NCBI GenBank assembly: GCA_947499095.1
Contig: CANMMR010000006.1
Location: 186,664-250,663 of the forward strand
DNA: 64,000 nt
Origin: an uncultured Erythrobacter sp.
Lineage (GTDB): Bacteria; Pseudomonadota; Alphaproteobacteria; Sphingomonadales; Sphingomonadaceae
Reading direction: 5' to 3'
Position numbers and translations under genes: made by a program
Shown: in pieces, positions 1 through 64,000 of the stretch
Layout: each line of letters starts with the position of its first letter
How positions within the stretch are numbered: position 1 is the first letter of the stretch
Notes under the pieces: model-generated
The model's database searches: none
Seen by the model: only the letters and a program-made list of their open reading frames with translations
What the model was told of the DNA's origin: nothing

Positions 1-1271
1 ATGAGCGCCAGCGCAGCGCCGACCCAGGCGAAATGGCTCGGGAATGGGACCGGCCACTGCGCATAGAGAAGGAGGCCGACAAGCGCCGCGATCCCGTTCG
101 CCTCGCGCATTTCGGGCCGTTTCCAGCCGAAGAACGCCAGTGTCGCACCGAGCAGCAGGTACAGCCCCCAGGCGAGCGGCGCGTAGCCGCCCTGATCGAT
201 CAGCAGCGCCAATTGCACGCTGGCGACCAGCGCCGCGGCGAGCCGCAACGGCTGCTCGAACCACCCGGCATCGCCGAACGCGGGCATCACCACGCCGAGG
301 ACGACGAAATAGAGACCCAGCGCGAGGATCTCCGCCACGCCCGGATCGCCGGCCAGTAGCAGCAGGGCGCCCCAGCCGAGGCCGCCGACGATGGCGGCAA
401 TGCCGAGCCATTGGCGCTGTTGCTGGCGGCCCGCATATACCAGCCCGCCGGTAACGAGGCCGAGGTAGAGCGCCAGCAGCGGCAGGTTTGCCTCCTCGCC
501 TCCGACGAGCGCAGGTGCCGCAAAGCCGCCGACCAAGCCCAAAACAGCGCTTGGCAGGCCGAAACGAAAGGACAGGCCGATTGCGCCTGCAGTGACGGCG
601 GCGAGTCCGAGAAACGCAAGCGTCTGCCCGATCAGCCCGTATTGAGAGCCGGCGAGGTAGAAACCTGCATAAAGTGTGGCTAGACCTGCGCCTGCCAGCG
701 CTTGCGCAATGCGCGGGTCGGCCACCTTGTCTCGAAAACGGTACGCCGCCTCTGCGCCGGCGATAAGTCCGCCGCCGAACAGGAATGCCATGATCACGCG
801 AAGCGTGGGTGTGATCAGCCCGCGCTCGATCGAGTAACGGACGAGGAAGACCCCCGCCACGGCGAGGGTAACGCCGCCCGCCCAGATCGGCAGTCGGCGC
901 CCGAACACGTCTTCGAGGTCGAAGCTGAAGCGCGCGAAGACCGGCTCTTTCGAGGATGGTTCATCGACGGATTGCGATGCAGGCTCCGGTTCGTCCAGCG
1001 GTGTAGCAGCGACGCCGGCTTCGTCTGCGACACTTGGGCGATCCCGCTGCAAGACCACCTTCGGGACGCTCATCGGGCGCTCGGGCGGTGCTTGGACAGC
1101 AGTGTCATCAGGGACAGGCTCGCCATGCTTGGCGTCATTGGCCGAACGCATGTAGTCGAACATGCGATCCTGCAGCTCGCTCAACTCGTCGATGCGGCGT
1201 TCGGCCTTACCGAGACGCTCGGTCAGGTAATAGGCGACCCCGCCGAGTATCAGGATGAATAGCCATTCCAC
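1..1271 (-). CDS. DUF2339-family predicted membrane protein (3' end runs off the window)
   Basis: Not in the ORF track; translated by hand. GTG start at 1271 with AGGAGG upstream. MEWLFILILGGVAYYLTERL..., then FDLEDVFGRRLPIWAGGVTLAVAGVFLVRYSIERGLITP..LRV, which is typical of the DUF2339 N-terminus, followed by many TM helices. Confidence 0.8.
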   Translation of the reverse strand, partial: MEWLFILILGGVAYYLTERLGKAERRIDELSELQDRMFDYMRSANDAKHGEPVPDDTAVQAPPERPMSVPKVVLQRDRPSVADEAGVAATPLDEPEPASQSVDEPSSKEPVFARFSFDLEDVFGRRLPIWAGGVTLAVAGVFLVRYSIERGLITPTLRVIMAFLFGGGLIAGAEAAYRFRDKVADPRIAQALAGAGLATLYAGFYLAGSQYGLIGQTLAFLGLAAVTAGAIGLSFRFGLPSAVLGLVGGFAAPALVGGEEANLPLLALYLGLVTGGLVYAGRQQQRQWLGIAAIVGGLGWGALLLLAGDPGVAEILALGLYFVVLGVVMPAFGDAGWFEQPLRLAAALVASVQLALLIDQGGYAPLAWGLYLLLGATLAFFGWKRPEMREANGIAALVGLLLYAQWPVPFPSHFAWVGAALAL

Positions 1272-1332
1272 GCGTCAGCGAACCTCCTGTAGAGCACGGA
1301 TACTGCGCGTGGCAGGCTTAACAAAGGCCTTG

Positions 1333-2088
1333 TCAGATTCCGCCGGGGGTAAAGTCGAAACCGGCGCTCGCCAGCCCGTCGCACAGGCTGTCGACACAGC
1401 TTTTCAGTTCTCCGCGGTCGGTCGAGCGGACCACGAAATTCGCGCCCACGCGGCCCTCGCGAAAGAAGGGGTAGCTACCGATCTGGCACGAGGCATGGGT
1501 CTGTTCGACCTGCCGTAAGATGTCGGCGACCTCGCTTTCTGGGGTCCAGCAGCCGACCGTGTCCGAGATCAGGGGCTTACCGCCCTGCAGCGTACCCGTC
1601 AGCGCGTCGAGCATGCCAGCCGTGATATGGGGCACACCCGCCATCAGATGCACGTTGCCGATCTTGATCCCCGGTGCACCGGACATGCGGTTGGCGATCA
1701 GCTCCGCCCCCTCGGGCACGCGGGCCATGCGCAGACGTGCATCCGTGACGCCGCCTTTGTCGGCATAGTATTTCTCGAGAATTTCCCGCGCTGTCGGGTG
1801 CACTACGACATCGACACCCAGCGCCGCCGCAACCGCATCGACCGTGATGTCGTCATGCGTGGGGCCGATCCCGCCGGTGGTGAAGAGATAGTCGTTCGCC
1901 TCGCGAAGCGCGTTCACCGCTTCCACGATCCGTTCGATCACGTCCGGCACGACGCGGACCTCGGCAAGGCGGATGCCCTGCACCTGCAGCCAGCTGGCGA
2001 CCTGCGCGATATTCTTGTCATGCGTGCGGCCGGACAGGATCTCGTCGCCGATGACGACGAGGCCGGCGGTGTAGATGCGTTCGCTCAT
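1333..2088 (-). CDS. Competence/damage-inducible CinA-like molybdopterin-binding domain protein
   Basis: IGDEILSGRTHDKN and TTGGIGPTHDDIT motifs; 251 aa. Confidence 0.88.
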   Translation of the reverse strand: MSERIYTAGLVVIGDEILSGRTHDKNIAQVASWLQVQGIRLAEVRVVPDVIERIVEAVNALREANDYLFTTGGIGPTHDDITVDAVAAALGVDVVVHPTAREILEKYYADKGGVTDARLRMARVPEGAELIANRMSGAPGIKIGNVHLMAGVPHITAGMLDALTGTLQGGKPLISDTVGCWTPESEVADILRQVEQTHASCQIGSYPFFREGRVGANFVVRSTDRGELKSCVDSLCDGLASAGFDFTPGGI

Positions 2089-2121
2089 GCGCTCCGACCT
2101 AATGCGGTGCGGCGCGGAAAG

Positions 2122-3624
2122 CTACTCCGCAGCTTCCATGCTTCCCTGCGCAGCCGAAACCTCTTCGGTCGCGCGGAAGAAGGTGAGCACGCCGTCATCG
2201 ACCGGCTCGCTCGCCATGCGCTTGCGATCGAGCACATATTCCTGGTTCAGCCGCCAGGGATAGCCCACCGCGTTCTTTGGCATGATGTGCTTGGAGCGTT
2301 GGATATAGCCCGAAGAGAAGTCGAAGATATCGTCTTCCTCCAGATCGTGATCGTCGGGCAGGCGGGGCACGGCGATGTCGACGTCCATGCCCTTCATCAG
2401 GTTGAGCACGCGGCAGACGTAATCCGAATTGATGTCCGCGCGCAGCGTCCAGCTGGCGTTGAGATAGCCGAACACGACCGCCAGGTTCGGTACGTTCGAG
2501 AACATGCAGCCCTTGTAGTAGAAGTGCTCTGCCAGATCGATCGGCTCACTTTCCTTCGACAGCTCGATCTTGCCTGCCACCGCCAGTTTGAGGCCGGTCG
2601 CGGTTACGACGAGATCGGCAGGCAGGAAGGTGTCGTCCGTCAGCCGGACCCCGCCCTTCTCGAATGCCTTGATGTGGCCGGTCACTACGTCCGCTTTGCC
2701 GCTCTTCATGGCCTCGAACAGATCGTCGTCCGGCACCAGGCAAAGGCGCTGCTCCCACGGGTTGTAGGGCGGGGTGAAGTCGGCGAGATCGTAATCCTCG
2801 CCCATCGACTTGCGAATGCGCTTGTGCAGGCCTTCCGCCATCTTGTCGGGTTTGGTGCGCGCCCGTTTGAAGCCGAAATCCTGCAGTTTGATGTTTTTCC
2901 ACCGGGTGATCTTGTAGGCGGTTTCTTCCGGCAGAACCTTGCGCAGGAAATTCGCGATCGAATCCTTGGCCGGGCGGCTGAACATCCAGGTCGGTGTGCG
3001 CTGGAGCATCGTCACCTTGGCCGCCTTGTCGGCCATCGAGGGCACGATGGTGACGGCGGTTGCGCCGGACCCGATCACGACGACGTTCTTGCCCGCATAG
3101 TCGAGGTCTTCGGGCCAGAATTGCGGATGCAGGACCTGGCCTTCGAATTCGCCGAAATCGAAGCCCGGGTCGTAGGGCTCGTCGTAATCGTAATAGCCTG
3201 CGCCGAGGTAGAGCCAGTTCGCGGTGAGATGCTTGCGCTCGCCTTCCTTCGTTTCGAGCGTGACATGCCAGCGGGCCTCGCTGCCGCGCCAGTCGGCGGA
3301 AAGGACCTTGTGGCCGAAGCGGATATGCTGCCGGATGTCTCGCTCGTCGGCGATGCGCTCGAGATAGTCGAGGATGGCAGGGGCATCGGCGATGGACTTT
3401 TCATGCTTCCACGGTTCGAATTCAAACCCCAGCGTATGCATGTCGCTGTCCGAGCGGATGCCGGGATAGCGGAACAGGTCCCATGTGCCGCCGATGTTGT
3501 CGCGTCGCTCGACGATGGCGAAACTATGGGTCGGGGCCTTGTCCTTCATATGCGCCGCCATTCCGATACCGGATATGCCTGCGCCGACAATCAGCACATC
3601 GAAATCGCTCGCCAAGTCAGCCAT
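2122..3624 (-). CDS. Flavin-containing (Baeyer-Villiger, EthA-like) monooxygenase
   Basis: GAGISG and GSGATA Rossmann motifs, GGTWDLFRYPGIRSDSD, BVMO fingerprint FEGQVLHPQFWP. Confidence 0.9.
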   Translation of the reverse strand: MADLASDFDVLIVGAGISGIGMAAHMKDKAPTHSFAIVERRDNIGGTWDLFRYPGIRSDSDMHTLGFEFEPWKHEKSIADAPAILDYLERIADERDIRQHIRFGHKVLSADWRGSEARWHVTLETKEGERKHLTANWLYLGAGYYDYDEPYDPGFDFGEFEGQVLHPQFWPEDLDYAGKNVVVIGSGATAVTIVPSMADKAAKVTMLQRTPTWMFSRPAKDSIANFLRKVLPEETAYKITRWKNIKLQDFGFKRARTKPDKMAEGLHKRIRKSMGEDYDLADFTPPYNPWEQRLCLVPDDDLFEAMKSGKADVVTGHIKAFEKGGVRLTDDTFLPADLVVTATGLKLAVAGKIELSKESEPIDLAEHFYYKGCMFSNVPNLAVVFGYLNASWTLRADINSDYVCRVLNLMKGMDVDIAVPRLPDDHDLEEDDIFDFSSGYIQRSKHIMPKNAVGYPWRLNQEYVLDRKRMASEPVDDGVLTFFRATEEVSAAQGSMEAAE

Positions 3625-3731
3625 TCTTCTCTCCTTTTGGTCACAGAATAGACCATGAGAGCGGCAAGCGCCAGTCAGTCTCTAAATGAAATGTTTTGTG
3701 GGGAGCTCGCCTTCGGGCACCGCAGTCAGGG

Positions 3732-5036
3732 TCAAAATAGCTGGCGCGATCCCTGGCTCGCCAGCGCCCGGCGTCGGTCGGCCGGTGTTTCTCCGGCCGA
3801 GTCATACGGCGTGATAGTCCGCGGAGTGTTCGGCTTTTTGAACCTGGCAAATAGAAGAACGAGCAGGAACGGACCGAAATAGAACGGTAGCTGGCGCAAC
3901 AGGGTCAGCAATATGCCATCGCGGAACACCACGATGGTCGTAGCTGCCAGCAAAGCATAGGCAAGCATCGCCACCGGCGTGGCCGATTGACCGAGCAGCC
4001 GGGCGTAGATCGCGCCGTAGAGCCAGGCCAAAAGCGCGGCGTAGATCGCAATCCCGACATATCCGAACGACATCCACCCCGCGCCGGGCAGCGAGATCGT
4101 CATGCCGATCGGCGTGCCGTAATCCCAGAACTCGAAAAATTTGACCGGCGATCCGATTGGCTTGTCGGGCCATAGCGATCGCGGAACGGGTTCTGTGAAA
4201 ATCTGCAGATTATGCGCGAAATAATCCCAGCTGCCGGTGCGTTGCGGGACCGCGTAGACGATATATTCGAAATACTCGAGATTGGCGAAATCCATGTGCT
4301 CGAGCGGGTCGAGAGCGTGGGCGGTGGTGTAGCCGCCATCGAGGTCCGAACCCAGCATGCTGCGCAAACTCTGGCCGCGATCGATCACGACCGCATTGAA
4401 GACAAGCACTGCGAGAATGCCCAGCCCGGCAACTCGTGGGTCGAACCAGCGTCTACCCCGCTCCAGCAAGAAGATAATCGCAATGGCAGTGGCCGCGAAG
4501 ACGAATGCGCCGCGCCCTCCCGAGCCGAGCATCAGCACGCTGGCGATCGCGAAAATGAACCATCCCAAGGGCCGATAGCGCAGCAGCCAGACGGCGAATA
4601 CAGAGAGGGGCGCGAGTATCAGGGCGGATTCCATAAACCAGCCGTTGGCCTCGACATTGACCATGATGCCCGTCCCGGCATCGCGGGCGAGGCCGGCAGG
4701 AATGATCATCGCGCCTGCGATCAGGGCCGCGATGGCCAGCGCGCTTGGCCCGGTTCCCCAGATCCAGCTCGCCCGGAACGCTGCACGCGCGTCGGTCCAG
4801 CGATCCTCTCTCGCAGCGGCAAGGGCTGCGTTCCCGCCCGCGCCGGAAAAGGCCTGTCCCGCCATGACCTGATAGGATGGAACCGCGAAGATCATCATCC
4901 ACGTGCCGACGCGATTGGCTGGCCAATTCGCAAACAGGATCGGCAGCGTCGCCAATTGGACGGCGACACGGGTCGCAATCCCGCCGAGATAGGAAATTGC
5001 CGCGCCCAGCAGCCGACGCCGAGTGCTCTGCCGCAT
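3732..5036 (-). CDS. Chimeric polysaccharide-biosynthesis membrane protein: Wzx flippase-like N-terminus fused to Wzy polymerase-like C-terminus
   Basis: First ~118 aa resemble a flippase start (VQLATLPILFANW..VGTWMMIFAVPSY). The remainder has Wzy-like features (GGRGAFVF; LEYFEYIVYAVP; FTEPVPRSLWPDKP; SLPGAGWMSFGYVG). Confidence 0.6.
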   Translation of the reverse strand: MRQSTRRRLLGAAISYLGGIATRVAVQLATLPILFANWPANRVGTWMMIFAVPSYQVMAGQAFSGAGGNAALAAAREDRWTDARAAFRASWIWGTGPSALAIAALIAGAMIIPAGLARDAGTGIMVNVEANGWFMESALILAPLSVFAVWLLRYRPLGWFIFAIASVLMLGSGGRGAFVFAATAIAIIFLLERGRRWFDPRVAGLGILAVLVFNAVVIDRGQSLRSMLGSDLDGGYTTAHALDPLEHMDFANLEYFEYIVYAVPQRTGSWDYFAHNLQIFTEPVPRSLWPDKPIGSPVKFFEFWDYGTPIGMTISLPGAGWMSFGYVGIAIYAALLAWLYGAIYARLLGQSATPVAMLAYALLAATTIVVFRDGILLTLLRQLPFYFGPFLLVLLFARFKKPNTPRTITPYDSAGETPADRRRALASQGSRQLF

Positions 5037-5037
5037 G

Positions 5038-5346
5038 CTATTCGCCTTCGCGGCGATCCATCTCGCGGACGATGTGCTCGAGTACGCTGGGATGGAGCGG
5101 ACGATCGAATTGCGCGCCGACCGTGCTGCCCTCGCGCCATTTCACCTCTGCGGGGATAGGGCCGATGTTCCCGAGCTTGACCAAGATTTCCCCGTCTTCC
5201 TCGAGGATGGAGAATCTGTCGAAAAAGCGACAGCCATATTCGGAAACATCCTTGATCCAGACATCTCGTGAATTTCCATGCTTGCCGCGATAGCGACCTG
5301 CGACCTGGACTGTGAACCGGTCTTCCCGTCGATGGTCCTGCGCCAT
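5038..5346 (-). CDS. PilZ domain-containing protein
   Basis: RREDRF (RxxxR) and DVSEYG (DxSxxG) c-di-GMP-binding motifs; alternative GTG start at 5367. Confidence 0.85.
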   Translation of the reverse strand: MAQDHRREDRFTVQVAGRYRGKHGNSRDVWIKDVSEYGCRFFDRFSILEEDGEILVKLGNIGPIPAEVKWREGSTVGAQFDRPLHPSVLEHIVREMDRREGE

Positions 5347-5430
5347 GCGATATCCCTCAGTTCCCACCCTCTTATGCGGTGCCGGTTCGTCTGTGCAAGT
5401 GCGGGCTTAACTGCACTACTCGCAATCTCG

Positions 5431-5445
5431 TGAACTTCGGGTTAG
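5431..5445 (-). promoter_or_regulatory. Putative CtrA box upstream of the pilZ gene
   Basis: TGAA-N7-TTAG, two mismatches to TTAA-N7-TTAA. Confidence 0.35.
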
Positions 5446-5463
5446 GGACACGGCAAAACTGCC

Positions 5464-6504
5464 ATGGGACGTGGGATGTCGAACAGTCTGAACGGTGCGC
5501 CGCGGCGCGTGACCTCGATCGATGTTGCCGAGCGTGCAGGGGTGAGCCAGTCGACCGTCAGCCGAGCGCTTTCTGGGTCCGAAACCATTACCGAAGCGAC
5601 CCGCCGCCGGGTCGAGCAGGCGGCACAGGAGCTCGGCTACCACGTCAATGCCCGCGCGGCCGGTCTGCGGCGTGGCGAAACCGGGACGATCGCGATCGTC
5701 GTGATCGGCCGGGCAGGGCAGGGCGCTGCCGCGATCAATCCGTTCTATTATTCGATGCTGGGCAGCACCTGCGCGGCGGCGGCGGAGCGGGGTTACGAAG
5801 CGCTCGTCTCTTTCCAGGCCGAGCCCGAGGAACTGTTCGGCCACTACGTCGCGCGGCGGCAGGCCGATGGCGTCGTCGTGATCGGCACTGCGACCAATCA
5901 GCCCGCATGGGACTATTTCCGCGAATGCGCCGGGCAGAGCGAGTCCATCGCGTTCTGGGGCTCGCCGTTCGATGATGCCACTTGGGTACGCTCCGACAAT
6001 CGCGACGGGGGGCGGATTGCAGTCGAGCGGCTGGTCAAGGGCGGCGCGAAATCGATCCACTTCGTCGGCGACACGCACTCGTCGCAGCGCCAGTTCTCGG
6101 AACGCTACGAGGGCTATCGCGCGGCGATGAAGGCGGGTGGTCTGGAAGTTCACGAACCCTTGGTCGGGGAAGGCGAGGATCGCGTTTCGCAGGGTCGCAA
6201 CGCCATCGCCACGCTGGTCGAGAGGGGTGCGGATTTCGACGGGCTCTTCTTCGCCTGCGATGCGATGGCGCTGGGCGCGCTGGAGGAACTCGCCTCGCGC
6301 AAGATCGCGGTGCCCGGCAACGTCTCGGTGATCGGGTTCGACGGGCTCGGCTCGGGCGAATTCAGCGCACCGCCGCTGACCACGGTGGAGCCGGACTTCG
6401 CGATGGCGGGCAAGCTGCTCATCGACACAGCGCTGGCCAAGGAGGGCGAGAAGCCGGAGCGGCGGGTACCCGTGCGGCTGGTGGAGCGCGCCAGCGTGGG
6501 CTGA
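5464..6504 (+). CDS. LacI-family transcriptional regulator
   Basis: HTH TSIDVAERAGVSQSTVSRAL, hinge AAGLR, C-terminal IGFDG...PPLTTV. Confidence 0.93.
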   Translation: MGRGMSNSLNGAPRRVTSIDVAERAGVSQSTVSRALSGSETITEATRRRVEQAAQELGYHVNARAAGLRRGETGTIAIVVIGRAGQGAAAINPFYYSMLGSTCAAAAERGYEALVSFQAEPEELFGHYVARRQADGVVVIGTATNQPAWDYFRECAGQSESIAFWGSPFDDATWVRSDNRDGGRIAVERLVKGGAKSIHFVGDTHSSQRQFSERYEGYRAAMKAGGLEVHEPLVGEGEDRVSQGRNAIATLVERGADFDGLFFACDAMALGALEELASRKIAVPGNVSVIGFDGLGSGEFSAPPLTTVEPDFAMAGKLLIDTALAKEGEKPERRVPVRLVERASVG

Positions 6505-6582
6505 GACGCCAAGGCGCAATCGCCATTTGCCCTCGCGCCCCAGCCGCCTATGAAGCGGGCAAGGCATTCGAGGGAGACAATC

Positions 6583-9500
6583 ATGAAATCCAGCATCGCA
6601 TCCGTCCTTGCAGTCCTGTTCGCGAGCCAGGCGGCCTATGCGCAGGAACCCGAACCGACTCCCGATCCGGTCGAAGAGCAGGAGGTCGATGCTTCGCAGG
6701 ACGAACAGCCTGCCGAAGGCTCCGGCATGGCGGTCGATGCCGCTCCGGCGACAGCCAATCCGGCAGCGTCGAGCAGCGACGACGAAAGCTGGGACGTCGC
6801 CAATCCGCGCGGCTTTACCATCCGGCAGGTACCGATCCGCACCGATGAGGGTACGTGGATCGATGTCGATGTCTCGCCCGATGGGCGGACGCTCGCCTTC
6901 GCGCTGCTCGGCGATATTTACACCATGCCGATCGCCGACGGCACGCCTCGCAGGATCGCAGAGGGCCTAGCCTGGGAGGTGCAGCCTCGCTTTTCGCCCG
7001 ACGGACGACGCATCGCATTCACCAGCGACCGTGGCGGCGGCGACAACATCTGGGTGATGAATGCCGACGGCTCGAACAAGAGCCAGGTGACCAAGGAAGA
7101 ATTCCGCCTGCTGAACCAGCCCGACTGGTCGCCGGACGGCAAATATATCGTCGCCAAGAAGCACTTCACGACCGAACGCTCTCTCGGAACGGGCGAAATC
7201 TGGCTCTACCACCCTTCCGGCGGTGGCGGCGTCAAGCTGGTCGCGCGCGCCAATGAGACCTTGCAGAAGGAGCTCGGCGAGCCGATCTACGCACCGGGCG
7301 GCGAGGCAGTCTACTACACACGCAACGTCACCGGCGGACCGATCTTCGAATATGCGCAGGATTCGACGCAAGGGACGTTCGCTATCGAGCGTTACGACCT
7401 CGCCACCACAGAAGTGACGACTGCTGCCAGCGGATACGGCGGGGCAGTGCGCCCGACACCGTCGCCCGATGGCACGTCGCTTGCTTTCATCCGGCGCGAC
7501 AAGGATACGACCGAACTCTGGGTGAAGAACCTCGCCACCGGCGTCGAGCGGATGATCTACGGCGATCTCGATCTCGACATGCAGGAAACCTGGGCGGTCT
7601 ACGGCTTCTATCCGCGCATGGACTGGACACCTGACGGCAGCGCAATCGTCGCCTGGGCTGGCGGCAAGATCCGCCGCATCGCCGCCGATGGTAGCGGCGC
7701 GAGCGTGATCCCGTTCCGGATCGACGACACGCGCGGCGTGGCCGATGCGCCTCATCCCGTGATCCCGGTAGGAGAGGACAGCTTTACGGCGAAAATCCCG
7801 CGCTTCGCCAGCGTTAGCCCGGATGGCCGCACGGTCGTCTTCGAAAGCCTCGGCAAGCTTTACACTAAGTCGCTCGGCGGCGGCGAGCCGCGGCGCTTCT
7901 TGTCCGATGACGGCGAGGCGCTGGAGCTGTGGCCCAGTTGGTCGCGCGACGGCCGGCGGGTCGTATTCGTGCGCTGGACCGACGATGGCTTGGGGCAGGT
8001 CATGACGGCAGACGCCAATGGTCGCAATGTACGGGCCGTGACCCGCACACGCGGCCATTACGCGCAGCCGCAATTCTCGCCCGACGGCGATACCATCGTG
8101 TTCGAAAAACGCTCGGGCGGGTATCTCACCTCGCCGGAATACTCGGAGAACGAGGGCGTCTATTCGGTTTCCGCAAACGGCGGCACGCCCACGCTGGTAG
8201 CCCGCGACACGACCGATCCCCAATTCGGCGCCGAGAACGACCGCCTGTTCATGCTCGGCCGGTCGGGCGGCAAGCTCCAGCTGCTGTCCGCTACTCTCGC
8301 CGGCGACCGCCGTCAGGTCCACGCGGAAGGCGAGCTGGTAAGCGGCTACAGCGTCAGCCCGCGCGGCGACATGCTAGCATTCCGCGAGAATTACGAAGTC
8401 TTCGTCACGCCTCTCCTGCCAGGTGGTCAGGCGGTGACACTGGGCGAGACAGCCAGTTCGCTACCGGTTACGCGCGCCAGCAAAGGCGGGGCGGACTACA
8501 TCGGCTGGACTGATGGGGGCAGCACGCTGACCTGGTCGATGGGGCCGACGCTCTATCGCGCTCCGACCTCGGCGATGTTCTCCAATGCGCCGCGGGCCAA
8601 GGACGCGCCGAAATTCACGCCGCCTGCCAGTGGCATCTCGCTCGCCCGGACGATCCGCGCGGATAAGCCGACGGGCGTCGTCGCGCTGACCGGCGCGCGC
8701 ATCCTGACCATGACCGGCGACGGCGCAGGCGCGATCGAGAATGGAACGATCGTGATCCGCGGTGACCGGATCTCTGCAGTGGGCGCGGCCGATACCGTGG
8801 CCGTCCCGGCGGGCGCGACGGTGATCGACGCAGCGGGCAAGACGATCATGCCCGGCCTCGTCGATGCCCATGCCCACGGACCACAGGGCGTGGCCGATCT
8901 CATCCCGCAACAGAACTGGTCGCTGGTCCAGAACCTCGCATTGGGCACCACCACGCTCCACGATCCGTCTTCGCGCGCCAGCATGATTTTCGCAGCGTCG
9001 GAACGGCAGCGGGCGGGCAGTCTGCTGGCTCCGCGCATCTTCTCGACCGGCGAGATCATCTACGGCGCCAAGGCACCTTCGGTCTATGCTCGCATCGACG
9101 GATACGAGGACGCGCTGGCACACGTGCGCCGGATCAAGGCGCAAGGCGGCGTCTCGGTGAAGAACTACAACCAGCCGCGGCGCGAACAACGCCAGCAGGT
9201 GGTCGCCGCCGCTATGGCCGAGGACATGCTTGTGGTCGCCGAGGGCGGTTCGCTGTTCGGCATGGACATGAACCTGATCGCCGATGGCAATTCGACCGTC
9301 GAGCACAATGTCCCAGTCGAATATTTCTACGAAGACGTGCTGCAGTTCTGGGGCGGGTCGCAGACCAACAATACGCCGACGCTGGTGGTCACCTATGGCG
9401 GGCTTGCGGGCGACCCGTATTGGCGGCAGGCGACAGACGTGTTCGACAATCCGCTGCTCGTCCACACCCCGCCACGCCAGCTGATCGCGCAAACCGCGCG

Positions 9501-9909
9501 GCGCGTCACGGCGCCGGAATGGGCCTTCGTCGATGATGATGCAGCGCGCGAAACGAAGAAGCTGGCCGAGCGAGGCGTGAAGATCAGCATCGGTGCGCAT
9601 GGCCAGCAGGCAGGTATCGCCGCGCATTGGGAGCTGTGGAGCTTCGTGCGCGGCGGCATGACCCCGGTCGAGGCTCTGCGGGCGGGCACGATCTGGTCCG
9701 CCCAGTCGCTCGGCATGGACCGCGACATCGGCAGCCTCGAGGTCGGCAAGCTGGCCGACCTGCTGGTCCTTTCCGCCGATCCGAGCGTCGATATTCGCAA
9801 TTCCGACGATATCGAGCGCGTGATGCTCGGTGGCAGGCTCTACGATGCGCGCACGATGAACGAGGTCGAGACGGGCTCGGAAACCCGCCGGCCGTATTGG
9901 TGGGAGTGA
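6583..9909 (+). CDS. Secreted amidohydrolase with TolB/PD40 beta-propeller repeats
   Basis: Signal peptide MKSSIASVLAVLFASQAAYA, repeated SPDG propeller motifs, metal-binding DAHAH, GKLADLLVL C-terminal motif; GGGAGA RBS before ATG 6583. Confidence 0.88.
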   Translation: MKSSIASVLAVLFASQAAYAQEPEPTPDPVEEQEVDASQDEQPAEGSGMAVDAAPATANPAASSSDDESWDVANPRGFTIRQVPIRTDEGTWIDVDVSPDGRTLAFALLGDIYTMPIADGTPRRIAEGLAWEVQPRFSPDGRRIAFTSDRGGGDNIWVMNADGSNKSQVTKEEFRLLNQPDWSPDGKYIVAKKHFTTERSLGTGEIWLYHPSGGGGVKLVARANETLQKELGEPIYAPGGEAVYYTRNVTGGPIFEYAQDSTQGTFAIERYDLATTEVTTAASGYGGAVRPTPSPDGTSLAFIRRDKDTTELWVKNLATGVERMIYGDLDLDMQETWAVYGFYPRMDWTPDGSAIVAWAGGKIRRIAADGSGASVIPFRIDDTRGVADAPHPVIPVGEDSFTAKIPRFASVSPDGRTVVFESLGKLYTKSLGGGEPRRFLSDDGEALELWPSWSRDGRRVVFVRWTDDGLGQVMTADANGRNVRAVTRTRGHYAQPQFSPDGDTIVFEKRSGGYLTSPEYSENEGVYSVSANGGTPTLVARDTTDPQFGAENDRLFMLGRSGGKLQLLSATLAGDRRQVHAEGELVSGYSVSPRGDMLAFRENYEVFVTPLLPGGQAVTLGETASSLPVTRASKGGADYIGWTDGGSTLTWSMGPTLYRAPTSAMFSNAPRAKDAPKFTPPASGISLARTIRADKPTGVVALTGARILTMTGDGAGAIENGTIVIRGDRISAVGAADTVAVPAGATVIDAAGKTIMPGLVDAHAHGPQGVADLIPQQNWSLVQNLALGTTTLHDPSSRASMIFAASERQRAGSLLAPRIFSTGEIIYGAKAPSVYARIDGYEDALAHVRRIKAQGGVSVKNYNQPRREQRQQVVAAAMAEDMLVVAEGGSLFGMDMNLIADGNSTVEHNVPVEYFYEDVLQFWGGSQTNNTPTLVVTYGGLAGDPYWRQATDVFDNPLLVHTPPRQLIAQTARRVTAPEWAFVDDDAARETKKLAERGVKISIGAHGQQAGIAAHWELWSFVRGGMTPVEALRAGTIWSAQSLGMDRDIGSLEVGKLADLLVLSADPSVDIRNSDDIERVMLGGRLYDARTMNEVETGSETRRPYWWE

Positions 9910-9917
9910 CGTGATCG

Positions 9918-9952
9918 CTGCGGGCGATGCGCCGTCTGCGCAACGCCCGCAG
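9918..9952. terminator. GC-rich hairpin between convergent genes (probable bidirectional terminator)
   Basis: CTGCGGGCG/CGCCCGCAG outer stem plus TGCGC/GCGCA inner stem. Confidence 0.55.
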
Positions 9953-9964
9953 TAAACGAATCGT

Positions 9965-11308
9965 TTAGCTTGCGCGGACCTCGGCAGTGAAGGCCTGCAT
10001 CTTCGCACGCAGAGCTTCGGCCTGTAGTTCGAGTTCTTCCGCCGATGTCAGCACCTGGCTGGCCGCGGCGCCTGCCGACAACGACGTCTCGCGGACCTGC
10101 GAAATGCTGCCCGAGACCTCTTCGGTCGAGCGGGCGGCAAGGTCGATGCTGCGGGCGAGGTCCTGACCGGCAACCGACTGCTGGTCGACCGCGCTGGCGA
10201 TGGACACGGCAGTCGTTTCGAGTTCGCGGATCTGGTCGACGATCGAACGCAGCGCGCCGACGCTGGCACCGGTCGAATTCTGCATGTCACGGATCTGATC
10301 GGCGATCTCTTCCGTCGCACGACTGGTCTGCGAGGCGAGTTCCTTCACTTCGCTGGCGACGACTGCGAAACCGCGCCCGGCTTCGCCCCCGCGCGCCGCT
10401 TCGATCGACGCGTTGAGCGCGAGCAGGTTCGTGCGTTTGGCGATCGACTGGATCAGTTCAACGATTGCGCCGACCTGATCGGCCGAACTGGCAAGGGCAG
10501 AAATCGTATCGTCCGCGCCGGTTGCGGTCTCGGTCGCCTTGCGCGCCAGATCGGCCGAATGCGCCGCTTGTCGGCTGATCTCGCCGATCGACATGGCAAA
10601 TTCGTCGGAGGCCGCCGCGGCCGCGGTCGCGCCGCTGGATGCCTGCTCCATCGAATAAATGACCTGTTCGGCCTGGCCGGTCGCCTGGTTGGCGGTAGAT
10701 GCCATGCCTTGCGCCGTCGTCTTGAGCTGGCTCGATGCCGCTGCGACACCACCGGCGATCTCGCCGACGCTGGAGTCGAGGTTGGCAGCCAGCTGGAGCA
10801 ATTCTGCCTTGCGGGCCTTCTCCGAGTTATGCTTCTTTGCGAAGAGCTCGTCGAGCTTGTGGCCGGACTTGGTGAAAACGTGCAGTGCGCGCGCGAGGTC
10901 TCCAATTTCATCGACCCGATCGGTACCGATCAGCTCGATGTCGCGGGCACCCGCTGCGAGGCGAGTCATTTCCCGGCTGATGTGCGAATAGGGCGCAATT
11001 ACCCGTTTTCGCATGAATTGCAGGGCGATCAGGCTGACAGGGACGCTGAAACCGACAATACCGAGTATCGCGATCAGGGCCAGTCGGCTGCTCGCGGGTG
11101 AAATAAGCCCCCAGGCGGCCAGGGTTCCGATGACCGCAAGGCCGCCGACGGACATGAGGGAGGCCAGCACCGCCTTGTCGTCGAGCGACTTGCCCATGAA
11201 CCACGCGCCGACGCCGGTGACTTCATCATCCCGCACGCCGGCACCTACTTCAACGTCGGCGATCTCGCGGATGAGATCGTGTTCCAGGAAATTCGTCGGC
11301 GCGTTCAT
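9965..11308 (-). CDS. mcp: Methyl-accepting chemotaxis protein (2 TM, minimal periplasmic loop, HAMP)
   Basis: [37 protein letters not shown] hairpin tip; [16 protein letters not shown]. Confidence 0.95.
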
Positions 11309-11321
11309 GCGTCACTCCCCA

Positions 11322-11336
11322 TTAAGCTGTTGCTAA
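11322..11336. promoter_or_regulatory. Putative CtrA box upstream of mcp
   Basis: TTAA-GCTGTTG-CTAAC (one mismatch); a TTAACCAT half-site also lies on the minus strand near 11362. Confidence 0.55.
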
Positions 11337-11495
11337 CTGTAAGACGGGAGCGCTTGCGAAATGGTTAAGCGGTGAGAATTCGGTCTCGATCGCGTGACGA
11401 CGAAATTAAGGCAATCGGTACGGAGCCCCGGCGATTTATTGCCAGAGGATGCGACGGTCGCGCTGGCTGCAACGCAGATCGGAGGCTCTTCCCGG

Positions 11496-13289
11496 TCACC
11501 CCTGACGGACTTGCCCGAGGAATGTGGCGACCTGCTGGCGTAGCTCGTCCGCCTGCTCTTCCAGATCGTTCGCCGAACTCAACACCTGACTTGCTGCGGC
11601 TCCGGTCTCCAGCGAGGTTTCGCGAACCTGCGAAACATGGCGAGACACGTCGTCGCTGGCGCGCGCAGCCACATCGATGCTGCGCGCGAGATCGCGGCCG
11701 GCCACCGACTGCTGATCGACTGCGCTGGCGATCGAAGTCGCCGTCGTTTCGATCTCGCTGATCTGGCGCGCAACGGCGCGTAGAGCGCTGACGCTGGCAC
11801 CGGTGGAGTCCTGCATGGCGCGGATCTGGGCGGCCACGTCGTCGGTGGCGCGGCTGGTCTGCGCCGCAAGTTCCTTCACTTCGCTGGCGACGACCGCGAA
11901 GCCGCGGCCCGCTTCCCCGCCACGCGCCGCTTCGATCGAGGCATTGAGCGCGAGAAGATTGGTACGCTTCGCGATCGACTGGATCAGTTCGACGATCGCG
12001 CCAACCTCGTTGGCCGAAGTGGACAGCGCAGAGATGGTCTCGTCGGCGCCCTTGGCGGTGTCGTTGGCCTGGCGTGCGAGTTCGGCCGAATGCGAAGCCT
12101 GCCGGCTGATCTCGCCGATCGACATGGCGAATTCGTCGGATGCGGCAGCTGCTGCCGTCGCTCCGGTCGAGGCTTCGGCGATGTGGCGCGCCACTTCGCC
12201 TGCTTCCTGCGATGTGCGGTCGGCGGCTTCGCTCATCACTCCTGCCGTGCGCTGGAGCTGGCTCGAGGCACTCGCTACGCCGCCGACGACCTTGCCGACA
12301 GTCGTTTCGAAACGATCTGCGACGCGCTGCATTTCCTTGCCGCGCTCCGCGCGCAAAGCTGCGCGTTCCTCGGAAAGTTGCTCGAATTCTTGCGCGGACT
12401 GCGCAAATACCTCGAAAGATCGCGCAAGGTCGCCGATCTCGTCGGGGCGTCCTGTGCCCGGGATGTGTATGCCCTTTTCACCCGCCGCGAGGCGCGTCGC
12501 AACATCGCTGATCCTGCCGAGCGAGCGCGAGAGATCACCGCCGATGTAGCGGTTGCTGAGCAGCACCAGCACTGCGCCGCCTGCGCACATCACGAAGAGC
12601 AGGGCAAAGAGCATGACGATGCCGGTTCGGGCTTTGTCGTCTTCGGCTTCGCCCACCGCGACCAGTTCTTCGCGCAGGTCGCGGGCCGCTGCTATGATAT
12701 CGTCACCTTCGACGAAGACGCTGTAGGAGAACGCTAGCCATTGCTCCTGGGAACCGCGCGAATCGCTGGCAGCGGCAACGCGCGAGGCGAGGGCGGCGAG
12801 CGAAGCATCGAGTTCGTCGATCACAGGGATGGTCGTCGGAGCTATCTCGTTCGCGTGCGATTCGATCTCGCGAAGCGTCCTATCGGCTTGCCGCAGCGAG
12901 TCCTGCGCTGCGGCCAGATCTTGCGGATTTCCTGTGACCGCATAGTGCTGGACGAACAGGCGAGCGTCCCCGATTTCCGCCACCATCTGGGCGGAATCGT
13001 AGGTTGCCTCGGAGATTCCGATCCGTTCTTGGCGCAGTTTCACTGCGTACCAGCCCCCTCCGAGGATCGAGAGGAGAATAAGCGCCATAGCAGCGATGTT
13101 GATCCAGGCGATGGCATCGAATTTCTGACCGACGGTCTTCGAATACATCCAGCCCCTGATGGCGCGCACTTGTCGTTCGACGTCGGTGGATTCGAAAGTG
13201 GCAGGCTCTCGCCTTTCGCCGAAAACTTCTTCGGGCATAACCTCGTATTCGGCGACGAAGTCGCCGCTCGCTTCGGAAAGAGCGTTCAT
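11496..13289 (-). CDS. mcp: Methyl-accepting chemotaxis protein (periplasmic helical ligand-binding domain, HAMP)
   Basis: Same conserved signalling hairpin; two TMs flanking a ~150 aa helical domain. Confidence 0.95.
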
Positions 13290-14836
13290 GCTACTTTTTT
13301 ACCCTTGGGGGTTTCTGCGACCATGCATTGGACCGGCTGGCCGAGATGCTGCTCGATTTCATCGGCCGGCATGGCCTTGAAGTAGAGCCAGCCCTGGATC
13401 TGGTCGCAGCCGGCAGCGCGGACCATGTCAGCCTGTTCCTGCGTTTCGACGCCCTCGGCCGTGACGCCCATTTTCATGGCCCGCGCGACCGTGATGCTGG
13501 ACAGCATCATCGCCCGGCTGCCATCGTCCTCGCCGGCCTGCACGACGAGGCTGCGATCGAGTTTGAGCTTTTCGAACCGGAACTGGCGCAGGAAACCGAT
13601 CGAGGCATAGCCGGTCCCGAAATCGTCGAGGGCGATGCGCACGCCGAACCCCCGGATGAGCGCAAGGCTGCGTTCGGCGACGACCGGGTCAAGCACCAGG
13701 CAAGTTTCTGTGATCTCGAGTTCGAGCCGTTCGGCATCGAAGCCGGTTTCCTCGAGGATATGGCCGAGCTGGACCGGGAATTCGGGATTGCGAAGCTGTG
13801 CCGCGCTGATGTTGACCGACAAGGTGATGTCGTCCCAGGCCAACGCATCGATGCAGGCCTGCCGCAGGACCCATAGGCCGATCGCGTTGATCAGCCCGCT
13901 TTCCTCGGCCACCGGAATGAAGACATTCGGGCCGATGGGCTTGCCGTCGGGACGCTCCCAGCGCAGCAGGCACTCGACCGCAACGACCATGCGCGTGGTG
14001 CTGTCCACCAGCGGCTGGTAATTCAGGCGAAACTCGTCACGCGCCAGCGCCAGGCGCAATTCGTCGTCGAGTTCCTTGATCTGCTCGCGGCTCTTGTCGA
14101 AGGCCGGATTGAACCAGGTGCAGCGCATCTTGCCGCCACGCTTCGAGGCATACATGGCGACATCGGCGCGGCGCAGCAATTCGGAGGAACTGACGGTATC
14201 CCCGGCATTGCAGCGCGCCAGGCCGATGCTGGCACCAAGGGTCAGGCGGCGATCGTCGACATTGACGGGTTTTGCCAGTCGCTCGACGATCCGGCGGCAC
14301 AGCCCTTCGAGCAAGGTGCCCGCGAGGGGACCTGCCGCCATGACGGCATATTCGTCCCCGCCGAGGCGATAGATCGTCGCCTCGCCTTCGGTCATCTCCA
14401 GGAAGATGCGGGAACATTCGCGGATCGCCGCATCGCCGACGAAATGACCATAGTGATCGTTGACGAGCTTGAACCCGTCGAGATCGACAAGGGCGAGGGC
14501 GACTTCCTCACCGCCGAGCGCCTTGCGCTGCATGTCGCGGTGGAGCGCGCGGCGATTGGGTAGGCCGGTCAGGCTGTCGCTCATGCTCAGGATTTCCGCC
14601 CGGCGTAGGTGGCGGATGCCCGAATAAGCGAGCAAACCGACCGCAGCAGCGAAAATAACGGTGCCGGTCGCCAGGATGGCCATGGGCTGGCCGATGCCGA
14701 GCCGACTGCTCGCCATGGTGAGCGCAAAAGTCGTCAGGAAGATGCCGGCCAGGATTACCAGTGGCCCGAAGACCACAGCCCTGTTGTCGCTGACAGCCTG
14801 ATCCTGCCGAGTTTCCACCAATGCCCCCGATTGCAA
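13286..14836 (-). CDS. Membrane-anchored GGDEF-EAL protein (diguanylate cyclase/phosphodiesterase)
   Basis: [25 protein letters not shown]; ECLLRW, ELEITE, DDFGTG, AEGVE; TTG start. Confidence 0.92.
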
Positions 14837-14875
14837 CCGTTCGATGTTCTACAACATGGCGATAGCGGTCATTCG

Positions 14876-14890
14876 CTAAGGATTGGTGAA
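14876..14890. promoter_or_regulatory. Possible CtrA box upstream of the GGDEF-EAL gene
   Basis: CTAA-N7-TGAA, two mismatches. Confidence 0.3.
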
Positions 14891-14909
14891 GCCGCGTTTA
14901 CCTTGTCCG

Positions 14910-15773
14910 TCACGCGGAGGCCTGGTGCTGTAACGTGCGGGTGGCGCGAGCATGGACGGAAGTCGGCCGGTAAAGCGATGACCCCCATGGCGAAGGCTCG
15001 AACCGTTCGGTCTGGCCCACCACCGATTCTCCGGCGCCGAGCATTAGCAAGCCGTCGCTGGCTGTCGCGCTGGCCAGACGGTCGAACACCGTACGGCGGA
15101 TGTCCGTGTCGAAATAGAGCAGCACGTTGCGGCATAGCACGAGGTCGAATTGCCCCGGATGGGGCGGGTGGTCGAGAATGCTGTGCTGCTGGAAGCGGAC
15201 CATCGAACTGATCTTGTCGTTGGCCTGCCAGCCGCGCGGGGTTTCGGTAAAGAAGTTGAGCATTTGCGCGACACTGATGCCGCGCTGGATCTCGAACTGG
15301 GTGTAGCATCCGGTCTTCGCCGACGCGATCGCCTTGCCGGAGATGTCGGTTCCGAGGATGTCGATATCCCAATCCCGCCAGCGACCGGGCTGTTCGCAGA
15401 ACAGCATCGCGAGGCTGAGCGGTTCCTGTCCCGTGGAACATCCGGCGGACCAGATACGCAGACGCTTCGATCCGGCGCGCCTGCTCGCGAGATCGCCCAG
15501 AACCTGGTTGGCCAGCATCGCGAAATAGACGTGATCGCGGAAAAAATAGCTCTCGTTGTTGAGCAGAGCCTCGACGACCTTGGTCGCCAGGTGATGCTCG
15601 CCGGGACGTTCCAGCATGCAGGCCAGCTGGTCGACATTGTCGAGGCCGAGTTCGCGGAACAGCCCGGCAAGCGCCGTGGAGACGCGCCAGCGCCGGTTTT
15701 CGGTCAGTTGCTGTCCGGTACGCTGTTCGAGGAGGTCGGCGATTATCTTGTGAGAGGCGTCGTCTACGCCCAT
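14910..15773 (-). CDS. cheR: Chemotaxis methyltransferase CheR
   Basis: LNNESYFFRD, IWSAGCSTGQEPLS, FDLVLCRNVLLYF; start MGVDDAS overlaps the cheB stop. Confidence 0.93.
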   Translation of the reverse strand: MGVDDASHKIIADLLEQRTGQQLTENRRWRVSTALAGLFRELGLDNVDQLACMLERPGEHHLATKVVEALLNNESYFFRDHVYFAMLANQVLGDLASRRAGSKRLRIWSAGCSTGQEPLSLAMLFCEQPGRWRDWDIDILGTDISGKAIASAKTGCYTQFEIQRGISVAQMLNFFTETPRGWQANDKISSMVRFQQHSILDHPPHPGQFDLVLCRNVLLYFDTDIRRTVFDRLASATASDGLLMLGAGESVVGQTERFEPSPWGSSLYRPTSVHARATRTLQHQASA

Positions 15774-16849
15774 GCCTCGGCCCCCACGCTGGCGAGCACT
15801 TTTTCCGCGAGTTCCTCCGGCGGGCTGGCAGCGGCGACAAGGCCCATCTCCGTCACCGCACGCGGCATGCCCCACACCGCGCAGGTCTCGGCATTCTGGG
15901 CGTAGAGCGTGCCGCCTGCCTTCGCGATCGACTGCGCGCCTTCGGTGCCGTCGCGGCCCATGCCGGACAGCAGGACTGCGGCGACCCGCCCGTCGAAAGC
16001 TTCGGCGAGGGATTCGAACATCGGGTCGACGGAAGGCATGCAACCGCTCTTCACCGGATGATAGGCAAGTCCGGTGACGTAGCGCCCGCCCGACTTGCGC
16101 ACGACCATGTGGCCGTGCCCCGGTGCGATGACGATGTGGCCACGCTTCAGCTCGACGCCTTCGTCGGCGAGGACAGCAGGACGGCCGGCAGCCAGTTCCA
16201 TCTGCTTGGCGAAAACAGGGATGAAGCTGTCCGGCAGATGCTGCGTAATCAGGATCGGCAGGTCGAAGTTCTTCGGAATCTTGCGCAGGAACAGGTTCAG
16301 CGCGTGGATGCCGCCGGTCGATGCACCGATCGCGACGACCTCGGGCCGCTTGCCCGATTTGACGGTCGAGGGTGCGGAGCGCGCTGGCTTGGGCGCTTCC
16401 GCATCGACGCCGGCGAGTGCGCGGATCTTGCCAAGCAGAGCTTCACGGTAGCTGTCGTTGAAGCCACCGGGTCGCGGCTTGAGCATGGTGTCCGCCGCGC
16501 CGAGCGACAGGGCCTGCACAGTGTGCTCGGCACCGTCCGCGGTCAGCGAGGAGATGACCAGGACCTGCGCACCGGGCGCGGCCTGCTGGATTTTCGGCAG
16601 CGCTTCGATCCCGCCCATTCCGGGCATTTCGAGATCGAGCATGATCACGTCGGTTTTATGCGTGCGCAGTTCGTCGAGCCCGCGTTCGGCCGTATTGGCC
16701 GTGGCAACGATGCAAATGTCCTTCTCCTTCTGGAGCATGCGCGTGAAGACGGTTCGCACGGTCAGCGAGTCGTCCACGATCATCACCCGGACCTTGCGAC
16801 CCACGGATGCGGCGGGATCGGCCCTCTGGCTGCGAAGCACTGCGCTCAT
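15764..16849 (-). CDS. cheB: Chemotaxis methylesterase CheB (REC + esterase)
   Basis: REC IVDDS...LDLEMP; catalytic GASTGG, ITQHLP, LSGMGRDG. Confidence 0.95.
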   Translation of the reverse strand: MSAVLRSQRADPAASVGRKVRVMIVDDSLTVRTVFTRMLQKEKDICIVATANTAERGLDELRTHKTDVIMLDLEMPGMGGIEALPKIQQAAPGAQVLVISSLTADGAEHTVQALSLGAADTMLKPRPGGFNDSYREALLGKIRALAGVDAEAPKPARSAPSTVKSGKRPEVVAIGASTGGIHALNLFLRKIPKNFDLPILITQHLPDSFIPVFAKQMELAAGRPAVLADEGVELKRGHIVIAPGHGHMVVRKSGGRYVTGLAYHPVKSGCMPSVDPMFESLAEAFDGRVAAVLLSGMGRDGTEGAQSIAKAGGTLYAQNAETCAVWGMPRAVTEMGLVAAASPPEELAEKVLASVGAEAWA

Positions 16850-16860
16850 TGCCGGCCTCC

Positions 16861-17226
16861 TCAGGCCATGCCGACCAGCTGCAGCTTGATCTGCAGGGTC
16901 TCGTGGTCGAACGGCTTCATCACATATTCGTCGGCACCTGCGCTGATCGCCTCGCGGATATGGGCCACGTCGTTTTCGGTGGTACAGAACACGACCTTCG
17001 GCTTGTCGCCGCCGTCGCGCTGGCGCAGCTGGGTGATGAATTCGATGCCGGTCATTACCGGCATGTTCCAGTCGAGCAGGACCACGTCCGGCATCGATTC
17101 CATGCAGCGATCGAGACCTTCCTTGCCGTTCTCGGCTTCCTCGACCTCGAAATCGAGCGTTTCGAGAATATGGCGCGATACCTTGCGGATGACGCGCGAA
17201 TCATCGACGATCAGGCAGGTTTTCAT
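16861..17226 (-). CDS. cheY: Chemotaxis response regulator CheY
   Basis: Single REC domain MKTCLIVDDS...LDWNMP...YVMKPF. Confidence 0.92.
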   Translation of the reverse strand: MKTCLIVDDSRVIRKVSRHILETLDFEVEEAENGKEGLDRCMESMPDVVLLDWNMPVMTGIEFITQLRQRDGGDKPKVVFCTTENDVAHIREAISAGADEYVMKPFDHETLQIKLQLVGMA

Positions 17227-17283
17227 GACGTTGGACCTCGTGTGTTTCGGGCCATGCATACCGCCCGAGGGGTAACTATTCGC

Positions 17284-17718
17284 TTAAGCCGCCTCTTCCA
17301 TCGGGCCGGCGATGAGCGAGGACGTGTCGATCAGCAGGGTGGGGCCGCTCTCGGTCTCGACCATGCCGCGGGCGGCGCGTTGCCATCCCGCGCCGAAGCC
17401 ACCGGGCACGGCGACAGGCTGGCTGAGCGCTTCGCCGACATCATAGGCGGCATCGACGAGCAGCGCGTAGAGATGCCCTTCGACTTCGACCACCGCCGCG
17501 CGCTGGTCGTCTTCCGCAACCGACTTTTCGAGGCCCAAGGCCAGCGAGCAGTCGATCACCGTCAACGCCTGACTACGCAGGGCCGTGAGGCCGAGAATGA
17601 AGTCCGGCGTTCCCGGGATCGGCGTGATCTCCTCGATCTCGATCACGGACTGGACATCGCTCGCCGGGATGGCCGCGTGGCGGTCGGCGACGAGGCACTG
17701 GAGCAGCAAATCGGTCAT
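17284..17718 (-). CDS. cheW: Chemotaxis coupling protein CheW
   Basis: ITPIPGTPDFILGLTALRSQALTVID; position in the operon. Confidence 0.88.
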   Translation of the reverse strand: MTDLLLQCLVADRHAAIPASDVQSVIEIEEITPIPGTPDFILGLTALRSQALTVIDCSLALGLEKSVAEDDQRAAVVEVEGHLYALLVDAAYDVGEALSQPVAVPGGFGAGWQRAARGMVETESGPTLLIDTSSLIAGPMEEAA

Positions 17719-20132
17719 GCGGTCCTCCCGAGGCGGGCCTGTTTGAGCGCGGCCAGCAGGCCGTCGCGGTCGTAGCGGTAGATGGTATCGCCATCGGCTC
17801 CGGCAGTGTGCGGATCCTGGGTCAGGCGGATGACGCTGCGGGCGCTGGCGGATCGTTCGGGCCGGACGGTTTCGGCCAGCTGGATCTCGACATCGGCATC
17901 TTCGCCGTCATCGGCTGCGATACGGTATCCGGCTGCCTCGACCAGCGGCTCCAGGATCGTACGCGCCCAGTCGCTATCGTCCGGAATCCGGCAAGACAGT
18001 ACCTCCTGAGTGCGGCGCTGGACGCGCTGGCGCGCAAACAGCGCGTGCCCGTCGAGCACCGGCACGAGCGAGTCGCCGATGAGGGTCACGCCCTCGATCA
18101 GGGGATCGTCCTGCGAGGGAATGATCTCGCCATCCATATCGGCGGCGTCGAGCACTTCGTTGACCGCATAAACGACCTCGCTCTCGCCATCGGTCAGGCG
18201 CAGCAGGCGGCAGCGATTTTCCGGCAGCTCGCCGAATTCGAGGCCGAGGAGCGTGAATACCGATCCGTCGATGACGGCCTGCGCTCGCTGGCCCTCGATA
18301 TCGATCGCCTCGCGCGACACGGTGTCGATCCGGCGAACCATGTCGAGCCGCACGGCGCGCTTGCGATCGTCGAGCCCGGCGAAGAGCATGATCGGCACGG
18401 CCTTGCGGCCCGTTTCGATGACCTCTTCTTCTACAACCTCGGTCGTGCGGCCCTCGCCCATGTGCAGGCGGTTGGTCGCGATGCTCGGCAAATCGAGCAA
18501 CATCATCGGGCGGCCATCGTCGAGCAGGGTGGTCCCCGCATAGAGGCGGGTTTCCATCACTGCCGGGGCGATCGGTTTGACCACTACGTCCTCGTGATCG
18601 AACACACGGTCGACGGCGAGGGCAAAAACATCGTCGCTGGCGAGACGGATGAGGACCAGCGTCTTGCTGTCCCATTCCGCATCGTCGATCTCGTCGATAC
18701 CGAGAATGTCGCCCAGCGCGAGGCACGGGACGCGCTTGTCGCGGAAGGTCACGAGGCGGCGGTCGCCGGCAGTGGCGAATTCGACGTTGCTGCTGCTGCT
18801 GAAGACGATCTCTTCGACATAGCTGCGCGGGATTGCATACCGCTGCCCGCCGGCGCCGACGGTAAGAGCGGCGATGATGCTGAGCGTGAGCGGCAGCTTG
18901 AGATGGAAGCTGGCGCCTTCACCCGGCTTGCTGACGACATCGATCGAGCCACCGACGCGTTCGATATTGGCACGCACCACATCCATGCCGACACCGCGGC
19001 CGGAAACCGAGCTGACTTCATTGGCAGTCGACAGGCCCGGCTCGAAAATGAGCAGGTGCTTGCGCCGGTCGGACATGCGATCGACTTCGCTCTGCGAATA
19101 GAGCCCGGCGGCGACGGCCTTGTCTGCGAGACGGCCGGTGTCGATCCCCCGGCCGTCATCGGAGACGACCAAGCTGATCTGGTTGCCAGCCTGGCGCGCT
19201 GCGAAGCGGAGCAGGCCGATCTCGCGCTTGCCGTTCTTCAGTCGCTCGCCGGGTCCTTCGATGCCGTGATCGATGGCGTTGCGAATGATGTGGGTCAGCG
19301 GATCGCGGACCATCTCGATCATCTCGCGATCGAGTTCGACCTCTCCGCCCTCGAAATCGACCATGACCTGCTTGCCGAGTTCGTTCGACAGATCGCGGAC
19401 GAGGCGGGGAAGCGAGCTGAAAAGATGCTCGAGCCGCTGCATCCGCATGCGGGTAATGGCGGCGCGAACGTCGGCCAAGATTGTCGATAGACGGTCGAAG
19501 GGCCCGTCGATGGTCGGCTGCTCCCCGGCTTCGCGCAAGCGGCGCGACAGGTCGTTGCGGGCCAGCACCATGTCGGAAACGCCCTTCATCACCTCGTCGA
19601 GCAGGTCGACCGGCAGGCGGATGGAGCGCTGTACGGCCTGAGCGCGGGCGGGTTTCGGTGCGGAGCTCTCGCTGTCGGAATCGTCGCCGCGATCCGCGTC
19701 GGCATCGCTTTGGTCGTTCGCAGGCTGGGCTTCCGGCATCACGGCGCTGGCAACCACGATGTCGTCACTGCCCTGGAGCGCTGCAATCAGTTCATCGTCG
19801 CCGCCCTCGGGAAATTCCTCACCCGCTTCGATCGCGTCGGTCATCTCGCTGATCCGGTCGATGATGGCGAGGACGGCGGATACGAGCGCGCTGTCGGCCT
19901 CGCGGCGTCCGGCGCGGCACTCGGACAGGGCATCTTCGGCTGCGTGACTTAGCTTCTCGAGCCGCGGAAAATCGAAGAAACCGCAATTGCCCTTTACGGT
20001 ATGGACGAAGCGGAAAATCGTATCGAGCCGCGCGCGGTCGGACGGGTCCGCTTCCCAGGCGACGATCTCCCCGCCGCTGGCTTCCAGCATTTCTCGTGTT
20101 TCGGCGACGAAATCCGCCAGAAGATCATCCAT
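17715..20132 (-). CDS. cheA: Chemotaxis histidine kinase CheA
   Basis: P1 FRFVHTVKG, HIIRNAIDHG, DDGRG, GRGVGMDVV, CheW-like P5. Confidence 0.96.
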   Translation of the reverse strand: MDDLLADFVAETREMLEASGGEIVAWEADPSDRARLDTIFRFVHTVKGNCGFFDFPRLEKLSHAAEDALSECRAGRREADSALVSAVLAIIDRISEMTDAIEAGEEFPEGGDDELIAALQGSDDIVVASAVMPEAQPANDQSDADADRGDDSDSESSAPKPARAQAVQRSIRLPVDLLDEVMKGVSDMVLARNDLSRRLREAGEQPTIDGPFDRLSTILADVRAAITRMRMQRLEHLFSSLPRLVRDLSNELGKQVMVDFEGGEVELDREMIEMVRDPLTHIIRNAIDHGIEGPGERLKNGKREIGLLRFAARQAGNQISLVVSDDGRGIDTGRLADKAVAAGLYSQSEVDRMSDRRKHLLIFEPGLSTANEVSSVSGRGVGMDVVRANIERVGGSIDVVSKPGEGASFHLKLPLTLSIIAALTVGAGGQRYAIPRSYVEEIVFSSSSNVEFATAGDRRLVTFRDKRVPCLALGDILGIDEIDDAEWDSKTLVLIRLASDDVFALAVDRVFDHEDVVVKPIAPAVMETRLYAGTTLLDDGRPMMLLDLPSIATNRLHMGEGRTTEVVEEEVIETGRKAVPIMLFAGLDDRKRAVRLDMVRRIDTVSREAIDIEGQRAQAVIDGSVFTLLGLEFGELPENRCRLLRLTDGESEVVYAVNEVLDAADMDGEIIPSQDDPLIEGVTLIGDSLVPVLDGHALFARQRVQRRTQEVLSCRIPDDSDWARTILEPLVEAAGYRIAADDGEDADVEIQLAETVRPERSASARSVIRLTQDPHTAGADGDTIYRYDRDGLLAALKQARLGRTA

Positions 20133-20173
20133 ATAACTGCCCCTGATCCGATCGGGCCCAGCTATGCAGCAAG

Positions 20174-20181
20174 ATGGTTAA
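20174..20181 (-). promoter_or_regulatory. CtrA-type TTAACCAT half-site upstream of the cheA operon
   Basis: Minus strand reads CAAA-N7-TTAACCAT about 40 nt upstream of the cheA ATG; overlaps the MATE stop codon. Confidence 0.45.
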
Positions 20182-21545
20182 CGATTGGTTTGGGAAACTG
20201 CGCTCGATTCCGACCGGTCGCGCAGCACCTGCCAGACGAGGTAAGTCGCCAGCGCGCCCCCGGCGATATTGGCAGCGAGTTCGGCGGCATAAATTGCTTC
20301 GGAGCCCCAGCTTCCGCGCAGCAGCCAGCCGAAGGGGAGCATCACCAGAAAGACGCGGGCCGCACTCTGCGCCAGCGCCACGCCTGCGCGATCGACGGCG
20401 TTGAGCGCGCCATTGGCGACGATCAGCAGCCCGAAGCCGGCATAACCCCACACCGCGATAGCGAGGTAGCGGGAAAACTCTTCCACGACCGCCGGATCGT
20501 CGGTGAAGAAACGCGCGAACCAGTCGCCGGTGAAGAATAGCAGCACTGCGGTGGCGAGACCGTAGACGATGCAGAACAGCGCCGACCACCACATCGCGCG
20601 GCGCGAGCGATCGGGGCGGTTCGCGCCCCAGTTCTGGCCGACGATCGCACCGATGGAGCCGGACAGCGCCAGCAGCGGGACCGTGGCGAAGCTCTGCAAG
20701 CGCCCGGCGGCGCCGAAGCCCGCCACCGCCGCTTCCCCCTGGCTGGCGAGCAATGCGGTAAGCACGGACAGGCCGATGGGGTTGATTGCATTCGAAAACG
20801 CCGCAGGCCCGGCCACCGAAAGGATCGCCTTGCTCGATTCGCCGACATTGCAGCGACGTATGGTGGCCGGGTTGATCGGCAGTTGCGCGCCCTTGATAAG
20901 GTAAAGCGCGACGAGGATGGCGATGAAGAACCCGGCAATCGTGGCATAGGCTGCGCCCGCGATCCCGAAGCCGCCGAAACCGAAGGCCCCGGTGATGAGG
21001 ATCGGATCGAGTACCCAGTTCGCCGCCGAATAAGTGACCGAGACATAGCTGGTCTTGCGCGCTTCCCCCTGGCCGCGCAGCACGCCGTTGAGCCCCATCT
21101 GCAATAGCAGCACCGGCAAACCGAGCGCATAGGGCTGCATGTATTCGCGGATCAGCGGCAGCAGGCTGTCCGAGGCCTGCATCAGCCGGAACAGCGGATC
21201 GAGCAGGGCAAACAGCAAGAGACCCATGGCCACGCCGATCGCCAGCGCGAAGATCGCGCCGAAGTTCGCGCGCCGCTCCGCACGATCGCGGTCCCCTTCG
21301 CCCAGCGCGCGGGCGATGACCGAATTGATCCCGACCATGACCCCGACGCCGAGGCTGGAGAGCGCGATGGTAATCGGAAAGATGAAGGCGACTGCCGCCA
21401 GCTCCTGCGCGCCCAGCTGGCCGATGAAATAGGCATCGACCAGCCCGACCGACATGATCGCGGCGACCCCGATGATCATCGGTGCGGTCTGGCTGACGAG
21501 GTGGCCGCGGATGCTCCCGGTGGTGAGTTTGGCCGTCTCGCTCAT
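20178..21545 (-). CDS. MATE-family efflux transporter
   Basis: About 12 TM segments; DAYFIGQLGAQELAAVAFIFP; GVLRGQGEARK. Confidence 0.9.
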   Translation of the reverse strand: MSETAKLTTGSIRGHLVSQTAPMIIGVAAIMSVGLVDAYFIGQLGAQELAAVAFIFPITIALSSLGVGVMVGINSVIARALGEGDRDRAERRANFGAIFALAIGVAMGLLLFALLDPLFRLMQASDSLLPLIREYMQPYALGLPVLLLQMGLNGVLRGQGEARKTSYVSVTYSAANWVLDPILITGAFGFGGFGIAGAAYATIAGFFIAILVALYLIKGAQLPINPATIRRCNVGESSKAILSVAGPAAFSNAINPIGLSVLTALLASQGEAAVAGFGAAGRLQSFATVPLLALSGSIGAIVGQNWGANRPDRSRRAMWWSALFCIVYGLATAVLLFFTGDWFARFFTDDPAVVEEFSRYLAIAVWGYAGFGLLIVANGALNAVDRAGVALAQSAARVFLVMLPFGWLLRGSWGSEAIYAAELAANIAGGALATYLVWQVLRDRSESSAVSQTNR

Positions 21546-21673
21546 CGCCGGTGCGCCTAGCGGGCGGGGATCGCATTGCCTAGCGGAGAAATACGCCGCG
21601 CCGCTTGCCCGCCGATGAGCGACCGTGCGATAGCGCGGCCGTCCCTTCCAACCGCGAGGCGAAGCGCGCATAC

Positions 21674-22216
21674 ATGACCAGCATGACCGTCAACGGCAGG
21701 CCAGTGCGGTTCCGCATGGAGCCCGACACGCCGCTCCTCTGGGCGCTGCGCGATGCGGCCAACCTTACCGGCACCAAATACGGCTGCGGCGAGGGCGATT
21801 GCGGCGCCTGCATGGTGCATGTCGATGGGGAGGCGCTGCGATCATGCCTGATCACCATCGGCGAGGCGGAAGGGCGCTTCATCACGACGATCGAAGGTCT
21901 GAGCCGCGACCGCACGCATCCGGTGCAGCAGGCGCTGGTGGCCGAGCAGGCGATCCAGTGCGGTTTCTGCACGCCCGGCACCGTCATGGCTGCGAGCGCA
22001 TTGCTGGCAAAGAGCGGCTCGCCATCCGAGGCGGAGATCAAGGCGGCAATCCCGAACCTGTGCCGCTGCGGCGTCTATCCGCGGCTCGTCCGCGCCATCG
22101 AGCGGGCAGGACGCGTCGCCCGGCGGCAGGAGCGCATCAGCGCCGCGCCGGTGCCGGGCATCAACGCCGAGGACGCGGCCCGCGATGTACCCGCCATCAG
22201 CGCGCCGGAGGACTGA
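21674..22216 (+). CDS. (2Fe-2S)-binding small subunit, CoxS/IorA/xanthine dehydrogenase family
   Basis: GTKYGCGEGDCGAC...C, QCGFCTPG, NLCRCG. Confidence 0.9.
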   Translation: MTSMTVNGRPVRFRMEPDTPLLWALRDAANLTGTKYGCGEGDCGACMVHVDGEALRSCLITIGEAEGRFITTIEGLSRDRTHPVQQALVAEQAIQCGFCTPGTVMAASALLAKSGSPSEAEIKAAIPNLCRCGVYPRLVRAIERAGRVARRQERISAAPVPGINAEDAARDVPAISAPED

Positions 22217-22220
22217 CTGA

Positions 22221-22275
22221 GGGCGACAGACCGGCGACAAAGGCGACACCCTGTCGCCCGGCGAAGGTCGCGACA
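22221..22275. repeat. GGCGACA direct repeats plus a 9-bp inverted repeat
   Basis: GGCGACA at 22222, 22233 and 22242; GCGACA at 22270; GGGCGACAG (22221) pairs with CTGTCGCCC (22251). Confidence 0.7.
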
Positions 22276-22433
22276 AGCCACTGAATTACTTGGATTACCG
22301 TGTGAAGCGCGGGCGATACACCGTGGCATACCCCCGGGGGGATCGCCATTCTGCGTCGACCGACCATGACAAAGAGCGGCAGCGAGCCTAGCCCGCCGCC
22401 GCCCCTGTAGGAAAGCCGGTATCGGCGCTGCGA

Positions 22434-24536
22434 TCAGAGCTCGAAGCGCACGCCCAGCTTGGCGGTCAGTGGTTTGCCCGGCTGGATGTTGTTGTCGCCA
22501 TGCGCGCTCGGATAGTAATCCTCGTCGAGCAAGTTCTCGATATTAAGCTGCAGGCTCACCCGGTCGTTCAGCGTGTAAAACACTGCCGCATCGACGCGGG
22601 TATAGGCCGGCAGTACGACGTCGTTGCTGAAGCTGGCGAACTGGCTGGCCTGATGGACCAGGCCGAGGCCGGCACCGAGATTGTCGGTAAAGTCGTAGCG
22701 GCCCCAGGCACCGATCTGGTGTTCCGGCAGCTGCTGCAGCTGGGTCCCGATGCCGCCGGAATTGGTCGCCGAGCGGATCTCGCCGTCGAGATAGGTGTAG
22801 CCGACATTCACATGCAGCTGGTCGGTCAGCGATCCGGCAAGGCTGGCCTCGAAGCCCTGCACGCGCGTTTCGCCCGTCTGCAGCACCACATTCTGCACCG
22901 GGTCGGTGAAGGCCGTGTCCTTGCGGTCGAGCCGGAAGACGGCCGCTGTCACCAGCAGATCGGCGCGTGGGGCGTATTTTACGCCCGCTTCCCATGTCTC
23001 GAAGCTTTCGGGTTCGAGGTTGATGCTGGTGTCGCTCAACACGGTGAACTGGTCGCCCGAGGCGGGGAGGAAGCTTTCCGAATAGCTGGCATAGATCGAC
23101 AGGCTGTCCTGAGGCTTCACGATCACGCCGAGGCGCGGGCTGATCTTGTCGTCCTTGCGCGAGCCGAAGAAGTCGTTGCCGATGTCGTAGCTCTCGAGGT
23201 CGAACTCGTCATAGCGCGCGCCGACGATGACCTGCAGCCAGTCGGCAAGGTCGATCTGGTCCTGGATGTAGAAGGACAGGGTCGACAATTCGGAGGTCGA
23301 GGCGCGCTGGAATTCGAAGCTGAAGGGCGGCACGAAAATCGCTTCGGCGAGGTCGGTGGTGTAGGACCGCTCTCCGTCGAATAGCGTGCGGTCGCGATCG
23401 GCATCGGTGTCCTGGCGCGAGAACTCCGCGCCCAGCAGCAGGGTGTGGCCGATGCCGCCGGTGTTGCCTTCCCAAACGAGATTGGCCTGGCCGATCAGGT
23501 TCTCGCGCACGGTGCCGCTCTCGTAGCCGCCCAGGCTAACGGTATCCGCGATCCCGTCGCCATCGGTGTCCGTCGCGCCCGAGGGTACGATGTTCGAATA
23601 GAACTTGTCGTAATGCGCATATTGCACGGTGGCGTTGGCGCTGAGGCCGCCGTCGAAATCGTGATCGATGCGCGCGCGGGCGATATGCGCTTCTACGTCG
23701 CTGTAATTGTAGTCGGGGTCGCCAAAGAAGGTTTCGTCATTGCCGGTCAGCGGGCGGCCCTGGAAGGCCGGCACACCGCGATCGACCACGCGCTGGTCGT
23801 CGTCATAGGTGTAGCTGAGGACCAGTTCGGTCGACGGGCCGAGGCCTACGGTCGCCGTCGGGCTCACCCCGATGAAGCGGCCTTCGTAGACGTCGCGGTG
23901 GTTGTCGAATTCCTCGTAGGTCGCGTTGAGGCGCAGGGCGAGCGCGTCGCCTGCGGGCAGGCCGATGTCGGAGGCGAGGCTGAAGGCGCCATGCGTATCG
24001 ACGCTGGCGGCCCCGGCGAGGCGCAGGTCGCCGATCTCGGCCTTCTTGCTGACGCGGTTTATCGCGCCGCCGCCGGCTCCGCGACCGAAGATCAGGGCAT
24101 TGGCGCCCTTGAGCACTTCGACGCGCTCCACATTGTAGAGCGGACGGTAATATTGCGCGTCGTCGCGCAGACCGTCGATGAAGAAGTCGGCGGTGGTTTC
24201 CTGGCCGCGGATGAACACTTCGTCGCGGTGGCCTTCGCCGGTTTCCAGACTGACGCCGGGCACGAACCGCAGCGCTTCGTTGAGCGAAGTGGCGTTCTGG
24301 TCGTCCAGCTGGTCCCGGGTGATCGCAGTGACGGCCTGCGGCACATCGATCAGCGGGGTGGGGGTCTTGGTGGCGGTAAGCCCGTCGTCAGAGCCATAGC
24401 CGTCGGCGTCGCCGGTGACGACGATGTCGCTGGGCAGATAGTCGCGCTCGGGCTGCTCGTCGGCGAGGACGGGAGTAGCGGCGAATGCGGTCGCGCTGCC
24501 GAGAAGGAGGGCAGCGCGGGTGGAAACGATCCTCAT
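22434..24536 (-). CDS. TonB-dependent (siderophore-type) receptor
   Basis: Signal peptide, DIVVTG TonB box, ATKTPTPLIDVPQAV plug, ERVEVLKGANALIFGRGAGGG, NLLDEDY, C-terminal Phe in ..RFEL. Confidence 0.93.
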   Translation of the reverse strand: MRIVSTRAALLLGSATAFAATPVLADEQPERDYLPSDIVVTGDADGYGSDDGLTATKTPTPLIDVPQAVTAITRDQLDDQNATSLNEALRFVPGVSLETGEGHRDEVFIRGQETTADFFIDGLRDDAQYYRPLYNVERVEVLKGANALIFGRGAGGGAINRVSKKAEIGDLRLAGAASVDTHGAFSLASDIGLPAGDALALRLNATYEEFDNHRDVYEGRFIGVSPTATVGLGPSTELVLSYTYDDDQRVVDRGVPAFQGRPLTGNDETFFGDPDYNYSDVEAHIARARIDHDFDGGLSANATVQYAHYDKFYSNIVPSGATDTDGDGIADTVSLGGYESGTVRENLIGQANLVWEGNTGGIGHTLLLGAEFSRQDTDADRDRTLFDGERSYTTDLAEAIFVPPFSFEFQRASTSELSTLSFYIQDQIDLADWLQVIVGARYDEFDLESYDIGNDFFGSRKDDKISPRLGVIVKPQDSLSIYASYSESFLPASGDQFTVLSDTSINLEPESFETWEAGVKYAPRADLLVTAAVFRLDRKDTAFTDPVQNVVLQTGETRVQGFEASLAGSLTDQLHVNVGYTYLDGEIRSATNSGGIGTQLQQLPEHQIGAWGRYDFTDNLGAGLGLVHQASQFASFSNDVVLPAYTRVDAAVFYTLNDRVSLQLNIENLLDEDYYPSAHGDNNIQPGKPLTAKLGVRFEL

Positions 24537-24555
24537 AAAGTAGGCTTTCTGTTCT

Positions 24556-24606
24556 TGCGGATGATTCTCAATCTGATGGCGCGCCTGCTATTGAGAACAA
24601 TTCGCA
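24556..24606. promoter_or_regulatory. Two Fur-type 7-1-7 palindromic iron boxes upstream of the TonB-dependent receptor
   Basis: TGCGGAT-G-ATTCTCA (24556-24570) and TGAGAAC-A-ATTCGCA (24592-24606). Confidence 0.65.
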
Positions 24607-24719
24607 TTCGCAACCGCAAAAGCGCTTTCTGCCGATGAAAAAATCGCAAGCGCCGCTTTCACTGATCGCAACAGTCGCTTAAGCGGACCGCGCAAACGCT
24701 CGAGCAGGAGAGGTTAGAA

Positions 24720-25064
24720 ATGAAGGCGACGATCTGGCACAACCCGAAATGCGGCACCTCGCGCAAGACGCTCGCGATCCTGGAAAACCTGTCCAAGGTC
24801 GACGTGACCGTGGTCGAATATCTCAAGGATCCGCCGACGAAGAACAAGCTGGCGCAGCTCTATCGCGATGCGGGAATCTCTCCGGCGCAGGGCTTGCGGA
24901 TGCGAGGGACCGACGCGGCGGACCGCGGCCTGCCCGATGCGGACGACGAGACGATCCTGGAGGCAATGGTCGCCGATCCGATCCTGATCGAACGTCCGCT
25001 GGTCGAGACGGACAAGGGCGCGCGGCTGTGCAGGCCGCAGGATACGGTGCTCGAAATTCTCTAA
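24720..25064 (+). CDS. arsC: ArsC/Spx-family arsenate reductase-like protein
   Basis: HNPKCGTSRK and LIERP motifs. Confidence 0.85.
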   Translation: MKATIWHNPKCGTSRKTLAILENLSKVDVTVVEYLKDPPTKNKLAQLYRDAGISPAQGLRMRGTDAADRGLPDADDETILEAMVADPILIERPLVETDKGARLCRPQDTVLEIL

Positions 25065-26425
25065 TTCCGATCTTTCGTCAGCATACTGTCGCGCTGGAGG
25101 CTCACCCAACCATACGCGAAGACGATGGCGCATAGCGCCACGATGAGGCCGAAGCCGAGCCAGTCGGAATGGCCGTAGAGCCAGACACCTAGCGCCGGCG
25201 CATAGATGAAGCTCGCGCCCGCAACCGAGGCGGTCACGCCGGAGGCCTGCCCTTGCTCGGCGCGGGTCACGGCAAGCGATGTGCCGGCAGTCGTGCCCGG
25301 CCGGAACAGGCCGAAGCCGAGCGAGGCGATGGCATAGGCCAGCGCAATCGAATGGAGATCGTCCGCCACGCCGAGGAAGGCGACCCCGAAAGCGGCCACT
25401 GCGATGCCGGAGAGCGTGGCGGCGCGAGGGCCAAGGTCGAAGCGCGGGATCAGCCCCCATTGCGCGAGGAGTGTGGCGATCGCTCCTGCCATCAACACCA
25501 GCCCGACAGGACCGGCACCTTCTGCCGGCGTGCCCCGAAGGCCGAGGCGATCGAGCACGAGGAAGCCCGAGATACCCAGCACCATCGCCTGCGCATGCCC
25601 GCCGAGCAGGCCCGCTACGACCCACGGCCGCAGCCGTGTTTCGAACCAGCGCAGCTTGTGCGGTTCGATGGCCTCTTCGTCCTCGTCCTCGTCCTCGTCG
25701 TCGCCGCTGGAGACTTCCGATGTCGGACTGCCGGAATAGGGTGCGTCATAAGCTTTGCCACGCGCGGGGAACTGCGGCGTGTCGTTGGGCAGTCGCAGGC
25801 GCAAAGCGACCAGCGCAAGGATGCCGATGACCGAAAAGATCAGGAACGGGCCGGTCAGCCCGACGAAGGGCAGCACCATCAGCGGGGCGAGTGCGGGGCC
25901 GATCACCGTGCCTAAGCCGAAGCTGGAGGCGATCAGCGAGAGTGCCTGCGTGCGCTCCGATCGCGGAGTGCGCGCGGCGACATAGGCCTGCACCGCGGGC
26001 GGGGCGGCGCTGCCAAAGCCGCCGTAAAGGCTCCGCGCGACGGCGAACAACAGCAGCGCCCAAAAGGCTGAGAGATAGCCCGTGAGGCCGAGCCACAGCA
26101 TTGCGCCGCAGAGCGAGAAGCTGGCGATGAAGCCGGTGAGCCCCAGTGCCATCATCGCCTTGCGCCCGCGCCGGTCGGAGCGTTCGGCCCAGAACGGCGC
26201 GCAAATGACCCACAGCAGTGCCGACCAGCTGTAGGCGAGGCTGATCCACACGTCGTCGATCAGCAGCGCCGTGCCGATCGAGGGCATAACCGATTGCATC
26301 GCTGTATTGCCCGCCGCCGTGACCAGCATGACGGTGAACAGGAGCACCATCCGCTCGCGCGAAATCGCCCGCGGCATGGCGGGTTTGGCGGGCGCTACGG
26401 ATTTGGCGGGGTCGACGTCGGCCAT
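25061..26425 (-). CDS. MFS transporter (TetA/DHA1-like)
   Basis: WAERSDRRGRK motif A; 12 TMs; acidic central loop DDEDEDEDEE. Confidence 0.88.
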   Translation of the reverse strand: MADVDPAKSVAPAKPAMPRAISRERMVLLFTVMLVTAAGNTAMQSVMPSIGTALLIDDVWISLAYSWSALLWVICAPFWAERSDRRGRKAMMALGLTGFIASFSLCGAMLWLGLTGYLSAFWALLLFAVARSLYGGFGSAAPPAVQAYVAARTPRSERTQALSLIASSFGLGTVIGPALAPLMVLPFVGLTGPFLIFSVIGILALVALRLRLPNDTPQFPARGKAYDAPYSGSPTSEVSSGDDEDEDEDEEAIEPHKLRWFETRLRPWVVAGLLGGHAQAMVLGISGFLVLDRLGLRGTPAEGAGPVGLVLMAGAIATLLAQWGLIPRFDLGPRAATLSGIAVAAFGVAFLGVADDLHSIALAYAIASLGFGLFRPGTTAGTSLAVTRAEQGQASGVTASVAGASFIYAPALGVWLYGHSDWLGFGLIVALCAIVFAYGWVSLQRDSMLTKDRN

Positions 26426-26520
26426 GGTCGTGCAGCGCTACGCTCAGCTACGCGCGCTTGCAATGACCATGCAGCGCTGCCAGAGCCGGGATGTGTTTTC
26501 GAGGTCGCTAAGGAAGTCAA

Positions 26521-27156
26521 TTGTCGTCCGATAACAGTGTAAGCGCAATCCACCGCCCGTCGCTCCGCCGCAAGGCCGCGCGCTTCTTCGGGCAGTTCGG
26601 CGTGTTCTTCCGCGGATTCCTCGAAGAACCCAAGATGGTCGGCTCGATCATCCCCTCCTCGCGCTTTACCATCGCCAAGATGCTCGGCCCGGTGAAATGG
26701 GACGAATGCAAGGTCTTCGTCGAATACGGGCCCGGCGTCGGCACTTTCTGCCAGCCGGTGCTGGACCGCTTGCCGCGCGATGGCATGCTGATCGTGATCG
26801 ATACCAACCCGCTCTATATCGACTATCTCAAGAAGCATTTCCGCGACAGCCGCTTCCACGCGGTCCACGGTTCGGCTGCCGATGTCGAGGATATCGTCAA
26901 AGCGCATGGCGCGGACCACGCCGATTACGTGCTGTCCGGCCTGCCGTTTTCGACCCTGCCGGACGGCGTGGGACCGGCGATTGCGGAGGCGACCTATCGC
27001 ATCATCCGGCCCGGCGGCGCTTTCCTGGTCTACCAGTTTTCCGCCAAGGCGCGTGATTACATGGCCAAGCATTTCCAACGGATCGAGAGCGGGTTCGAGC
27101 CGCTGAACGTGCTGCCCTGCCAGCTGTTCTGGGGCTGGAAAGAACCGAAGGGCTGA
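26521..27156 (+). CDS. Class I SAM methyltransferase, phospholipid N-methyltransferase (PmtA)-like
   Basis: VGSIIPSS, VEYGPGVG, VLSGLPF motifs. Confidence 0.8.
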   Translation: MSSDNSVSAIHRPSLRRKAARFFGQFGVFFRGFLEEPKMVGSIIPSSRFTIAKMLGPVKWDECKVFVEYGPGVGTFCQPVLDRLPRDGMLIVIDTNPLYIDYLKKHFRDSRFHAVHGSAADVEDIVKAHGADHADYVLSGLPFSTLPDGVGPAIAEATYRIIRPGGAFLVYQFSAKARDYMAKHFQRIESGFEPLNVLPCQLFWGWKEPKG

Positions 27157-27163
27157 CCAGCGC

Positions 27164-27991
27164 TCAGGTGGTTGGCGGTACGCTCGGCCCAGCGCGCTCC
27201 AGCCGCCGGAACTGGCGATGCACTGCGGCGAGCACGCTGGTGGCCAGCACGACAATCGCCGTCACAGCCGCCGCCGTCGCGATGGAATTGCCGATCTCCG
27301 CCACGGTCGGCCCGCCGATAGACAGCACCAGTCCAATGACCAGCAAAGCGACGAGCAGCGCGACGAATGCGCCGACGGCGAGCAGCAGGTAGAAGGCCAG
27401 CAGGCGCCCACCCTGTCCCTTGGTCATCGCCCACGATCCGGTCAGCGCGCGGATCGGGTTCTTCTCCCCGTCCACCGCCACGAGCGGCAGGACTAGCGAG
27501 AGACGCGTGAAGAGGTAGAGCGCGAGGCCGAAAGCGAACAGCGTCGCGACGAAGGCAAGCGCACCAAGGCCGGTCAGGCTGGCGAGCGAGACGATCAGCA
27601 GCACGATGAAATTGATCGCGAGCGACTGGAGGATCAGGGCTAGCCATGCGGGCAGGATTGCCTTGCCGCCGATTCCGATAGCCTCGCCGACAGTCGGGCT
27701 AGCGCGGCGACCGATCAACGCGAGCATCGATAGCTGGCCGATAGTGGCCACAACCGCGATGATCGCGAAGATCCACCAGGTCTTGGCATAAAAGGCATTC
27801 ATCGCCTGCATCGTCATCTCGAAACTCGCCCCATCGGGCAGGTCCGGCCGTTCCGCCACGGTGGGCAGCAACAGCATTGCCACCGCGTAGGGCAGGAACA
27901 CGAAGATGCCCGAGATCGCGAAGAGCAGCCCCGAGTTTTCGCGGGCGAGGCGCACGGCATCGCGCCATGCGGTGTCGAGGTCGAATTTCAT
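27164..27991 (-). CDS. Hypothetical integral membrane protein (UPF0259/YciC-like)
   Basis: [15 protein letters not shown]..., about 6 TMs, [11 protein letters not shown] motif; alternative start 28006. Confidence 0.6.
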
Positions 27992-28048
27992 GCGATCTCT
28001 TGTCATCGCCTCTTGATAAGCGCGTCGGCAGTCGCCACGCAATCGCCG

Positions 28049-28720
28049 ATGTCCCAATCGCCCCCCGAAACCGTCGAATGGCGTGCCGAAAGCGACCAAA
28101 TCGCCTATCGCGATGCGCTCGCGGCGATGGACAAGCGCAATCGCGCGATCGGCGAAGGCGAGGCGAGCGAGATGGTCTGGCTGCTCGAACACCCTCCGGT
28201 CTATACGGCAGGGACCAGCGCCGACGGGGCCGAACTGCTCGATCCGCGCTTCGAAGTGGTCGAGGCGGGGCGTGGCGGGCGCTATACCTATCACGGGCCG
28301 GGCCAACGGATCGGCTACGTCCTGCTCGATCTGAAAGAGCGGGGGCGCGACGTGCGCTGCTTCGTCCATTCGCTGGAAGGGTGGGTGATCGCGACGCTCG
28401 GCGACATCGGCATCGAAAGCTGGCGCGCGGACGGCCGCATCGGCATCTGGACACGTGATATCGACGGGCGCGAGGCGAAGATCGGCGCAATCGGCGTGCG
28501 CGTACGGCGCTGGGTGACGATGCACGGCTTCTCGGTCAATCTCGCGCCGGACCTCACGCATTTCACCGGTATCGTGCCCTGCGGTATCGACGAATTCGGC
28601 GTCACCAGCCTGCAAAGGCTCGGAATCGAGCTTGCGCCGGAGGCCTTCGATGCGGCATTGCACGCGCGGCTGGGCGATTTTCTCGCTGCGCTGGATGGAA
28701 AGGATTGCGCGCTCCCATGA
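28049..28720 (+). CDS. lipB: Lipoyl(octanoyl) transferase LipB
   Basis: [44 protein letters not shown]. Confidence 0.95.
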
Positions 28721-29037
28721 CCCGAGATTTTCCGCTTGTCCTGGCTTGCGCGCTAGGATTGGCCGCATGTGGCGACGATGCCGCCGACGCCCCGGCAGAG
28801 AGCGACGAGCGCGGTGCGCGCGGCGAGGTGCTGGGCGGCACGATCAGCGACGACATGATCCCGCTCGACCAGCTGCAATCGCAATCCGCGCCGCAAAATC
28901 CGGGGCCGGATAGTGGCGAGGGTGCGGGCGCTGGTGGTTCGCAGGAGCCGGCTGCCGACGAGCCGAACGAAAGCGCGGCGGAAGCCGAAGCCCCCGCCGC
29001 GCCTGAAGAGTCCGAAGCGGAACCCGTCGAAGAGTAG
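28717..29037 (+). CDS. Small acidic lipoprotein, hypothetical
   Basis: Lipobox LAAC; [16 protein letters not shown]; low-complexity Ala/Glu/Pro tail; ATGA overlap with lipB. Confidence 0.7.
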
Positions 29038-29040
29038 GCG

Positions 29041-30147
29041 CTATTCCGCCGCTTCGGCCCCGGCCAGCGTCGGATAATCGACATAGCCTTCCGGTCCCTG
29101 GCCGTACCAGCTGCGCGGCACGTCGACATTCGGCGCGATCTCGGCCCCGATGCTGAAGCGTTCGGGCAGGTCGGGGTTGGAAATGAAGTCGCGGCCCCAG
29201 CTGACCGCATCGGCGCGTCCGGCATCGATATCGGCCACCGCCTCTTCGGGCGAATAGTCGCTGTTGAGCACCAGCGGGCCGGTATAGAGCTGGCGAATGA
29301 CCGGGCTCTGCTTCGGCACGTCGGTCGAACCGAAGGTGCCGTCCGGTCCCGGCTCGCGCAGCTCGACGAAGGCAAGGCCCAGCGCTTCGCAGACCTTGGC
29401 CGCTTCGCCGAAGGTCGTAGCCGGATCGCTGTCGTCGCACCCCTGCGTTTCGCCATTGGGCGACAGGCGCACGCCCACCCGGTCCGCGCCCCACACATCG
29501 ACCAGCGCGGTCAGCACTTCCTTCAGGAAACGCGCGCGGTTTTCTGCACTGCCGCCGTATTCGTCTTCGCGCAGATTGGTGCTGTCGCGCAGGAACTGGT
29601 CTACCAGATAGCCATTCGCGCCGTGCAGCTGAACGCCGTCGAAGCCCGCCTTCTTCGCGTTCTCCGCGGCGTGGCGATAGTCCTCGACGATGCGCTTGAT
29701 GTCGTCGGTCGTCGCCTCGCGCGCCTGCTCGTAATCCTTGCGGCCTTCGAACGTATGCGCATGGCCCGGCGCGGTGGTCGCGCTGGCAGAGACCGGCGGG
29801 TTCCCGCCCAGGAACAGCGGGTGGACGAGGCGGCCCATGTGCCACATCTGCAGCACGATCAGCCCGCCTTCGGCATGGACTGCATCGGTCACCAGTTTCC
29901 AGCCTTCGACCTGTTCATCGCTCCAGATGCCGGGCGCTGCCGGCCAGCCGAGGCCCTCCACGCTGATGCCGGTCGCTTCGGAGATGATCAGCCCCGCGCC
30001 AGCGCGCTGGCGGTAATAGGTCGCCATCATTTCGTTGGGGACCGAACCGGGCTGGGTCGAGCGCCCGCGAGTGAGCGGGGCCATGAAGATGCGGTTCTTC
30101 GGTTCGAGACTGCCCATGGTCAGCGGCTGGAAGAGTGTTTCGTGCAT
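29041..30147 (-). CDS. nemA: Alkene reductase (old yellow enzyme, NemA-like)
   Basis: MAPLTRGR, QMWHMGR, HGANGYLVDQF, YGGSAENRARF. Confidence 0.92.
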   Translation of the reverse strand: MHETLFQPLTMGSLEPKNRIFMAPLTRGRSTQPGSVPNEMMATYYRQRAGAGLIISEATGISVEGLGWPAAPGIWSDEQVEGWKLVTDAVHAEGGLIVLQMWHMGRLVHPLFLGGNPPVSASATTAPGHAHTFEGRKDYEQAREATTDDIKRIVEDYRHAAENAKKAGFDGVQLHGANGYLVDQFLRDSTNLREDEYGGSAENRARFLKEVLTALVDVWGADRVGVRLSPNGETQGCDDSDPATTFGEAAKVCEALGLAFVELREPGPDGTFGSTDVPKQSPVIRQLYTGPLVLNSDYSPEEAVADIDAGRADAVSWGRDFISNPDLPERFSIGAEIAPNVDVPRSWYGQGPEGYVDYPTLAGAEAAE

Positions 30148-30200
30148 GCGGCCAATTCCTTTTTGCTGGCGCGTGATTGGCATTGAGCTAGGTCGCGGGC

Positions 30201-31109
30201 ATGAAGCGCGCAACCGTCACGGCCGACAAGAATGGCTATCAGCCCGGCGCATGGCACTTTGCCGCGTTGATCGCGGGCAATGCCGCCCTGGCCCTGGGGC
30301 CCTGGCTGGTGCGGTTGGCCGATACCGGACCGGTCTCCGCTGCATTCTGGCGGCTCGTGCTGGCGCTTCCGCTGATGGCTCTGCTCGCATGGCGCGCGCG
30401 GGGACCGGCTCCGCTGGACTGGCGGGTCGTCGCGCTGTGCCTGGTGGCGGGTACGTTCTTCGCCATCGATCTCGCCAGCTGGCATATCGGGATAGAGCAG
30501 ACCCGGCTCGCCAATGCGACACTGTTCGGCAATTCGGGGAGCGTCATCCTGATGGCGTGGGGGCTGATCGCAGCGCGCCGCGCGCCTTCCGGACGCGAGG
30601 GGGCTGGCGTTCTTGCTGCGTTGGTTGGTGCCGCGATATTGCTCGGGAGGAGTCTTGAGATTTCGACTGCGACTTTCGTCGGCGATCTGTTCTGTCTCGC
30701 CGCCGGTATTTTCTACGCTTTCTACCTGCTTCCCGCGCAGAGGGCGCGTGCGACGCTGAACCCGTGGCTAGTGCTCGTGCTGGTCGGCCTTGCCGCATCC
30801 CCGCTACTGCTGGGTATGGCCGTGCTGGCAGGCGAGCCGATCTTGCCGGGACCGGCGGGCTGGACGCCGGTTCTGCTGCTGGCCTTTTCCAGCCAGATCG
30901 TCGGGCAAGGGCTGCTGGTATTCTCGCTTCGCCATTTCCCGCCGCTTATTATCGGCATGGCCCTGCTGACCCAGCCGGCGTTGGCAGGGCTGGTCGGCTG
31001 GCTCGCGTTCGGCGAACTGCTCGTGCCGCTGGATATCCTCGGCATGGCGCTGGTCGGTGTCGCTCTGGTATTGGCGAAGGCACCCGCGAAGGCCGGACAG
31101 GTGCGCTAG
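30201..31109 (+). CDS. DMT/EamA-family transporter
   Basis: 10 TMs; GPVSAAFWRL; GDLFCL. Confidence 0.85.
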   Translation: MKRATVTADKNGYQPGAWHFAALIAGNAALALGPWLVRLADTGPVSAAFWRLVLALPLMALLAWRARGPAPLDWRVVALCLVAGTFFAIDLASWHIGIEQTRLANATLFGNSGSVILMAWGLIAARRAPSGREGAGVLAALVGAAILLGRSLEISTATFVGDLFCLAAGIFYAFYLLPAQRARATLNPWLVLVLVGLAASPLLLGMAVLAGEPILPGPAGWTPVLLLAFSSQIVGQGLLVFSLRHFPPLIIGMALLTQPALAGLVGWLAFGELLVPLDILGMALVGVALVLAKAPAKAGQVR

Positions 31110-31113
31110 GCGT

Positions 31114-32430
31114 TTACCAGAAGGTCTTGTTGAACTCGGTCAAGTGGGTCTCGAACCGTTCGAGGTCCGGGCCGACGAGCGCCAGTCGCGCCTGTGCCGC
31201 AAGCCGCTCCGCCTCTTGCTTGAGCAGGGCCTGCCGTCCTTCGTGTCCGATCGGCACGGCGGCATTGGCCAGCGTGTCCAACATGACTTCCGCGGCAAGC
31301 GGGGACGGCGCCACGCCGCTGCGGATCGCCCCGAAACCGCGCTTCACATAGTGCGCGAAATCGTCGGGCAGGGGGATGACGAGACATTCGTCCTCCTCGT
31401 CGCCGCAAATATGCTTGCGCAGGTCCCGCCGCCCGATTTCGGCAGTTGCCGCGCCGAGCCAGTGCAGCGCGTTGATGGCGGTGAACGGGTCGTTGATGCC
31501 GGGCGATAATGCGCGCAGGCCGATCTCGACCAGTTCGTCGATCAGAAACTGCGGATCCTGCTCCGGCGTGCGCGTAGCACCGATCGTGAAGCTTTCGCGG
31601 ACACGTTCCTCGACCTTGCCCGGGTCGCAGCCGTCGACTTCTACCAACACCATCTTGGGATGCACGAAGTCGCCAGTGCGGACCTTCAACGAGAAGGTGC
31701 AGCCTGAGTCTTTCCCGATGGCCGCGAGGTCGGAGAAATCGATCATCTGTACATAGCCGGTTTTCCAAGCCTCCAGCGGTTCGCCGCCCTTCGGCTCGAC
31801 GGGATCGGTAAACTCGTCCTCGACCGGATAGGTATCCTTGATGGTTTCCAGCAGCCGCTCCCCGATCCCCTTCAGCACCTTGTTGATGCGAATGCTGGAC
31901 GGGATGTGGTTGAGGAAGAAAACGAGCACCGCGACGCATAATGCCATCAAGACATAGGCGACCAGCAGCGACAGTTGCGGTGTGAAGCCGGGCGGGGCGG
32001 TGGCCCCGGCCGTTTCGATCGAGGCTGCTGTCTCGTCTTCGCCCCGCACCGCCCGTAGCACGATCAACGCATAGACGAAGCTGCCGATGAAGGTCGCGAG
32101 GCTCAGCTGGTTGCCGCGATCTTCCATGAAATTGGTCAGCAGGCGCGGGCCGTAATTGCCGCTGGCATAGGCTACGGCGGCGATGGTGATGGAAAAGACG
32201 GTCGAGGCGACGCCGATCATGCTGCCCGCCATCACGCTCAACATGGTGGAGGCGCCATCGGGACGCGCCGGAATGATCCAGCTTGTATCGTTCAGGAATT
32301 CGGCAAAGCCCAGCCGGTCCACCGTAACCATCGCGAAGGCAAGGATTGCCGCGAGGATGGAGAACAACGCCGGATAGAACCAGTAATTGGCGTTCAGTCG
32401 CGACCAGAAAAAGCGGATCTCTGCAGTCAT
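31114..32430 (-). CDS. DUF2254-family membrane protein
   Basis: NYWFYPAL, VFSITIAAVAYASGNYGPRLL, QDPQFLIDELVEIGLRALSPGINDPFTA. Confidence 0.88.
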   Translation of the reverse strand: MTAEIRFFWSRLNANYWFYPALFSILAAILAFAMVTVDRLGFAEFLNDTSWIIPARPDGASTMLSVMAGSMIGVASTVFSITIAAVAYASGNYGPRLLTNFMEDRGNQLSLATFIGSFVYALIVLRAVRGEDETAASIETAGATAPPGFTPQLSLLVAYVLMALCVAVLVFFLNHIPSSIRINKVLKGIGERLLETIKDTYPVEDEFTDPVEPKGGEPLEAWKTGYVQMIDFSDLAAIGKDSGCTFSLKVRTGDFVHPKMVLVEVDGCDPGKVEERVRESFTIGATRTPEQDPQFLIDELVEIGLRALSPGINDPFTAINALHWLGAATAEIGRRDLRKHICGDEEDECLVIPLPDDFAHYVKRGFGAIRSGVAPSPLAAEVMLDTLANAAVPIGHEGRQALLKQEAERLAAQARLALVGPDLERFETHLTEFNKTFW

Positions 32431-33167
32431 TCTTGCCCTTCTGTGCCGGTCTGCTTGGCGAAACCTTTCGCGAAAGCCTCGCGAATGTCGTGGCGGTCTT
32501 TTTCAAACTGCGCAACGGCGACGGCATGGTCGCTGAGGTCTAGTGCCAGCTGGCGCAGCATATCGACGAGGCCTCCACTTCCGCCGTCCGCCTCTTTCCG
32601 CTCGGCAATCCGCGCATAATTGTCGATCATGCGGATGCTGACCGGTGGATACTGGCCGGCAGCCTGTCGGAAGGCGCTGAGCGGGTTGGCGAACAGGCTG
32701 CGGAAGTCCTGACCGATGGCCTGCAGGAACAGCACCGTGCCCACCAGAAGCAAGGGCGTATCCCCCAGCGGTGCCTCCGCATCAATCGACAGCATCGCGA
32801 CGAGCGAGACGATGAGACAGAATGAAAGCCCGGCAATGCTCACTCGGACGAGGGGACGCTCTACCCAGCGATCGATCAGGCGCACACCCAGATTGCCGGC
32901 CGCAAGGCTCAGCACGATCAGCGTGATGGAGAAGTACAGTGTAACGAACGCGGCGTTGATGCCAGCCGCAACGCCCACGAAATCCTTGGCCGTATCGGAG
33001 GTCTCGACTGTCGCCAGGTCGCGCGCCAGAAGCCATGCCGTGCCACCTTCACGGTCGAGCCATAGAATGCCGAGGGCCACCGGCACGGCTGCGATAACCG
33101 CGCAAACTGCCAGCAGCCAGTAATTCGCAAACAGGCGGTGGGCGATCCACCCCGGCAAACCGGTCAT
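32427..33167 (-). CDS. DUF2254-like paralogue, internally shortened
   Basis: NYWLL...YFSITLIVLSLAAGNLGVRLI parallels the neighbour's N-terminus, but the protein is only 246 aa and lacks the RALSPGIND region. Confidence 0.65.
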   Translation of the reverse strand: MTGLPGWIAHRLFANYWLLAVCAVIAAVPVALGILWLDREGGTAWLLARDLATVETSDTAKDFVGVAAGINAAFVTLYFSITLIVLSLAAGNLGVRLIDRWVERPLVRVSIAGLSFCLIVSLVAMLSIDAEAPLGDTPLLLVGTVLFLQAIGQDFRSLFANPLSAFRQAAGQYPPVSIRMIDNYARIAERKEADGGSGGLVDMLRQLALDLSDHAVAVAQFEKDRHDIREAFAKGFAKQTGTEGQE

Positions 33168-33228
33168 GCGAGTTGGTCGAACCAAAATTCTACACCCCAA
33201 GACACCATCGGGAGTTGACGGCAGATCG

Positions 33229-33260
33229 GGAACCTAACGTGCGGCCTCCCATTTCGTTGC
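33229..33260. promoter_or_regulatory. Overlapping divergent EcfG/SigT-type (general stress sigma) promoters
   Basis: Plus strand GGAAC-N16-CATT (33229-33253); minus strand GCAAC-N16-CGTT (33260-33236). Confidence 0.55.
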
Positions 33261-33281
33261 CACGCCCGTTCGCAACATCGA

Positions 33282-34214
33282 ATGGCGGCTAATAAGGCGT
33301 CGCCGAGGGTGGAACGGACGGTGGACGCAGTCGAGAAAGGACTGCTTCTGATTGCTCCTGTCGATGCCAACGCCGTTGGCAATATCGAAAATCTGGTTAC
33401 TCTCACCGCCGGGCAGTACACTTCGGGATCGCTGATCCTGATGGTCAGTTACGGCGCGCATTTCGCATTCATTCTCTACTTCCTGATGACGTCGTTGCAG
33501 CTCGCGCCGCGTTATCGCGTGGTGCCGATCATTTCGGCGGTCGTCATGGCCAGCGCAGGGCTCAGCCTGCTGCGCGAATTCACCACCTGGCAGGAAACCT
33601 ACGAATTCGTCGGCGGCATGTACCAGCCGGTGGCGGAAGGCGAGACGTTCACCAATGCCTATCGCTACGGCAACTGGACGATCACGGTCCCACTGCTGCT
33701 GACCCAGCTGCCGATCGCCTTCGCTCTGGCGCGGCCCGATTTACACAAGCGCGCGTTCCGTATGGCGATCCCGGCCCTACTGATGATCTGGACCGGCCTC
33801 TACGGCCAGTTCGGCGAAACCGGCGACTGGTCGCGGCTCAACATCTGGGGTGTCATCTCGACCGTCTTCTTCGTCTGGCTGATCATCGAGGTGCGCGGCG
33901 TGATCACCGCAGGCATCGCCAACAGCCCTGCTGAACTCAAGGCGTGGCCGAAGAACATCTGGTGGTTCTTCCTTGCAACCTGGGGTCTCTACCCCATCGC
34001 CTATGCGCTGCCGCAGCTCGGCTTCACCGGCGACGTAGTGGTCGTGCGCCAACTGCTCTTCAGCATCGCCGACATCTCGTCGAAGCTGATCTACGGCGTG
34101 ATCCTGTCCCGGTATGTCCTGCGGCGCAGTGCGCTGGAGGGGTATCTGCCCTCGGCCGAGGCGCTTTCGACGACGCCTGCCGGTTCTACGGCAGCCTCGA
34201 TTCGCGGCGACTGA
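33282..34214 (+). CDS. Microbial rhodopsin, NTQ motif (light-driven chloride pump type, ClR)
   Basis: Helix C YRYGNWTITVPLLLTQL with N, T(+4), Q(+11); helix G ADISSKLIYG retinal Lys; 7 TMs; blh immediately downstream. The real start may be ATT 33351 or CTG 33348. Confidence 0.9.
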   Translation: MAANKASPRVERTVDAVEKGLLLIAPVDANAVGNIENLVTLTAGQYTSGSLILMVSYGAHFAFILYFLMTSLQLAPRYRVVPIISAVVMASAGLSLLREFTTWQETYEFVGGMYQPVAEGETFTNAYRYGNWTITVPLLLTQLPIAFALARPDLHKRAFRMAIPALLMIWTGLYGQFGETGDWSRLNIWGVISTVFFVWLIIEVRGVITAGIANSPAELKAWPKNIWWFFLATWGLYPIAYALPQLGFTGDVVVVRQLLFSIADISSKLIYGVILSRYVLRRSALEGYLPSAEALSTTPAGSTAASIRGD

Positions 34215-35038
34215 TGGCGTCACGCCCGATCTCCGGATCGAACCGGGGGTCCTGGCTCGGCGCCGGGGCCCCCTATGTCTTTATCGCGCTGTTCGCCGTG
34301 GCCGGCCTCGCCCAGTTGGCCGGACCGGGCTTGGCGCTGGCAGTCGGACTAGCTCTCTTTATCCTCGGCCTCGGCCATGGGGCGGGCGACGAGAACGACG
34401 GCGAATTGCGCGCTAATTCATGGGCGCTGGTCGCCGCCTACATGGTGACCGGCTCCGCGATCCCCGCGCTCTATCTCGCCTGGCCGGTGCTCGGCCTTTC
34501 GACCTTTCTCGCTTTCTCCGCATGGCATTTCGCCCGCAGTGATAGCGGCATGGACCTGCTTCCACGGCTGGCGATAGCCGGACTTGCGGTGGGAGGAAGC
34601 GCACTGCTCAGGCCACATACGACAGCGAGCGTTTTTACCGCTGCACTCGGCGAAGCGCCGCCGACATTGCTCCTGCTGCTTCTCGCCGTTGGTGGAGGCG
34701 CGGCTTTGCTTGCTGCTGCGACCTCGATGGCACTGCGCCACGCAGGCGCAAAGTCCGCGGGGCTTGCTGCGTTGGCCTGCCTCCTGTTTCACCCGGTCCT
34801 CGCCGTTGGCTTGATCTTTTTCGGCATGCACGCCCTCCCGGTGCAGAAGCGCTAGGTCGCTCGATACGGCGCGTCACAGGTCTTCAAGGCGATCGCATTG
34901 CCTACTGCCGTCGCGACGCTGGCCGCGGCGACAATCGCGCTGGCGGTATGGAGCGGGTGGCTCGCGTTTGACCTTGCGGTCGCGCTCGCATTCGGGATGG
35001 CGACGCCGCATATGCTGACCGAGCGGCTGGAGCGTTAG
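34214..35038 (+). pseudogene. blh: Brp/Blh beta-carotene 15,15'-dioxygenase with a premature TAG at 34853-34855
   Basis: GLGHGAGD, SAWHFA and GMHAL His motifs. The frame continues past the TAG with VARYG...FGMATPHML to a TAG at 35036. TGATG coupling to the rhodopsin. Confidence 0.8.
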
Positions 35039-35039
35039 G

Positions 35040-37157
35040 CTACTCCGCTTCGTCGCCGATTTCGCGATTGAGGAAGGCGAGCAGCATGGCCGCGCGCTTC
35101 GCATCTTCCTCGCGGTCCGCGCCGACCGAATGCCCGCCTTCGATCGCCTCGCGATAGTAGAACGGCTGGCCGAAGGCTTCGAGCTTGGCGGCGGTCTTGC
35201 GCGCATGGCCGGGGTGGACCCGGTCGTCGAGCGTCGAGAGGTAATAAAACACTGCCGGATAATCGGGATCGGGCTGCATGTTCTGGTAGGGCGACCATTC
35301 GCGCATGTAGGCCCAGTCCTCCGGCACGTCGGGATTGCCGTATTCCGCCATCCAGGATGCGCCCGCAAGCAGCTTGTTGTAGCGCCGCATGTCGATTAGC
35401 GGGCTGCCGGAGATGATTGCGCCGTAGAGGTCGGGCCGCTGGTTCGCGACTGCGCCCACCAAGACACCACCGTTCGAGCGGCCAGACGCGGCGATCTTGC
35501 CGGGGGTCGCGAGGCGTTGCGCCACAAGGTCGTCGGCGACCGCGTGAAAATCGTCGAAGCTGTTCTGCCGCTTCTCGCGCAGTGCATCCTCATGCCAGCG
35601 CGGGCCGTACTCGCCGCCGCCACGGATGTTGGCGAGCACATAGGCATTGCCGCTTTCGAGCCAGAAGAGCGAGAGCGGCCCGCTGCGATAGGGTTCGGCA
35701 GTGAGATACTTGGGCGTCTGCGCCGCGCGAAAGCCGCCATAGGCATGGATCAATGTAGGCAGCGGACCTTCCGCGCCCTTGGGCCGGGCGAGGTAGTAGG
35801 GGACCCGCGTCCCGTCCTTCGAGGTGGCGAAGCGCTGCTCCACGGTGAAGCGGCTCGTATCGAACTGCGCCGGCACGGAAGCGATCCGCTTCGCCGTGCC
35901 GTCCCCCGGCACCGCCCACAGCGTCGGCGGGGTGAGCATGCTTTCGATCGTGACGAACACGGTGTCGCCCTTGCCGGAGGTATTGGCGATCTGGATCGTG
36001 CTGTTGTCGGGCAGGTCCATGTCGCGGTTGAACCAGCCGGGATAGCCCGGGCGGACCTCGATCAGCTTGCCCGACACATCGTCGAGCACCTTGACCCACA
36101 GGGTATTCTCCGAGGTCGCAACCTCTTCGACCGACTGCGTTTCGCTGGGCGAAAACACGACGAAAGGCTCCGCTGGTTTGCCGTCGAGCACATCCTGCAG
36201 CGGCCAGGCCACCAGCCAACCGGCTTCGGCCTCCCGATTACGGGTCGTAAGCGGCGAATTGAGCTTGGCGATAACATGGCCGTCGAGCACGGCCTCGAAC
36301 TCGGCATCCTCGGGCAGCGGCAGCGGCACGGTGCTGCCGTTCTCGCGCACGAGCGAATAGTTCGCCGTCCAGAAGCTCGGCCCGCGCCGGATGAAGCGCC
36401 AGCGCGTATCGCCGTCGAGCACGGAGAAGCCGGAGATGCTGACATCGGCCTGCTCACCCTCGGCGATCTGACGGGCGGACGCGAATTCGGTCCCGCGCTC
36501 CCACAATTTCACGAGACGCGGATAGCCGGAGTCGGTCAGCGAGCCTTCACCCTCGTCGGTGCCGACGAACAGCGTGTCCTCGTCGAACCATGCGACGTTC
36601 GATTTTGCCTCGGGCAGGGTGAAGCCGCCGTCGACGAACGCGCCGGTGGTGATATCGAATTCGCGCACCACGTCGGCATCGGTGCCGCCGGGGCTGAGCG
36701 AGATCAGGCAGCGCTCATAGTCGGGCGCGAGGCAGTTCGCGCCATGCCAGACCCAGCTCTCTCCTTCGTCGCGGCCGAGCTGGTCGACATCGATCAGCGT
36801 GCGCCACTCGGGCGCGCCTGTTATGTAACTATCGAGGCTGGCGATACGCCACAGCCCGCGCGGATTGTCCGCATCGCGCCACAAATTGGTGACCATGTCG
36901 CCCTGGATTGCGTCGGGCATGGCGATCTGGCGATCGTCGTCGAGAATCTGCTTCGCCCAGGCCCGCGCGACTGGATATTCGGGCGTCGAGGTAAGCACGG
37001 CCTCGGTATCGGCGTTCCATTCGCGCACCTGCTCCAGCGCCTTCTCGCCCTGGATCTCCTCCAGCCAGATGTAGGGATCATCGGCATCGGTTTCCTGCCC
37101 GAGGGCGGGAGACGATGCAAAAGCAAGCGCGGTTGCGAGCGCCAGACGTGCGATCAT
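35040..37157 (-). CDS. Prolyl oligopeptidase family (S9A) serine peptidase, secreted
   Basis: Signal peptide MIARLALATALAFASSPALG, DDPYIWLEE, GRSNGG nucleophile motif, DDRVHP, GGHS; GGAGAG RBS before ATG 37157. Confidence 0.92.
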   Translation of the reverse strand: MIARLALATALAFASSPALGQETDADDPYIWLEEIQGEKALEQVREWNADTEAVLTSTPEYPVARAWAKQILDDDRQIAMPDAIQGDMVTNLWRDADNPRGLWRIASLDSYITGAPEWRTLIDVDQLGRDEGESWVWHGANCLAPDYERCLISLSPGGTDADVVREFDITTGAFVDGGFTLPEAKSNVAWFDEDTLFVGTDEGEGSLTDSGYPRLVKLWERGTEFASARQIAEGEQADVSISGFSVLDGDTRWRFIRRGPSFWTANYSLVRENGSTVPLPLPEDAEFEAVLDGHVIAKLNSPLTTRNREAEAGWLVAWPLQDVLDGKPAEPFVVFSPSETQSVEEVATSENTLWVKVLDDVSGKLIEVRPGYPGWFNRDMDLPDNSTIQIANTSGKGDTVFVTIESMLTPPTLWAVPGDGTAKRIASVPAQFDTSRFTVEQRFATSKDGTRVPYYLARPKGAEGPLPTLIHAYGGFRAAQTPKYLTAEPYRSGPLSLFWLESGNAYVLANIRGGGEYGPRWHEDALREKRQNSFDDFHAVADDLVAQRLATPGKIAASGRSNGGVLVGAVANQRPDLYGAIISGSPLIDMRRYNKLLAGASWMAEYGNPDVPEDWAYMREWSPYQNMQPDPDYPAVFYYLSTLDDRVHPGHARKTAAKLEAFGQPFYYREAIEGGHSVGADREEDAKRAAMLLAFLNREIGDEAE

Positions 37158-37171
37158 TATTTTCTCTCCAT

Positions 37172-37463
37172 TCAAGCTTCGTCTTCCGGAAACCAGCTGG
37201 CGCCGCCGCCATGGCTCTCGGGCATTGTTTCTATCTCGGTTATCTCGTCGCTCGTCAGGTTTGGGCGACTCCAAGGACTGCCGGACACATGAGAACGCCC
37301 AGTCGAACTCGGCTCTAACAAGTTTCTTCGACTCGAATTCCGCGTCGGCAGGACTAGTCGCGCGAACGAAGCGCGTTGTAAAGAAACCGTATTTCCCTGA
37401 CGGATCGTCCATCAGCTTGCCTGGGAAGTCGTGGCCTTCCAACAGGACCTGATAGACGGGCAC
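37172..37463 (-). pseudogene. Small hypothetical gene with an apparent 1-bp insertion near 37298-37300
   Basis: GTG start coupled to the nadA stop (TAGTG). After EFDW the +1 frame reads RSHVSGSPWSRPNLTSDEITEIETMPESHGGGASWFPEDEA-stop (TGA 37172-37174). The zero frame runs into the peptidase. Confidence 0.55.
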
Positions 37464-38449
37464 TACACCCTGCCCAGATCGCCCTTGCCGATCGTGCCGC
37501 TGGCCATTTCGAGCATCTTGTCGAGGCTCTGCTTGGCTTTGAGGCGCAGGCCTTCCTCGATTTCGATGCGCGGTTCGAGGTCACGCAGGCAAGCGTACAT
37601 CTTCTCCATGGTGTTCAGCGCCATGTAGGGGCAGATGTTGCAGCTGCAGTTGCCGTCCGCGCCCGGGGCGCCGATGAAGGTTTTCTCAGGCAGCGCCTTT
37701 TCCATCTGGTGGATGATGTGCGGCTCGGTCGCGACGATCAGCGTTTCGCCTTCGAAGGTCTTGGCATATTGCAGGATGCCGCTGGTCGAGCCGACGTAGT
37801 CCGCATGGTCGATGATCGTTGGCGGGCATTCGGGGTGCGCGACAACCGGCGCATCGGGATGCTGGCCCTTCAACTTGAGCAGTTCGGTTTCGCTGAAGGC
37901 CTCGTGCACGATGCACACGCCCGGCCAGAGCAGCATTTCGCGGCCGAACTTGCGGCTCATATAGCTGCCGAGGTGCCGGTCGGGGCCGAAGATGATCTTC
38001 TGGTCTTCGGGGATCTGGCTGATGATCGTTTCCGCGCTGGAGCTGGTGACGATCACGTCGCTCAAAGCCTTCACCTCGGTCGAGCAGTTGATGTAGGTCA
38101 GCGCGATATGATCGGGGTGCTTTTCCCGAAAGGCCTTGAACTTTTCAGGCGGGCAGCTGTCTTCTAGGCTGCAGCCGGCGTCCATGTCGGGCAGGACGAC
38201 GATCTTTTCGGGGCTCAGGATCTTGGCGGTATCGGCCATGAACTTCACGCCGCAGAACACGATCACGTCGGCATCGGTTTCGGCGGCCTTGCGGCTCAGC
38301 TCCAGGCTGTCGCCGACGAAATCCGCGATGTCCTGGATATCGGCGGTCTGGTAGTAGTGGGCGAGGATGATCGCGTTCTTTTCCTTGCGGAGGCGATCGA
38401 TGGCGGCGAGCAGGTCTTCGCCGGTCGGAAGGTCGGTCTGGGCGGTCAT
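37463..38449 (-). CDS. nadA: Quinolinate synthase NadA
   Basis: ILAHYYQ, GDSLELS, FCGVKFMA, AGCSL, CIVHE, AHPEC, CPYM. Confidence 0.96.
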   Translation of the reverse strand: MTAQTDLPTGEDLLAAIDRLRKEKNAIILAHYYQTADIQDIADFVGDSLELSRKAAETDADVIVFCGVKFMADTAKILSPEKIVVLPDMDAGCSLEDSCPPEKFKAFREKHPDHIALTYINCSTEVKALSDVIVTSSSAETIISQIPEDQKIIFGPDRHLGSYMSRKFGREMLLWPGVCIVHEAFSETELLKLKGQHPDAPVVAHPECPPTIIDHADYVGSTSGILQYAKTFEGETLIVATEPHIIHQMEKALPEKTFIGAPGADGNCSCNICPYMALNTMEKMYACLRDLEPRIEIEEGLRLKAKQSLDKMLEMASGTIGKGDLGRV

Positions 38450-38515
38450 GTAGGATCCCGTCTGCTGCGTTTGAGGGCGCTTATAAAGCGAACGGACGGG
38501 AAGGCGAGGGCGTTC

Positions 38516-39298
38516 CTACATTGTGAAGCCGGGCGGAAGGAAAGCCTCCATCGGGCGCTCGGCGCCGGGCGTTTCCGCGATCAACTGCTCGGTCAGGCCG
38601 ATGCCGAACGGGCTGTAGGCCAGCGCCAGCGACAGCATGAACACGCCTGCGTAGATGCCCAGGCCCCACCAATAGGCGGGATGCACGCGGCCCTGCGCGC
38701 GCTTGTCGGCGATCATGCCGACGACCGGGAAGATCATCGTTACCATGACAGTGATGGTCCAGGCATTGGGGATCATCAGCGGCAGCGGCAGCGGGAGCAG
38801 GCGGCCGAGGCCCGGTCCGGTGAGGATCGCCATAGCGCACAGCATCAGGCGGCGATGCCAGCCGGTATAGCGCCGCCGCATCAGCGCCCACCACGCAAGC
38901 CCGCCGAAGCACCACAGCGTCATGATGTTGCTCCACAGGAACTCGCTGACATGGAAGAAGAACGGCCCGCCGGTGCGCCGCGCGACGACGACCATGACCA
39001 CGGTGCCGAACACCACCATCAGCGGCACCCATAGATAGGCGATTTTCCCGAACTTCGCATGAAGCGACCAGTTGCCTGACGAGGCGGTCACATGCTGGGC
39101 GAGGTAGATGCCGAGCCACGCCATGAAGACGACCGCATGGATGTGATAGGCCAGTGGCACAGCGAAGCTCGACCGACCCATGGCGATGTTAAGGCTGAAG
39201 CCCGCCACGATGATGAACGACATGACGAACGCCATGATCGTGAAGAAGCGCGTATTGCCGCGCGCCTGTGGGCCGGTCTCGATTGCGGCTGTCGCCAT
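38516..39298 (-). CDS. Hypothetical 7-TM membrane protein with conserved His residues
   Basis: YHIHAVVFMAWL, LHAKFG, WHRRLML, RVHPAY hydrophobic pattern. Confidence 0.7.
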   Translation of the reverse strand: MATAAIETGPQARGNTRFFTIMAFVMSFIIVAGFSLNIAMGRSSFAVPLAYHIHAVVFMAWLGIYLAQHVTASSGNWSLHAKFGKIAYLWVPLMVVFGTVVMVVVARRTGGPFFFHVSEFLWSNIMTLWCFGGLAWWALMRRRYTGWHRRLMLCAMAILTGPGLGRLLPLPLPLMIPNAWTITVMVTMIFPVVGMIADKRAQGRVHPAYWWGLGIYAGVFMLSLALAYSPFGIGLTEQLIAETPGAERPMEAFLPPGFTM

Positions 39299-39380
39299 GG
39301 TGCTCGATCTCCCCCCGGGATGTGCCAAGCGACCTGTTCTGTTTGAGAAGGGTTATGCCGCGCCGCGCGAAAAAATCAAA

Positions 39381-40079
39381 TCAGGGCGCGTCTTCGCCTT
39401 CGAAGCGGACCTTGACCGTCACACCGCCATAGCCTGCGACCTGTAGCGGGATGGCGAGATTCTGGCGCACCGCATCCTTGGCCGCTTGCCGGGCGAGCGC
39501 GAGAACCTCCGGATTTTTCGCAAAGGCGACGGCCTTGCGCTCCGCCTGCTGCGAATTGTTGCGCGCGAGATCGACGCTGGCGTCGCGGCTGACGTAGGTG
39601 CCCTCGGTAAAGGTCTTGGCCCGGGCCTCGTCTAGATTGGGGCGAGAAATACGCAGGGTGGGGATGGTAACGTCGAGCGTTTCGGCTTCTGCGTCCCAGA
39701 CGAACTGGTCGCGGTCCATGCCCGACAGGTCGAGGCGATATTCCACGTTTGCCGGAATGATTGCCGCCTGCCTGCTTTCCAATAGATCGACGCCGAGGAT
39801 GCCGCGCCGATCCTCGCTCTCGGCAACGACTTCGAAGCGTGACGAGAAAACGGTCAGCGAATTCTGCTTCTCGAAGGCGAGCATCGCGCTGCCGACCGGG
39901 TCGCCCTCTTCTTCGTAAAGGAATGCGCGCCAGCCCAGCCATGCGACAGCGGCCAGCAACAGTATCACGATGAGCCAAGGTGCCGCCTGCGTGCGGGCGA
40001 GCGGTTGGTCGCGGCGGACTTCGGGAGAGATCGAGCTGCGCTCGTCGGTTCTCAGGTCGGTTTTCAGATCGTTCGCCAT
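39381..40079 (-). CDS. DUF4230-domain protein
   Basis: Single TM, then IIPANVEYRLDLS...TLDVTIP. Confidence 0.75.
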   Translation of the reverse strand: MANDLKTDLRTDERSSISPEVRRDQPLARTQAAPWLIVILLLAAVAWLGWRAFLYEEEGDPVGSAMLAFEKQNSLTVFSSRFEVVAESEDRRGILGVDLLESRQAAIIPANVEYRLDLSGMDRDQFVWDAEAETLDVTIPTLRISRPNLDEARAKTFTEGTYVSRDASVDLARNNSQQAERKAVAFAKNPEVLALARQAAKDAVRQNLAIPLQVAGYGGVTVKVRFEGEDAP

Positions 40080-40936
40080 TGCTCGCCAGAACGTGCGACC
40101 TGCCCGCGGCGTTCCAGATCGAGCAGATGCGCGGTCACCGACATTTCCGCCGCCTTGTGCAGCTTCGGGTCGAGGCCCTTGTACATCTTCGGCACGAACT
40201 CGCTTGCGCCAAGCGGACTTTCGCCGAGCAGGCGCAGGATCTGGTTCTCGCGCTGGCGGCGGTGCCCGATCATGCCGCGCACCAGCTGGCGCGGTTTCTC
40301 CACCGCTTCGCCATGCGCGGGATAGAACACCGTATCCTCGCGCCCGTAGAGCTTCTCGAGGCTGAGCATGTAATCGCCCATGTCGCCGTCGGGCGGGATC
40401 ACCACGCTGGTCGACCAGCCCATGATATGATCGCCGGTGAACAGCGCACCGCTTTCTTCCAGCGCGAAGCAGAGGTGGTTGGAGACGTGGCCGGGCGTCG
40501 CAACCGCGGTCAGCGTCCAGCCGGGGCCGGTCATCTGCTCGCCATCCTCCATCACTCGATCGGGCTCGTAGGTGCGGTCGAACGCGGCATCGGTGCGCGG
40601 GCCGCTGTCGTCGAGCACCAGCGGCGCACAACCGACGATGGGCGCGCCGGTTCGCCTGGCGAGCGGCGCGGCGGCAGGCGAATGGTCGCGGTGCGTATGC
40701 GTGCACATGATCGCGCAGACATGCTCCTCGCCGATCGCGGCATCGAGCGCGAGCAGGTGCTCCTGCTCGTCCGGGCCCGGGTCGATCACCGCGCAACCAT
40801 CGCCGAGGCCGATGATGTAGGTCTGCGTCCCGGTATAGGTATAGGGCGAGGGATTGGGCGCGAGCACCCGGCGCACCAGCGGTTCGAGCTGCATCGCTTC
40901 GCCGGTCGGCCAGGGTTTGGGGGGAGGGCCTGCCAT
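40064..40936 (-). CDS. MBL-fold metallo-hydrolase
   Basis: THTHRDH, TPGHVSNH, LFTGDH, YPAHG. Confidence 0.92.
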   Translation of the reverse strand: MAGPPPKPWPTGEAMQLEPLVRRVLAPNPSPYTYTGTQTYIIGLGDGCAVIDPGPDEQEHLLALDAAIGEEHVCAIMCTHTHRDHSPAAAPLARRTGAPIVGCAPLVLDDSGPRTDAAFDRTYEPDRVMEDGEQMTGPGWTLTAVATPGHVSNHLCFALEESGALFTGDHIMGWSTSVVIPPDGDMGDYMLSLEKLYGREDTVFYPAHGEAVEKPRQLVRGMIGHRRQRENQILRLLGESPLGASEFVPKMYKGLDPKLHKAAEMSVTAHLLDLERRGQVARSGEQWRTI

Positions 40937-40998
40937 GGCCTTGCATATGGGGCTTCGGATGCGCCATGTCACCTCCCGCTGCATGCAAGGGAGAGAGC

Positions 40999-42462
40999 AT
41001 GGCCGACCGCATCCTCGTACTCGACGCCGGAACCACCTCTACGCGCGCGATGATTTTCGCACCCAACGGGACAATGGAAGCGGTGGAGCAGGCGGAGATC
41101 ACGCAATACTACCCCCAGCCCGGCTGGGTCGAGCACGATGCGGCGGAGATCTGGGACAAGACGCTCGCCTGCGCGCGGCAGGTCGTGGGCGAGGCGCCAG
41201 GGCGGATTGCGGCCATCGGAATCACCAACCAGCGCGAAACGGTGGTGGCGTGGGACAGAAATTCGGGTCCACCGCTGGCCCGGGCGATCGTGTGGCAGGA
41301 CCGGCGCACGGCCACATACTGCGCGGACATGAAAAGCTACGGCCACGAAGAAAGCGTGCAACAGCGCACCGGCCTGATGCTCGATCCCTACTTCTCCGGT
41401 ACCAAGATGCGCTGGCTGCTCGATCATGACGAGGCGGTGCGAGCGGCCTCGCAGCTGGGCGATCTGGCCTTTGGCACGGTAGAGAGCTGGCTGGTCTACA
41501 AGCTGTCTGGCGGCGCGCATGTGAGCGATGCCAGCAATGCCAGCCGCACGCTGCTGCTCGCACTCGACGGCGCGCAATTCGACGAGCAGCTATGCGAACT
41601 GTTCGGCGTGCCGCGCGCCGCACTGCCGGAGGTGGTGGACACGCACGGGGCCATCGCGATCGCGCAGGCGCAATGTCTCGGCGCGGAAATCCCGATCTGC
41701 GGGCTGGCAGGCGATCAGCAGTCGGCGACCATCGGGCAGGGCTGCCTCGCATTCGGGGAGACCAAGGCGACTTATGGCACCGGGGCATTCGTGCTGACCA
41801 ATAAGGGGCAGGACATTCCGCGCTCCGATAACCGGCTGCTGGGTACGGTGCTATACCAGGAAGCCGGCCAGCGGACCTATGCGATCGAAGGCGCGTGTTT
41901 CGTCGCGGGCAGCCTCGTCCAATATCTGCGCGACCAACTGGGCCTGATCGGATCGGCGGCGGAGACGGAGGAGCTCGCCCGCTCCATCGAGAGCAGCGGC
42001 GAGGTGGTAATCGTTCCGGCCCTGGCAGGGCTGGGGGCCCCGCACTGGAAGCCCGATGCACGCGGGGTCATCTCGGGCCTCAGCTTCGCCAGTGGCCGCG
42101 CACAGATCGCCCGCGCCGCGCTGGAGGCGATGGCGCACCAGACGCACGATCTCGCCAGCGCCTTCGCCGCCGACGGTGCGCCGTGGTCGACGCTGCGCAT
42201 CGACGGCGGGATGAGCGCGAACGACTGGATGGCGCAGGACCTCGCGAACATCCTCGACATCGCGGTCGAGCGGCCCGATTTCGTCGAAACGACCGCGCTG
42301 GGTGCGGCCATCCTCGCGGCTGTAGGTGCTGGCCTCCATCCGACACTCGCGGCGGCGGCGGACGCCATGCGCGGCAGGGGGAGGTCCTTCAAACCGGATA
42401 TGTCGAAGGATGTACGCGAAGCGAGGCTGGCCCGCTACGCACGCGCACTCGCCGCCGCCTGA
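40999..42462 (+). CDS. glpK: Glycerol kinase (FGGY family)
   Basis: DAGTTSTR, GITNQRET, VWQDRRT, DPYFSGTK, GDQQSA, KATYGTG. Confidence 0.92.
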   Translation: MADRILVLDAGTTSTRAMIFAPNGTMEAVEQAEITQYYPQPGWVEHDAAEIWDKTLACARQVVGEAPGRIAAIGITNQRETVVAWDRNSGPPLARAIVWQDRRTATYCADMKSYGHEESVQQRTGLMLDPYFSGTKMRWLLDHDEAVRAASQLGDLAFGTVESWLVYKLSGGAHVSDASNASRTLLLALDGAQFDEQLCELFGVPRAALPEVVDTHGAIAIAQAQCLGAEIPICGLAGDQQSATIGQGCLAFGETKATYGTGAFVLTNKGQDIPRSDNRLLGTVLYQEAGQRTYAIEGACFVAGSLVQYLRDQLGLIGSAAETEELARSIESSGEVVIVPALAGLGAPHWKPDARGVISGLSFASGRAQIARAALEAMAHQTHDLASAFAADGAPWSTLRIDGGMSANDWMAQDLANILDIAVERPDFVETTALGAAILAAVGAGLHPTLAAAADAMRGRGRSFKPDMSKDVREARLARYARALAAA

Positions 42463-42924
42463 TCAGCCGCCAACGCCGAAGGCTTGCGCGAGGCGGTCCC
42501 GCATGGCCTGCACCGGCGCTTCCGCCTGTTCTTCCGCGCGCCGCATCTCTCGGTCCAGCCGGGCTACGCGGGCGTGGAGGTCCTCGCTTTCGCGAATGAG
42601 AGCGCGGGTTTCGGGCTCCAGCGCTTCGAGATTGGCGGGATCGGCACTGCGCTCTTCCGGCAGCTCGTTATGGCGAGCGAGCTGCGCGGCGGAGAGTTCG
42701 CCTGCCAGAAAGGCCCGCTGGTTGAGAAGCCACGCGAGCACATGCATCACGCGGGTAGTGGTTCGCAGCCCCTCGATCGACAGGGCGATTTTCAGGCTGT
42801 CGCTGGCGTTGTCGCCTTTCTCGCCGATCCGCAGGTCGAACACGGCGCGTGCATCGTCGGCCAGCAACAGGGCTTCCGAATACAGATCCTCGATGATCTC
42901 GTGATTGATGTTGCGAGCCGACAT
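42463..42924 (-). CDS. rcdA: DUF1465 / regulator of CtrA degradation RcdA-like protein
   Basis: DLYSEALLLADDARAVFD, EGLRTTTRVMHVLAWLLNQRA. Confidence 0.75.
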   Translation of the reverse strand: MSARNINHEIIEDLYSEALLLADDARAVFDLRIGEKGDNASDSLKIALSIEGLRTTTRVMHVLAWLLNQRAFLAGELSAAQLARHNELPEERSADPANLEALEPETRALIRESEDLHARVARLDREMRRAEEQAEAPVQAMRDRLAQAFGVGG

Positions 42925-43014
42925 TCGCTCCGGATTACGCCCCGGTCGCGAAGGTGACCAGCGCGTTTACCATGATGTCTCTCGGCGGCACGACCAAGCG
43001 CAGCACGCGGGCGG

Positions 43015-43224
43015 TCAGGCGATGATATCAGGCAGCAAGGTGTCTTCTATAATGGCGATGCGGTCCTTGAGTTGCAACTTGCGCTTCTTCAGCCGCGCGA
43101 TCTGCAACTGGTCGACGAACCCGCCGCCGTCGCCCGCATCGGACAGGGCCGCGATGGCGGCATCGAGATCGCGATGCTCGCTCCGCAACATCTCCAGCCT
43201 CTTGCGCAGCTCCTGCTCGTTCAC
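43015..43224 (-). CDS. DUF465 (YdcH-family) small protein
   Basis: LRSEHRDLDAAI...RLKKRKLQLKDRI...PDIIA; GTG start. Confidence 0.88.
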   Translation of the reverse strand: MNEQELRKRLEMLRSEHRDLDAAIAALSDAGDGGGFVDQLQIARLKKRKLQLKDRIAIIEDTLLPDIIA

Positions 43225-43376
43225 GTCCGTCCTTCCCGCATGTCGTTTCGTCGCATGGCCCGCAGTTGGGCCTTTGTAAATCGGCAATACTATGATCACA
43301 TAATGGTCACGCGGCCCGTGCCGCACGGCACGAGTCGCTTCTTGGGGTCGCTTTAAACCCGTAAGGAGACAGACTG

Positions 43377-43532
43377 ATGCAATCATCCCATGTCGATGCG
43401 CTCAAAGCCAAGCACGCCGGTCTCGAGGCCCGCCTGCATGCGGAACAGATAAGGCCGGCGCCCGACGTAGCGATGATCCAGCAGATCAAGAAGCAGAAGC
43501 TCAAGATCAAGGAAGAGCTCGCAACCTGTTGA
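43377..43532 (+). CDS. DUF465 (YdcH-family) small protein, 51 aa, below the ORF-track cutoff
   Basis: TAAGGAG RBS; MQSSHVDALKAKHAGLEARLHAEQIRPAPDVAMIQQIKKQKLKIKEELATC. Confidence 0.85.
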   Translation: MQSSHVDALKAKHAGLEARLHAEQIRPAPDVAMIQQIKKQKLKIKEELATC

Positions 43533-43549
43533 TCCTGCACCAGGCGGAG

Positions 43550-43570
43550 GCGGGGTGCATGCCCCGCTTT
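43550..43570 (+). terminator. Probable rho-independent terminator
   Basis: GCGGGG/CCCCGC stem followed by TTT. Confidence 0.5.
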
Positions 43571-43602
43571 CGCCGAGCCGGGGTTTTGCTATAGGCAAGG
43601 GC

Positions 43603-45873
43603 ATGTCCGCTGCCGCATCCGCCCGCCAGATCCTAACCCGCCTGCACGAAATCATGGCCGGGCGCACGCACGCCCAGCACAAGCTCGATCGCGTGGTCGA
43701 AGTTATCGCCGAAAGCCTCGATAGCGAGGTCTGCTCGATATACCTGCTGCGGGAAGGCGCGCTGGAGCTGTTTGCGACGCAAGGGCTCAATCCCAGCGCC
43801 GTCCACGTGACCCGCATGGCGGTGGGCGAGGGGCTGACCGGCACGATTGCCAAGAATATCGAGACGCTCAACCTCGCCGAGGCGAAAGCGCATCCCGACT
43901 TCCTCTATCGCCCCGAAACGGGCGAGGAGAAATTCCACTCCTTCGCCGGCGTCCCCATCGTCTACCGCGAACGCGCGGTAGGTGTGCTGTGCGTCCAGCA
44001 TGTCGAGCCGCGGCGTTACGAAGATGTCGAGATCGAGGCGCTGCAAACCACCGCGATGATCCTGTCAGAACTGATCGCCCACAAGGAGCTGGTCGACGAC
44101 GAGGAGGCGATCGACTTCGGCGAAGCGCATACCGAGACCGAGGTGATCGAGGGGCTGACGCTGGTGAAGGGCCTCGCTTCGGGCAGGGCCGTTTTCCACC
44201 AGCCGCGTATCGAGATCGACCAGGTCGTGGCCGAAGACATCGAGGCCGAGCGCCAGCGCGTCTACCGCGCCTTCGACAAGATGCGCGAACAGATCGATGC
44301 GCTCGGCAAGGAGCCGGAGTTCGGCAAGGGCGGCGAGCATGTCGAGGTGCTCGAGACCTACAAGATGTTCGCCTATGACGAAGGCTGGAGCCGCCGGATC
44401 AACGAGGCGATCGACAGCGGCCTGACGGCCGAAGCGGCGATCGAGCGCGTGCAGCAGCGCACCCGGATGCGCATGCGCGAGATCGACGATCCGTTGCTCG
44501 CCGACCGGATGCATGATCTGGAGGACCTTTCGAACAGGTTGCTGCGGATCGTCTCTGGCCAGCTCGGAACGGCGGCAACGCAGGGCTTGCGACGCGATTC
44601 CATCCTGATTGCCCGCAATCTCGGCCCAGCCGAATTACTCGAATACGACCGTCGCCGCCTCAAGGGCGTTGTGCTGGAAGAAGGCTCGCTCACCGCGCAT
44701 GTGGTGATCGTGGCGCGGGCGATGGGCATTCCCCTGCTGGGCCGCGCCGACGGGGTGCGTGCGCGGGTGAGCGAGGGCGATGAAATCTTGCTCGACGCGG
44801 ACAAGGCGACCGTGACCCTGCGGCCCGGCGCGGCCTTGATGGACGCCTTCGAGGCCCGATTCGTCAAGAAGCGCGAGCAACAGGCGACCTATGCCGAACT
44901 GCGCGCCGTCGAGCCCTTCACGCGTGACGGCACGCGCATCACGGTGATGATGAATGCCGGCCTGCGCGACGATATGAGCATGCTGCAGCTCACCGGTGCC
45001 GACGGCGTCGGCCTGTTTCGCACCGAATTCCAGTTCCTCGTTTCCGCCACCCTGCCGCAGCGCGACCGGCAGTTGCGGCTCTACCGCGACGTGCTCGACG
45101 CGGCGGGCGACAAGCCGGTGATCTTCCGCACGGTCGATATCGGCGGCGACAAGGCGGTGCCTTATCTGAACACGCAAGTCGGCGAGCGGGACGAGAACCC
45201 CGCCATGGGCTGGCGCGCCCTGCGTTTGTCGCTGGAACGCGAAGGCTTATTGAAGGCGCAGGCGCGTGCTTTGCTGGAGGCGGCCGCAGGGCGGCAGCTT
45301 TCGGTGATGTTCCCAATGGTCTCCGAACCGTGGGAATTCGACGCGGCGAAAGCTGTATTCGAAAACCAGCTCGCCTTCCTGCGCGATCGGCGTCATGTCG
45401 TGCCGGAGACGATCGAGTACGGTTGCATGCTGGAGGTGCCGGCGCTGGCCGAATGCCTCGACCAGCTCGTTCCGCGCCTGTCGTTTATTTCGGTCGGAAC
45501 CAACGACCTCACCCAGTTCCTGTTCGCCGCCGACCGCGCAAATCCCAAGCTGGCCGAGCGGTACGACTGGCTCAGCCCGGCGATTCTGCGATTCCTCAAG
45601 CGGGTGTCGGACACCGTCGTCGGCCAGCCGGTCAGGATCGGCGTGTGCGGCGAAATGGGCGGGCGCAGGCTGGAAGCGATCGCGCTGCTCGGCATCGGCT
45701 ACCGCCGCCTGTCGATCACGCCGGCCGCGGTGGGCCCGATCAAGGAACTGGTGCGCAAGATCGACCTCAAGGAGATCACCGAGCAGATGTCGCAGTGGCT
45801 GCTCAGCCCGCCGCCCGACATGCGAGCCGCGCTCAAGGCCTGGGCCGAGAAACGTGATATCGAGGTCGACTGA
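43603..45873 (+). CDS. ptsP: PEP-protein phosphotransferase EI(Ntr) with GAF domain
   Basis: N-terminal GAF, GSLTAHVVI phospho-His, GLFRTEFQF, NPAMGWRALR, GTNDLTQF. Confidence 0.95.
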   Translation: MSAAASARQILTRLHEIMAGRTHAQHKLDRVVEVIAESLDSEVCSIYLLREGALELFATQGLNPSAVHVTRMAVGEGLTGTIAKNIETLNLAEAKAHPDFLYRPETGEEKFHSFAGVPIVYRERAVGVLCVQHVEPRRYEDVEIEALQTTAMILSELIAHKELVDDEEAIDFGEAHTETEVIEGLTLVKGLASGRAVFHQPRIEIDQVVAEDIEAERQRVYRAFDKMREQIDALGKEPEFGKGGEHVEVLETYKMFAYDEGWSRRINEAIDSGLTAEAAIERVQQRTRMRMREIDDPLLADRMHDLEDLSNRLLRIVSGQLGTAATQGLRRDSILIARNLGPAELLEYDRRRLKGVVLEEGSLTAHVVIVARAMGIPLLGRADGVRARVSEGDEILLDADKATVTLRPGAALMDAFEARFVKKREQQATYAELRAVEPFTRDGTRITVMMNAGLRDDMSMLQLTGADGVGLFRTEFQFLVSATLPQRDRQLRLYRDVLDAAGDKPVIFRTVDIGGDKAVPYLNTQVGERDENPAMGWRALRLSLEREGLLKAQARALLEAAAGRQLSVMFPMVSEPWEFDAAKAVFENQLAFLRDRRHVVPETIEYGCMLEVPALAECLDQLVPRLSFISVGTNDLTQFLFAADRANPKLAERYDWLSPAILRFLKRVSDTVVGQPVRIGVCGEMGGRRLEAIALLGIGYRRLSITPAAVGPIKELVRKIDLKEITEQMSQWLLSPPPDMRAALKAWAEKRDIEVD

Positions 45874-46032
45874 GCGACGCGGGTTAATTTCGTCGCGCAT
45901 GCAGCGCGGCTCGCCGGTTTGCCCTCAGCATGCTACAGGCTGTGCTTGACAGCCGGAGCGCTGCGCCGCTTTCAGCGGCAAGACGGAAAATGAGGGCGGC
46001 ACCAAGCCGCACGGTCGCCAATCGGGATTAGC

Positions 46033-46869
46033 ATGGAAGATAATGAAACTGTCGATGAACCGGCGCCCGCCGCCTCGACCGAGACGGTAGGCGCGAGGCT
46101 GCGCGCGGCGCGCGAAGCTGCAGGGTACGAACTCGAGCAGGTAGCGGCGGAGACCCGCATCCCGCACCGGCACCTGGTTTCGATCGAAGCCGACGATTTC
46201 GCGGCGCTGCCTTCTCGTACCTACGCCATCGGCTTCAGCCGGACCTATGCCCGCGCCGTCGGACTAGACGAGCAAGAGGTCATCGGCCAGGTTCGCGAAC
46301 AACTCGCCTCGGGCGACGGCGGGGAGCGGATGACGCCTGCCAAGTTCGAACCGGGCGATCCGGCGCGTGTCCCCGGGCGCGGCCTCGCGTGGTTCGGGCT
46401 GATCGCGGCGCTGTTGTTGGTCGGCGGAATCTTCGCATTCTATCGCAGCTATCTTGCCCCCGGCCTCGGCCCGGCACCGCTGCAGGACGAAACCGAGCAG
46501 GTCGCCGCGGCCGAGGCTGCGCCGACCGCCACGCCGACGCAGGCGGCTCCCTCGGGTCCGGTGGTCTTCACCAATAGCATGGAAGGCACTTGGGTGCGCT
46601 TCTACGATGGCGAGGGCGAGACGCTGTTCGAAGGAATCATGGCCGAAGGTGACACCTATACGGTACCGGAGGATGCCAGCGAGCCGCAGATCCGCACCGG
46701 GCGTCCCTATGCCTTCACGATCACCGTGGGCGGACGCAGCGTGCCGAAGATTTCGGAGGAGGACGAGGTCGTAAGCGACGTTCCTGTCGATGCGGAATCG
46801 CTGACGCAGCGCAGCGCCGCCCCGGCGGCGGAACCGGCTGCTACGGCGACTGCAACGCCCGCGACCTGA
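46033..46869 (+). CDS. rodZ: RodZ-like HTH/DUF4115 membrane protein
   Basis: VGARLRAARE...ETRI...YAIGFSRTYAR, one TM, C-terminal IRTGRP domain. Confidence 0.85.
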   Translation: MEDNETVDEPAPAASTETVGARLRAAREAAGYELEQVAAETRIPHRHLVSIEADDFAALPSRTYAIGFSRTYARAVGLDEQEVIGQVREQLASGDGGERMTPAKFEPGDPARVPGRGLAWFGLIAALLLVGGIFAFYRSYLAPGLGPAPLQDETEQVAAAEAAPTATPTQAAPSGPVVFTNSMEGTWVRFYDGEGETLFEGIMAEGDTYTVPEDASEPQIRTGRPYAFTITVGGRSVPKISEEDEVVSDVPVDAESLTQRSAAPAAEPAATATATPAT

Positions 46870-46974
46870 TCCTTGCATTTGCAAGAGAGGGGAAAAGCTC
46901 CTTCACCGGCTCGACAGCTTCGGGGGGGTAGGGCAATTTCCATGATGACGAATTTCCGGACAGGAGCCCAGCCG

Positions 46975-47934
46975 ATGAGTTTCGGACGCAGCCTACGTGC
47001 CACCGGCCTCGGTGCCGCCATGATCGCCCTGCTCGCGACGGCCACGCCGGCCTTGCCGCAGGACGACAACGCAGAGAACCGCATCCGCCGCTTGGAGAGC
47101 GAAGTGCGCGCGCTCCAGCGCAAAGTGTTCCCCGGTGGCGACGGACGCTATTTCGAGCCCGAAATCAGCGCGCAACCGAGTGTGGACTCGACGGCAAATA
47201 CGTCCTCGACCACCGCGGTTACCGACATCCTCGCGCGGCTCGATGCGTTGGAATCGCAGCTGCAGGCGCAGACGTCGCAGATCGAGGAGAACGCCAATGC
47301 GCTGCGTCTGCTGACGACGCGGCTCGAGGCGATAGAAGGGGCGCGCGTGTCGCCTTCCACCTCAGCGCCAGGCGCATCGTCGCCAGCCACCACGCCTGCC
47401 GACGACAACGACAGCATCGTCTCGCCCTCGACCGATGCCGTCGCCCGCAACACCGCGAGCATGACCGGAACGAGCAGCGCGGCACAGGGTCCGAGCGCGG
47501 AGCGTCTCGCCGCGGTACAGGCGATCGCCAAACCGCAGACCGACGATCCGGCGGACGACGAATATTCCTACGGCTTCCGCCTGTGGGATGCCGGCTTCTA
47601 TCCGGAAGCGCAGCAACAGCTGACCATGTTCGTCGAGCAGAACCCGTCGCACTGGCGCGCGACCTATGGCCGCAATCTGCTAGGCCGCGCTTATCTCGAC
47701 GATGGCAAGGCGCGCGAGGCGGCCCCGTGGTTCCTAAAGAACTACCAGGACGACAAGGGCGGTGCGCGGGCCGGCGACAGCCTGCTCTACCTCGCCGAGG
47801 CGATGATCGCCCTCGACGACACCAACCGCGCCTGCATCGCGCTGGCCGAGTTCGCGGAGACCTATCCCGAACTCGCGGGGGGACGGCTGAGCGGCCAATA
47901 CGCAACGCAGCGCAGCCGGGTGACCTGCAATTGA
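46975..47934 (+). CDS. cpoB: Tol-Pal-associated CpoB/YbgF-like TPR protein
   Basis: Signal peptide, coiled coil, TPR (NLLGRAYL...AGDSLLYLAEAM...ACIAL); CAGGAG RBS. Confidence 0.8.
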   Translation: MSFGRSLRATGLGAAMIALLATATPALPQDDNAENRIRRLESEVRALQRKVFPGGDGRYFEPEISAQPSVDSTANTSSTTAVTDILARLDALESQLQAQTSQIEENANALRLLTTRLEAIEGARVSPSTSAPGASSPATTPADDNDSIVSPSTDAVARNTASMTGTSSAAQGPSAERLAAVQAIAKPQTDDPADDEYSYGFRLWDAGFYPEAQQQLTMFVEQNPSHWRATYGRNLLGRAYLDDGKAREAAPWFLKNYQDDKGGARAGDSLLYLAEAMIALDDTNRACIALAEFAETYPELAGGRLSGQYATQRSRVTCN

Positions 47935-48904
47935 TACAGCGGTCGATCCCGATCTTGTAAGTAGCTTTGTCGAGGCGGTCGAACGCCTCGCGATCCCCAA
48001 ACGCGTCGGGCTGGCCGTTTCAGGCGGGCCGGACAGCATGGCGATGCTGCTGCTGGCCCACGCGGCGGGTTTCGATTGCCATGTTGCGACGGTGAACCAC
48101 GGCCTACGAGTGGAGGCTGCCGACGAATGTCGACTGGTCGAGAACTTGTGCGGAAAGCTCGACGTGGCCTGCACAACTATCGACATCATGCTGGCCAAGG
48201 GGAACGTGCAGCAGGAGGCTCGCCGGGCGCGCTATGCAGCGCTGGCGGAGTGGGCGATGCGGGAGGGGATCCGCACGATCCTGACCGCTCACCACGCGGA
48301 CGATCAGGCGGAAACCCTGCTCATGCGGCTCAATCGCGGCAGCGGGCTTCCCGGTCTCGCCGGGGTGCGGGAGCGGCGGACGATCGACAACACCGACATT
48401 GAGGTGACGCGCCCTCTGCTGGGCTTTCGGCGGAGCGAACTGCACGCGGTGATCGACGGTGCAGGTGTCGCGGTGGCCGACGACCCTAGCAACCGAGACG
48501 CCGCGTACGACAGAGTGCGAGTGCGGCAACACCTGGACCGGAGCGACTGGATCGATATCGCGGGCGTCGCGCGTTCAGCCAGTCTCATCGAAGAGAGCTG
48601 GTCGATGGTAGAGGGTCTCGCTGCCGAAGATGTTACCCTGCATGCCAAGCGCTATGGGGAGGCATTCACCTACGATCCCTTTGCAGCCTCGGGAGTCGAG
48701 CGCGTGCCGGTCTGGCTCGAGGTTGTTCGCAGGATAGCCGGCGACCTTGGCGTCACCCTTGTCCGGGGCGACGCCGCCAAGATCGTCGCTGCGCTAACGG
48801 ACAATCGGAAGGTCAACGTCGGTGGGCTCAGTGCCGAAGTCATCGAAGACCAAGGCGCGAAAATCTGGTCGTTCAGACGAGAACCGCCCCGCCGCACCAG
48901 CTAG
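47930..48904 (+). CDS. tilS: tRNA(Ile)-lysidine synthetase
   Basis: PP-loop LAVSGGPDSMA, TVNHGLR, TAHHADDQAET, RPLL, DDPSN...RVRVR. The only plausible upstream start is ATT 47930. Confidence 0.9.
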   Translation: MDTAVDPDLVSSFVEAVERLAIPKRVGLAVSGGPDSMAMLLLAHAAGFDCHVATVNHGLRVEAADECRLVENLCGKLDVACTTIDIMLAKGNVQQEARRARYAALAEWAMREGIRTILTAHHADDQAETLLMRLNRGSGLPGLAGVRERRTIDNTDIEVTRPLLGFRRSELHAVIDGAGVAVADDPSNRDAAYDRVRVRQHLDRSDWIDIAGVARSASLIEESWSMVEGLAAEDVTLHAKRYGEAFTYDPFAASGVERVPVWLEVVRRIAGDLGVTLVRGDAAKIVAALTDNRKVNVGGLSAEVIEDQGAKIWSFRREPPRRTS

Positions 48905-48910
48905 CGCACG

Positions 48911-49564
48911 TCAAACGATGCTGTCGCCGAGGTTGAGCTTCTCGCCGTCGGTAATCACGACCATGTCGCCTTCCTTGGCGATGGCGAACAGGCGCGAGGC
49001 GAGTTCGTCCGGCACGCCGACGCAGCCGTGGCTGGCATAGCCGTTCTGCACTTCGGAACCGCCATGGATGGCGATCCCGTCGGTGGTCAGGAACATGCTC
49101 CACGGCATGGGCGCATCGCCGTATTTCTCGGACACATTGTGCCGCTGCTTCCACAGGATCGGGAATTTGCCGGTCGGCGTCGGATGATTGTCGGTCCCCA
49201 GCATCACTGCCGCAGCGCCGATCTCGTAGCCGCCACGGAACACGGAGATCACGCGCGCCTGCAGGTCGACCGTCAACAGCAGCGGGCCTTCGGGCACGCC
49301 CTCGTCGTCCCAGTGCCATTCGCCATATTTGATCGGCCCGTCGATGGGCAGGATGCGGCGGACGGTATAGAGCCGGTCGTGATCGGCCAGCGCCTTGGCC
49401 GCAATTGCGCCCATCGGTTGGATAGAAGGTGCCGCGGCTTCAACGGGCTCGGGGGATGCGATCGCCTGATCCTGCGCGCCGACCGAGCCGCTAAAAAACA
49501 GTCCGACCAGCACGGCCACGACTAACAGCGAGGTGCCGCCAATCCATTTGAACGTCGCATCCAT
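48911..49564 (-). CDS. L,D-transpeptidase family protein
   Basis: AIHGG...YASHGCVG catalytic motif; PTPTGKF. Confidence 0.88.
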   Translation of the reverse strand: MDATFKWIGGTSLLVVAVLVGLFFSGSVGAQDQAIASPEPVEAAAPSIQPMGAIAAKALADHDRLYTVRRILPIDGPIKYGEWHWDDEGVPEGPLLLTVDLQARVISVFRGGYEIGAAAVMLGTDNHPTPTGKFPILWKQRHNVSEKYGDAPMPWSMFLTTDGIAIHGGSEVQNGYASHGCVGVPDELASRLFAIAKEGDMVVITDGEKLNLGDSIV

Positions 49565-49640
49565 GCGAGGAATATGCCCGTTCGGGCGCCGAATTTCCAG
49601 TGGCAAGGCCCGAAGCGTCTCGCTTCAGTACAGCGGCAGG

Positions 49641-50255
49641 TCAGGAGGTTAGCGCTGCCGCCTCGCGCGCGACGTGCTCTACTTCCGCTTCGTCGACCGG
49701 CCCGCGTGGGGCGACCCAGCTGCCGCCGACGCAGAGCACCGGATCGAAGGCAAGCCACTCGCGCGCATTGTCGAGGCTGACGCCGCCCGTCGGGCAGAAG
49801 CGGCATTGGCCGAACGGCGCGGCGAGCGCTTTCAGCGCCGGCAGGCCGCCTGCGGCCATGGCGGGGAAGAATTTGAAATGCGTGAGACCGAGGTCGAGCC
49901 CGCGCATGATGTCGCCCGCACTGGCGATGCCCGGAAGGAAGGGAATGCCTTCGCGGGTCGCGGCCTTGCCGAGCGGCTCTGTTAATCCGGGCGAGACGAT
50001 GAACTCGCTCCCCGCATCGATCGCGTCGGCCAGTTCCTGCTGGTTGGTCACCGTGCCGGCCCCCACGATGGCGCCATCCACGCCCTTCATCGCGCGGATC
50101 GCGTCGAGCGCCGCGGGCGTGCGCAGCGTGACTTCGAGCACGCGCAAACCGCCTGCAACCAGCGCGCGAGCGAGCGGCACGGCGTGGTCCACATCGTCGA
50201 CGACGATCACCGGAATGACCGGCGCGGTGTTCATGATATCGGCGATAGTGGTCAT
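49641..50255 (-). CDS. eda: KDPG aldolase
   Basis: LEVTLRT, GAGTV, VSPG, KFFPA, CPTGG. Confidence 0.95.
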   Translation of the reverse strand: MTTIADIMNTAPVIPVIVVDDVDHAVPLARALVAGGLRVLEVTLRTPAALDAIRAMKGVDGAIVGAGTVTNQQELADAIDAGSEFIVSPGLTEPLGKAATREGIPFLPGIASAGDIMRGLDLGLTHFKFFPAMAAGGLPALKALAAPFGQCRFCPTGGVSLDNAREWLAFDPVLCVGGSWVAPRGPVDEAEVEHVAREAAALTS

Positions 50256-51223
50256 GCGTATTCCCTTGCGAAAGCAGCGGCCGCTCCGAACAATCCCGGC
50301 TGAGGATGGGTAATGAGCTTGACGGGAATGGACGCCATCAGCTCCTGAAAGCGGCCCTTGGCCTTGAAGCGCTCGGCAAAGCCCGATTTCAGCAGCGTGT
50401 CGCGGATGCGGTAGCCAAGCCCGCCAGCGATCACGACACCCCCGAAACCGCCCTGCGCCAGCGCGATATCGCCGGCGACGCTGCCGAGCGAGAGGCAGAA
50501 GCGGTCCAAGGCGGCGGCGGCGAGGCTGTCGCTGCCGTCCTGCCCGCGCGTCCAGATCGCCACGTCGTCCTCGTCGGTGACCGGCTTCCCCTCCATCGCG
50601 GCAAGCGTCTGGTAGATGTCCGAGATGGCAGGGCCGGACACGACCCGCTCCACCGACACGCGCGTATGGCGCTTACGCAAGCGGGCAAGGATTGCGTCCT
50701 CGATGCTGTCCAGTGGGGCGAAATCGATATGGCCACCCTCGGTCGCGGAGACTCGATAGGTGCCATCCGGCTCGCGATAGAGATGGGCGACGCCTAGGCC
50801 GGTGCCGGGGCCGAGCACGCTGAGGCGACCGGTCGGCGCAAGCGGCTTGTCCGGGCCGGTGAGGTGGATGAACTGGTCTTCCTCCACCCGTGCCACGGCA
50901 TGCGCGACCGCCTCGAAATCGTTGACGATGCAATATTGCTCGACGCCGAGTTTCTCCTGCACCAGCGCCGGGCGGATGATCCAGGGATTGTTGGTGAAGC
51001 GGATCACATCGCCGCCGACCGGCCCGGCAATCGCCATCGACACGCGCGGCGGCAGCGATCCGCCCTTTCGGTCGCGGAAATCCTCCCACGCGGTCTGGAA
51101 ACTGGCGTGATCCTCAGTGTGGATCGTCTCGGGGTCGTCCAGTGTGATCGTGCCGTCATCGGCGACGGTTGCGATGACGAAGCGGGCGTGGGTGCCGCCG
51201 ATATCGACGCTTACGAGCTCCAT
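50252..51223 (-). CDS. glk: Glucokinase
   Basis: DIGGTHARF, VNDFEA, GPGTGLG, EGGH, ERVVSGP. Confidence 0.94.
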   Translation of the reverse strand: MELVSVDIGGTHARFVIATVADDGTITLDDPETIHTEDHASFQTAWEDFRDRKGGSLPPRVSMAIAGPVGGDVIRFTNNPWIIRPALVQEKLGVEQYCIVNDFEAVAHAVARVEEDQFIHLTGPDKPLAPTGRLSVLGPGTGLGVAHLYREPDGTYRVSATEGGHIDFAPLDSIEDAILARLRKRHTRVSVERVVSGPAISDIYQTLAAMEGKPVTDEDDVAIWTRGQDGSDSLAAAALDRFCLSLGSVAGDIALAQGGFGGVVIAGGLGYRIRDTLLKSGFAERFKAKGRFQELMASIPVKLITHPQPGLFGAAAAFAREYA

Positions 51224-51224
51224 C

Positions 51225-53036
51225 TCACAATCCTGCCATGGCCAGCATCGAGGAGGCGCCCTGTTCTGCACCGTCGGCATTGGCGCGGAACATGGCGAAG
51301 TACTCGCGGCCCATGCCGGTGTCGGGCGCGGGCGCATCGGCGGGTTCGCGCGCGTCGAGATCGGCGGTGGTCGACAGCTCTCCGGTCGCCGCGCAGACCT
51401 TCACCATGTCGCCATCGCGCAGCTTCGACAGCGGCCCTCCGCCGAGCGCTTCGGGGGTGCAATGGATAGCTGCGGGGACCTTGCCAGACGCTCCCGACAT
51501 ACGGCCGTCCGTGACAAGCGCGACGCGATAGCCGCGATCCTGCAACACGCCGAGCGCGGGGGTCAGTTTGTGAAGTTCGGGCATACCGTTGGCGCGCGGG
51601 CCCTGGAACCGGACGACGACGACCACGTCCTTGTCGAGCTCGCCCTTGGAGAAGGCTTCGTTGACGGAGCGCTGATCTTGGAACACGCGGCACGGCGCTT
51701 CGACCGTCCAGCGCTCGCGCTCGACCGCGGAAGACTTGAAACAGGCACGGCCGAGATTGCCCTCGACCAGCCGCATGCCACCGTCCGCCTGGAATGGATC
51801 GGAGGCGGGGCGCAGCATCTCCGTGTCGCCAGATGGTCCGGGATCGCGCCACGTGAGTGCGTCATCTTCGAAACCGGGTTCGCGCGAATAACTCTCGAAG
51901 CCGCCATCCCAAACGGTAAGGATGTCCGCATGCGCAAGTCCCTCGTCTAGTAAGGTGCCGATGACGTAGCCCATGCCGCCGGCCTCGTGGAAATGGTTCA
52001 CATCGCCCGAACCGTTGGGATAGACCCGCGCCACCAGCGGTACGGCTCGCGACAGTTCCGCGAGATCGGTCCAGTCGAACTTTATGCCCGCCGCCCGCGC
52101 CATCGCGGGAATGTGGATCGCGTGGTTGGTGGAGCCACCGGTCGCCAGCAGGCCGATAGCCGCATTGACGATCGCCTTCTCGTCCACCACGCGGGACAGC
52201 GGGCGGAAGTCGTCACCCTTCTGATGAATGGCGGCGAGGCGATGGGTCGCCGCACGGCTCAATTCCTGCCGCAGTTTCGCACCCGGCTGCACGAAAGCCG
52301 CGCCGGGGACGTGGAGTCCCATCATCTCCATCATCATCTGGTTGGAATTGGCCGTACCGTAGAAGGTGCAGGTGCCGGGCGAATGATAGCTGCCCATTTC
52401 GCTTGCAAGCAGTTCGTCGCGGCCAACCTTGCCCTCGGCATAAAGTTGGCGGGTCTTCTGCTTCTCCTTGTTGGAGATACCAGTGCCCATCGGGCCGGAG
52501 GGCACGAAGATCGCAGGCAAATGGCCGAAGCGCAAGGCGCCCATAAGCAGGCCGGGGACGATCTTGTCGCAAATGCCGAGCAGCGCGACGCCGTCGTACA
52601 TGGCATGGCTCAGTGCGACGACAGTGCTCAGCGCGATCGTGTCGCGGCTGAAGAGCGACAGCTCCATGCCCGCCTCGCCCTGTGTTACGCCGTCGCACAT
52701 GGCAGGGGTCCCGCCGGCGACCTGTACCGTCGCGCCGACCTCCCGCGCCCAGATCTTCATCCGTTCGGGATAGCGATAATAGGGCTGATGCGCCGACAGC
52801 ATATCGTTATAGGCGGTGACGACACCGAGGTTCGGCCCACGCGCGGCCTTGATGGCTTCCTGGTCCTCCTCCGCCCCGGCAAAGGCGTGGGCGAGGTTCG
52901 AACAGGACAGCGAATGGCGATCGACCTGCCGGTCGCCCTCGCGCTCCATCAGGTCAAGATAGTCGCCCCGGCTCTTGCGCGAGTTTTCGATCACGCGCTG
53001 CGTAACGCGGTGGACAGTGTCGTTAAGCCTAGTCAT
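51225..53036 (-). CDS. edd: Phosphogluconate dehydratase
   Basis: YNDMLSAHQP, CDGVTQG, CDKIVPG, NGMPELHKL, DGRMSGASG. Confidence 0.96.
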   Translation of the reverse strand: MTRLNDTVHRVTQRVIENSRKSRGDYLDLMEREGDRQVDRHSLSCSNLAHAFAGAEEDQEAIKAARGPNLGVVTAYNDMLSAHQPYYRYPERMKIWAREVGATVQVAGGTPAMCDGVTQGEAGMELSLFSRDTIALSTVVALSHAMYDGVALLGICDKIVPGLLMGALRFGHLPAIFVPSGPMGTGISNKEKQKTRQLYAEGKVGRDELLASEMGSYHSPGTCTFYGTANSNQMMMEMMGLHVPGAAFVQPGAKLRQELSRAATHRLAAIHQKGDDFRPLSRVVDEKAIVNAAIGLLATGGSTNHAIHIPAMARAAGIKFDWTDLAELSRAVPLVARVYPNGSGDVNHFHEAGGMGYVIGTLLDEGLAHADILTVWDGGFESYSREPGFEDDALTWRDPGPSGDTEMLRPASDPFQADGGMRLVEGNLGRACFKSSAVERERWTVEAPCRVFQDQRSVNEAFSKGELDKDVVVVVRFQGPRANGMPELHKLTPALGVLQDRGYRVALVTDGRMSGASGKVPAAIHCTPEALGGGPLSKLRDGDMVKVCAATGELSTTADLDAREPADAPAPDTGMGREYFAMFRANADGAEQGASSMLAMAGL

Positions 53037-54468
53037 CGTGCCAGGTTACCCCGTCGCGTTCGGCGAGCGCGATGGCGGCGCTCGGCCCCCATGTGCCCGC
53101 GGCATAGGCCTTCGGCTCGGTATCGTTTTCCGCCCACAATGCGCGGATATGGTCGATGAACTCCCACTGCGCCTCCACCTCGTCACGCCGGACGAACAGC
53201 GTCTGGTCGCCCTGGACGAGATCGAGCAGCAGGCGTTCATAGGCGATACGACGAACCACATCGGAAAAGGCATCGGGCATGGCTATGTCGAGCGGTACCG
53301 GGCGCAGGCGCAGCCCATCTGTGCCGAGGCCCGGCACCTTGGCCATCATGGTAAGCTGGACGTTTTCTTCCGGCTGGATTTCGATCACCAAGCGGTTGGG
53401 CTCGGTTTTCGCGCCCCGCCCTTCGAAGATCGAGTGCGGGATGCACTTGAACTGCACGACGATTTCCGTGACGCGCTTGGGCATACGCTTGCCGTGACGA
53501 AGGTAGAACGGCACGCCGCGCCAGCGCCAGTTGTCAACATGGGCCTTGAGCGCGACATAGGTTTCGGTGTCGCTGTCCTTGCCCAGTTCCTCGTCGTAGC
53601 CGGGCACGCCTTGGCTATCGACAGCTCCCGCGCGGTACTGGCCGGTGACGACCTCTTCCGACTTCACCGGGCGCAGCGCACGCAGCACCTTGACCTTCTC
53701 GTCGCGCACGGCGGTTGCGTCGAAGCTGGTCGGCGGCTCCATCGCTACCAGCGCCAGCAGTTGCAGCATGTGGTTCTGTACCATGTCTCGCAGGGCACCG
53801 CTGTCGTCGTAATAGGCGACGCGGGATTCCAGCCCGACCGTCTCGGCCACGGTGATCTGCACATGATCGACGTAATTCGAATTCCACACCGGCTCGAGCA
53901 GGATATTGGCAAAGCGCAGCGCCAGCAGGTTCTGCACCGTCTCCTTGCCGAGATAGTGGTCGATGCGGAAAATGCGGTCTTCGCTGAAGGCCTTGGCCAC
54001 CGCATCGTTGATCTCGCAGCTGGAGCCGAGATCGGTGCCGAGCGGCTTTTCCAGCGCGATCCGGGCACGGCCCTTCGTCAGTCCGACGCGTTCCAGGTTG
54101 GAAATGGTTGGCTCGAACAGGCTCGGCGCGGTCGAGAGAAAGATGGCCAGCCCGTCGTATTCGCCGACCTCCTTCGCCAGTTCGTCATAACCTTCGGGCG
54201 TCGTCGCATCGACTGGAACGTAAGTCAGCCGGTTGAGGAAATCCGCCATCGGACCGCGGCGATTGGTCGGTAGGTATTTCTCGAGAGCCTCGCGCGCGAA
54301 CTGGCGGAATTCGCGAGTCGACATTTCCGATCGGGCCGTCGCGACTATGCGAAGGTCAGGATTGAGCAAATGATCGGCGTGAAGCGCGCAGAGCGAGGGC
54401 AGGAGCATACGCTGGGACAAATCGCCCGTCGCGCCGAACAGAAGCAGGCGATCGGCCGTAAAGTTCAT
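53029..54468 (-). CDS. zwf: Glucose-6-phosphate dehydrogenase
   Basis: FGATGDL, EKPLG, RIDHYLGKE, DMVQNH. Confidence 0.96.
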   Translation of the reverse strand: MNFTADRLLLFGATGDLSQRMLLPSLCALHADHLLNPDLRIVATARSEMSTREFRQFAREALEKYLPTNRRGPMADFLNRLTYVPVDATTPEGYDELAKEVGEYDGLAIFLSTAPSLFEPTISNLERVGLTKGRARIALEKPLGTDLGSSCEINDAVAKAFSEDRIFRIDHYLGKETVQNLLALRFANILLEPVWNSNYVDHVQITVAETVGLESRVAYYDDSGALRDMVQNHMLQLLALVAMEPPTSFDATAVRDEKVKVLRALRPVKSEEVVTGQYRAGAVDSQGVPGYDEELGKDSDTETYVALKAHVDNWRWRGVPFYLRHGKRMPKRVTEIVVQFKCIPHSIFEGRGAKTEPNRLVIEIQPEENVQLTMMAKVPGLGTDGLRLRPVPLDIAMPDAFSDVVRRIAYERLLLDLVQGDQTLFVRRDEVEAQWEFIDHIRALWAENDTEPKAYAAGTWGPSAAIALAERDGVTWHDD

Positions 54469-54565
54469 TCGGTAGATCCTGCCATCATCGTCGTTTCCCT
54501 CCTCGGCCTGTCGCTACCAGCGCCGCGCACGGCGTGCCAGTGGGCTGCATTCCTATTCTTTGGCC

Positions 54566-55363
54566 TTAATCTTCGCGAACATCCACGCTGCTGGATTTGA
54601 AGTCGCTGGCCCCGAAGGTGGTCATGAAGCTGACGTCAGCCGCATCCCGACCGACGCCGATTTTAACGGTCTCGGCCGGATCGGCCATGCCGGTCGCATC
54701 GACGATCTGCCATGTGCCGCCACCTTCGATTTCCGGGTCGGCGAGGAAAACCTCTGCGACAGCGTGAAAATCGGGGGGCGTGACGCCCGGCGCGTAACAT
54801 GACACGTAACGCGCTGGGATGGCGCAGGCGCGAGCCATGGTGACGAGCACATGCGCATAATCACGGCACACACCTTGGCGCGAAACGAATGTCTCGACCG
54901 CGCCGGTGTCCGGACCGGATGCTCCGGGCGTGTAGCTGAAATTCTCGTGTATCCAGTCCCGCATCGCCGCGATCTGCGCGCCGCCCTGCAAATGCCCGAA
55001 TTCCGATTGCGAGAAGGGCTGGAACCGATCCGCCGGGCAATAGCGGCTGTCCAGCAAGTAGTGGATCGCCTCTCCAGGCAACTGATGCGGGGGAAGCGCC
55101 TGCAAGCTCGCGAGGTCGGCAAGCTGTCGCTTGATCTCGATTCTGGCCCGATACTCGACGTCGCAATGTCCGTCCGCGCTCAACCAGATGCGCTCACCGA
55201 TATCGTCATCTGCGGGAACGCGAGTGAAGTCCTGCCCCGGCGGCAGATGTGTCTCGCATGAGAGGATGGTCTGCTCGGGCAGGGCGGCGGCTTCGAATTG
55301 CAGCAGGACATCGGTCGGACCGTCGACGCTGAAGGCGAAGCGCGTATGGATGGATATGGGCAT
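54566..55363 (-). CDS. Transglutaminase-like domain protein
   Basis: YLLDSRYC, GVCRDYAH (Cys), DFHAVAE (His), VDAT (Asp). Confidence 0.88.
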   Translation of the reverse strand: MPISIHTRFAFSVDGPTDVLLQFEAAALPEQTILSCETHLPPGQDFTRVPADDDIGERIWLSADGHCDVEYRARIEIKRQLADLASLQALPPHQLPGEAIHYLLDSRYCPADRFQPFSQSEFGHLQGGAQIAAMRDWIHENFSYTPGASGPDTGAVETFVSRQGVCRDYAHVLVTMARACAIPARYVSCYAPGVTPPDFHAVAEVFLADPEIEGGGTWQIVDATGMADPAETVKIGVGRDAADVSFMTTFGASDFKSSSVDVRED

Positions 55364-55436
55364 ATGACGGGACAACGCCGTCGGCCCTCGATCGTTTCGG
55401 CAATCGGAACCATTTCCAGAAAACCATGCGCCCATG

Positions 55437-55462
55437 AAAAAAGGGCCCCGTTAGGGACCCTT
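55437..55462 (-). terminator. Rho-independent terminator after the micro-ORF
   Basis: Minus strand AAGGGTCCC-TAAC-GGGGCCCTT followed by a U-run. Confidence 0.8.
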
Positions 55463-55487
55463 AATTCGTTTGGTTTCGCCACGGCGA

Positions 55488-55523
55488 TCAGCCGGTGAAG
55501 AACCATTTCCAAATATTCCACAT
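55488..55523 (-). CDS. Putative 11-aa Trp/Phe-rich peptide MWNIWKWFFTG
   Basis: AGGAGG 7 nt upstream of ATG 55523 (second in-frame ATG at 55529), TGA at 55488, terminator about 25 nt downstream. Confidence 0.6.
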   Translation of the reverse strand: MWNIWKWFFTG

Positions 55524-55582
55524 GGCCATACCTCCTGTTGGTAGAGGTATTACCTGCCATTAACCATAGATGTTTGTAAAGT

Positions 55583-57946
55583 CTAAACCATGTTTGCGGT
55601 GCGGCCTTCCACGTGTTTTGCGTGGTATTCCAATAACTTGGCCAAAGAAATCGGCCTGCTGAAAACGAAGCCCTGAAGCTCGTCGCAGCCCATTTCGTTA
55701 AGAATCTCGGCTTCTTTCATCGTCTCCACGCCCTCGGCGACGACCGTGATTCGCGCCTGATGGCCCATCTCGACGATGCTGGACACGATTGCGCGCGCCT
55801 TGGGGTTTTCGACGATCTTCGATACGAATAACCGGTCGATCTTCAATTCGTTGAACGGCAGTCCGAAAAAGGTTTCGAAATTAGCCGCACCGACCCCGAA
55901 ATCGTCGATCGAAAGACCAACGCCCAACTTGACCAATTCCTCCAGGATCGTCGCCGCCGCTTCCATATCTGCGATCCGCGCCGTCTCGGTAATCTCGAGT
56001 GTCAGATAGCCCGGGTCGAAACGGGTCGCCTGCAGCGCGTTGCGGACGAGGCCGACGATGCGCATGTCCCTGAGCAGGGTCGCAGATATATTGACGGAGA
56101 CCTTGAGCGGGGAATTGCGGAAATGCAGCAACTGCCCGGCGGAACACGCGCTTTGCAGGACATATCGCGTGAGGTGCTCCATGCGACCTGCCTTCTCGCA
56201 TTGCGCGACGAAATGCGTCGGTTCGATGAAGCCCTTGGCCGGGTCGTGCCAGCGTATCAGGGCTTCTACCCCGACGATGGCGCCGGATCCGCTGTCTATC
56301 TTGGGCTGATAGACGCAGTAAATCTCCCCTGCATCCATTGCTTCGTCGATCCGAGCACGGAGTGAAATGTCCCACAACAGGTCGGCATTCTCGCCGCTTT
56401 CCGCCAACTTGATGGGATCATGGGCTTCCGTGGTGTCCTCCGCAGCTGCAATGGCTGCCGGGACGCGGCCCACGGGCTCGTTGTCGATCGCGGCAACGCC
56501 GAAGGTAATGCCAACGTCGATCGATACCTCGCCGACATGAACCGGTGCCGCGAAAATTGCGCGCAAGCCAGCAAGGTGCTCCGTCTGAGCGGAGCTATCT
56601 TCGATCGGTGAGTGCCACGCGACGTAGTGGCCTTCGGTAAAGACGGCCAGATCGGGATCGGCCGCGCGCAAACGGTCGATTAGCTTCAAGAGGTAGGTAG
56701 TGCGATCTTCCGAGGCGAGGCTTTTGAGAATCCGCTCGTAATTGTGCACTTTGGCAACCACCACGTGCCCGGTTGTCACTTTGTCACGGATGAGGCGGCT
56801 GTCGAGTGCCTTCAGCGTGGGCAGCCCGGTTTCCTGATTGGTCAGGGCGAGGCGACGTTTGAGGCGCGTTCGGGACCGGAATACCGCGTAGACGGCGAAA
56901 AGTGCTAAAACGTAAGATACCTCGAGGCGTACTCCGACCCGGGCGGATGCTATCAGCATGGCGGGCACGAGCAGTACAAGTGCAGCATAGCCGAGCCAGC
57001 GGGCTTTACGCCGGAATCCGAGCATGATCATCGCTGCCAGCAAAGCGGCAAAGATTGCTAGAGTGGCAATCGCACCCAGATGACCAAGCCGCCCGCTTTT
57101 GAGCGTTTCACCACCATAGATAGAAATATAGCTCGGAGGCGCGTTCGTACTGTTCGGCACGATGAGGTTGGAGCCAGAGCTATTCCTGTCGTGTCCGATG
57201 ACGACGGTGTTGCCAGCGAAATCGATGCTGGACGGTTCATCGGAATCGTCAAGAAGCTCGGCAAGCGACGTTGTTGCTATCTGCTGGCCTGAGAAGCCGT
57301 AGTCAATTTGGAACTTCCCTTGCGTCGCCCCGCTGGTTTCTCCGCCCAACGATGCGGCGAGCGAAGGGACACGTCGACCGTCGACGATAAATCCGTATTG
57401 TGCGGTCCATGCGATGCCGAGGTAATTCGTGTCCCGCCGATCGGCGACTACGCGGGATGACGTCGGCCCGAGACCGGAGAAGCTTCGACGCAACTGCTGG
57501 CTGCCGTCCATATCCCCGACGAGCTGATCGACCAATGCAATGCGCGGCCCCAGAGCGTTTATTGCTTCGCGTAACGAGGCGTCATGCGGCGCGGCTGAAG
57601 GCTTGTCGAACACAACATCGAGATAGACTTTGCCGACACCGCGGCGGTCCAATTCCTCCAAGGCCTTGGCAAGCTGAAGGCGCCGATGACCCGAGTCCGG
57701 ATCATCGAGAATTTGGTCGCTCCCGACAAAGACGATGTCGCCGGAGGCCTTGTGACCCGCAATCTTGGATTGGAACAGCCACAGGAACTGATCGATGGGT
57801 TCGAAAAGGAAAACGGCGAACAGAGGGATTACGAGAAGAACCGAAAAAACCAGGTGCCGCAAGCGTTCGCCCACGCGCCGGGCGCCCCTTGGCCGCAATC
57901 GCGCCGGGAGAAGCCGTTTTCCTGGAAAGGCGCTTTCGGTACCCAT
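55583..57946 (-). CDS. CHASE2 + degenerate GGDEF + EAL c-di-GMP phosphodiesterase
   Basis: CHASE2-like DIVFVG..D..L / GVGKVYLDVVFD, 3-4 TMs, TGLPTL with no GGDEF motif, intact EALIRW, SVN, EITE, DDFG, KIDRLF, AEGVE, QGF. Confidence 0.85.
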   Translation of the reverse strand: MGTESAFPGKRLLPARLRPRGARRVGERLRHLVFSVLLVIPLFAVFLFEPIDQFLWLFQSKIAGHKASGDIVFVGSDQILDDPDSGHRRLQLAKALEELDRRGVGKVYLDVVFDKPSAAPHDASLREAINALGPRIALVDQLVGDMDGSQQLRRSFSGLGPTSSRVVADRRDTNYLGIAWTAQYGFIVDGRRVPSLAASLGGETSGATQGKFQIDYGFSGQQIATTSLAELLDDSDEPSSIDFAGNTVVIGHDRNSSGSNLIVPNSTNAPPSYISIYGGETLKSGRLGHLGAIATLAIFAALLAAMIMLGFRRKARWLGYAALVLLVPAMLIASARVGVRLEVSYVLALFAVYAVFRSRTRLKRRLALTNQETGLPTLKALDSRLIRDKVTTGHVVVAKVHNYERILKSLASEDRTTYLLKLIDRLRAADPDLAVFTEGHYVAWHSPIEDSSAQTEHLAGLRAIFAAPVHVGEVSIDVGITFGVAAIDNEPVGRVPAAIAAAEDTTEAHDPIKLAESGENADLLWDISLRARIDEAMDAGEIYCVYQPKIDSGSGAIVGVEALIRWHDPAKGFIEPTHFVAQCEKAGRMEHLTRYVLQSACSAGQLLHFRNSPLKVSVNISATLLRDMRIVGLVRNALQATRFDPGYLTLEITETARIADMEAAATILEELVKLGVGLSIDDFGVGAANFETFFGLPFNELKIDRLFVSKIVENPKARAIVSSIVEMGHQARITVVAEGVETMKEAEILNEMGCDELQGFVFSRPISLAKLLEYHAKHVEGRTANMV

Positions 57947-57972
57947 CGAATGCGCTTATGGGCGTCTTAAGT

Positions 57973-57987
57973 TTAAGAAACCTTTGA
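57973..57987. promoter_or_regulatory. Putative CtrA box upstream of the CHASE2-EAL gene
   Basis: TTAA-GAAACCT-TTGA (one mismatch). Confidence 0.5.
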
Positions 57988-58197
57988 CGCGAGCCGCGGG
58001 TTTTCGCGTTCGGCGCGGAATCGTGCGGCACTGGGTGGTTAAGGCGCGCTTAGGATTTGTGTTGGCCGATCAGCTGCAAAACCGGCGGAGGGATCGTTCG
58101 GGTCGGAAAAAAGCTTATGATTTTTGAAGGTTGCAGGCTGCGGGCGTAGCCTACCTGATTTAGTAAATTGCCACTTTCGGTCGGTCTCCACGAAATT

Positions 58198-59571
58198 TTA
58201 TACGATCGTTCCGAACAAATCATGCGCGTCGCTATCTTCGATGAGGGCCGATACGATGGCGCCTGGCTTGAGCTCGGAAGACGCGTCTCGCAAGAAGACG
58301 GCACCGTCGATTTCGGGCGCATCGGCCTGACTGCGCCCAGTAGCCCCGATATCGCCGTCCTCGTCCGGCGCCCCGACTTCATCGATAATAACCGGGATCG
58401 TCTTGCCGACTTTGGCCTCGAGTTTCGCAGTGCTGATGCGCTCGGTCACTTCCATGACGCGGGCGAAGCGTTCTTCCTTGACCTCTTCGGGGAGGGGATC
58501 GGGCAGGGCATTCGCCTGCGCGCCCTCCACCGGTTCGAAGCGGAACGCGCCGACGCGGTCGAGCTGGGCCTCTTCCAGCCAGTCGAGCAGATAGCGGAAA
58601 TCGTCTTCGGTCTCGCCCGGGAAGCCGACGACGAAGCTGGAGCGGATGGCGATCTCGGGACAGATCTCCCGCCAGTTCTTCAGGCGTTCGAGCACCTTGG
58701 CTTCGTTGGCCGGGCGCTTCATCGATTTGAGCACCTTCGGACTGGCGTGCTGGAAGGGGATGTCGAGGTACGGTGTCAGCAGCCCCTCCGCCATCAGCGG
58801 GATGACTGCGTCGACATGGGGATAGGGATAGACGTAGTGCAGCCGCACCCATGGCGGCATGCCGCCACCGATGTCGAGCTGGCCGAGTTCGCGCGCGAGA
58901 TCGGTCATGTGCGCGCGCACTTCGCGGCCCTTCCAATTCCGGCTCTCGTGGCGCGTATCGACTCCATAGGCGCTGGTGTCCTGGCTGATGACCAGCAATT
59001 CTTTCGTTCCCGCCGCGACCAGCTTCTCCGCTTCGCGCAGCACCGCATCGATCCGGCGGCTGGCGAGCTTCCCGCGCAGGTCGGGGATGATGCAGAAGGC
59101 GCAGGAATGATTGCAGCCTTCGGAAATCTTGAGATAGCTGTAGTGTCGCGGCGTCAGTTTCACGTCCGGCTGCGGGATGAGGTCTATATACGGGCCTTGC
59201 GAGGGCGGTGCATGCTCGTGCACGGCCTCGACGACCGCCTCGTACTGGTGAGCGCCAGTCACCGCGAGCACGCTGGGATGCGCGGCGCGGATGGCGTCGG
59301 CCTCCTCGCCCATGCAGCCGGTCACGATCACGCGGCCATTCTCTGCAATCGCCTCGCCGATCGCTTGCAGGCTTTCTTCCTTGGCGCTGTCGAGAAAGCC
59401 GCAGGTGTTGACCAGCACGACATCCGCGCCGGCGTAGTCGGGGCTCATCGCATAGCCGTCGGCGCGCAAGCGCGTGAGGATGCGTTCGCTGTCGACCAAC
59501 GCCTTGGGGCAGCCGAGAGAGACCATACCGACCTTCTTCTGGTCGGGGATCGAGGTGGTGGAGGTGCTCAT
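58198..59571 (-). CDS. rimO: Ribosomal protein S12 methylthiotransferase RimO
   Basis: [17 protein letters not shown], radical [15 protein letters not shown] domain. Confidence 0.96.
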
Positions 59572-59636
59572 GTACCGATGTCCGTGAATTTCGCGGCCCC
59601 CTACACGAATGGCACCGGCGGCGCTAGGAGGCTTGC

Positions 59637-60002
59637 ATGGGACCGGTAGACTGGAAGGCAGTGGCACTCGCGTGGCTGGTCGCAGCAGCGCTCGGCGTGG
59701 CATTCTACGGCAGGCGCGCGACGCCGCGCGGCAATCTGGTGCTGCATGCGGTGGCCGCCCTGCTTTTGCTGGCCAGCGCCACCATGCTTGGCCATATGTT
59801 CGCGCGCGTCGGCGAGACCACGCTGGCGGCCAAACCATGGCTCTATTTCATGATGGCAGGCGGGTTGGCGCTGACCTTCATCGGCCCGGCCCTGTTCATC
59901 ACTGCCGCCCGGCGAGAGGAGCCGATCGGCAAAGCGCTGTTCGACTGGGGCTACTGGCTGGCAGCCTATCTGGCGATGGGCGGGACTTTCTGGTTAGTCT
60001 GA
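59637..60002 (+). CDS. DUF1761-family small membrane protein
   Basis: [13 protein letters not shown]...FDWGYWL..YL pattern, 4 TMs. Confidence 0.7.
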
Positions 60003-61133
60003 GCCGACCGGGTAGGGCACTTGATCCTCGTGGTCATGTCCATCACCCTTGGTCGTGCCATTCGGCGTCGGAACGATCTCGACGACGATATCACCGGGTT
60101 GGAGGTTCTGGCATTCGTCTTCCCAGAACCCCAGAGCCTTGCCGTTGCGATAGACGCGCAGGCCCCGGCCGCCGGTGCGCAGTTCCGAAATCGCGCAGCC
60201 GCATTCCTCTTCGGTGATCTCGCGCTCGACCAGCTGGACCCGGCCGGAGACCGAAGCGAGGTCGGCGAGGTAATCGGCGATGTGCTCGCCCTTGGCGCTG
60301 CCGGCGAGCAGCAACCCGGTGAAACGCACTGGGTTGATGACATTGTTGGCGCCGGCCTGACGCGCCAGCGATTCATTGTCGTCGGCGCGGACGACGGCGC
60401 TGATCGGCACATTGGGTGCCAGCGCACGCACGGTCAGCGTGATAAGGATCGTGGTATCGTCACGCCCGGCGGATACCAGCACGTTCTGCGCCTGGTTGAT
60501 CCGCACTGCCTTCAGCGTGGTATCGCGTGTGGCGTCTGCCGCCATGATATTGCAGCCGAGCGCTTCGGCGTCTGCAAGCCGCTCCTCACTCGGGTCGATC
60601 ACGACGATGCAGCTCGGGTCCACACCGCGCTCGATCAGCTCGGCGACTGCTTCGGAGCCGGAGATGCCATAGCCCAGCACCACGATGTGGTCCGAAAGCT
60701 GTTCCTGGATGCGGGCCATGCGCCATTTCTCCCAGCTGCGCTTGATGATGAAATTATACGCCGTGCCGACGAAGATGAAGAACACGGCAAAGCGAATCGG
60801 CGTGACGATGACGGCCTCGACCAGTCGCGCCCGGTCCGAAATCGGCGCGATATCGCCGAAGCCGGTGGTAGTGATCGAGATCATGGTGAAATAGATCACA
60901 TCGAGGAAGCTGACCTCGCCGTCGAGATTGTCGACCAGCCCTTCGCGATCCCACCAGTGGATCATTACCACGATAAAGATCAGAAACAGGGCGAGGCCGA
61001 GACGGATGCCAAGATCGCCCCAAACCGGGATCTTCACCGCGCGGCGCAGCGGCTGGAATCGGGGGCCGCGAAAAACGCGTTGGGGTTCCTTTTGCGGAAC
61101 TACGGTATCGACCTGGCGATCCTTGCGGCTCAT
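59994..61133 (-). CDS. Potassium channel protein with RCK (TrkA-N) domain
   Basis: Pore helix YFTMISITTTGFGD; HIVVLGYGISG Rossmann motif. Confidence 0.9.
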   Translation of the reverse strand: MSRKDRQVDTVVPQKEPQRVFRGPRFQPLRRAVKIPVWGDLGIRLGLALFLIFIVVMIHWWDREGLVDNLDGEVSFLDVIYFTMISITTTGFGDIAPISDRARLVEAVIVTPIRFAVFFIFVGTAYNFIIKRSWEKWRMARIQEQLSDHIVVLGYGISGSEAVAELIERGVDPSCIVVIDPSEERLADAEALGCNIMAADATRDTTLKAVRINQAQNVLVSAGRDDTTILITLTVRALAPNVPISAVVRADDNESLARQAGANNVINPVRFTGLLLAGSAKGEHIADYLADLASVSGRVQLVEREITEEECGCAISELRTGGRGLRVYRNGKALGFWEDECQNLQPGDIVVEIVPTPNGTTKGDGHDHEDQVPYPVGSD

Positions 61134-61909
61134 CGCGCGCCTCGCCTGCCGATCAGCCGGGCCGGATCGACCGGCGTATTGTCCTTGAGAACGTCGAAAT
61201 GCAGCTCGGGCCGATTGGCCTCGCCGCCCTGTCCGGCGATGCCGATGCGCTCGCCCGCCTGCACGAAGTCGCCCAGCTTCACGGTGACGCGCGCAAGATG
61301 GCCATAGCGGGTGCGCCAGCCATTGCCGTGATCGAGCACCACGAGCGGGCCGAAGCGTCCGCTGTCTTCCTGCGCGTAAACGACTTTTCCGCTGGCAGAG
61401 GCGCGGACCATGTCGCCGGTCTTTACAGCATAGTCGATCCCTTCGTGGCCCTTGCCGTCGGCGGTGCGCTGGAAGCCGAGCAGTGCCGCGCCATCGTGCG
61501 GAGCACGGAAGAACGGGCGATCGCGGACAGGGGTGGGCGGGATCGGGCGGGTCGAGAAGGCCGGAATGATAAGCTTCTGGCCGACCCGGATGTTGTAGGG
61601 CGGCTCCAGTCCATTCGCCACGGCGATCAGGTCGAAGGGCACGCCGTAATCGATCGCGATGGCGAAGCCGGTCTCGCCGCGTTTTACGACGTGGCTGCGC
61701 TGCCGCGGGATGGACAGCACCTGGCCCACGCGAACGTCGTAGGGTTCGACCAGTCCATTCGCCGCCGCGATCACCGTTGCCGGGACCTCCGCGCGTTCGG
61801 CGATGCCGCTCAGCGTCTCGCCCTCTTTTACGGTATGCTCGGTCTCGGTCGCGGGATTGCCCGCTGCCATCAGCACGAACGCCGCAAGCGCGAGGGCGAG
61901 GCGCTTCAT
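61130..61909 (-). CDS. nlpD: LysM-containing M23 peptidase (NlpD-like)
   Basis: Two LysM repeats; HEGID; TRYGH; LHF. Confidence 0.85.
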   Translation of the reverse strand: MKRLALALAAFVLMAAGNPATETEHTVKEGETLSGIAERAEVPATVIAAANGLVEPYDVRVGQVLSIPRQRSHVVKRGETGFAIAIDYGVPFDLIAVANGLEPPYNIRVGQKLIIPAFSTRPIPPTPVRDRPFFRAPHDGAALLGFQRTADGKGHEGIDYAVKTGDMVRASASGKVVYAQEDSGRFGPLVVLDHGNGWRTRYGHLARVTVKLGDFVQAGERIGIAGQGGEANRPELHFDVLKDNTPVDPARLIGRRGAR

Positions 61910-62670
61910 CCCGCGTACCGCTCCGCCAGCGAACCGAGCGAGGAATGGTGGGTGAGGTCGAGCTGGAGCGGTGTCACCGACACATAACCTTCGTCGATCG
62001 CCTCCAGATCCGTCCCATGGTCGAGCGTATGCTCGATCGCTTCCAGTCCGAACCAGTAATACTTGAAACCGCGCGGGTCACGCCCTTCCACCACGGTGCC
62101 TCGCGAATAGTCGTGGAAACCCTGCCGCACGACGCGAATGCCCTTCACTTCGCTTGCGGGCAGCGGAGGGAAATTCACATTGACCAGTGTTCGCTTGGGC
62201 AGCGGCGTGTCGAGCAGCGGGGCAAGCACTTTCGCGCCCCATTCCACCGCCGCGCCGAAGGGCACATCATCGCCCGCGTTCTCCTTCGAGTAGACCTGAC
62301 TCAGCGCAATCGAGCGCACGCCCGCCAGCGCGCCTTCGATGGCGGCGGAGACGGTGCCGGAATAGGTGATGTCGTCGGCCAGGTTCGCGCCGCGGTTCAC
62401 GCCGGAGAGGATGACGTCGGGCGGACCATCCATCGCCTTGCGCAGGCCCATAGTGACCGAGTCCGTCGGTGTGCCTGTGACCGAAAAGCGCCGCTCGTCA
62501 TGCTGGCGCAGCCGCACCGGGCGCGTGAGGGTCAGGGCATGGCCCATGCCGGACTGCTCCTCGTCCGGCGCGCAGATCCAGATGTCGTCGCTGAACTGCC
62601 GCGCGATGCCTTCCAGCACCTCGAGGCCCTTGGCGCGGATGCCGTCGTCATTGGTCAGGAGGATGCGCAT
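61906..62670 (-). CDS. surE: 5'/3'-nucleotidase SurE
   Basis: [34 protein letters not shown]. Confidence 0.95.
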   Translation of the reverse strand: MRILLTNDDGIRAKGLEVLEGIARQFSDDIWICAPDEEQSGMGHALTLTRPVRLRQHDERRFSVTGTPTDSVTMGLRKAMDGPPDVILSGVNRGANLADDITYSGTVSAAIEGALAGVRSIALSQVYSKENAGDDVPFGAAVEWGAKVLAPLLDTPLPKRTLVNVNFPPLPASEVKGIRVVRQGFHDYSRGTVVEGRDPRGFKYYWFGLEAIEHTLDHGTDLEAIDEGYVSVTPLQLDLTHHSSLGSLAERYAG

Positions 62671-64000
62671 CAGTTCGTCGGCTCCAGCTTGGTGATGCCG
62701 CCCATGTAGCTGTGCAGCGCCTCCGGCACATCCACGCTGCCGTCGGCGCTCTGGTAATTCTCCATCACTGCCACCAGCGTGCGGCCTACGGCGAGGCCGG
62801 AGCCGTTGAGCGTGTGGACGAACTGCGTCTTTTTCTCGCCTTCGGAGCGATAACGCGCATTCATCCGCCGAGCCTGGAAATCGCCGGTGTTGGAGCAGGA
62901 GGAAATCTCGCGCCACGCACCCTGGCCGGGCAGCCAGACTTCGAGATCGAAAGTCTTGCGCGCGCCGAAGCCCATGTCCCCGGTGCACAGCAACATGCGG
63001 CGATAGGGCAGGTTCAGCGCTTCGAGCACACCCTCGGCGCATTTCGTCATGCGCTCGTGCTCGGCCTCGCTGTCTTCCGGGCGGCAGATGCTGACCAGCT
63101 CGACCTTCTCGAACTGGTGCTGGCGAATGAACCCGCGAGTATCGCGGCCCGCCGATCCGGCTTCGGAACGGAAACACAGCGTATGCGCGGTGAGGCGCAT
63201 CGGTTCGGCAAGGTCCGGCAAGATGTCGCCGGCGACCGAGTACGTGAGGGGCACTTCGGATGTGGGGACGAGCCAGCGGCGATACTGGGGATCAAATTGG
63301 GTCACGTCATCAAGACGCCCGACCAGTTCCATACCTCGGTCGGTATCACCATCCAGTGTGGCCATCCGCAAATCTTCGAGGATGTCATTCACTTCTGTGG
63401 TGGCTGACATTCGGGTCGAGAAACTATCCTCCGCAAACTTCGGCAGTTTGTCGGTGCCGTACATCGCGTCGTCGTTTACCAGCACCGGCGGATTGCATTC
63501 GGTGTAGCCGTTCTCGCGCGTTTGCCGGTCGAGCATGAACTGCGCCAGCGCGCGGTGGAGGCGGGCGATGTCGCCGCGCAGGAAGGTGAAGCGCGCGCCG
63601 GAGAGCTTGGCGCCGGTCTCGAACTCCATGCCGAGCGCCGGGCCAAGGTCGGCATGCTCCTTCGGCTCGAAATCGAACTCGCGCTTTTCACCCCACTGGT
63701 GGATTTCGACATTGTCGTCCTCGTCCGCGCCTTCCGGCACATCGTCGGCCGGAATGTTCGGCAGGATCGCAAGCAGCTGGTCGAGCTCTTCGCCCGCGGC
63801 CCGCTCGGCCTCCTCCCATTCGGGCATCGACGCCTTGATGTCGGCCACCTCGGCCTTCAGCGCTTCGGCCTTGTCCGTATCGCCCTGGCCCATCGCCCGG
63901 CCGATCGCCTTGGAGGCTTCGTTGCGGCGGCTTTGCGCCTGCTGGACCCTCGTCGTCGCCTCGCGCTTCTTGGCGTCGAGCGCGACGATCCGGTCGGCCA
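62670..64000 (-). CDS. serS: Seryl-tRNA synthetase (5' end beyond the window)
   Basis: [44 protein letters not shown]; the frame is open to the window edge. Confidence 0.96.

What the first reader, a model, noticed from the sequence alone, without database searches (positions are those of the whole stretch)
33282..34214. NTQ-motif chloride-pump-type rhodopsin in an Erythrobacteraceae-like genome
Seen: helix C N33672/T33684/Q33705 with spacing 0/+4/+11, the retinal Lys in DISSK, and an NQ-family N-terminal IENL segment. Established: NDQ marks Na+ pumps (KR2) and NTQ marks inward Cl- pumps (Nonlabens NM-R3, Fulvimarina FR). Inference: light-driven Cl- uptake. The gene sits as an accessory two-gene unit between stress-type membrane genes and a peptidase, with no crt genes in the window.
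Basis: partly seen in the sequence, partly recalled or inferred. Interest (0 to 1): 0.7.

Follow-up and report, generated by a model that had tools for sequence, protein, structure and literature searches.

The report
Chloride-pump rhodopsin in a damaged gene module
The gene is a genuine close relative of a known light-driven chloride pump of marine bacteria, so it is ordinary in kind, but in this strain the pump gene has lost its usual start codon, the gene that makes its retinal pigment carries a stop codon, and a conserved neighbouring membrane gene has a large deletion, so the system is probably switched off or dying.

Summary
Observation confirmed. Window 33282-34214 (+) encodes a type-1 rhodopsin with N/T/Q at exactly 33672/33684/33705 and the retinal Lys in DISSK.

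It is 76% (global) to 80% (local) identical to FR, the Fulvimarina pelagi NTQ rhodopsin, which is a characterised inward Cl- pump. It is 41% identical to NM-R3. It falls in an FR clade of 22 NTQ sequences (SH-aLRT 100), apart from the NDQ Na+ pumps. The kind has been known in Citromicrobium and Fulvimarina since 2013-14.

New here:
- The partner gene is blh. It is the only blh in the genome and carries an in-frame TAG where all relatives have Gln.
- The rhodopsin's conserved ATG start is CTG in this strain.
- The divergent neighbour, a DUF2254 paralog, has a 546-bp internal deletion.

The three closest Qipengyuania genomes, 92-93% identical in DNA, have none of these lesions. Reads could not be checked.

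crtB, crtI and crtY lie 14-18 kb outside the window. Two same-genus genomes lack the cassette.

DUF2254, rhodopsin and blh, with a conserved 32-bp ECF-promoter-like element, recur as a module in many genera. The literature held here does not describe this.

Verdict: new member of a known kind, probably impaired here; low to moderate interest.

The parts
33282..34214 (+). Rhodopsin ORF as listed from the first ATG (310 aa). The homology-supported protein is the 288 codons from 33348.
33348..33350 (+). CTG at the position of the conserved ATG start codon of the closest relatives. AAGGA (33337-33341) lies 6 nt upstream.
   Evidence: L046/L054, L055, L056 and L047 all have ATG here. The upstream ATG at 33282 is closed by a TAG in L047 and put out of frame by a 1-nt deletion in L055.
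33672..33707 (+). Helix C motif codons: N (33672-74), T (33684-86) and Q (33705-07).
   Evidence: mapping to NM-R3 N98/T102/Q109; alignment.
34071..34085 (+). D-I-S-S-K: the counterion Asp (NM-R3 D231) and the retinal Schiff-base Lys (NM-R3 K235).
34214..35038 (+). blh (Brp/Blh beta-carotene 15,15'-dioxygenase), 274 codons. Its start overlaps the rhodopsin stop (TGATG).
   Evidence: Pfam BCD covers profile positions 2-261 of 267 only when the TAG is read through, against 2-190 otherwise. This is the only BCD hit in the genome, flagged '1 TAG'.
34853..34855 (+). In-frame TAG at blh codon 214. It removes the last 60 residues, including the invariant His of TPHML.
   Evidence: orthologs have Gln here (CAG or CAA). 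No tRNA with a CUA anticodon in the genome.
32427..33200 (-). DUF2254 paralog ('D2'), transcribed divergently from the rhodopsin. It has a 546-bp in-frame internal deletion with its junction at about 32718.
   Evidence: relatives encode 428 aa. The window matches residues 1-151 and 333-428 only.
33229..33260 (.). Conserved 32-bp element GGAAC-N16-CATTTCGTTGC in the D2-rhodopsin intergenic region. Read on the minus strand it is GCAAC-N16-CGTT.
   Evidence: Invariant block inside otherwise diverged flanks. Present at 3 or fewer mismatches in 22 of 45 upstream regions scanned (44 loci plus the window), against 0 of 900 shuffles.
31114..32430 (-). Full-length DUF2254 paralog ('D1', 438 aa), part of the conserved chromosomal neighbourhood.
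35040..37157 (-). S9 prolyl oligopeptidase, convergent with blh. The two stop codons are 1 bp apart. It marks the right border of the cassette.

Best explanation
The ORF encodes an FR-type (NTQ) microbial rhodopsin, an ortholog of the light-driven inward chloride pump of Fulvimarina pelagi. Mechanism, inferred from FR and NM-R3: all-trans retinal is bound to the Lys of DISSK, and Cl- is held at the protonated Schiff base by the Asn and Thr of the motif. Light isomerises the retinal and the anion is passed to the cytoplasmic side past the Gln. A new Cl- enters through the extracellular cavity formed by residues that are all conserved here. The gene is the middle member of a conserved module: a divergent DUF2254 paralog, a shared 32-bp ECF-promoter-like element, the rhodopsin, and a translationally coupled blh. 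In this strain all three genes carry lesions that the three closest Qipengyuania genomes lack. The DUF2254 paralog has lost 546 bp, the rhodopsin start is ATG>CTG, and blh has Q214>TAG. The module therefore most likely makes little or no holo-pump here and is at an early stage of decay. Identity of the gene is shown. Pumping and the functional effect of the lesions are inferred.
For: Identity of the gene:
- Pfam Bac_rhodopsin E 1e-30.
- NM-R3 E 1e-54, against KR2 E 2e-37.
- 80% local and 75.8% global identity to the F. pelagi HTCC2506 NTQ rhodopsin.
- Member of a clade of 22 NTQ sequences including FR, SH-aLRT 100.
- NM-R3 residues H29, S54, N92, R95, Y96, N98, T102, Q109, Q143, E146, W201, R223, Q224, D231 and K235 are all identical in the window and in FR.
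- The roles of these residues come from PMC4999514. FR is described as a Cl- pump in PMC4585134.

Lesions:
- TAG in the only blh of the genome, with Gln in all 7 aligned orthologs and in the three closest Qipengyuania genomes.
- 0 stops in blh in about 30 other loci.
- No suppressor tRNA.
- CTG where 5 loci from 4 close relatives have ATG, and the upstream ATG is not conserved in frame.
- 546-bp deletion in the DUF2254 paralog.

The lesions are recent. On the window branch the rhodopsin has 23 synonymous and 2 non-synonymous changes.

Module:
- A DUF2254 gene lies divergently next to the rhodopsin in 38 of 44 loci.
- The D2 type occurs in 11 of the 15 rhodopsin-bearing family genomes, against 20 of 201 overall.
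- The element is conserved.

Decay elsewhere: stops, a frameshift or deletion remnants in L071, L074, L091, L098 and G034.
Against: - The two point lesions could be assembly errors, although the 546-bp deletion is less likely to be one.
- The rhodopsin ORF is otherwise intact and under strong purifying selection.
- An in-frame ATG (33282), two GTGs and the CTG behind a good Shine-Dalgarno sequence could still give some translation.
- An intact RPE65-family carotenoid oxygenase exists elsewhere in the genome. Environmental retinal could also supply the chromophore.
- Anion pumping was not measured for this protein.
- The functional link to DUF2254 rests on neighbourhood only. Its predicted fold matches nothing solved.
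Confidence: 0.68

Rival explanations
1. The cassette is fully functional. The TAG and CTG are sequencing or assembly errors, or they are tolerated. Translation would start at the upstream ATG 33282 or at CTG. Retinal would come from low-level read-through, from the RPE65-family oxygenase, or from the environment. The strain would then pump Cl- in the light like its relatives.
For: The rhodopsin has 23 synonymous and 2 non-synonymous changes on its own branch. AAGGA lies 6 nt before the CTG and an open in-frame ATG lies 66 nt upstream. An intact carotenoid cleavage oxygenase is at G000:C3:28234-29517. crtB, crtI and crtY are intact. Reads could not be inspected.
Against: Three independent lesions hit three adjacent genes of one module, and none is present in the three closest genomes. 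The truncation removes one of four invariant His residues of Blh. There is no CUA tRNA. The oxygenase is nearest to 9,10-dioxygenases, NCED and lignostilbene dioxygenases, not to a retinal-forming enzyme. The upstream ATG is unusable in L047 and L055, so it is not the ancestral start.
Confidence: 0.24
2. The protein is a rhodopsin with a function other than Cl- import, for example a Na+ or H+ pump, a pump of another anion only, or a sensor.
For: In the NQ-rhodopsin tree the NTQ and NDQ motifs are interleaved, and NTQ needs at least 4 origins or changes. The PDB NDQ protein 8qle scores almost as well as NM-R3. No assay exists for this protein.
Against: The protein is 76-80% identical to FR, for which Cl- binding and pumping were measured (citing Inoue 2014). 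At every one of the 27 NM-R3 positions checked, the window has the same residue as FR. It has Thr rather than Asp at the position that defines Na+ pumps, and the T102D mutation abolishes Cl- pumping in NM-R3. No transducer gene lies nearby.
Confidence: 0.05
3. The cassette is a recent horizontally acquired island rather than an ancestral, repeatedly lost locus.
For: It is absent from two same-genus genomes at the same site. F. pelagi (Hyphomicrobiales) nests inside the Sphingomonadales clade. GC is slightly lower, 0.59-0.62 against about 0.66. DUF2254-rhodopsin-blh occurs in other flanks in several genomes.
Against: The chromosomal position EamA-D1-(D2)-rhodopsin-blh-(S9)-NadA is shared by many Erythrobacteraceae genera. 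No mobility genes or flanking repeats were seen. Remnants show losses in place.
Confidence: 0.2

Closest known systems
FR, the NTQ rhodopsin of Fulvimarina pelagi HTCC2506 (light-driven inward Cl- pump; Inoue et al. 2014 as cited in PMC4585134)
   Same: The window protein is 80% identical locally and 75.8% globally, and sits in the same strongly supported clade. At every one of the 27 NM-R3 positions checked, including the NTQ motif, R, D and K, it has the same residue as FR. blh follows the rhodopsin in both (L075).
   Different: The host order differs. The F. pelagi locus has no DUF2254 neighbour. Here the start codon is CTG and blh is interrupted.
NM-R3 / ClR of Nonlabens marinus (PDB 5B2N, 5G28, 6AB9)
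   Same: Both have the NTQ motif, the Cl--binding Asn and Thr, the extracellular cavity residues N92/Y96/Q143/E146/R223, Q224, H29 and S54, and the aromatic 3-omega positions (F15>Y, W72, Y83).
   Different: Identity is only 41%. NM-R3 forms a separate flavobacterial clade whose relation to the FR clade is unresolved. K2 is G here, S91 is T, A50 is V and T228 is S.
NDQ Na+ pumps: KR2 (3X3B/4XTL) and the protein of PDB 8QLE
   Same: They belong to the same NQ-rhodopsin superclade, share the N-terminal helix and the N...Q positions, and give E 2e-37 and 8e-53.
   Different: They have Asp where this protein has Thr. They fall in different clades and pump a cation outward, not an anion inward.
Brp/Blh beta-carotene 15,15'-dioxygenase (Pfam PF15461, TIGR03753), for the partner gene
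   Same: The full-length profile match appears when the TAG is read through. The gene sits directly after the rhodopsin, as in about 30 related loci.
   Different: A premature stop at codon 214 of 274 removes the C-terminal helix pair and the invariant TPHML His. The TIGR03753 score of 55.9 is below its cut-off of 95.25 for the truncated product.

Membership tests
Microbial (type-1) rhodopsin, Pfam PF01036 | Seven-helix Bac_rhodopsin domain above the curated cut-off | tested here: met
   107.2 bits against a cut-off of 24.6, covering profile positions 4-221 of 224.
Microbial (type-1) rhodopsin, Pfam PF01036 | Retinal Schiff-base Lys in helix G, with the Arg and Asp counterion pair | tested here: met
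   K268, D264 and R128 (310-aa numbering) align with NM-R3 K235, D231 and R95.
NTQ chloride-pumping rhodopsin (ClR; FR/NM-R3 type) | N, T and Q at the BR 85/89/96 positions | tested here: met
   N131, T135 and Q142, with codons at 33672, 33684 and 33705.
NTQ chloride-pumping rhodopsin (ClR; FR/NM-R3 type) | Phylogenetic placement with a characterised Cl- pump and apart from NDQ pumps | tested here: met
   Clade of 22 NTQ sequences including FR, SH-aLRT 100. Sister relation to NM-R3 is unresolved.
NTQ chloride-pumping rhodopsin (ClR; FR/NM-R3 type) | Residues lining the Cl- uptake and release path (N92, Y96, Q143, E146, R223, Q224, S54, H29 of NM-R3) | tested here: met
   All are identical in the window and in FR. 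Their roles are from PMC4999514.
NTQ chloride-pumping rhodopsin (ClR; FR/NM-R3 type) | Light-driven inward anion transport and a Cl--dependent spectral shift | not testable with these tools
   This needs expression with retinal and pH or spectral assays.
Functional rhodopsin photosystem (opsin plus retinal supply) | Intact retinal-forming blh and a beta-carotene pathway in the genome | tested here: not met
   crtB, crtI and crtY are intact. The single blh has an in-frame TAG. A bypass through the RPE65-family enzyme is unproven.
Functional rhodopsin photosystem (opsin plus retinal supply) | Canonical start codon at the conserved N-terminus | tested here: not met
   CTG at 33348 where L046/L054, L055, L056 and L047 have ATG. 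Use of alternative starts was not tested.
NDQ sodium-pumping rhodopsin (KR2 type) | Asp at the middle motif position | tested here: not met
   The residue is Thr, and the protein lies outside the NDQ groups.
Brp/Blh dioxygenase (partner gene) | Full-length BCD domain with four invariant His | tested here: not met
   The truncated product covers profile positions 2-190 of 267 and lacks the TPHML His. The TIGR03753 score is below its cut-off.
EcfG (general stress sigma) promoter, GGAAC-N16/17-CGTT (for the intergenic element) | Exact -35 GGAAC and -10 CGTT at 16-17 nt spacing facing the gene | tested here: inconclusive
   The plus strand has GGAAC-N16-CATT and the minus strand GCAAC-N16-CGTT, each one base off the consensus. 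The element is conserved. Sigma-factor dependence was not tested.

The most novel reading that the evidence does not exclude
The DUF2254 paralog is a working partner of FR-type chloride pumps, for example an accessory or regulatory membrane protein or a counter-ion pathway. It would be co-transcribed divergently from one near-palindromic ECF-type (possibly EcfG, stress- or light-responsive) promoter. The three genes would be gained, kept and lost together, and this strain would show the simultaneous decay of all three. This would give a first functional context to the uncharacterised DUF2254 family and a regulatory logic for bacterial Cl- pumps.
Probability: 0.25. Interest if true: 0.55.

Novelty: new member of a known kind. 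Interest (0 to 1): 0.27.

Why it matters
As a chloride pump it adds little. FR-type NTQ rhodopsins are characterised and are common in Erythrobacteraceae, with dozens of orthologs at 80-90% identity.

Three points are worth keeping:
- A motif-based call of 'light-driven Cl- uptake' would be wrong or overstated for this strain. The retinal gene and the start codon are damaged. This is a caution for trait prediction from opsin genes alone.
- The locus and its relatives give a natural series of intact, freshly damaged and deleted cassettes. This series is useful for asking when Cl- pumping pays.
- The conserved DUF2254 neighbour and the shared promoter-like element are unreported leads to regulation and to possible partners of bacterial Cl- pumps.

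Tried and rejected
- Amber suppression or a changed code: aragorn found 47 tRNAs and none with a CUA anticodon. Rejected.
- A second blh or a second rhodopsin in the genome: none.
- Alternative retinal source: one RPE65-family oxygenase was found. Its nearest solved relatives are 9,10-dioxygenases, NCED and lignostilbene dioxygenases, so there is no specific support.
- Function of DUF2254: the AlphaFold model was confident (pLDDT 86), but Foldseek against the PDB gave nothing (best E 0.009, TM 0.26 or lower). NCBIfam gave nothing. The literature mentions the family only in a study of knotted folds.
- Canonical EcfG promoter: the exact pattern GGAAC-N14-22-CGTT occurs only in the closest loci, at a 21-nt spacing. 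The element is better described as GGAAC-N16-[CG]ATTT[CG]GTTGC.
- NM-R3 as sister group: not resolved.
- PDB anchors tried through P0131 and P0144 gave no hits. P0145 served as the KR2-cluster anchor.
- More distant NTQ representatives P0123 and P0125 have no DUF2254 neighbour. P0129 lies on a contig too short to tell.
- Foreign composition: only a mild GC dip.

Full report
**1. What is in the sequence**

Window 33282..34214 (+) is an open frame of 310 codons from its first ATG. It carries RYGNWTITVPLLLTQ and ADISSK.

A pairwise map to NM-R3 puts N98/T102/Q109 on codons starting at 33672, 33684 and 33705. K235 and D231 map to 34083 and 34071.

The match is homology, not a chance motif:
- Pfam Bac_rhodopsin scores 107 bits against a cut-off of 24.6.
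- PDB chains of the Nonlabens marinus chloride pump score E 1e-54.
- The NDQ protein 8QLE scores 8e-53 and KR2 scores 2e-37.

**2. Which rhodopsin it is**

In 5.8 billion proteins the query has 529 hits at E of 1e-20 or lower. The 120 best listed are 76-99% identical. Those that carry a name come from Qipengyuania, Altererythrobacter, Aurantiacibacter, Parerythrobacter, Tsuneonella and Sphingomonas.

One hit is FP2506_02250 of Fulvimarina pelagi HTCC2506 (80% over 87% of the query). It has the NTQ motif. It is therefore the NTQ rhodopsin of that strain, called FR in the literature. Global identity is 75.8% to FR and 41.3% to NM-R3.

I built an IQ-TREE of 74 sequences. It included:
- the window protein;
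- orthologs from genomes of the same family;
- 50%-identity representatives from a search of 1.8 billion proteins;
- FR;
- NM-R3, 8QLE and 8JH0, read from the printed PDB alignments;
- a KR2-cluster representative;
- DTE pumps as outgroup.

The window falls in a clade of 22 sequences, all NTQ and including FR, with SH-aLRT 100. The next node out, 23 NTQ sequences, has 99.

The FR clade, the NM-R3 clade and a mostly NDQ group (8QLE, the KR2 cluster) form an unresolved three-way split. The protein is therefore firmly 'FR-type', but not demonstrably sister to NM-R3. NTQ appears in at least four places in the NQ tree, although several of those branches are long.

FR is described as a Cl- pump with Cl--dependent colour change in PMC4585134. 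PMC4999514 shows that the Asn and Thr of the motif bind Cl- at the Schiff base. It also shows that N92 and Q143 are needed for pumping and that T102D kills it. E146, R223 and Q224 line the same cavity. All of these residues, plus H29, S54 and W201, are identical in the window and in FR.

**3. The partner gene and its lesion**

The next frame starts at 34214 and overlaps the rhodopsin stop (TGATG). It is a Brp/Blh beta-carotene dioxygenase.

The frame stops at TAG 34853-34855 and then continues open in the same frame to 35038. Read through, it matches the Pfam BCD profile over positions 2-261 of 267. As it stands, it matches only positions 2-190.

- Seven orthologs align without interruption and all have Gln at that column.
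- The three closest genomes have CAG or CAA there.
- About 30 further loci have an uninterrupted blh directly after the rhodopsin.
- The truncation removes the last 60 residues, including one of four invariant His residues, the one in TPHML.
- The genome has one rhodopsin and one blh only.
- The genome has no tRNA with a CUA anticodon.

crtB, crtI and crtY are intact on the same contig at C6:168382-172572. That is 14-18 kb before the window start. The substrate is therefore probably made, but the cleavage step is broken.

One intact RPE65-family oxygenase exists elsewhere in the genome. Its nearest solved relatives are 9,10-dioxygenases, NCED and lignostilbene dioxygenases. It is a possible but unsupported bypass.

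**4. The start codon**

Most orthologs are 288 aa and begin about 11 residues before GNIENL.

At the corresponding position the window has CTG (33348), preceded by AAGGA at a 6-nt spacing. Qipengyuania sp. 902 (L054, identical to L046), XHP0211 (L055), XHP0207 (L056) and a metagenome contig (L047) all have ATG there.

The upstream in-frame ATG at 33282 is not the ancestral start. L047 has a TAG three codons after it, and L055 has a 1-nt deletion that puts it out of frame.

Translation here must therefore use CTG, one of two GTGs, or the upstream ATG. The upstream ATG would add a charged 22-residue tail to an N-terminus that has to cross the membrane. That last point is inference.

**5. The third lesion and the module**

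The divergent neighbour at 32427..33200 (-) matches only the first third of Pfam DUF2254. Relatives encode 428 aa. The window lacks 546 bp at 32718, which correspond to residues 152-332.

All three adjacent genes are therefore damaged in this strain and intact in the three closest genomes, which are 92-93% identical in DNA.

The damage is recent. On the window's own branch the rhodopsin has 23 synonymous and 2 non-synonymous changes, and one of the two is the start codon. blh has 30 and 12, similar to a relative's branch.

A DUF2254 gene lies divergently next to the FR-type rhodopsin in 38 of 44 loci with enough flank. These include Pacificimonas and Hellea.

Distribution in a sample of 201 genomes of the family:

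| Feature | Genomes |
|---|---|
| D2-type DUF2254 paralog present | 20 |
| FR-type rhodopsin or its remnant present | 15 |
| Both present | 11 (10 adjacent) |
| D2 without rhodopsin | 9 |
| Rhodopsin without D2 | 4 (next to the D1 type instead) |

In many Erythrobacteraceae the site is the same: EamA-D1-(D2)-rhodopsin-blh-(S9)-NadA. In other genomes D2-rhodopsin-blh sits in different flanks.

The intergenic region holds a 32-bp element, GGAAC-N16-CATTTCGTTGC (33229-33260), which reads GCAAC-N16-CGTT on the other strand.
- It is invariant where the flanks have diverged.
- It is found at 3 or fewer mismatches in 22 of 45 upstream regions scanned (44 loci plus the window), against 0 of 900 shuffles.
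- It is one base off the EcfG consensus on each strand. Near-palindromic EcfG sites that fire both ways are reported in Erythrobacter litoralis (bioRxiv 10.1101/641647).
- This is a lead only.

DUF2254 has no known function. A confident model of it (pLDDT 86) has no solved structural relative.

**6. Accessory status and decay**

In the 201 genomes, 14 have an ortholog at 64% identity or more, and all 14 are NTQ.

Two same-genus genomes lack it. G188 has D1 abutting the S9 peptidase. G097 has D2 abutting the peptidase, with no room for the two genes.

Other lineages show:
- a stop in the rhodopsin (L071, L074);
- a frameshift (L091);
- deletion remnants (L098, G034).

The cassette is dispensable and is lost repeatedly. 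GC is only slightly lower than in the flanks.

**7. Verdict**

The gene is an FR-type NTQ chloride-pump rhodopsin. This kind has been known in Fulvimarina and Citromicrobium since 2013-2015 (PMC3595038; PMC4585134).

The inference that this organism takes up Cl- in the light is weakened by three strain-specific lesions in the module. Read data could not be consulted, so a sequencing artefact for the two point changes is not excluded.

The unreported parts are the conserved DUF2254 partner with its shared promoter-like element, and the snapshot of a photosystem at the start of decay.

Noticed in passing
window 32427-33200 (-), junction about 32718: The DUF2254 paralog next to the rhodopsin has a 546-bp in-frame internal deletion (residues 152-332 of 428) compared with Qipengyuania sp. 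902, XHP0211 and a metagenome contig.
   Followed up: yes
window 33229-33260: A 32-bp near-palindromic element, GGAAC-N16-CATTTCGTTGC, is conserved about 100-150 nt upstream of FR-type rhodopsins in about half of the related loci. It is one base off the EcfG consensus on each strand.
   Followed up: partly
L054-L099 (related loci), upstream 3 kb: A DUF2254 gene is the divergent neighbour of the FR-type rhodopsin in 38 of 44 loci across several genera. An AlphaFold model of it (pLDDT 86) has no match among solved structures.
   Followed up: partly
L071, L074, L091, L098; G034:C1:1499493-1499833: Other lineages carry inactivated copies of the same cassette: in-frame stops in the rhodopsin (L071 at the 3-omega Trp, L074), a frameshift (L091), and deletion remnants that fuse rhodopsin and blh pieces (L098, G034).
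   Followed up: partly
window 35036-35042: The blh stop (TAG 35036-38) and the stop of the convergent S9 peptidase (35040-42 on the minus strand) are 1 bp apart. No terminator-like hairpin lies between them.
   Followed up: no
G000:C6:168382-172572 (14-18 kb before the window start): An intact crtB-crtI-crtY cluster lies on the same contig as the rhodopsin, just outside the window.
   Followed up: partly
G000:C3:28234-29517 (L100:1375-2802): An intact RPE65-family carotenoid cleavage oxygenase of 475 aa. Its nearest solved relatives are carotenoid 9,10-dioxygenase, NCED and lignostilbene dioxygenases.
   Followed up: partly
tree: Within NQ rhodopsins the NTQ and NDQ motifs are interleaved, and NTQ needs at least 4 changes. 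Odd variants also occur among 50%-identity representatives (STQ, NTT, NDI, FDQ). Several of these sit on long branches.
   Followed up: no
window 35040-37463 (-): The mechanical ORF of the S9 peptidase (807 aa from a GTG) is about 100 codons longer than the 705-aa gene called in the close relative. The likely start is the ATG before the signal-peptide-like MIARLALATALAF, near 37157.
   Followed up: no

What the first reader, a model, noticed from the sequence alone, without database searches (positions are those of the whole stretch)
55437..57987. Unannotated Trp-rich micro-peptide gene (MWNIWKWFFTG) paired with a CHASE2-EAL phosphodiesterase
Seen: 60 nt after the CHASE2-EAL stop there is a perfect AGGAGG, an ATG 7 nt later, 11 codons (3 Trp, 2 Phe, 1 Lys), a TGA and a strong intrinsic terminator. 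A TTAACCAT CtrA-type half-site (55560-55567) lies just upstream, and the EAL gene has its own CtrA-like box. The EAL gene looks by eye less GC-biased than the flanking core genes. Established: CHASE2 is an extracytoplasmic sensor whose ligands are largely unknown, and very short ORFs are missed by annotators. Inference: a cognate sensor/peptide cassette. The hydrophobic-cationic peptide could be a signal sensed by CHASE2 or a membrane regulator of the PDE, making this a peptide-controlled c-di-GMP switch.
Basis: partly seen in the sequence, partly recalled or inferred. Interest (0 to 1): 0.8.

Follow-up and report, generated by a model that had tools for sequence, protein, structure and literature searches.

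The report
Conserved Trp-rich micro-gene behind c-di-GMP phosphodiesterase
Right after a membrane-bound c-di-GMP-degrading enzyme gene lies a real, unannotated 11-codon gene for a tryptophan-rich peptide; the pair, with its own conserved control sequences and RNA hairpins, recurs in about a quarter of the genera of the sphingomonad family, so the peptide very probably works with the enzyme, but how is still unknown.

Summary
On the minus strand the CHASE2/degenerate-GGDEF/EAL phosphodiesterase gene (57946-55583) is followed by AGGAGG (55536-55531), ATG (55523), MWNIWKWFFTG, TGA (55490-55488) and an intrinsic terminator (55462-55437).

It is not a chance ORF. A covariance model found the module in 48 of 301 genomes (27 of 112 genera) of the family and nowhere in 400 other alphaproteobacterial genomes. 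It is essentially single-copy. In all 47 loci inspected it sits directly 3' of a full-length homologue of this phosphodiesterase (30-90% identity).

All 47 ORFs start with ATG, have an SD 5-9 nt upstream and run 10-17 codons. They share the core [I/F]-W-x-W-[L/I/F]-[F/L], with coding-type substitutions.

Also conserved are two CATGGTTAA boxes (TTAACCAT, the CtrA half-site) flanking CTTTACAAAC, a hairpin that buries the SD, a second hairpin over the ORF's 3' half and stop codon, and the terminator.

It is not a leader or attenuator: downstream genes differ and are often convergent, and no antiterminator exists. Nothing supports export to CHASE2.

Best reading: a translationally masked, separately controlled micro-protein that acts on or with the phosphodiesterase. 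The mechanism is inferred, not shown.

The parts
55583..57946 (-). Gene for a 787-aa membrane c-di-GMP phosphodiesterase: TM1, periplasmic CHASE2, three TMs, degenerate GGDEF-like domain, EAL domain
   Evidence: Pfam finds EAL and CHASE2. Residues about 357-520 align with the GGDEF part of DosP, HmsP and GepA. The EAL motifs (EAL, N, E-x-x-E, DDFG, K, EGVE, QG) align with the solved MucR phosphodiesterase. There are four hydrophobic segments at 33-51, 293-311, 321-339 and 337-355.
55584..55591 (-). Box 1: ATGGTTTA on the gene strand (TAAACCAT on +), overlapping the EAL stop codon; ATGGTTAA or ATAGTTAA in relatives
   Evidence: It is conserved in different reading frames relative to the stop codon (ATG GTT TAG, GCA TAG TTA AC, GGT TAA), so it is a nucleic-acid element rather than a protein constraint.
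55572..55580 (-). TTTACAAAC element (CTTTACAAAC with the preceding C); -35-like TTTACA, TTGACA in two relatives
   Evidence: T18, T19, A21, C22 and A24 are invariant in the 19-sequence alignment. The consensus CTTTACaAAc holds across 47 loci.
55560..55567 (-). Box 2: ATGGTTAA on the gene strand (TTAACCAT on +), a CtrA-type half-site
   Evidence: TGGTTAA is invariant in the alignment and near-invariant in 47 loci. It is oriented opposite to the micro-ORF. Most other TTAACCAT sites of this genome point towards the gene they precede.
55524..55554 (-). Hairpin H1: an anti-SD (ACCTCT) pairs with the SD (AGGAGGT) and buries it
   Evidence: Its energy here is -14.4 kcal/mol. The SD is paired in 42 of 47 modules, with mean z -2.85 against shuffles, and the stems show compensatory changes.
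55531..55536 (-). Shine-Dalgarno AGGAGG, 7 nt before the ATG
   Evidence: Read. An SD lies 5-9 nt upstream of the ATG in all 47 modules.
55488..55523 (-). Micro-ORF: ATG, 11 codons (MWNIWKWFFTG), TGA
   Evidence: It is conserved as M-x(0-4)-[IF]-W-x-W-[LIF]-[FL]-[GSP] in 47 loci. The two core Trp are kept in 44 and 45 of 46. Pairwise codon differences by position are 2193/629/2556.
55464..55514 (-). Hairpin H2: the 3' half of the ORF and its stop codon pair with the sequence just downstream
   Evidence: The minimum-energy fold is shown. A local fold around the stop codon is more stable than shuffles across the 47 modules (mean z -1.47), and a hairpin spanning the stop codon is built from different sequences in different lineages.
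55437..55462 (-). Intrinsic terminator (9-bp stem, loop TAAC, T run)
   Evidence: Found by the terminator scan. It is conserved, and 4 of 8 consensus pairs show both-sided changes. It remains the minimum-energy fold when the ORF is masked.
58035..58042 (-). TTAACCAC, 96 nt upstream of the EAL start and co-directional with the gene (CtrA-type half-site)
   Evidence: In the 16 genus orthologues inspected, TTAACC stands at exactly -96 in 9, TTTACC stands there in 2 more, and TTAACC lies at -77 or -107 in 2.
57965..57980 (-). Conserved TTTCTTAAACTTAAGA (inverted repeat TCTTAA-AC-TTAAGA), 20-35 nt before the EAL start
   Evidence: It is nearly identical in 12 or more genus orthologues. Its function is unknown.

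Best explanation
What the comparisons show: this is a genuine, translated micro-gene of 10-17 codons with core Phi-W-x-W-Phi-Phi. It forms a fixed two-gene cassette with a CHASE2/degenerate-GGDEF/EAL c-di-GMP phosphodiesterase in part of the Sphingomonadaceae (GTDB sense; here a Qipengyuania-like genome). It ends the transcription unit at an intrinsic terminator. Its RNA is tightly structured: one hairpin buries the SD (and often the AUG), and a second covers the ORF's 3' half and stop codon. It is preceded by a conserved non-coding element: two CATGGTTAA boxes (TTAACCAT, the CtrA half-site) around CTTTACAAAC. What I infer: the small aromatic peptide stays in the cytoplasm or at the inner face of the membrane and binds the neighbouring phosphodiesterase, or its immediate signalling partner, to change its activity or stability. 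Peptide synthesis is kept off on the phosphodiesterase read-through transcript by the anti-SD hairpin. It is switched on separately, either from a promoter or operator formed by the conserved boxes (probably read by CtrA) or by RNA processing or unfolding. Enzyme and modulator would then be made under different conditions.
For: 1. Conservation and linkage. The model R1 finds the module in 48 of 301 family genomes and 27 of 112 genera, and in none of 400 other alphaproteobacterial genomes. The phosphodiesterase likewise has no homologue at E<=1e-60 outside the family (only two candidates scored per genome). Every locus inspected lies directly 3' of a collinear full-length homologue at 30-90% identity. 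The own genome holds a single copy, and the core motif occurs in no real gene elsewhere in it.

2. Coding signature. In 47 of 47 loci the ORF starts with ATG, has an SD 5-9 nt upstream and is closed after 10-17 codons. The two core Trp are kept in 44/46 and 45/46. Flanking positions stay hydrophobic (I/F, L/I/F, F/L) while codons vary synonymously (ATT/ATC, TTT/TTC, CTG/CTC/CTT, GAT/GAC). The second codon position is the most conserved: 629 pairwise differences against 2193 and 2556.

3. RNA structure. The SD hairpin occurs in 42 of 47 modules with mean z -2.85 and compensatory stems. The local fold around the stop codon has mean z -1.47. The terminator shows covariation.

4. Not a leader for the next gene. 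Downstream genes differ (transglutaminase-like, G6PD, acyl-CoA thioesterase, EngB-type GTPase, flavin reductase, CDP-alcohol transferase) and are convergent in many genomes. No antiterminator forms.

5. The boxes. They are invariant or nearly so, and box 1 is kept in different frames across the stop codon. The genome has a CtrA orthologue. Of the 32 TTAACCAT sites, 24 lie outside my coding calls, and 15 sit within 83 nt upstream of a co-directional gene, including a DUF1153/SciP-family gene, an MCP, a CheA and a REC-Hpt gene. The phosphodiesterase gene has its own conserved site at -96.

6. The enzyme looks catalytically competent.

7. Functional proteins of this size are known: the 15-aa SpfP (PMC8916003) and the 14-aa Trp-rich peTrpL (PMC7298713).
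Against: There is no direct evidence of translation: no Ribo-seq or proteomics data were available. There is no evidence of any physical contact with the phosphodiesterase. The tools offer no complex prediction, and no peptide-enzyme fusion exists among 113 homologues. The transcription start is unknown. The only RNA data are metatranscriptome contigs that join the enzyme's 3' end to the SD hairpin, which fits co-transcription but says nothing about a separate promoter. The boxes point away from the micro-ORF, unlike most TTAACCAT sites in this genome. A -10 placed 17-18 nt after TTTACA would overlap the 5' arm of the conserved hairpin. The promoter reading is therefore uncertain. Ten to seventeen residues cannot span a membrane. 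In one genome (G016) the enzyme gene is a pseudogene while the module is intact; the ORF is too small a target for this to be decisive. Genetic linkage alone does not prove functional interaction.
Confidence: 0.5

Rival explanations
1. The functional product is mainly the RNA. A roughly 110-nt structured small RNA is either cut from the 3' end of the phosphodiesterase mRNA (for example by RNase E in the conserved single-stranded CUUUACAAAC) or transcribed on its own. It acts by base pairing, and the peptide is secondary (a dual-function RNA) or dispensable.
For: The architecture is three hairpins ending in a Rho-independent terminator. The SD and often the AUG are buried. A conserved AU-rich stretch lies just upstream. 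Metatranscriptome contigs run from the enzyme gene into the module. Dual-function RNAs with very small ORFs are known (PMC8916003, PMC12612679).
Against: Conservation follows the reading frame. ATG and a well-spaced SD are present in 47 of 47 loci. Hydrophobic residue classes are kept through codon changes and the second codon position is the most conserved. The single-stranded parts outside the ORF are not conserved. No Rfam family matches. No target complementarity was sought or found.
Confidence: 0.15
2. The ORF acts in cis. Translation of it, or ribosome arrest on the Trp-rich nascent peptide (sensing Trp-tRNA or a small molecule), opens the hairpins and sets the stability or 3'-end formation of the phosphodiesterase mRNA. 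The released peptide would have no role of its own.
For: The ORF holds two or three Trp codons in 10-17 codons. A conserved hairpin encloses the 3' half of the ORF and the stop codon, so a ribosome must melt it. Short arrest and leader peptides are well known (own knowledge: TnaC, Erm leaders; trpL in 10.1101/606483).
Against: No antiterminator alternative exists; the terminator stays the best fold with the ORF masked. Nothing regulated lies downstream, and the neighbours are often convergent. The distance from the W-x-W core to the stop codon varies from 3 to 11 codons and the N-terminal length from 1 to 5 residues, which is unlike arrest peptides. The hydrophobic flanks are conserved as well, not only the Trp codons.
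Confidence: 0.1
3. One reading: the peptide is exported and is the ligand of the periplasmic CHASE2 domain, forming an autocrine peptide signal.
For: The only support is the strict pairing with a CHASE2 receptor whose ligand is unknown.
Against: There is no signal sequence and no room for one. No exporter, protease or modification gene is linked, and the neighbours vary. Charge and C-terminal tail are variable. A buried SD and a cell-cycle-type operator fit an intracellular regulator better than a secreted cue.
Confidence: 0.05
4. The conserved boxes are not a promoter for the micro-ORF. They would be a CtrA-dependent antisense promoter or a protein roadblock at the 3' end of the phosphodiesterase gene, and the micro-ORF would simply be co-transcribed with the enzyme. 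This rival concerns the boxes only and is compatible with a functional peptide.
For: Both boxes read TTAACCAT or TAAACCAT on the strand opposite to the genes. In this genome 15 of the 24 non-coding TTAACCAT sites point towards the gene they precede. The conserved hairpin needs RNA that starts at or before the end of box 2. Contigs join the enzyme gene to the hairpin.
Against: No conserved -10 exists in the antisense direction, because that region is the variable C-terminal coding tail. On the sense strand TTTACA or TTGACA is a good -35 and is nearly invariant.
Confidence: 0.15

Closest known systems
Small-protein regulators encoded beside or in the operon of the membrane protein they control (MgtR in mgtCBR, MgrB and SafA acting on PhoQ, KdpF, CydX; own knowledge)
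   Same: It is a tiny unannotated ORF genetically tied to a membrane signalling or transport protein, with the expected action being direct binding that changes activity or stability.
   Different: Those proteins are 26-50 residues with a full transmembrane helix. This peptide has 10-17 residues, cannot span a membrane, has its own conserved upstream element and a masked SD, and no binding has been shown.
SpfP, the 15-aa protein encoded in Spot 42 RNA (PMC8916003), and other dual-function RNAs (PMC12612679)
   Same: It is of similar size, lies in a short structured terminator-ended RNA, and sits in a second-messenger pathway (cAMP-CRP there, c-di-GMP here).
   Different: There is no sequence relation. 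Spot 42 is a free-standing gene with known base-pairing targets. Here the module is fixed to the 3' end of one enzyme gene, and no RNA targets are known.
trpL attenuator with rnTrpL and peTrpL of Sinorhizobium meliloti (PMC7298713, 10.1101/606483)
   Same: It is alphaproteobacterial, of about 110 nt, carries a Trp-rich ORF of about 14 codons, and ends in a terminator. The trpL leader peptide has a function in trans.
   Different: trpL is defined by consecutive UGG codons, a position upstream of trpE and an antiterminator. Here the Trp codons are separated (W-x-W), the hydrophobic flanks are conserved, no trp gene follows and no antiterminator exists.
CtrA-controlled promoters of Alphaproteobacteria (TTAA-N7-TTAAC and the half-site TTAACCAT; own knowledge)
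   Same: The half-site occurs twice in the module and once upstream of the enzyme gene. In this genome the same 8-mer precedes a SciP-family gene, an MCP gene and a CheA gene.
   Different: There is no full TTAA-N7-TTAA site. The two boxes are 24 bp apart and point away from the micro-ORF. Binding was not tested.
Type I toxin mRNAs (own knowledge)
   Same: It is a very small hydrophobic ORF whose SD is locked in a hairpin.
   Different: The peptide is too short for a membrane helix. The module is single-copy, vertically inherited and always beside the same gene, and no antisense RNA gene is evident.

Membership tests
CHASE2-containing EAL c-di-GMP phosphodiesterase (the partner gene) | CHASE2 domain above the Pfam threshold, flanked by transmembrane segments | tested here: met
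   PF05226 scores 33.7 bits against a cut-off of 26.3, over residues 51-275. Hydrophobic segments lie at 33-51, 293-311, 321-339 and 337-355.
CHASE2-containing EAL c-di-GMP phosphodiesterase (the partner gene) | EAL domain with the catalytic motifs | tested here: met
   PF00563 gives 6.6e-65. The alignment to the solved MucR phosphodiesterase keeps EAL, N (VNIS), E-x-x-E (EITE), DDFG, K (KID), EGVE and QG. Enzyme activity itself was not tested.
trp-type ribosome-mediated attenuator (trpL) | Two or more consecutive Trp codons in the leader ORF | tested here: not met
   The Trp codons are separated (W-x-W) in 46 of 47 ORFs; only MFNIWDWWFGRGGRDSK has two adjacent. The definition is taken from 10.1101/606483.
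trp-type ribosome-mediated attenuator (trpL) | Lies upstream of, and controls, a tryptophan biosynthesis gene | tested here: not met
   The downstream genes are unrelated to Trp, differ between genera and are often convergent.
trp-type ribosome-mediated attenuator (trpL) | An antiterminator structure that competes with the terminator | tested here: not met
   With the ORF masked, the terminator stays unchanged in 35 of 47 folds. In the other 12 the change is a shifted stem end or a terminator that my T-run search cut short, not a competing structure.
Transmembrane small-protein regulators (MgrB, MgtR, KdpF type) | A hydrophobic helix long enough to span the membrane (about 20 residues) | tested here: not met
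   The peptides are 10-17 residues with a hydrophobic core of about 6.
Transmembrane small-protein regulators (MgrB, MgtR, KdpF type) | Physical binding to the partner protein | not testable with these tools
   No complex prediction or experiment was available. No natural fusion was found among 113 homologues.
Dual-function small RNA | A discrete short transcript with its own 5' end and a terminator | tested here: inconclusive
   The terminator is present and conserved. The 5' end is unknown, and the metatranscriptome contigs are not informative on it.
Dual-function small RNA | Base-pairing targets | not tested
   No target search was made.
CtrA binding site | Sequence TTAACCAT (half-site) or TTAA-N7-TTAAC (full site) | tested here: met
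   The half-site is present at 55560-55567 and conserved. There is no full site. The genome has a CtrA orthologue, and the 8-mer is concentrated upstream of genes, including genes typical of the CtrA regulon.
CtrA binding site | Binding by CtrA~P and CtrA-dependent expression | not testable with these tools
   This needs EMSA, ChIP-seq or a ctrA mutant.
Type I toxin-antitoxin | A membrane-active toxin of about 19 or more residues with a cis or trans antisense RNA, often multi-copy | tested here: not met
   The peptide has 10-17 residues and is single-copy per genome. It is always beside the same chromosomal gene.
Tiny RiPP or microcin C-type precursor | Adjacent modification and export genes | tested here: not met
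   The neighbours are housekeeping genes and vary. The radical-SAM gene upstream is MiaB/RimO-like (UPF0004, Radical_SAM, TRAM).

The most novel reading that the evidence does not exclude
A peptide-gated c-di-GMP switch. CtrA, or whichever factor reads the CATGGTTAA boxes, times the synthesis of a 10-17-residue Phi-W-x-W-Phi-Phi peptide. The peptide's mRNA is translationally silent on the enzyme's own transcript. The peptide binds the CHASE2/GGDEF*/EAL phosphodiesterase directly, for example by adding a W-W-F aromatic strand or an interfacial helix to its juxtamembrane or degenerate-GGDEF region. This turns the enzyme on or off or marks it for degradation. It would be the smallest known dedicated protein regulator of a c-di-GMP enzyme.
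Probability: 0.3. Interest if true: 0.8.

Novelty: new variant of a known kind. Interest (0 to 1): 0.66.

Why it matters
Genes of about 11 codons are invisible to annotation, and very few have a known function. This one has unusually strong comparative support: 49 distinct peptide sequences share one core, and all sit beside the same enzyme. It also has a defined partner in a major signalling pathway, c-di-GMP, which controls attachment against dispersal. That makes its function directly testable with a start-codon mutant, a synthetic peptide and a c-di-GMP reporter. CHASE2 receptors have almost no known inputs or regulators, so a dedicated micro-protein partner would be a first handle on them. 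The layered control (conserved operator boxes, anti-SD hairpin, hairpin over the stop codon) is also a compact model for how cells keep a co-transcribed micro-ORF silent until needed.

Tried and rejected
1. Chance ORF: rejected by conservation in 47 of 47 loci.

2. Leader or attenuator for the downstream transglutaminase-like gene: rejected. The downstream genes vary and are often convergent, and no antiterminator forms.

3. Known RNA family: Rfam gave only Atu_C8 at E=0.95, far below its threshold.

4. A regulon sharing the composite motif in the own genome: only this one copy exists.

5. A link to flagellar motility: FliP is absent from this genome and from G227, yet both carry the module, and the module occurs in genomes with and without FliP.

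6. A Rosetta-stone fusion of peptide and enzyme: none among 113 homologues. The two long outliers are an over-extended N-terminus and a CHASE2 duplication.

7. The peptide motif inside larger proteins of the genome: none in a real gene.

8. Transcript boundaries. Runs holding the own sequence are metagenomes or metatranscriptome contigs without usable ends. Raw RNA-seq reads listed for a relative's species label did not map at all. Contigs on another relative only show continuity from the enzyme gene to the hairpin.

9. A scan of genome contigs for the box pattern returned three unrelated chance hits and nothing from the family. The relatives seem to be withheld there, so organism names came from protein hits instead.

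10. Co-variation of the peptide's central residue (K/R against D/E) with residues of the enzyme: not pursued, because at most three independent switches exist. An orthologue-against-paralogue comparison gave 45 orthologue-specific residues but no clear patch.

11. The MAFFT/RNAalifold consensus missed the SD hairpin because the 5' arms were misaligned. Per-sequence folds were used instead.


Full report
**What is there**

On the minus strand of the window, a 787-codon ORF (57946-55583) encodes a membrane protein with a CHASE2 domain and an EAL domain.

- It has four hydrophobic segments, at 33-51, 293-311, 321-339 and 337-355.
- These place CHASE2 in the periplasm and the C-terminal half in the cytoplasm.
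- Residues about 357-520 align with the GGDEF part of DosP, HmsP and GepA, but the GGDEF motif is degenerate (EGHYVAW).
- The EAL motifs align with the solved MucR phosphodiesterase, so the protein is probably an active c-di-GMP phosphodiesterase.

After its TAG stop come, in order:

| Feature (minus strand) | Window coordinates |
|---|---|
| Box ATGGTTTA, overlapping the stop codon | 55591-55584 |
| TTTACAAAC (CTTTACAAAC with the preceding C) | 55580-55572 |
| Hairpin pairing ACCTCT with the SD | 55554-55524 |
| AGGAGG | 55536-55531 |
| ATG | 55523 |
| Eleven codons MWNIWKWFFTG, then TGA | stop at 55490-55488 |
| Second hairpin over the ORF's 3' half and stop codon | 55514-55464 |
| Intrinsic terminator | 55462-55437 |

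**Is it more than chance?**

Yes. I searched 40 relatives with the phosphodiesterase protein and read the DNA after each orthologue's stop codon.

- Every orthologue with sequence available carries a short ORF of the same kind. This holds down to 31% protein identity.
- Examples are MWSIWRWFFTG, MWNIWEWLLGKG, MFNIWEWLMGK, MWSFWDWLLGGK and MWDIWEWLFPRRR.

A covariance model built from 19 of these gave the wider picture.

- It found the module in 48 of 301 genomes of the family, in 27 of 112 genera. It is essentially single-copy; the two genomes with two hits are one split locus and one contig-edge fragment.
- It found only weak matches to the model's terminator part (and two short marginal ones) in 400 other alphaproteobacterial genomes.
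- The phosphodiesterase itself has no homologue at E<=1e-60 outside the family, though only two candidates per genome were scored.
- In all 47 loci I could inspect, the module lies directly 3' of an EAL gene.
- For 20 family-level loci I fetched the whole gene. Each is a collinear full-length homologue at 30-42% identity.
- Paralogous CHASE2-EAL genes at 28-30% identity lack the module.
- The own genome has a single copy, and the core motif occurs in no real gene elsewhere in it.
- Protein hits name the genus as Qipengyuania, with Erythrobacter and Porphyrobacter relatives. All are annotated only as 'EAL domain-containing protein'.

**Is it coding?**

- All 47 ORFs begin with ATG, have an SD 5-9 nt upstream, and close after 10-17 codons.
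- Aligned on the core, the pattern is x-[I/F]-W-[D/E/K/R/N]-W-[L/I/F]-[F/L]-[G/S/P].
- The two core Trp are kept in 44/46 and 45/46.
- The flanking positions stay hydrophobic while their codons change (ATT/ATC, TTT/TTC, CTG/CTC/CTT/TTG), and the polar positions vary freely.
- Pairwise codon differences by position are 2193/629/2556, with the second position most conserved. This is the signature of selection on an amino-acid sequence, not on an RNA motif.
- Fifty genomes give 49 distinct peptides with 2-3 Trp, one third aromatic residues, and net charge from -2 to +2.
- No direct evidence of translation was obtainable.

**RNA structure**

- The SD is paired in the minimum-energy fold of 42 of 47 5' regions. 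The mean z is -2.85 against shuffles.
- The stems differ between lineages but stay complementary: CCTCCTG/CAGGAGG, CCTTTGTG/CACGAAGG, CTTCTG/CAGAAG and GTCTCC/GGAGAC.
- In many sequences the AUG is also paired.
- The local fold around the stop codon is more stable than shuffles (mean z -1.47). In many modules a hairpin encloses the stop codon.
- These stems are again built from unrelated sequences, such as GGGC/GCCC, CGAC/GTCG, GAAC/GTTC and GGATCT/AGATCC.
- The terminator is conserved with compensatory changes.
- When the ORF is masked, as by a stalled ribosome, the terminator is unchanged in 35 of 47 folds. The other 12 differ only by a shifted stem end or a terminator cut short by my own T-run search. 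There is no antiterminator.

**Context**

The gene after the terminator differs between genomes:

- transglutaminase-like, in this genome
- G6PD
- acyl-CoA thioesterase II
- EngB-type GTPase
- flavin reductase
- CDP-alcohol phosphatidyltransferase
- a cadherin-like protein

In many genomes this gene is convergent. The micro-ORF therefore ends a transcription unit and cannot be a leader for a downstream gene. The trp-attenuator idea fails on each defining feature: consecutive Trp codons, a trp gene downstream, and an antiterminator (the definition is from 10.1101/606483).

**The conserved non-coding element**

- The consensus over the family is aaCAtgGTTaA-nn-CTTTACaAAc-a-nnn-atGGTTAA-ng.
- Box 1 is kept although it overlaps the stop codon in three different frames. 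It is therefore a DNA- or RNA-level signal, and it explains the odd conserved '...ANMV*' tail of the enzyme.
- On the other strand both boxes read TTAACCAT or TAAACCAT, the CtrA half-site (own knowledge).

Evidence that TTAACCAT is a working CtrA-type site in this genome:

- The genome has a clear CtrA orthologue. It is 77% identical to my recalled Caulobacter sequence, against 35% or less for paralogues.
- Of the 32 TTAACCAT copies, 24 lie outside my crude coding calls. Several AT-rich control 8-mers are also concentrated in non-coding DNA, but TTAACCAT is the most numerous.
- Fifteen sit within 83 nt upstream of a co-directional gene.
- These genes include a DUF1153 gene (the SciP family, own knowledge), an MCP, a CheA and a REC-Hpt gene.
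- The phosphodiesterase gene has its own co-directional site 96 nt before its ATG. In the 16 genus orthologues inspected, TTAACC stands at exactly that distance in 9, TTTACC stands there in 2 more, and TTAACC lies at -77 or -107 in 2.
- That gene also has a strongly conserved TTTCTTAAACTTAAGA just before the start.

CtrA control of the cassette is therefore plausible. What the downstream boxes do is open:

- TTTACA (TTGACA in two relatives) is a good -35.
- However, a -10 placed 17-18 nt after it would overlap the 5' arm of the conserved hairpin.
- The boxes also point away from the micro-ORF.
- One reading is that a short transcript from this promoter lacks the anti-SD arm and is translatable, while the read-through transcript is silent.
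- Another is that there is no sense promoter, and the boxes are an operator, a roadblock or an antisense promoter.

The only RNA evidence is metatranscriptome contigs that run from the enzyme's 3' end into the hairpin. Raw RNA-seq reads listed for a relative's species label did not map.

**How it most likely works**

Shown by the comparisons:

- a conserved, frame-constrained micro-gene
- strict linkage to one phosphodiesterase family
- masked translation signals
- a terminal position in the transcription unit
- a conserved upstream element with CtrA-type half-sites

Inferred:

- The peptide is made in the cytoplasm under separate control and acts on the neighbouring phosphodiesterase or its pathway.
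- The alternating W-x-W-x-F pattern would give one aromatic face in an extended strand, or an interfacial amphipathic segment. This suits docking onto a protein surface or the membrane interface rather than spanning the bilayer.
- I give about 0.8 that it is translated and functional as a peptide, and about 0.5 to the explanation as a whole, including that its target is the phosphodiesterase system.

Rivals are a mainly RNA-level function, a cis-acting translation device, an exported CHASE2 ligand (little support), and a different role for the boxes.

**Comparison with what is known**

The closest in logic are small proteins encoded with their membrane partner (MgtR, MgrB, KdpF). This peptide lacks the transmembrane helix that defines them. 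The closest in size and RNA context are SpfP in Spot 42 (PMC8916003) and peTrpL/rnTrpL (PMC7298713), but it is not a member of either. Searches of the paper library found nothing on a micro-ORF beside CHASE2-EAL genes. My family-wide survey agrees with it. It adds the hairpins, the boxes, the exclusion of attenuation and the family limits.

**Verdict**

The finding is real and new to the literature as far as I could search. It is a new family of micro-protein genes with a defined partner. The mechanism is unproven.

Noticed in passing
L023, L024, L025, L029, L030, L031 (C-terminal ends of paralogous CHASE2-EAL genes): The paralogues that lack the micro-ORF all end in ...AA (LRDAA, SRKAA, LSRAA, ALAA, LDEAA; MAS in one). 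This resembles the C-terminal Ala-Ala degrons of ClpXP substrates such as CtrA. The micro-ORF-linked orthologues never end this way.
   Followed up: no
window 57965-57980 (- strand): TTTCTTAAACTTAAGA is an inverted repeat (TCTTAA-AC-TTAAGA) lying 20-35 nt before the phosphodiesterase start. It is almost identical across the genus. It is probably an operator or a 5'-UTR element, and its function is unknown.
   Followed up: partly
window 9965-11368 and 17715-20181 (- strand): An MCP gene and a CheA gene each have a co-directional TTAACCAT just upstream. Yet the genome has no FliP. This looks like a chemotaxis-like pathway without a flagellum, probably under CtrA.
   Followed up: partly
genome contig C1:423709-424099: A DUF1153 (SciP-family) gene has TTAACCAT 83 nt upstream. 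The CtrA orthologue lies at C1:565533-566225.
   Followed up: partly
window 55500-55511 and about 55405-55416 (- strand): The 12-mer TGGAAATGGTTC inside the micro-ORF recurs exactly after the terminator, in the 5' region of the transglutaminase-like ORF. The closest relative (L003) has four differences in the second copy, so the repeat is specific to this genome. It may be chance or a small conversion event.
   Followed up: partly
L019 (G016:C2:317978-322429): In this same-genus genome the phosphodiesterase gene is a pseudogene with at least 7 in-frame stops. The boxes, hairpin, micro-ORF (MWSIWNWLMS) and terminator are nonetheless intact.
   Followed up: partly
window 55361-55435 (- strand): The listed start of the transglutaminase-like ORF (ATG 55435) lies inside the terminator's T-run region. 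An in-frame ATG at 55363 is the more likely start.
   Followed up: no
L022 and L059: A divergent peptide type (MWEYFRTLFGAR, MWDYLFPPRRAG) stands in the same position, with the same kind of boxes, SD and terminator, behind distant CHASE2-EAL homologues.
   Followed up: no
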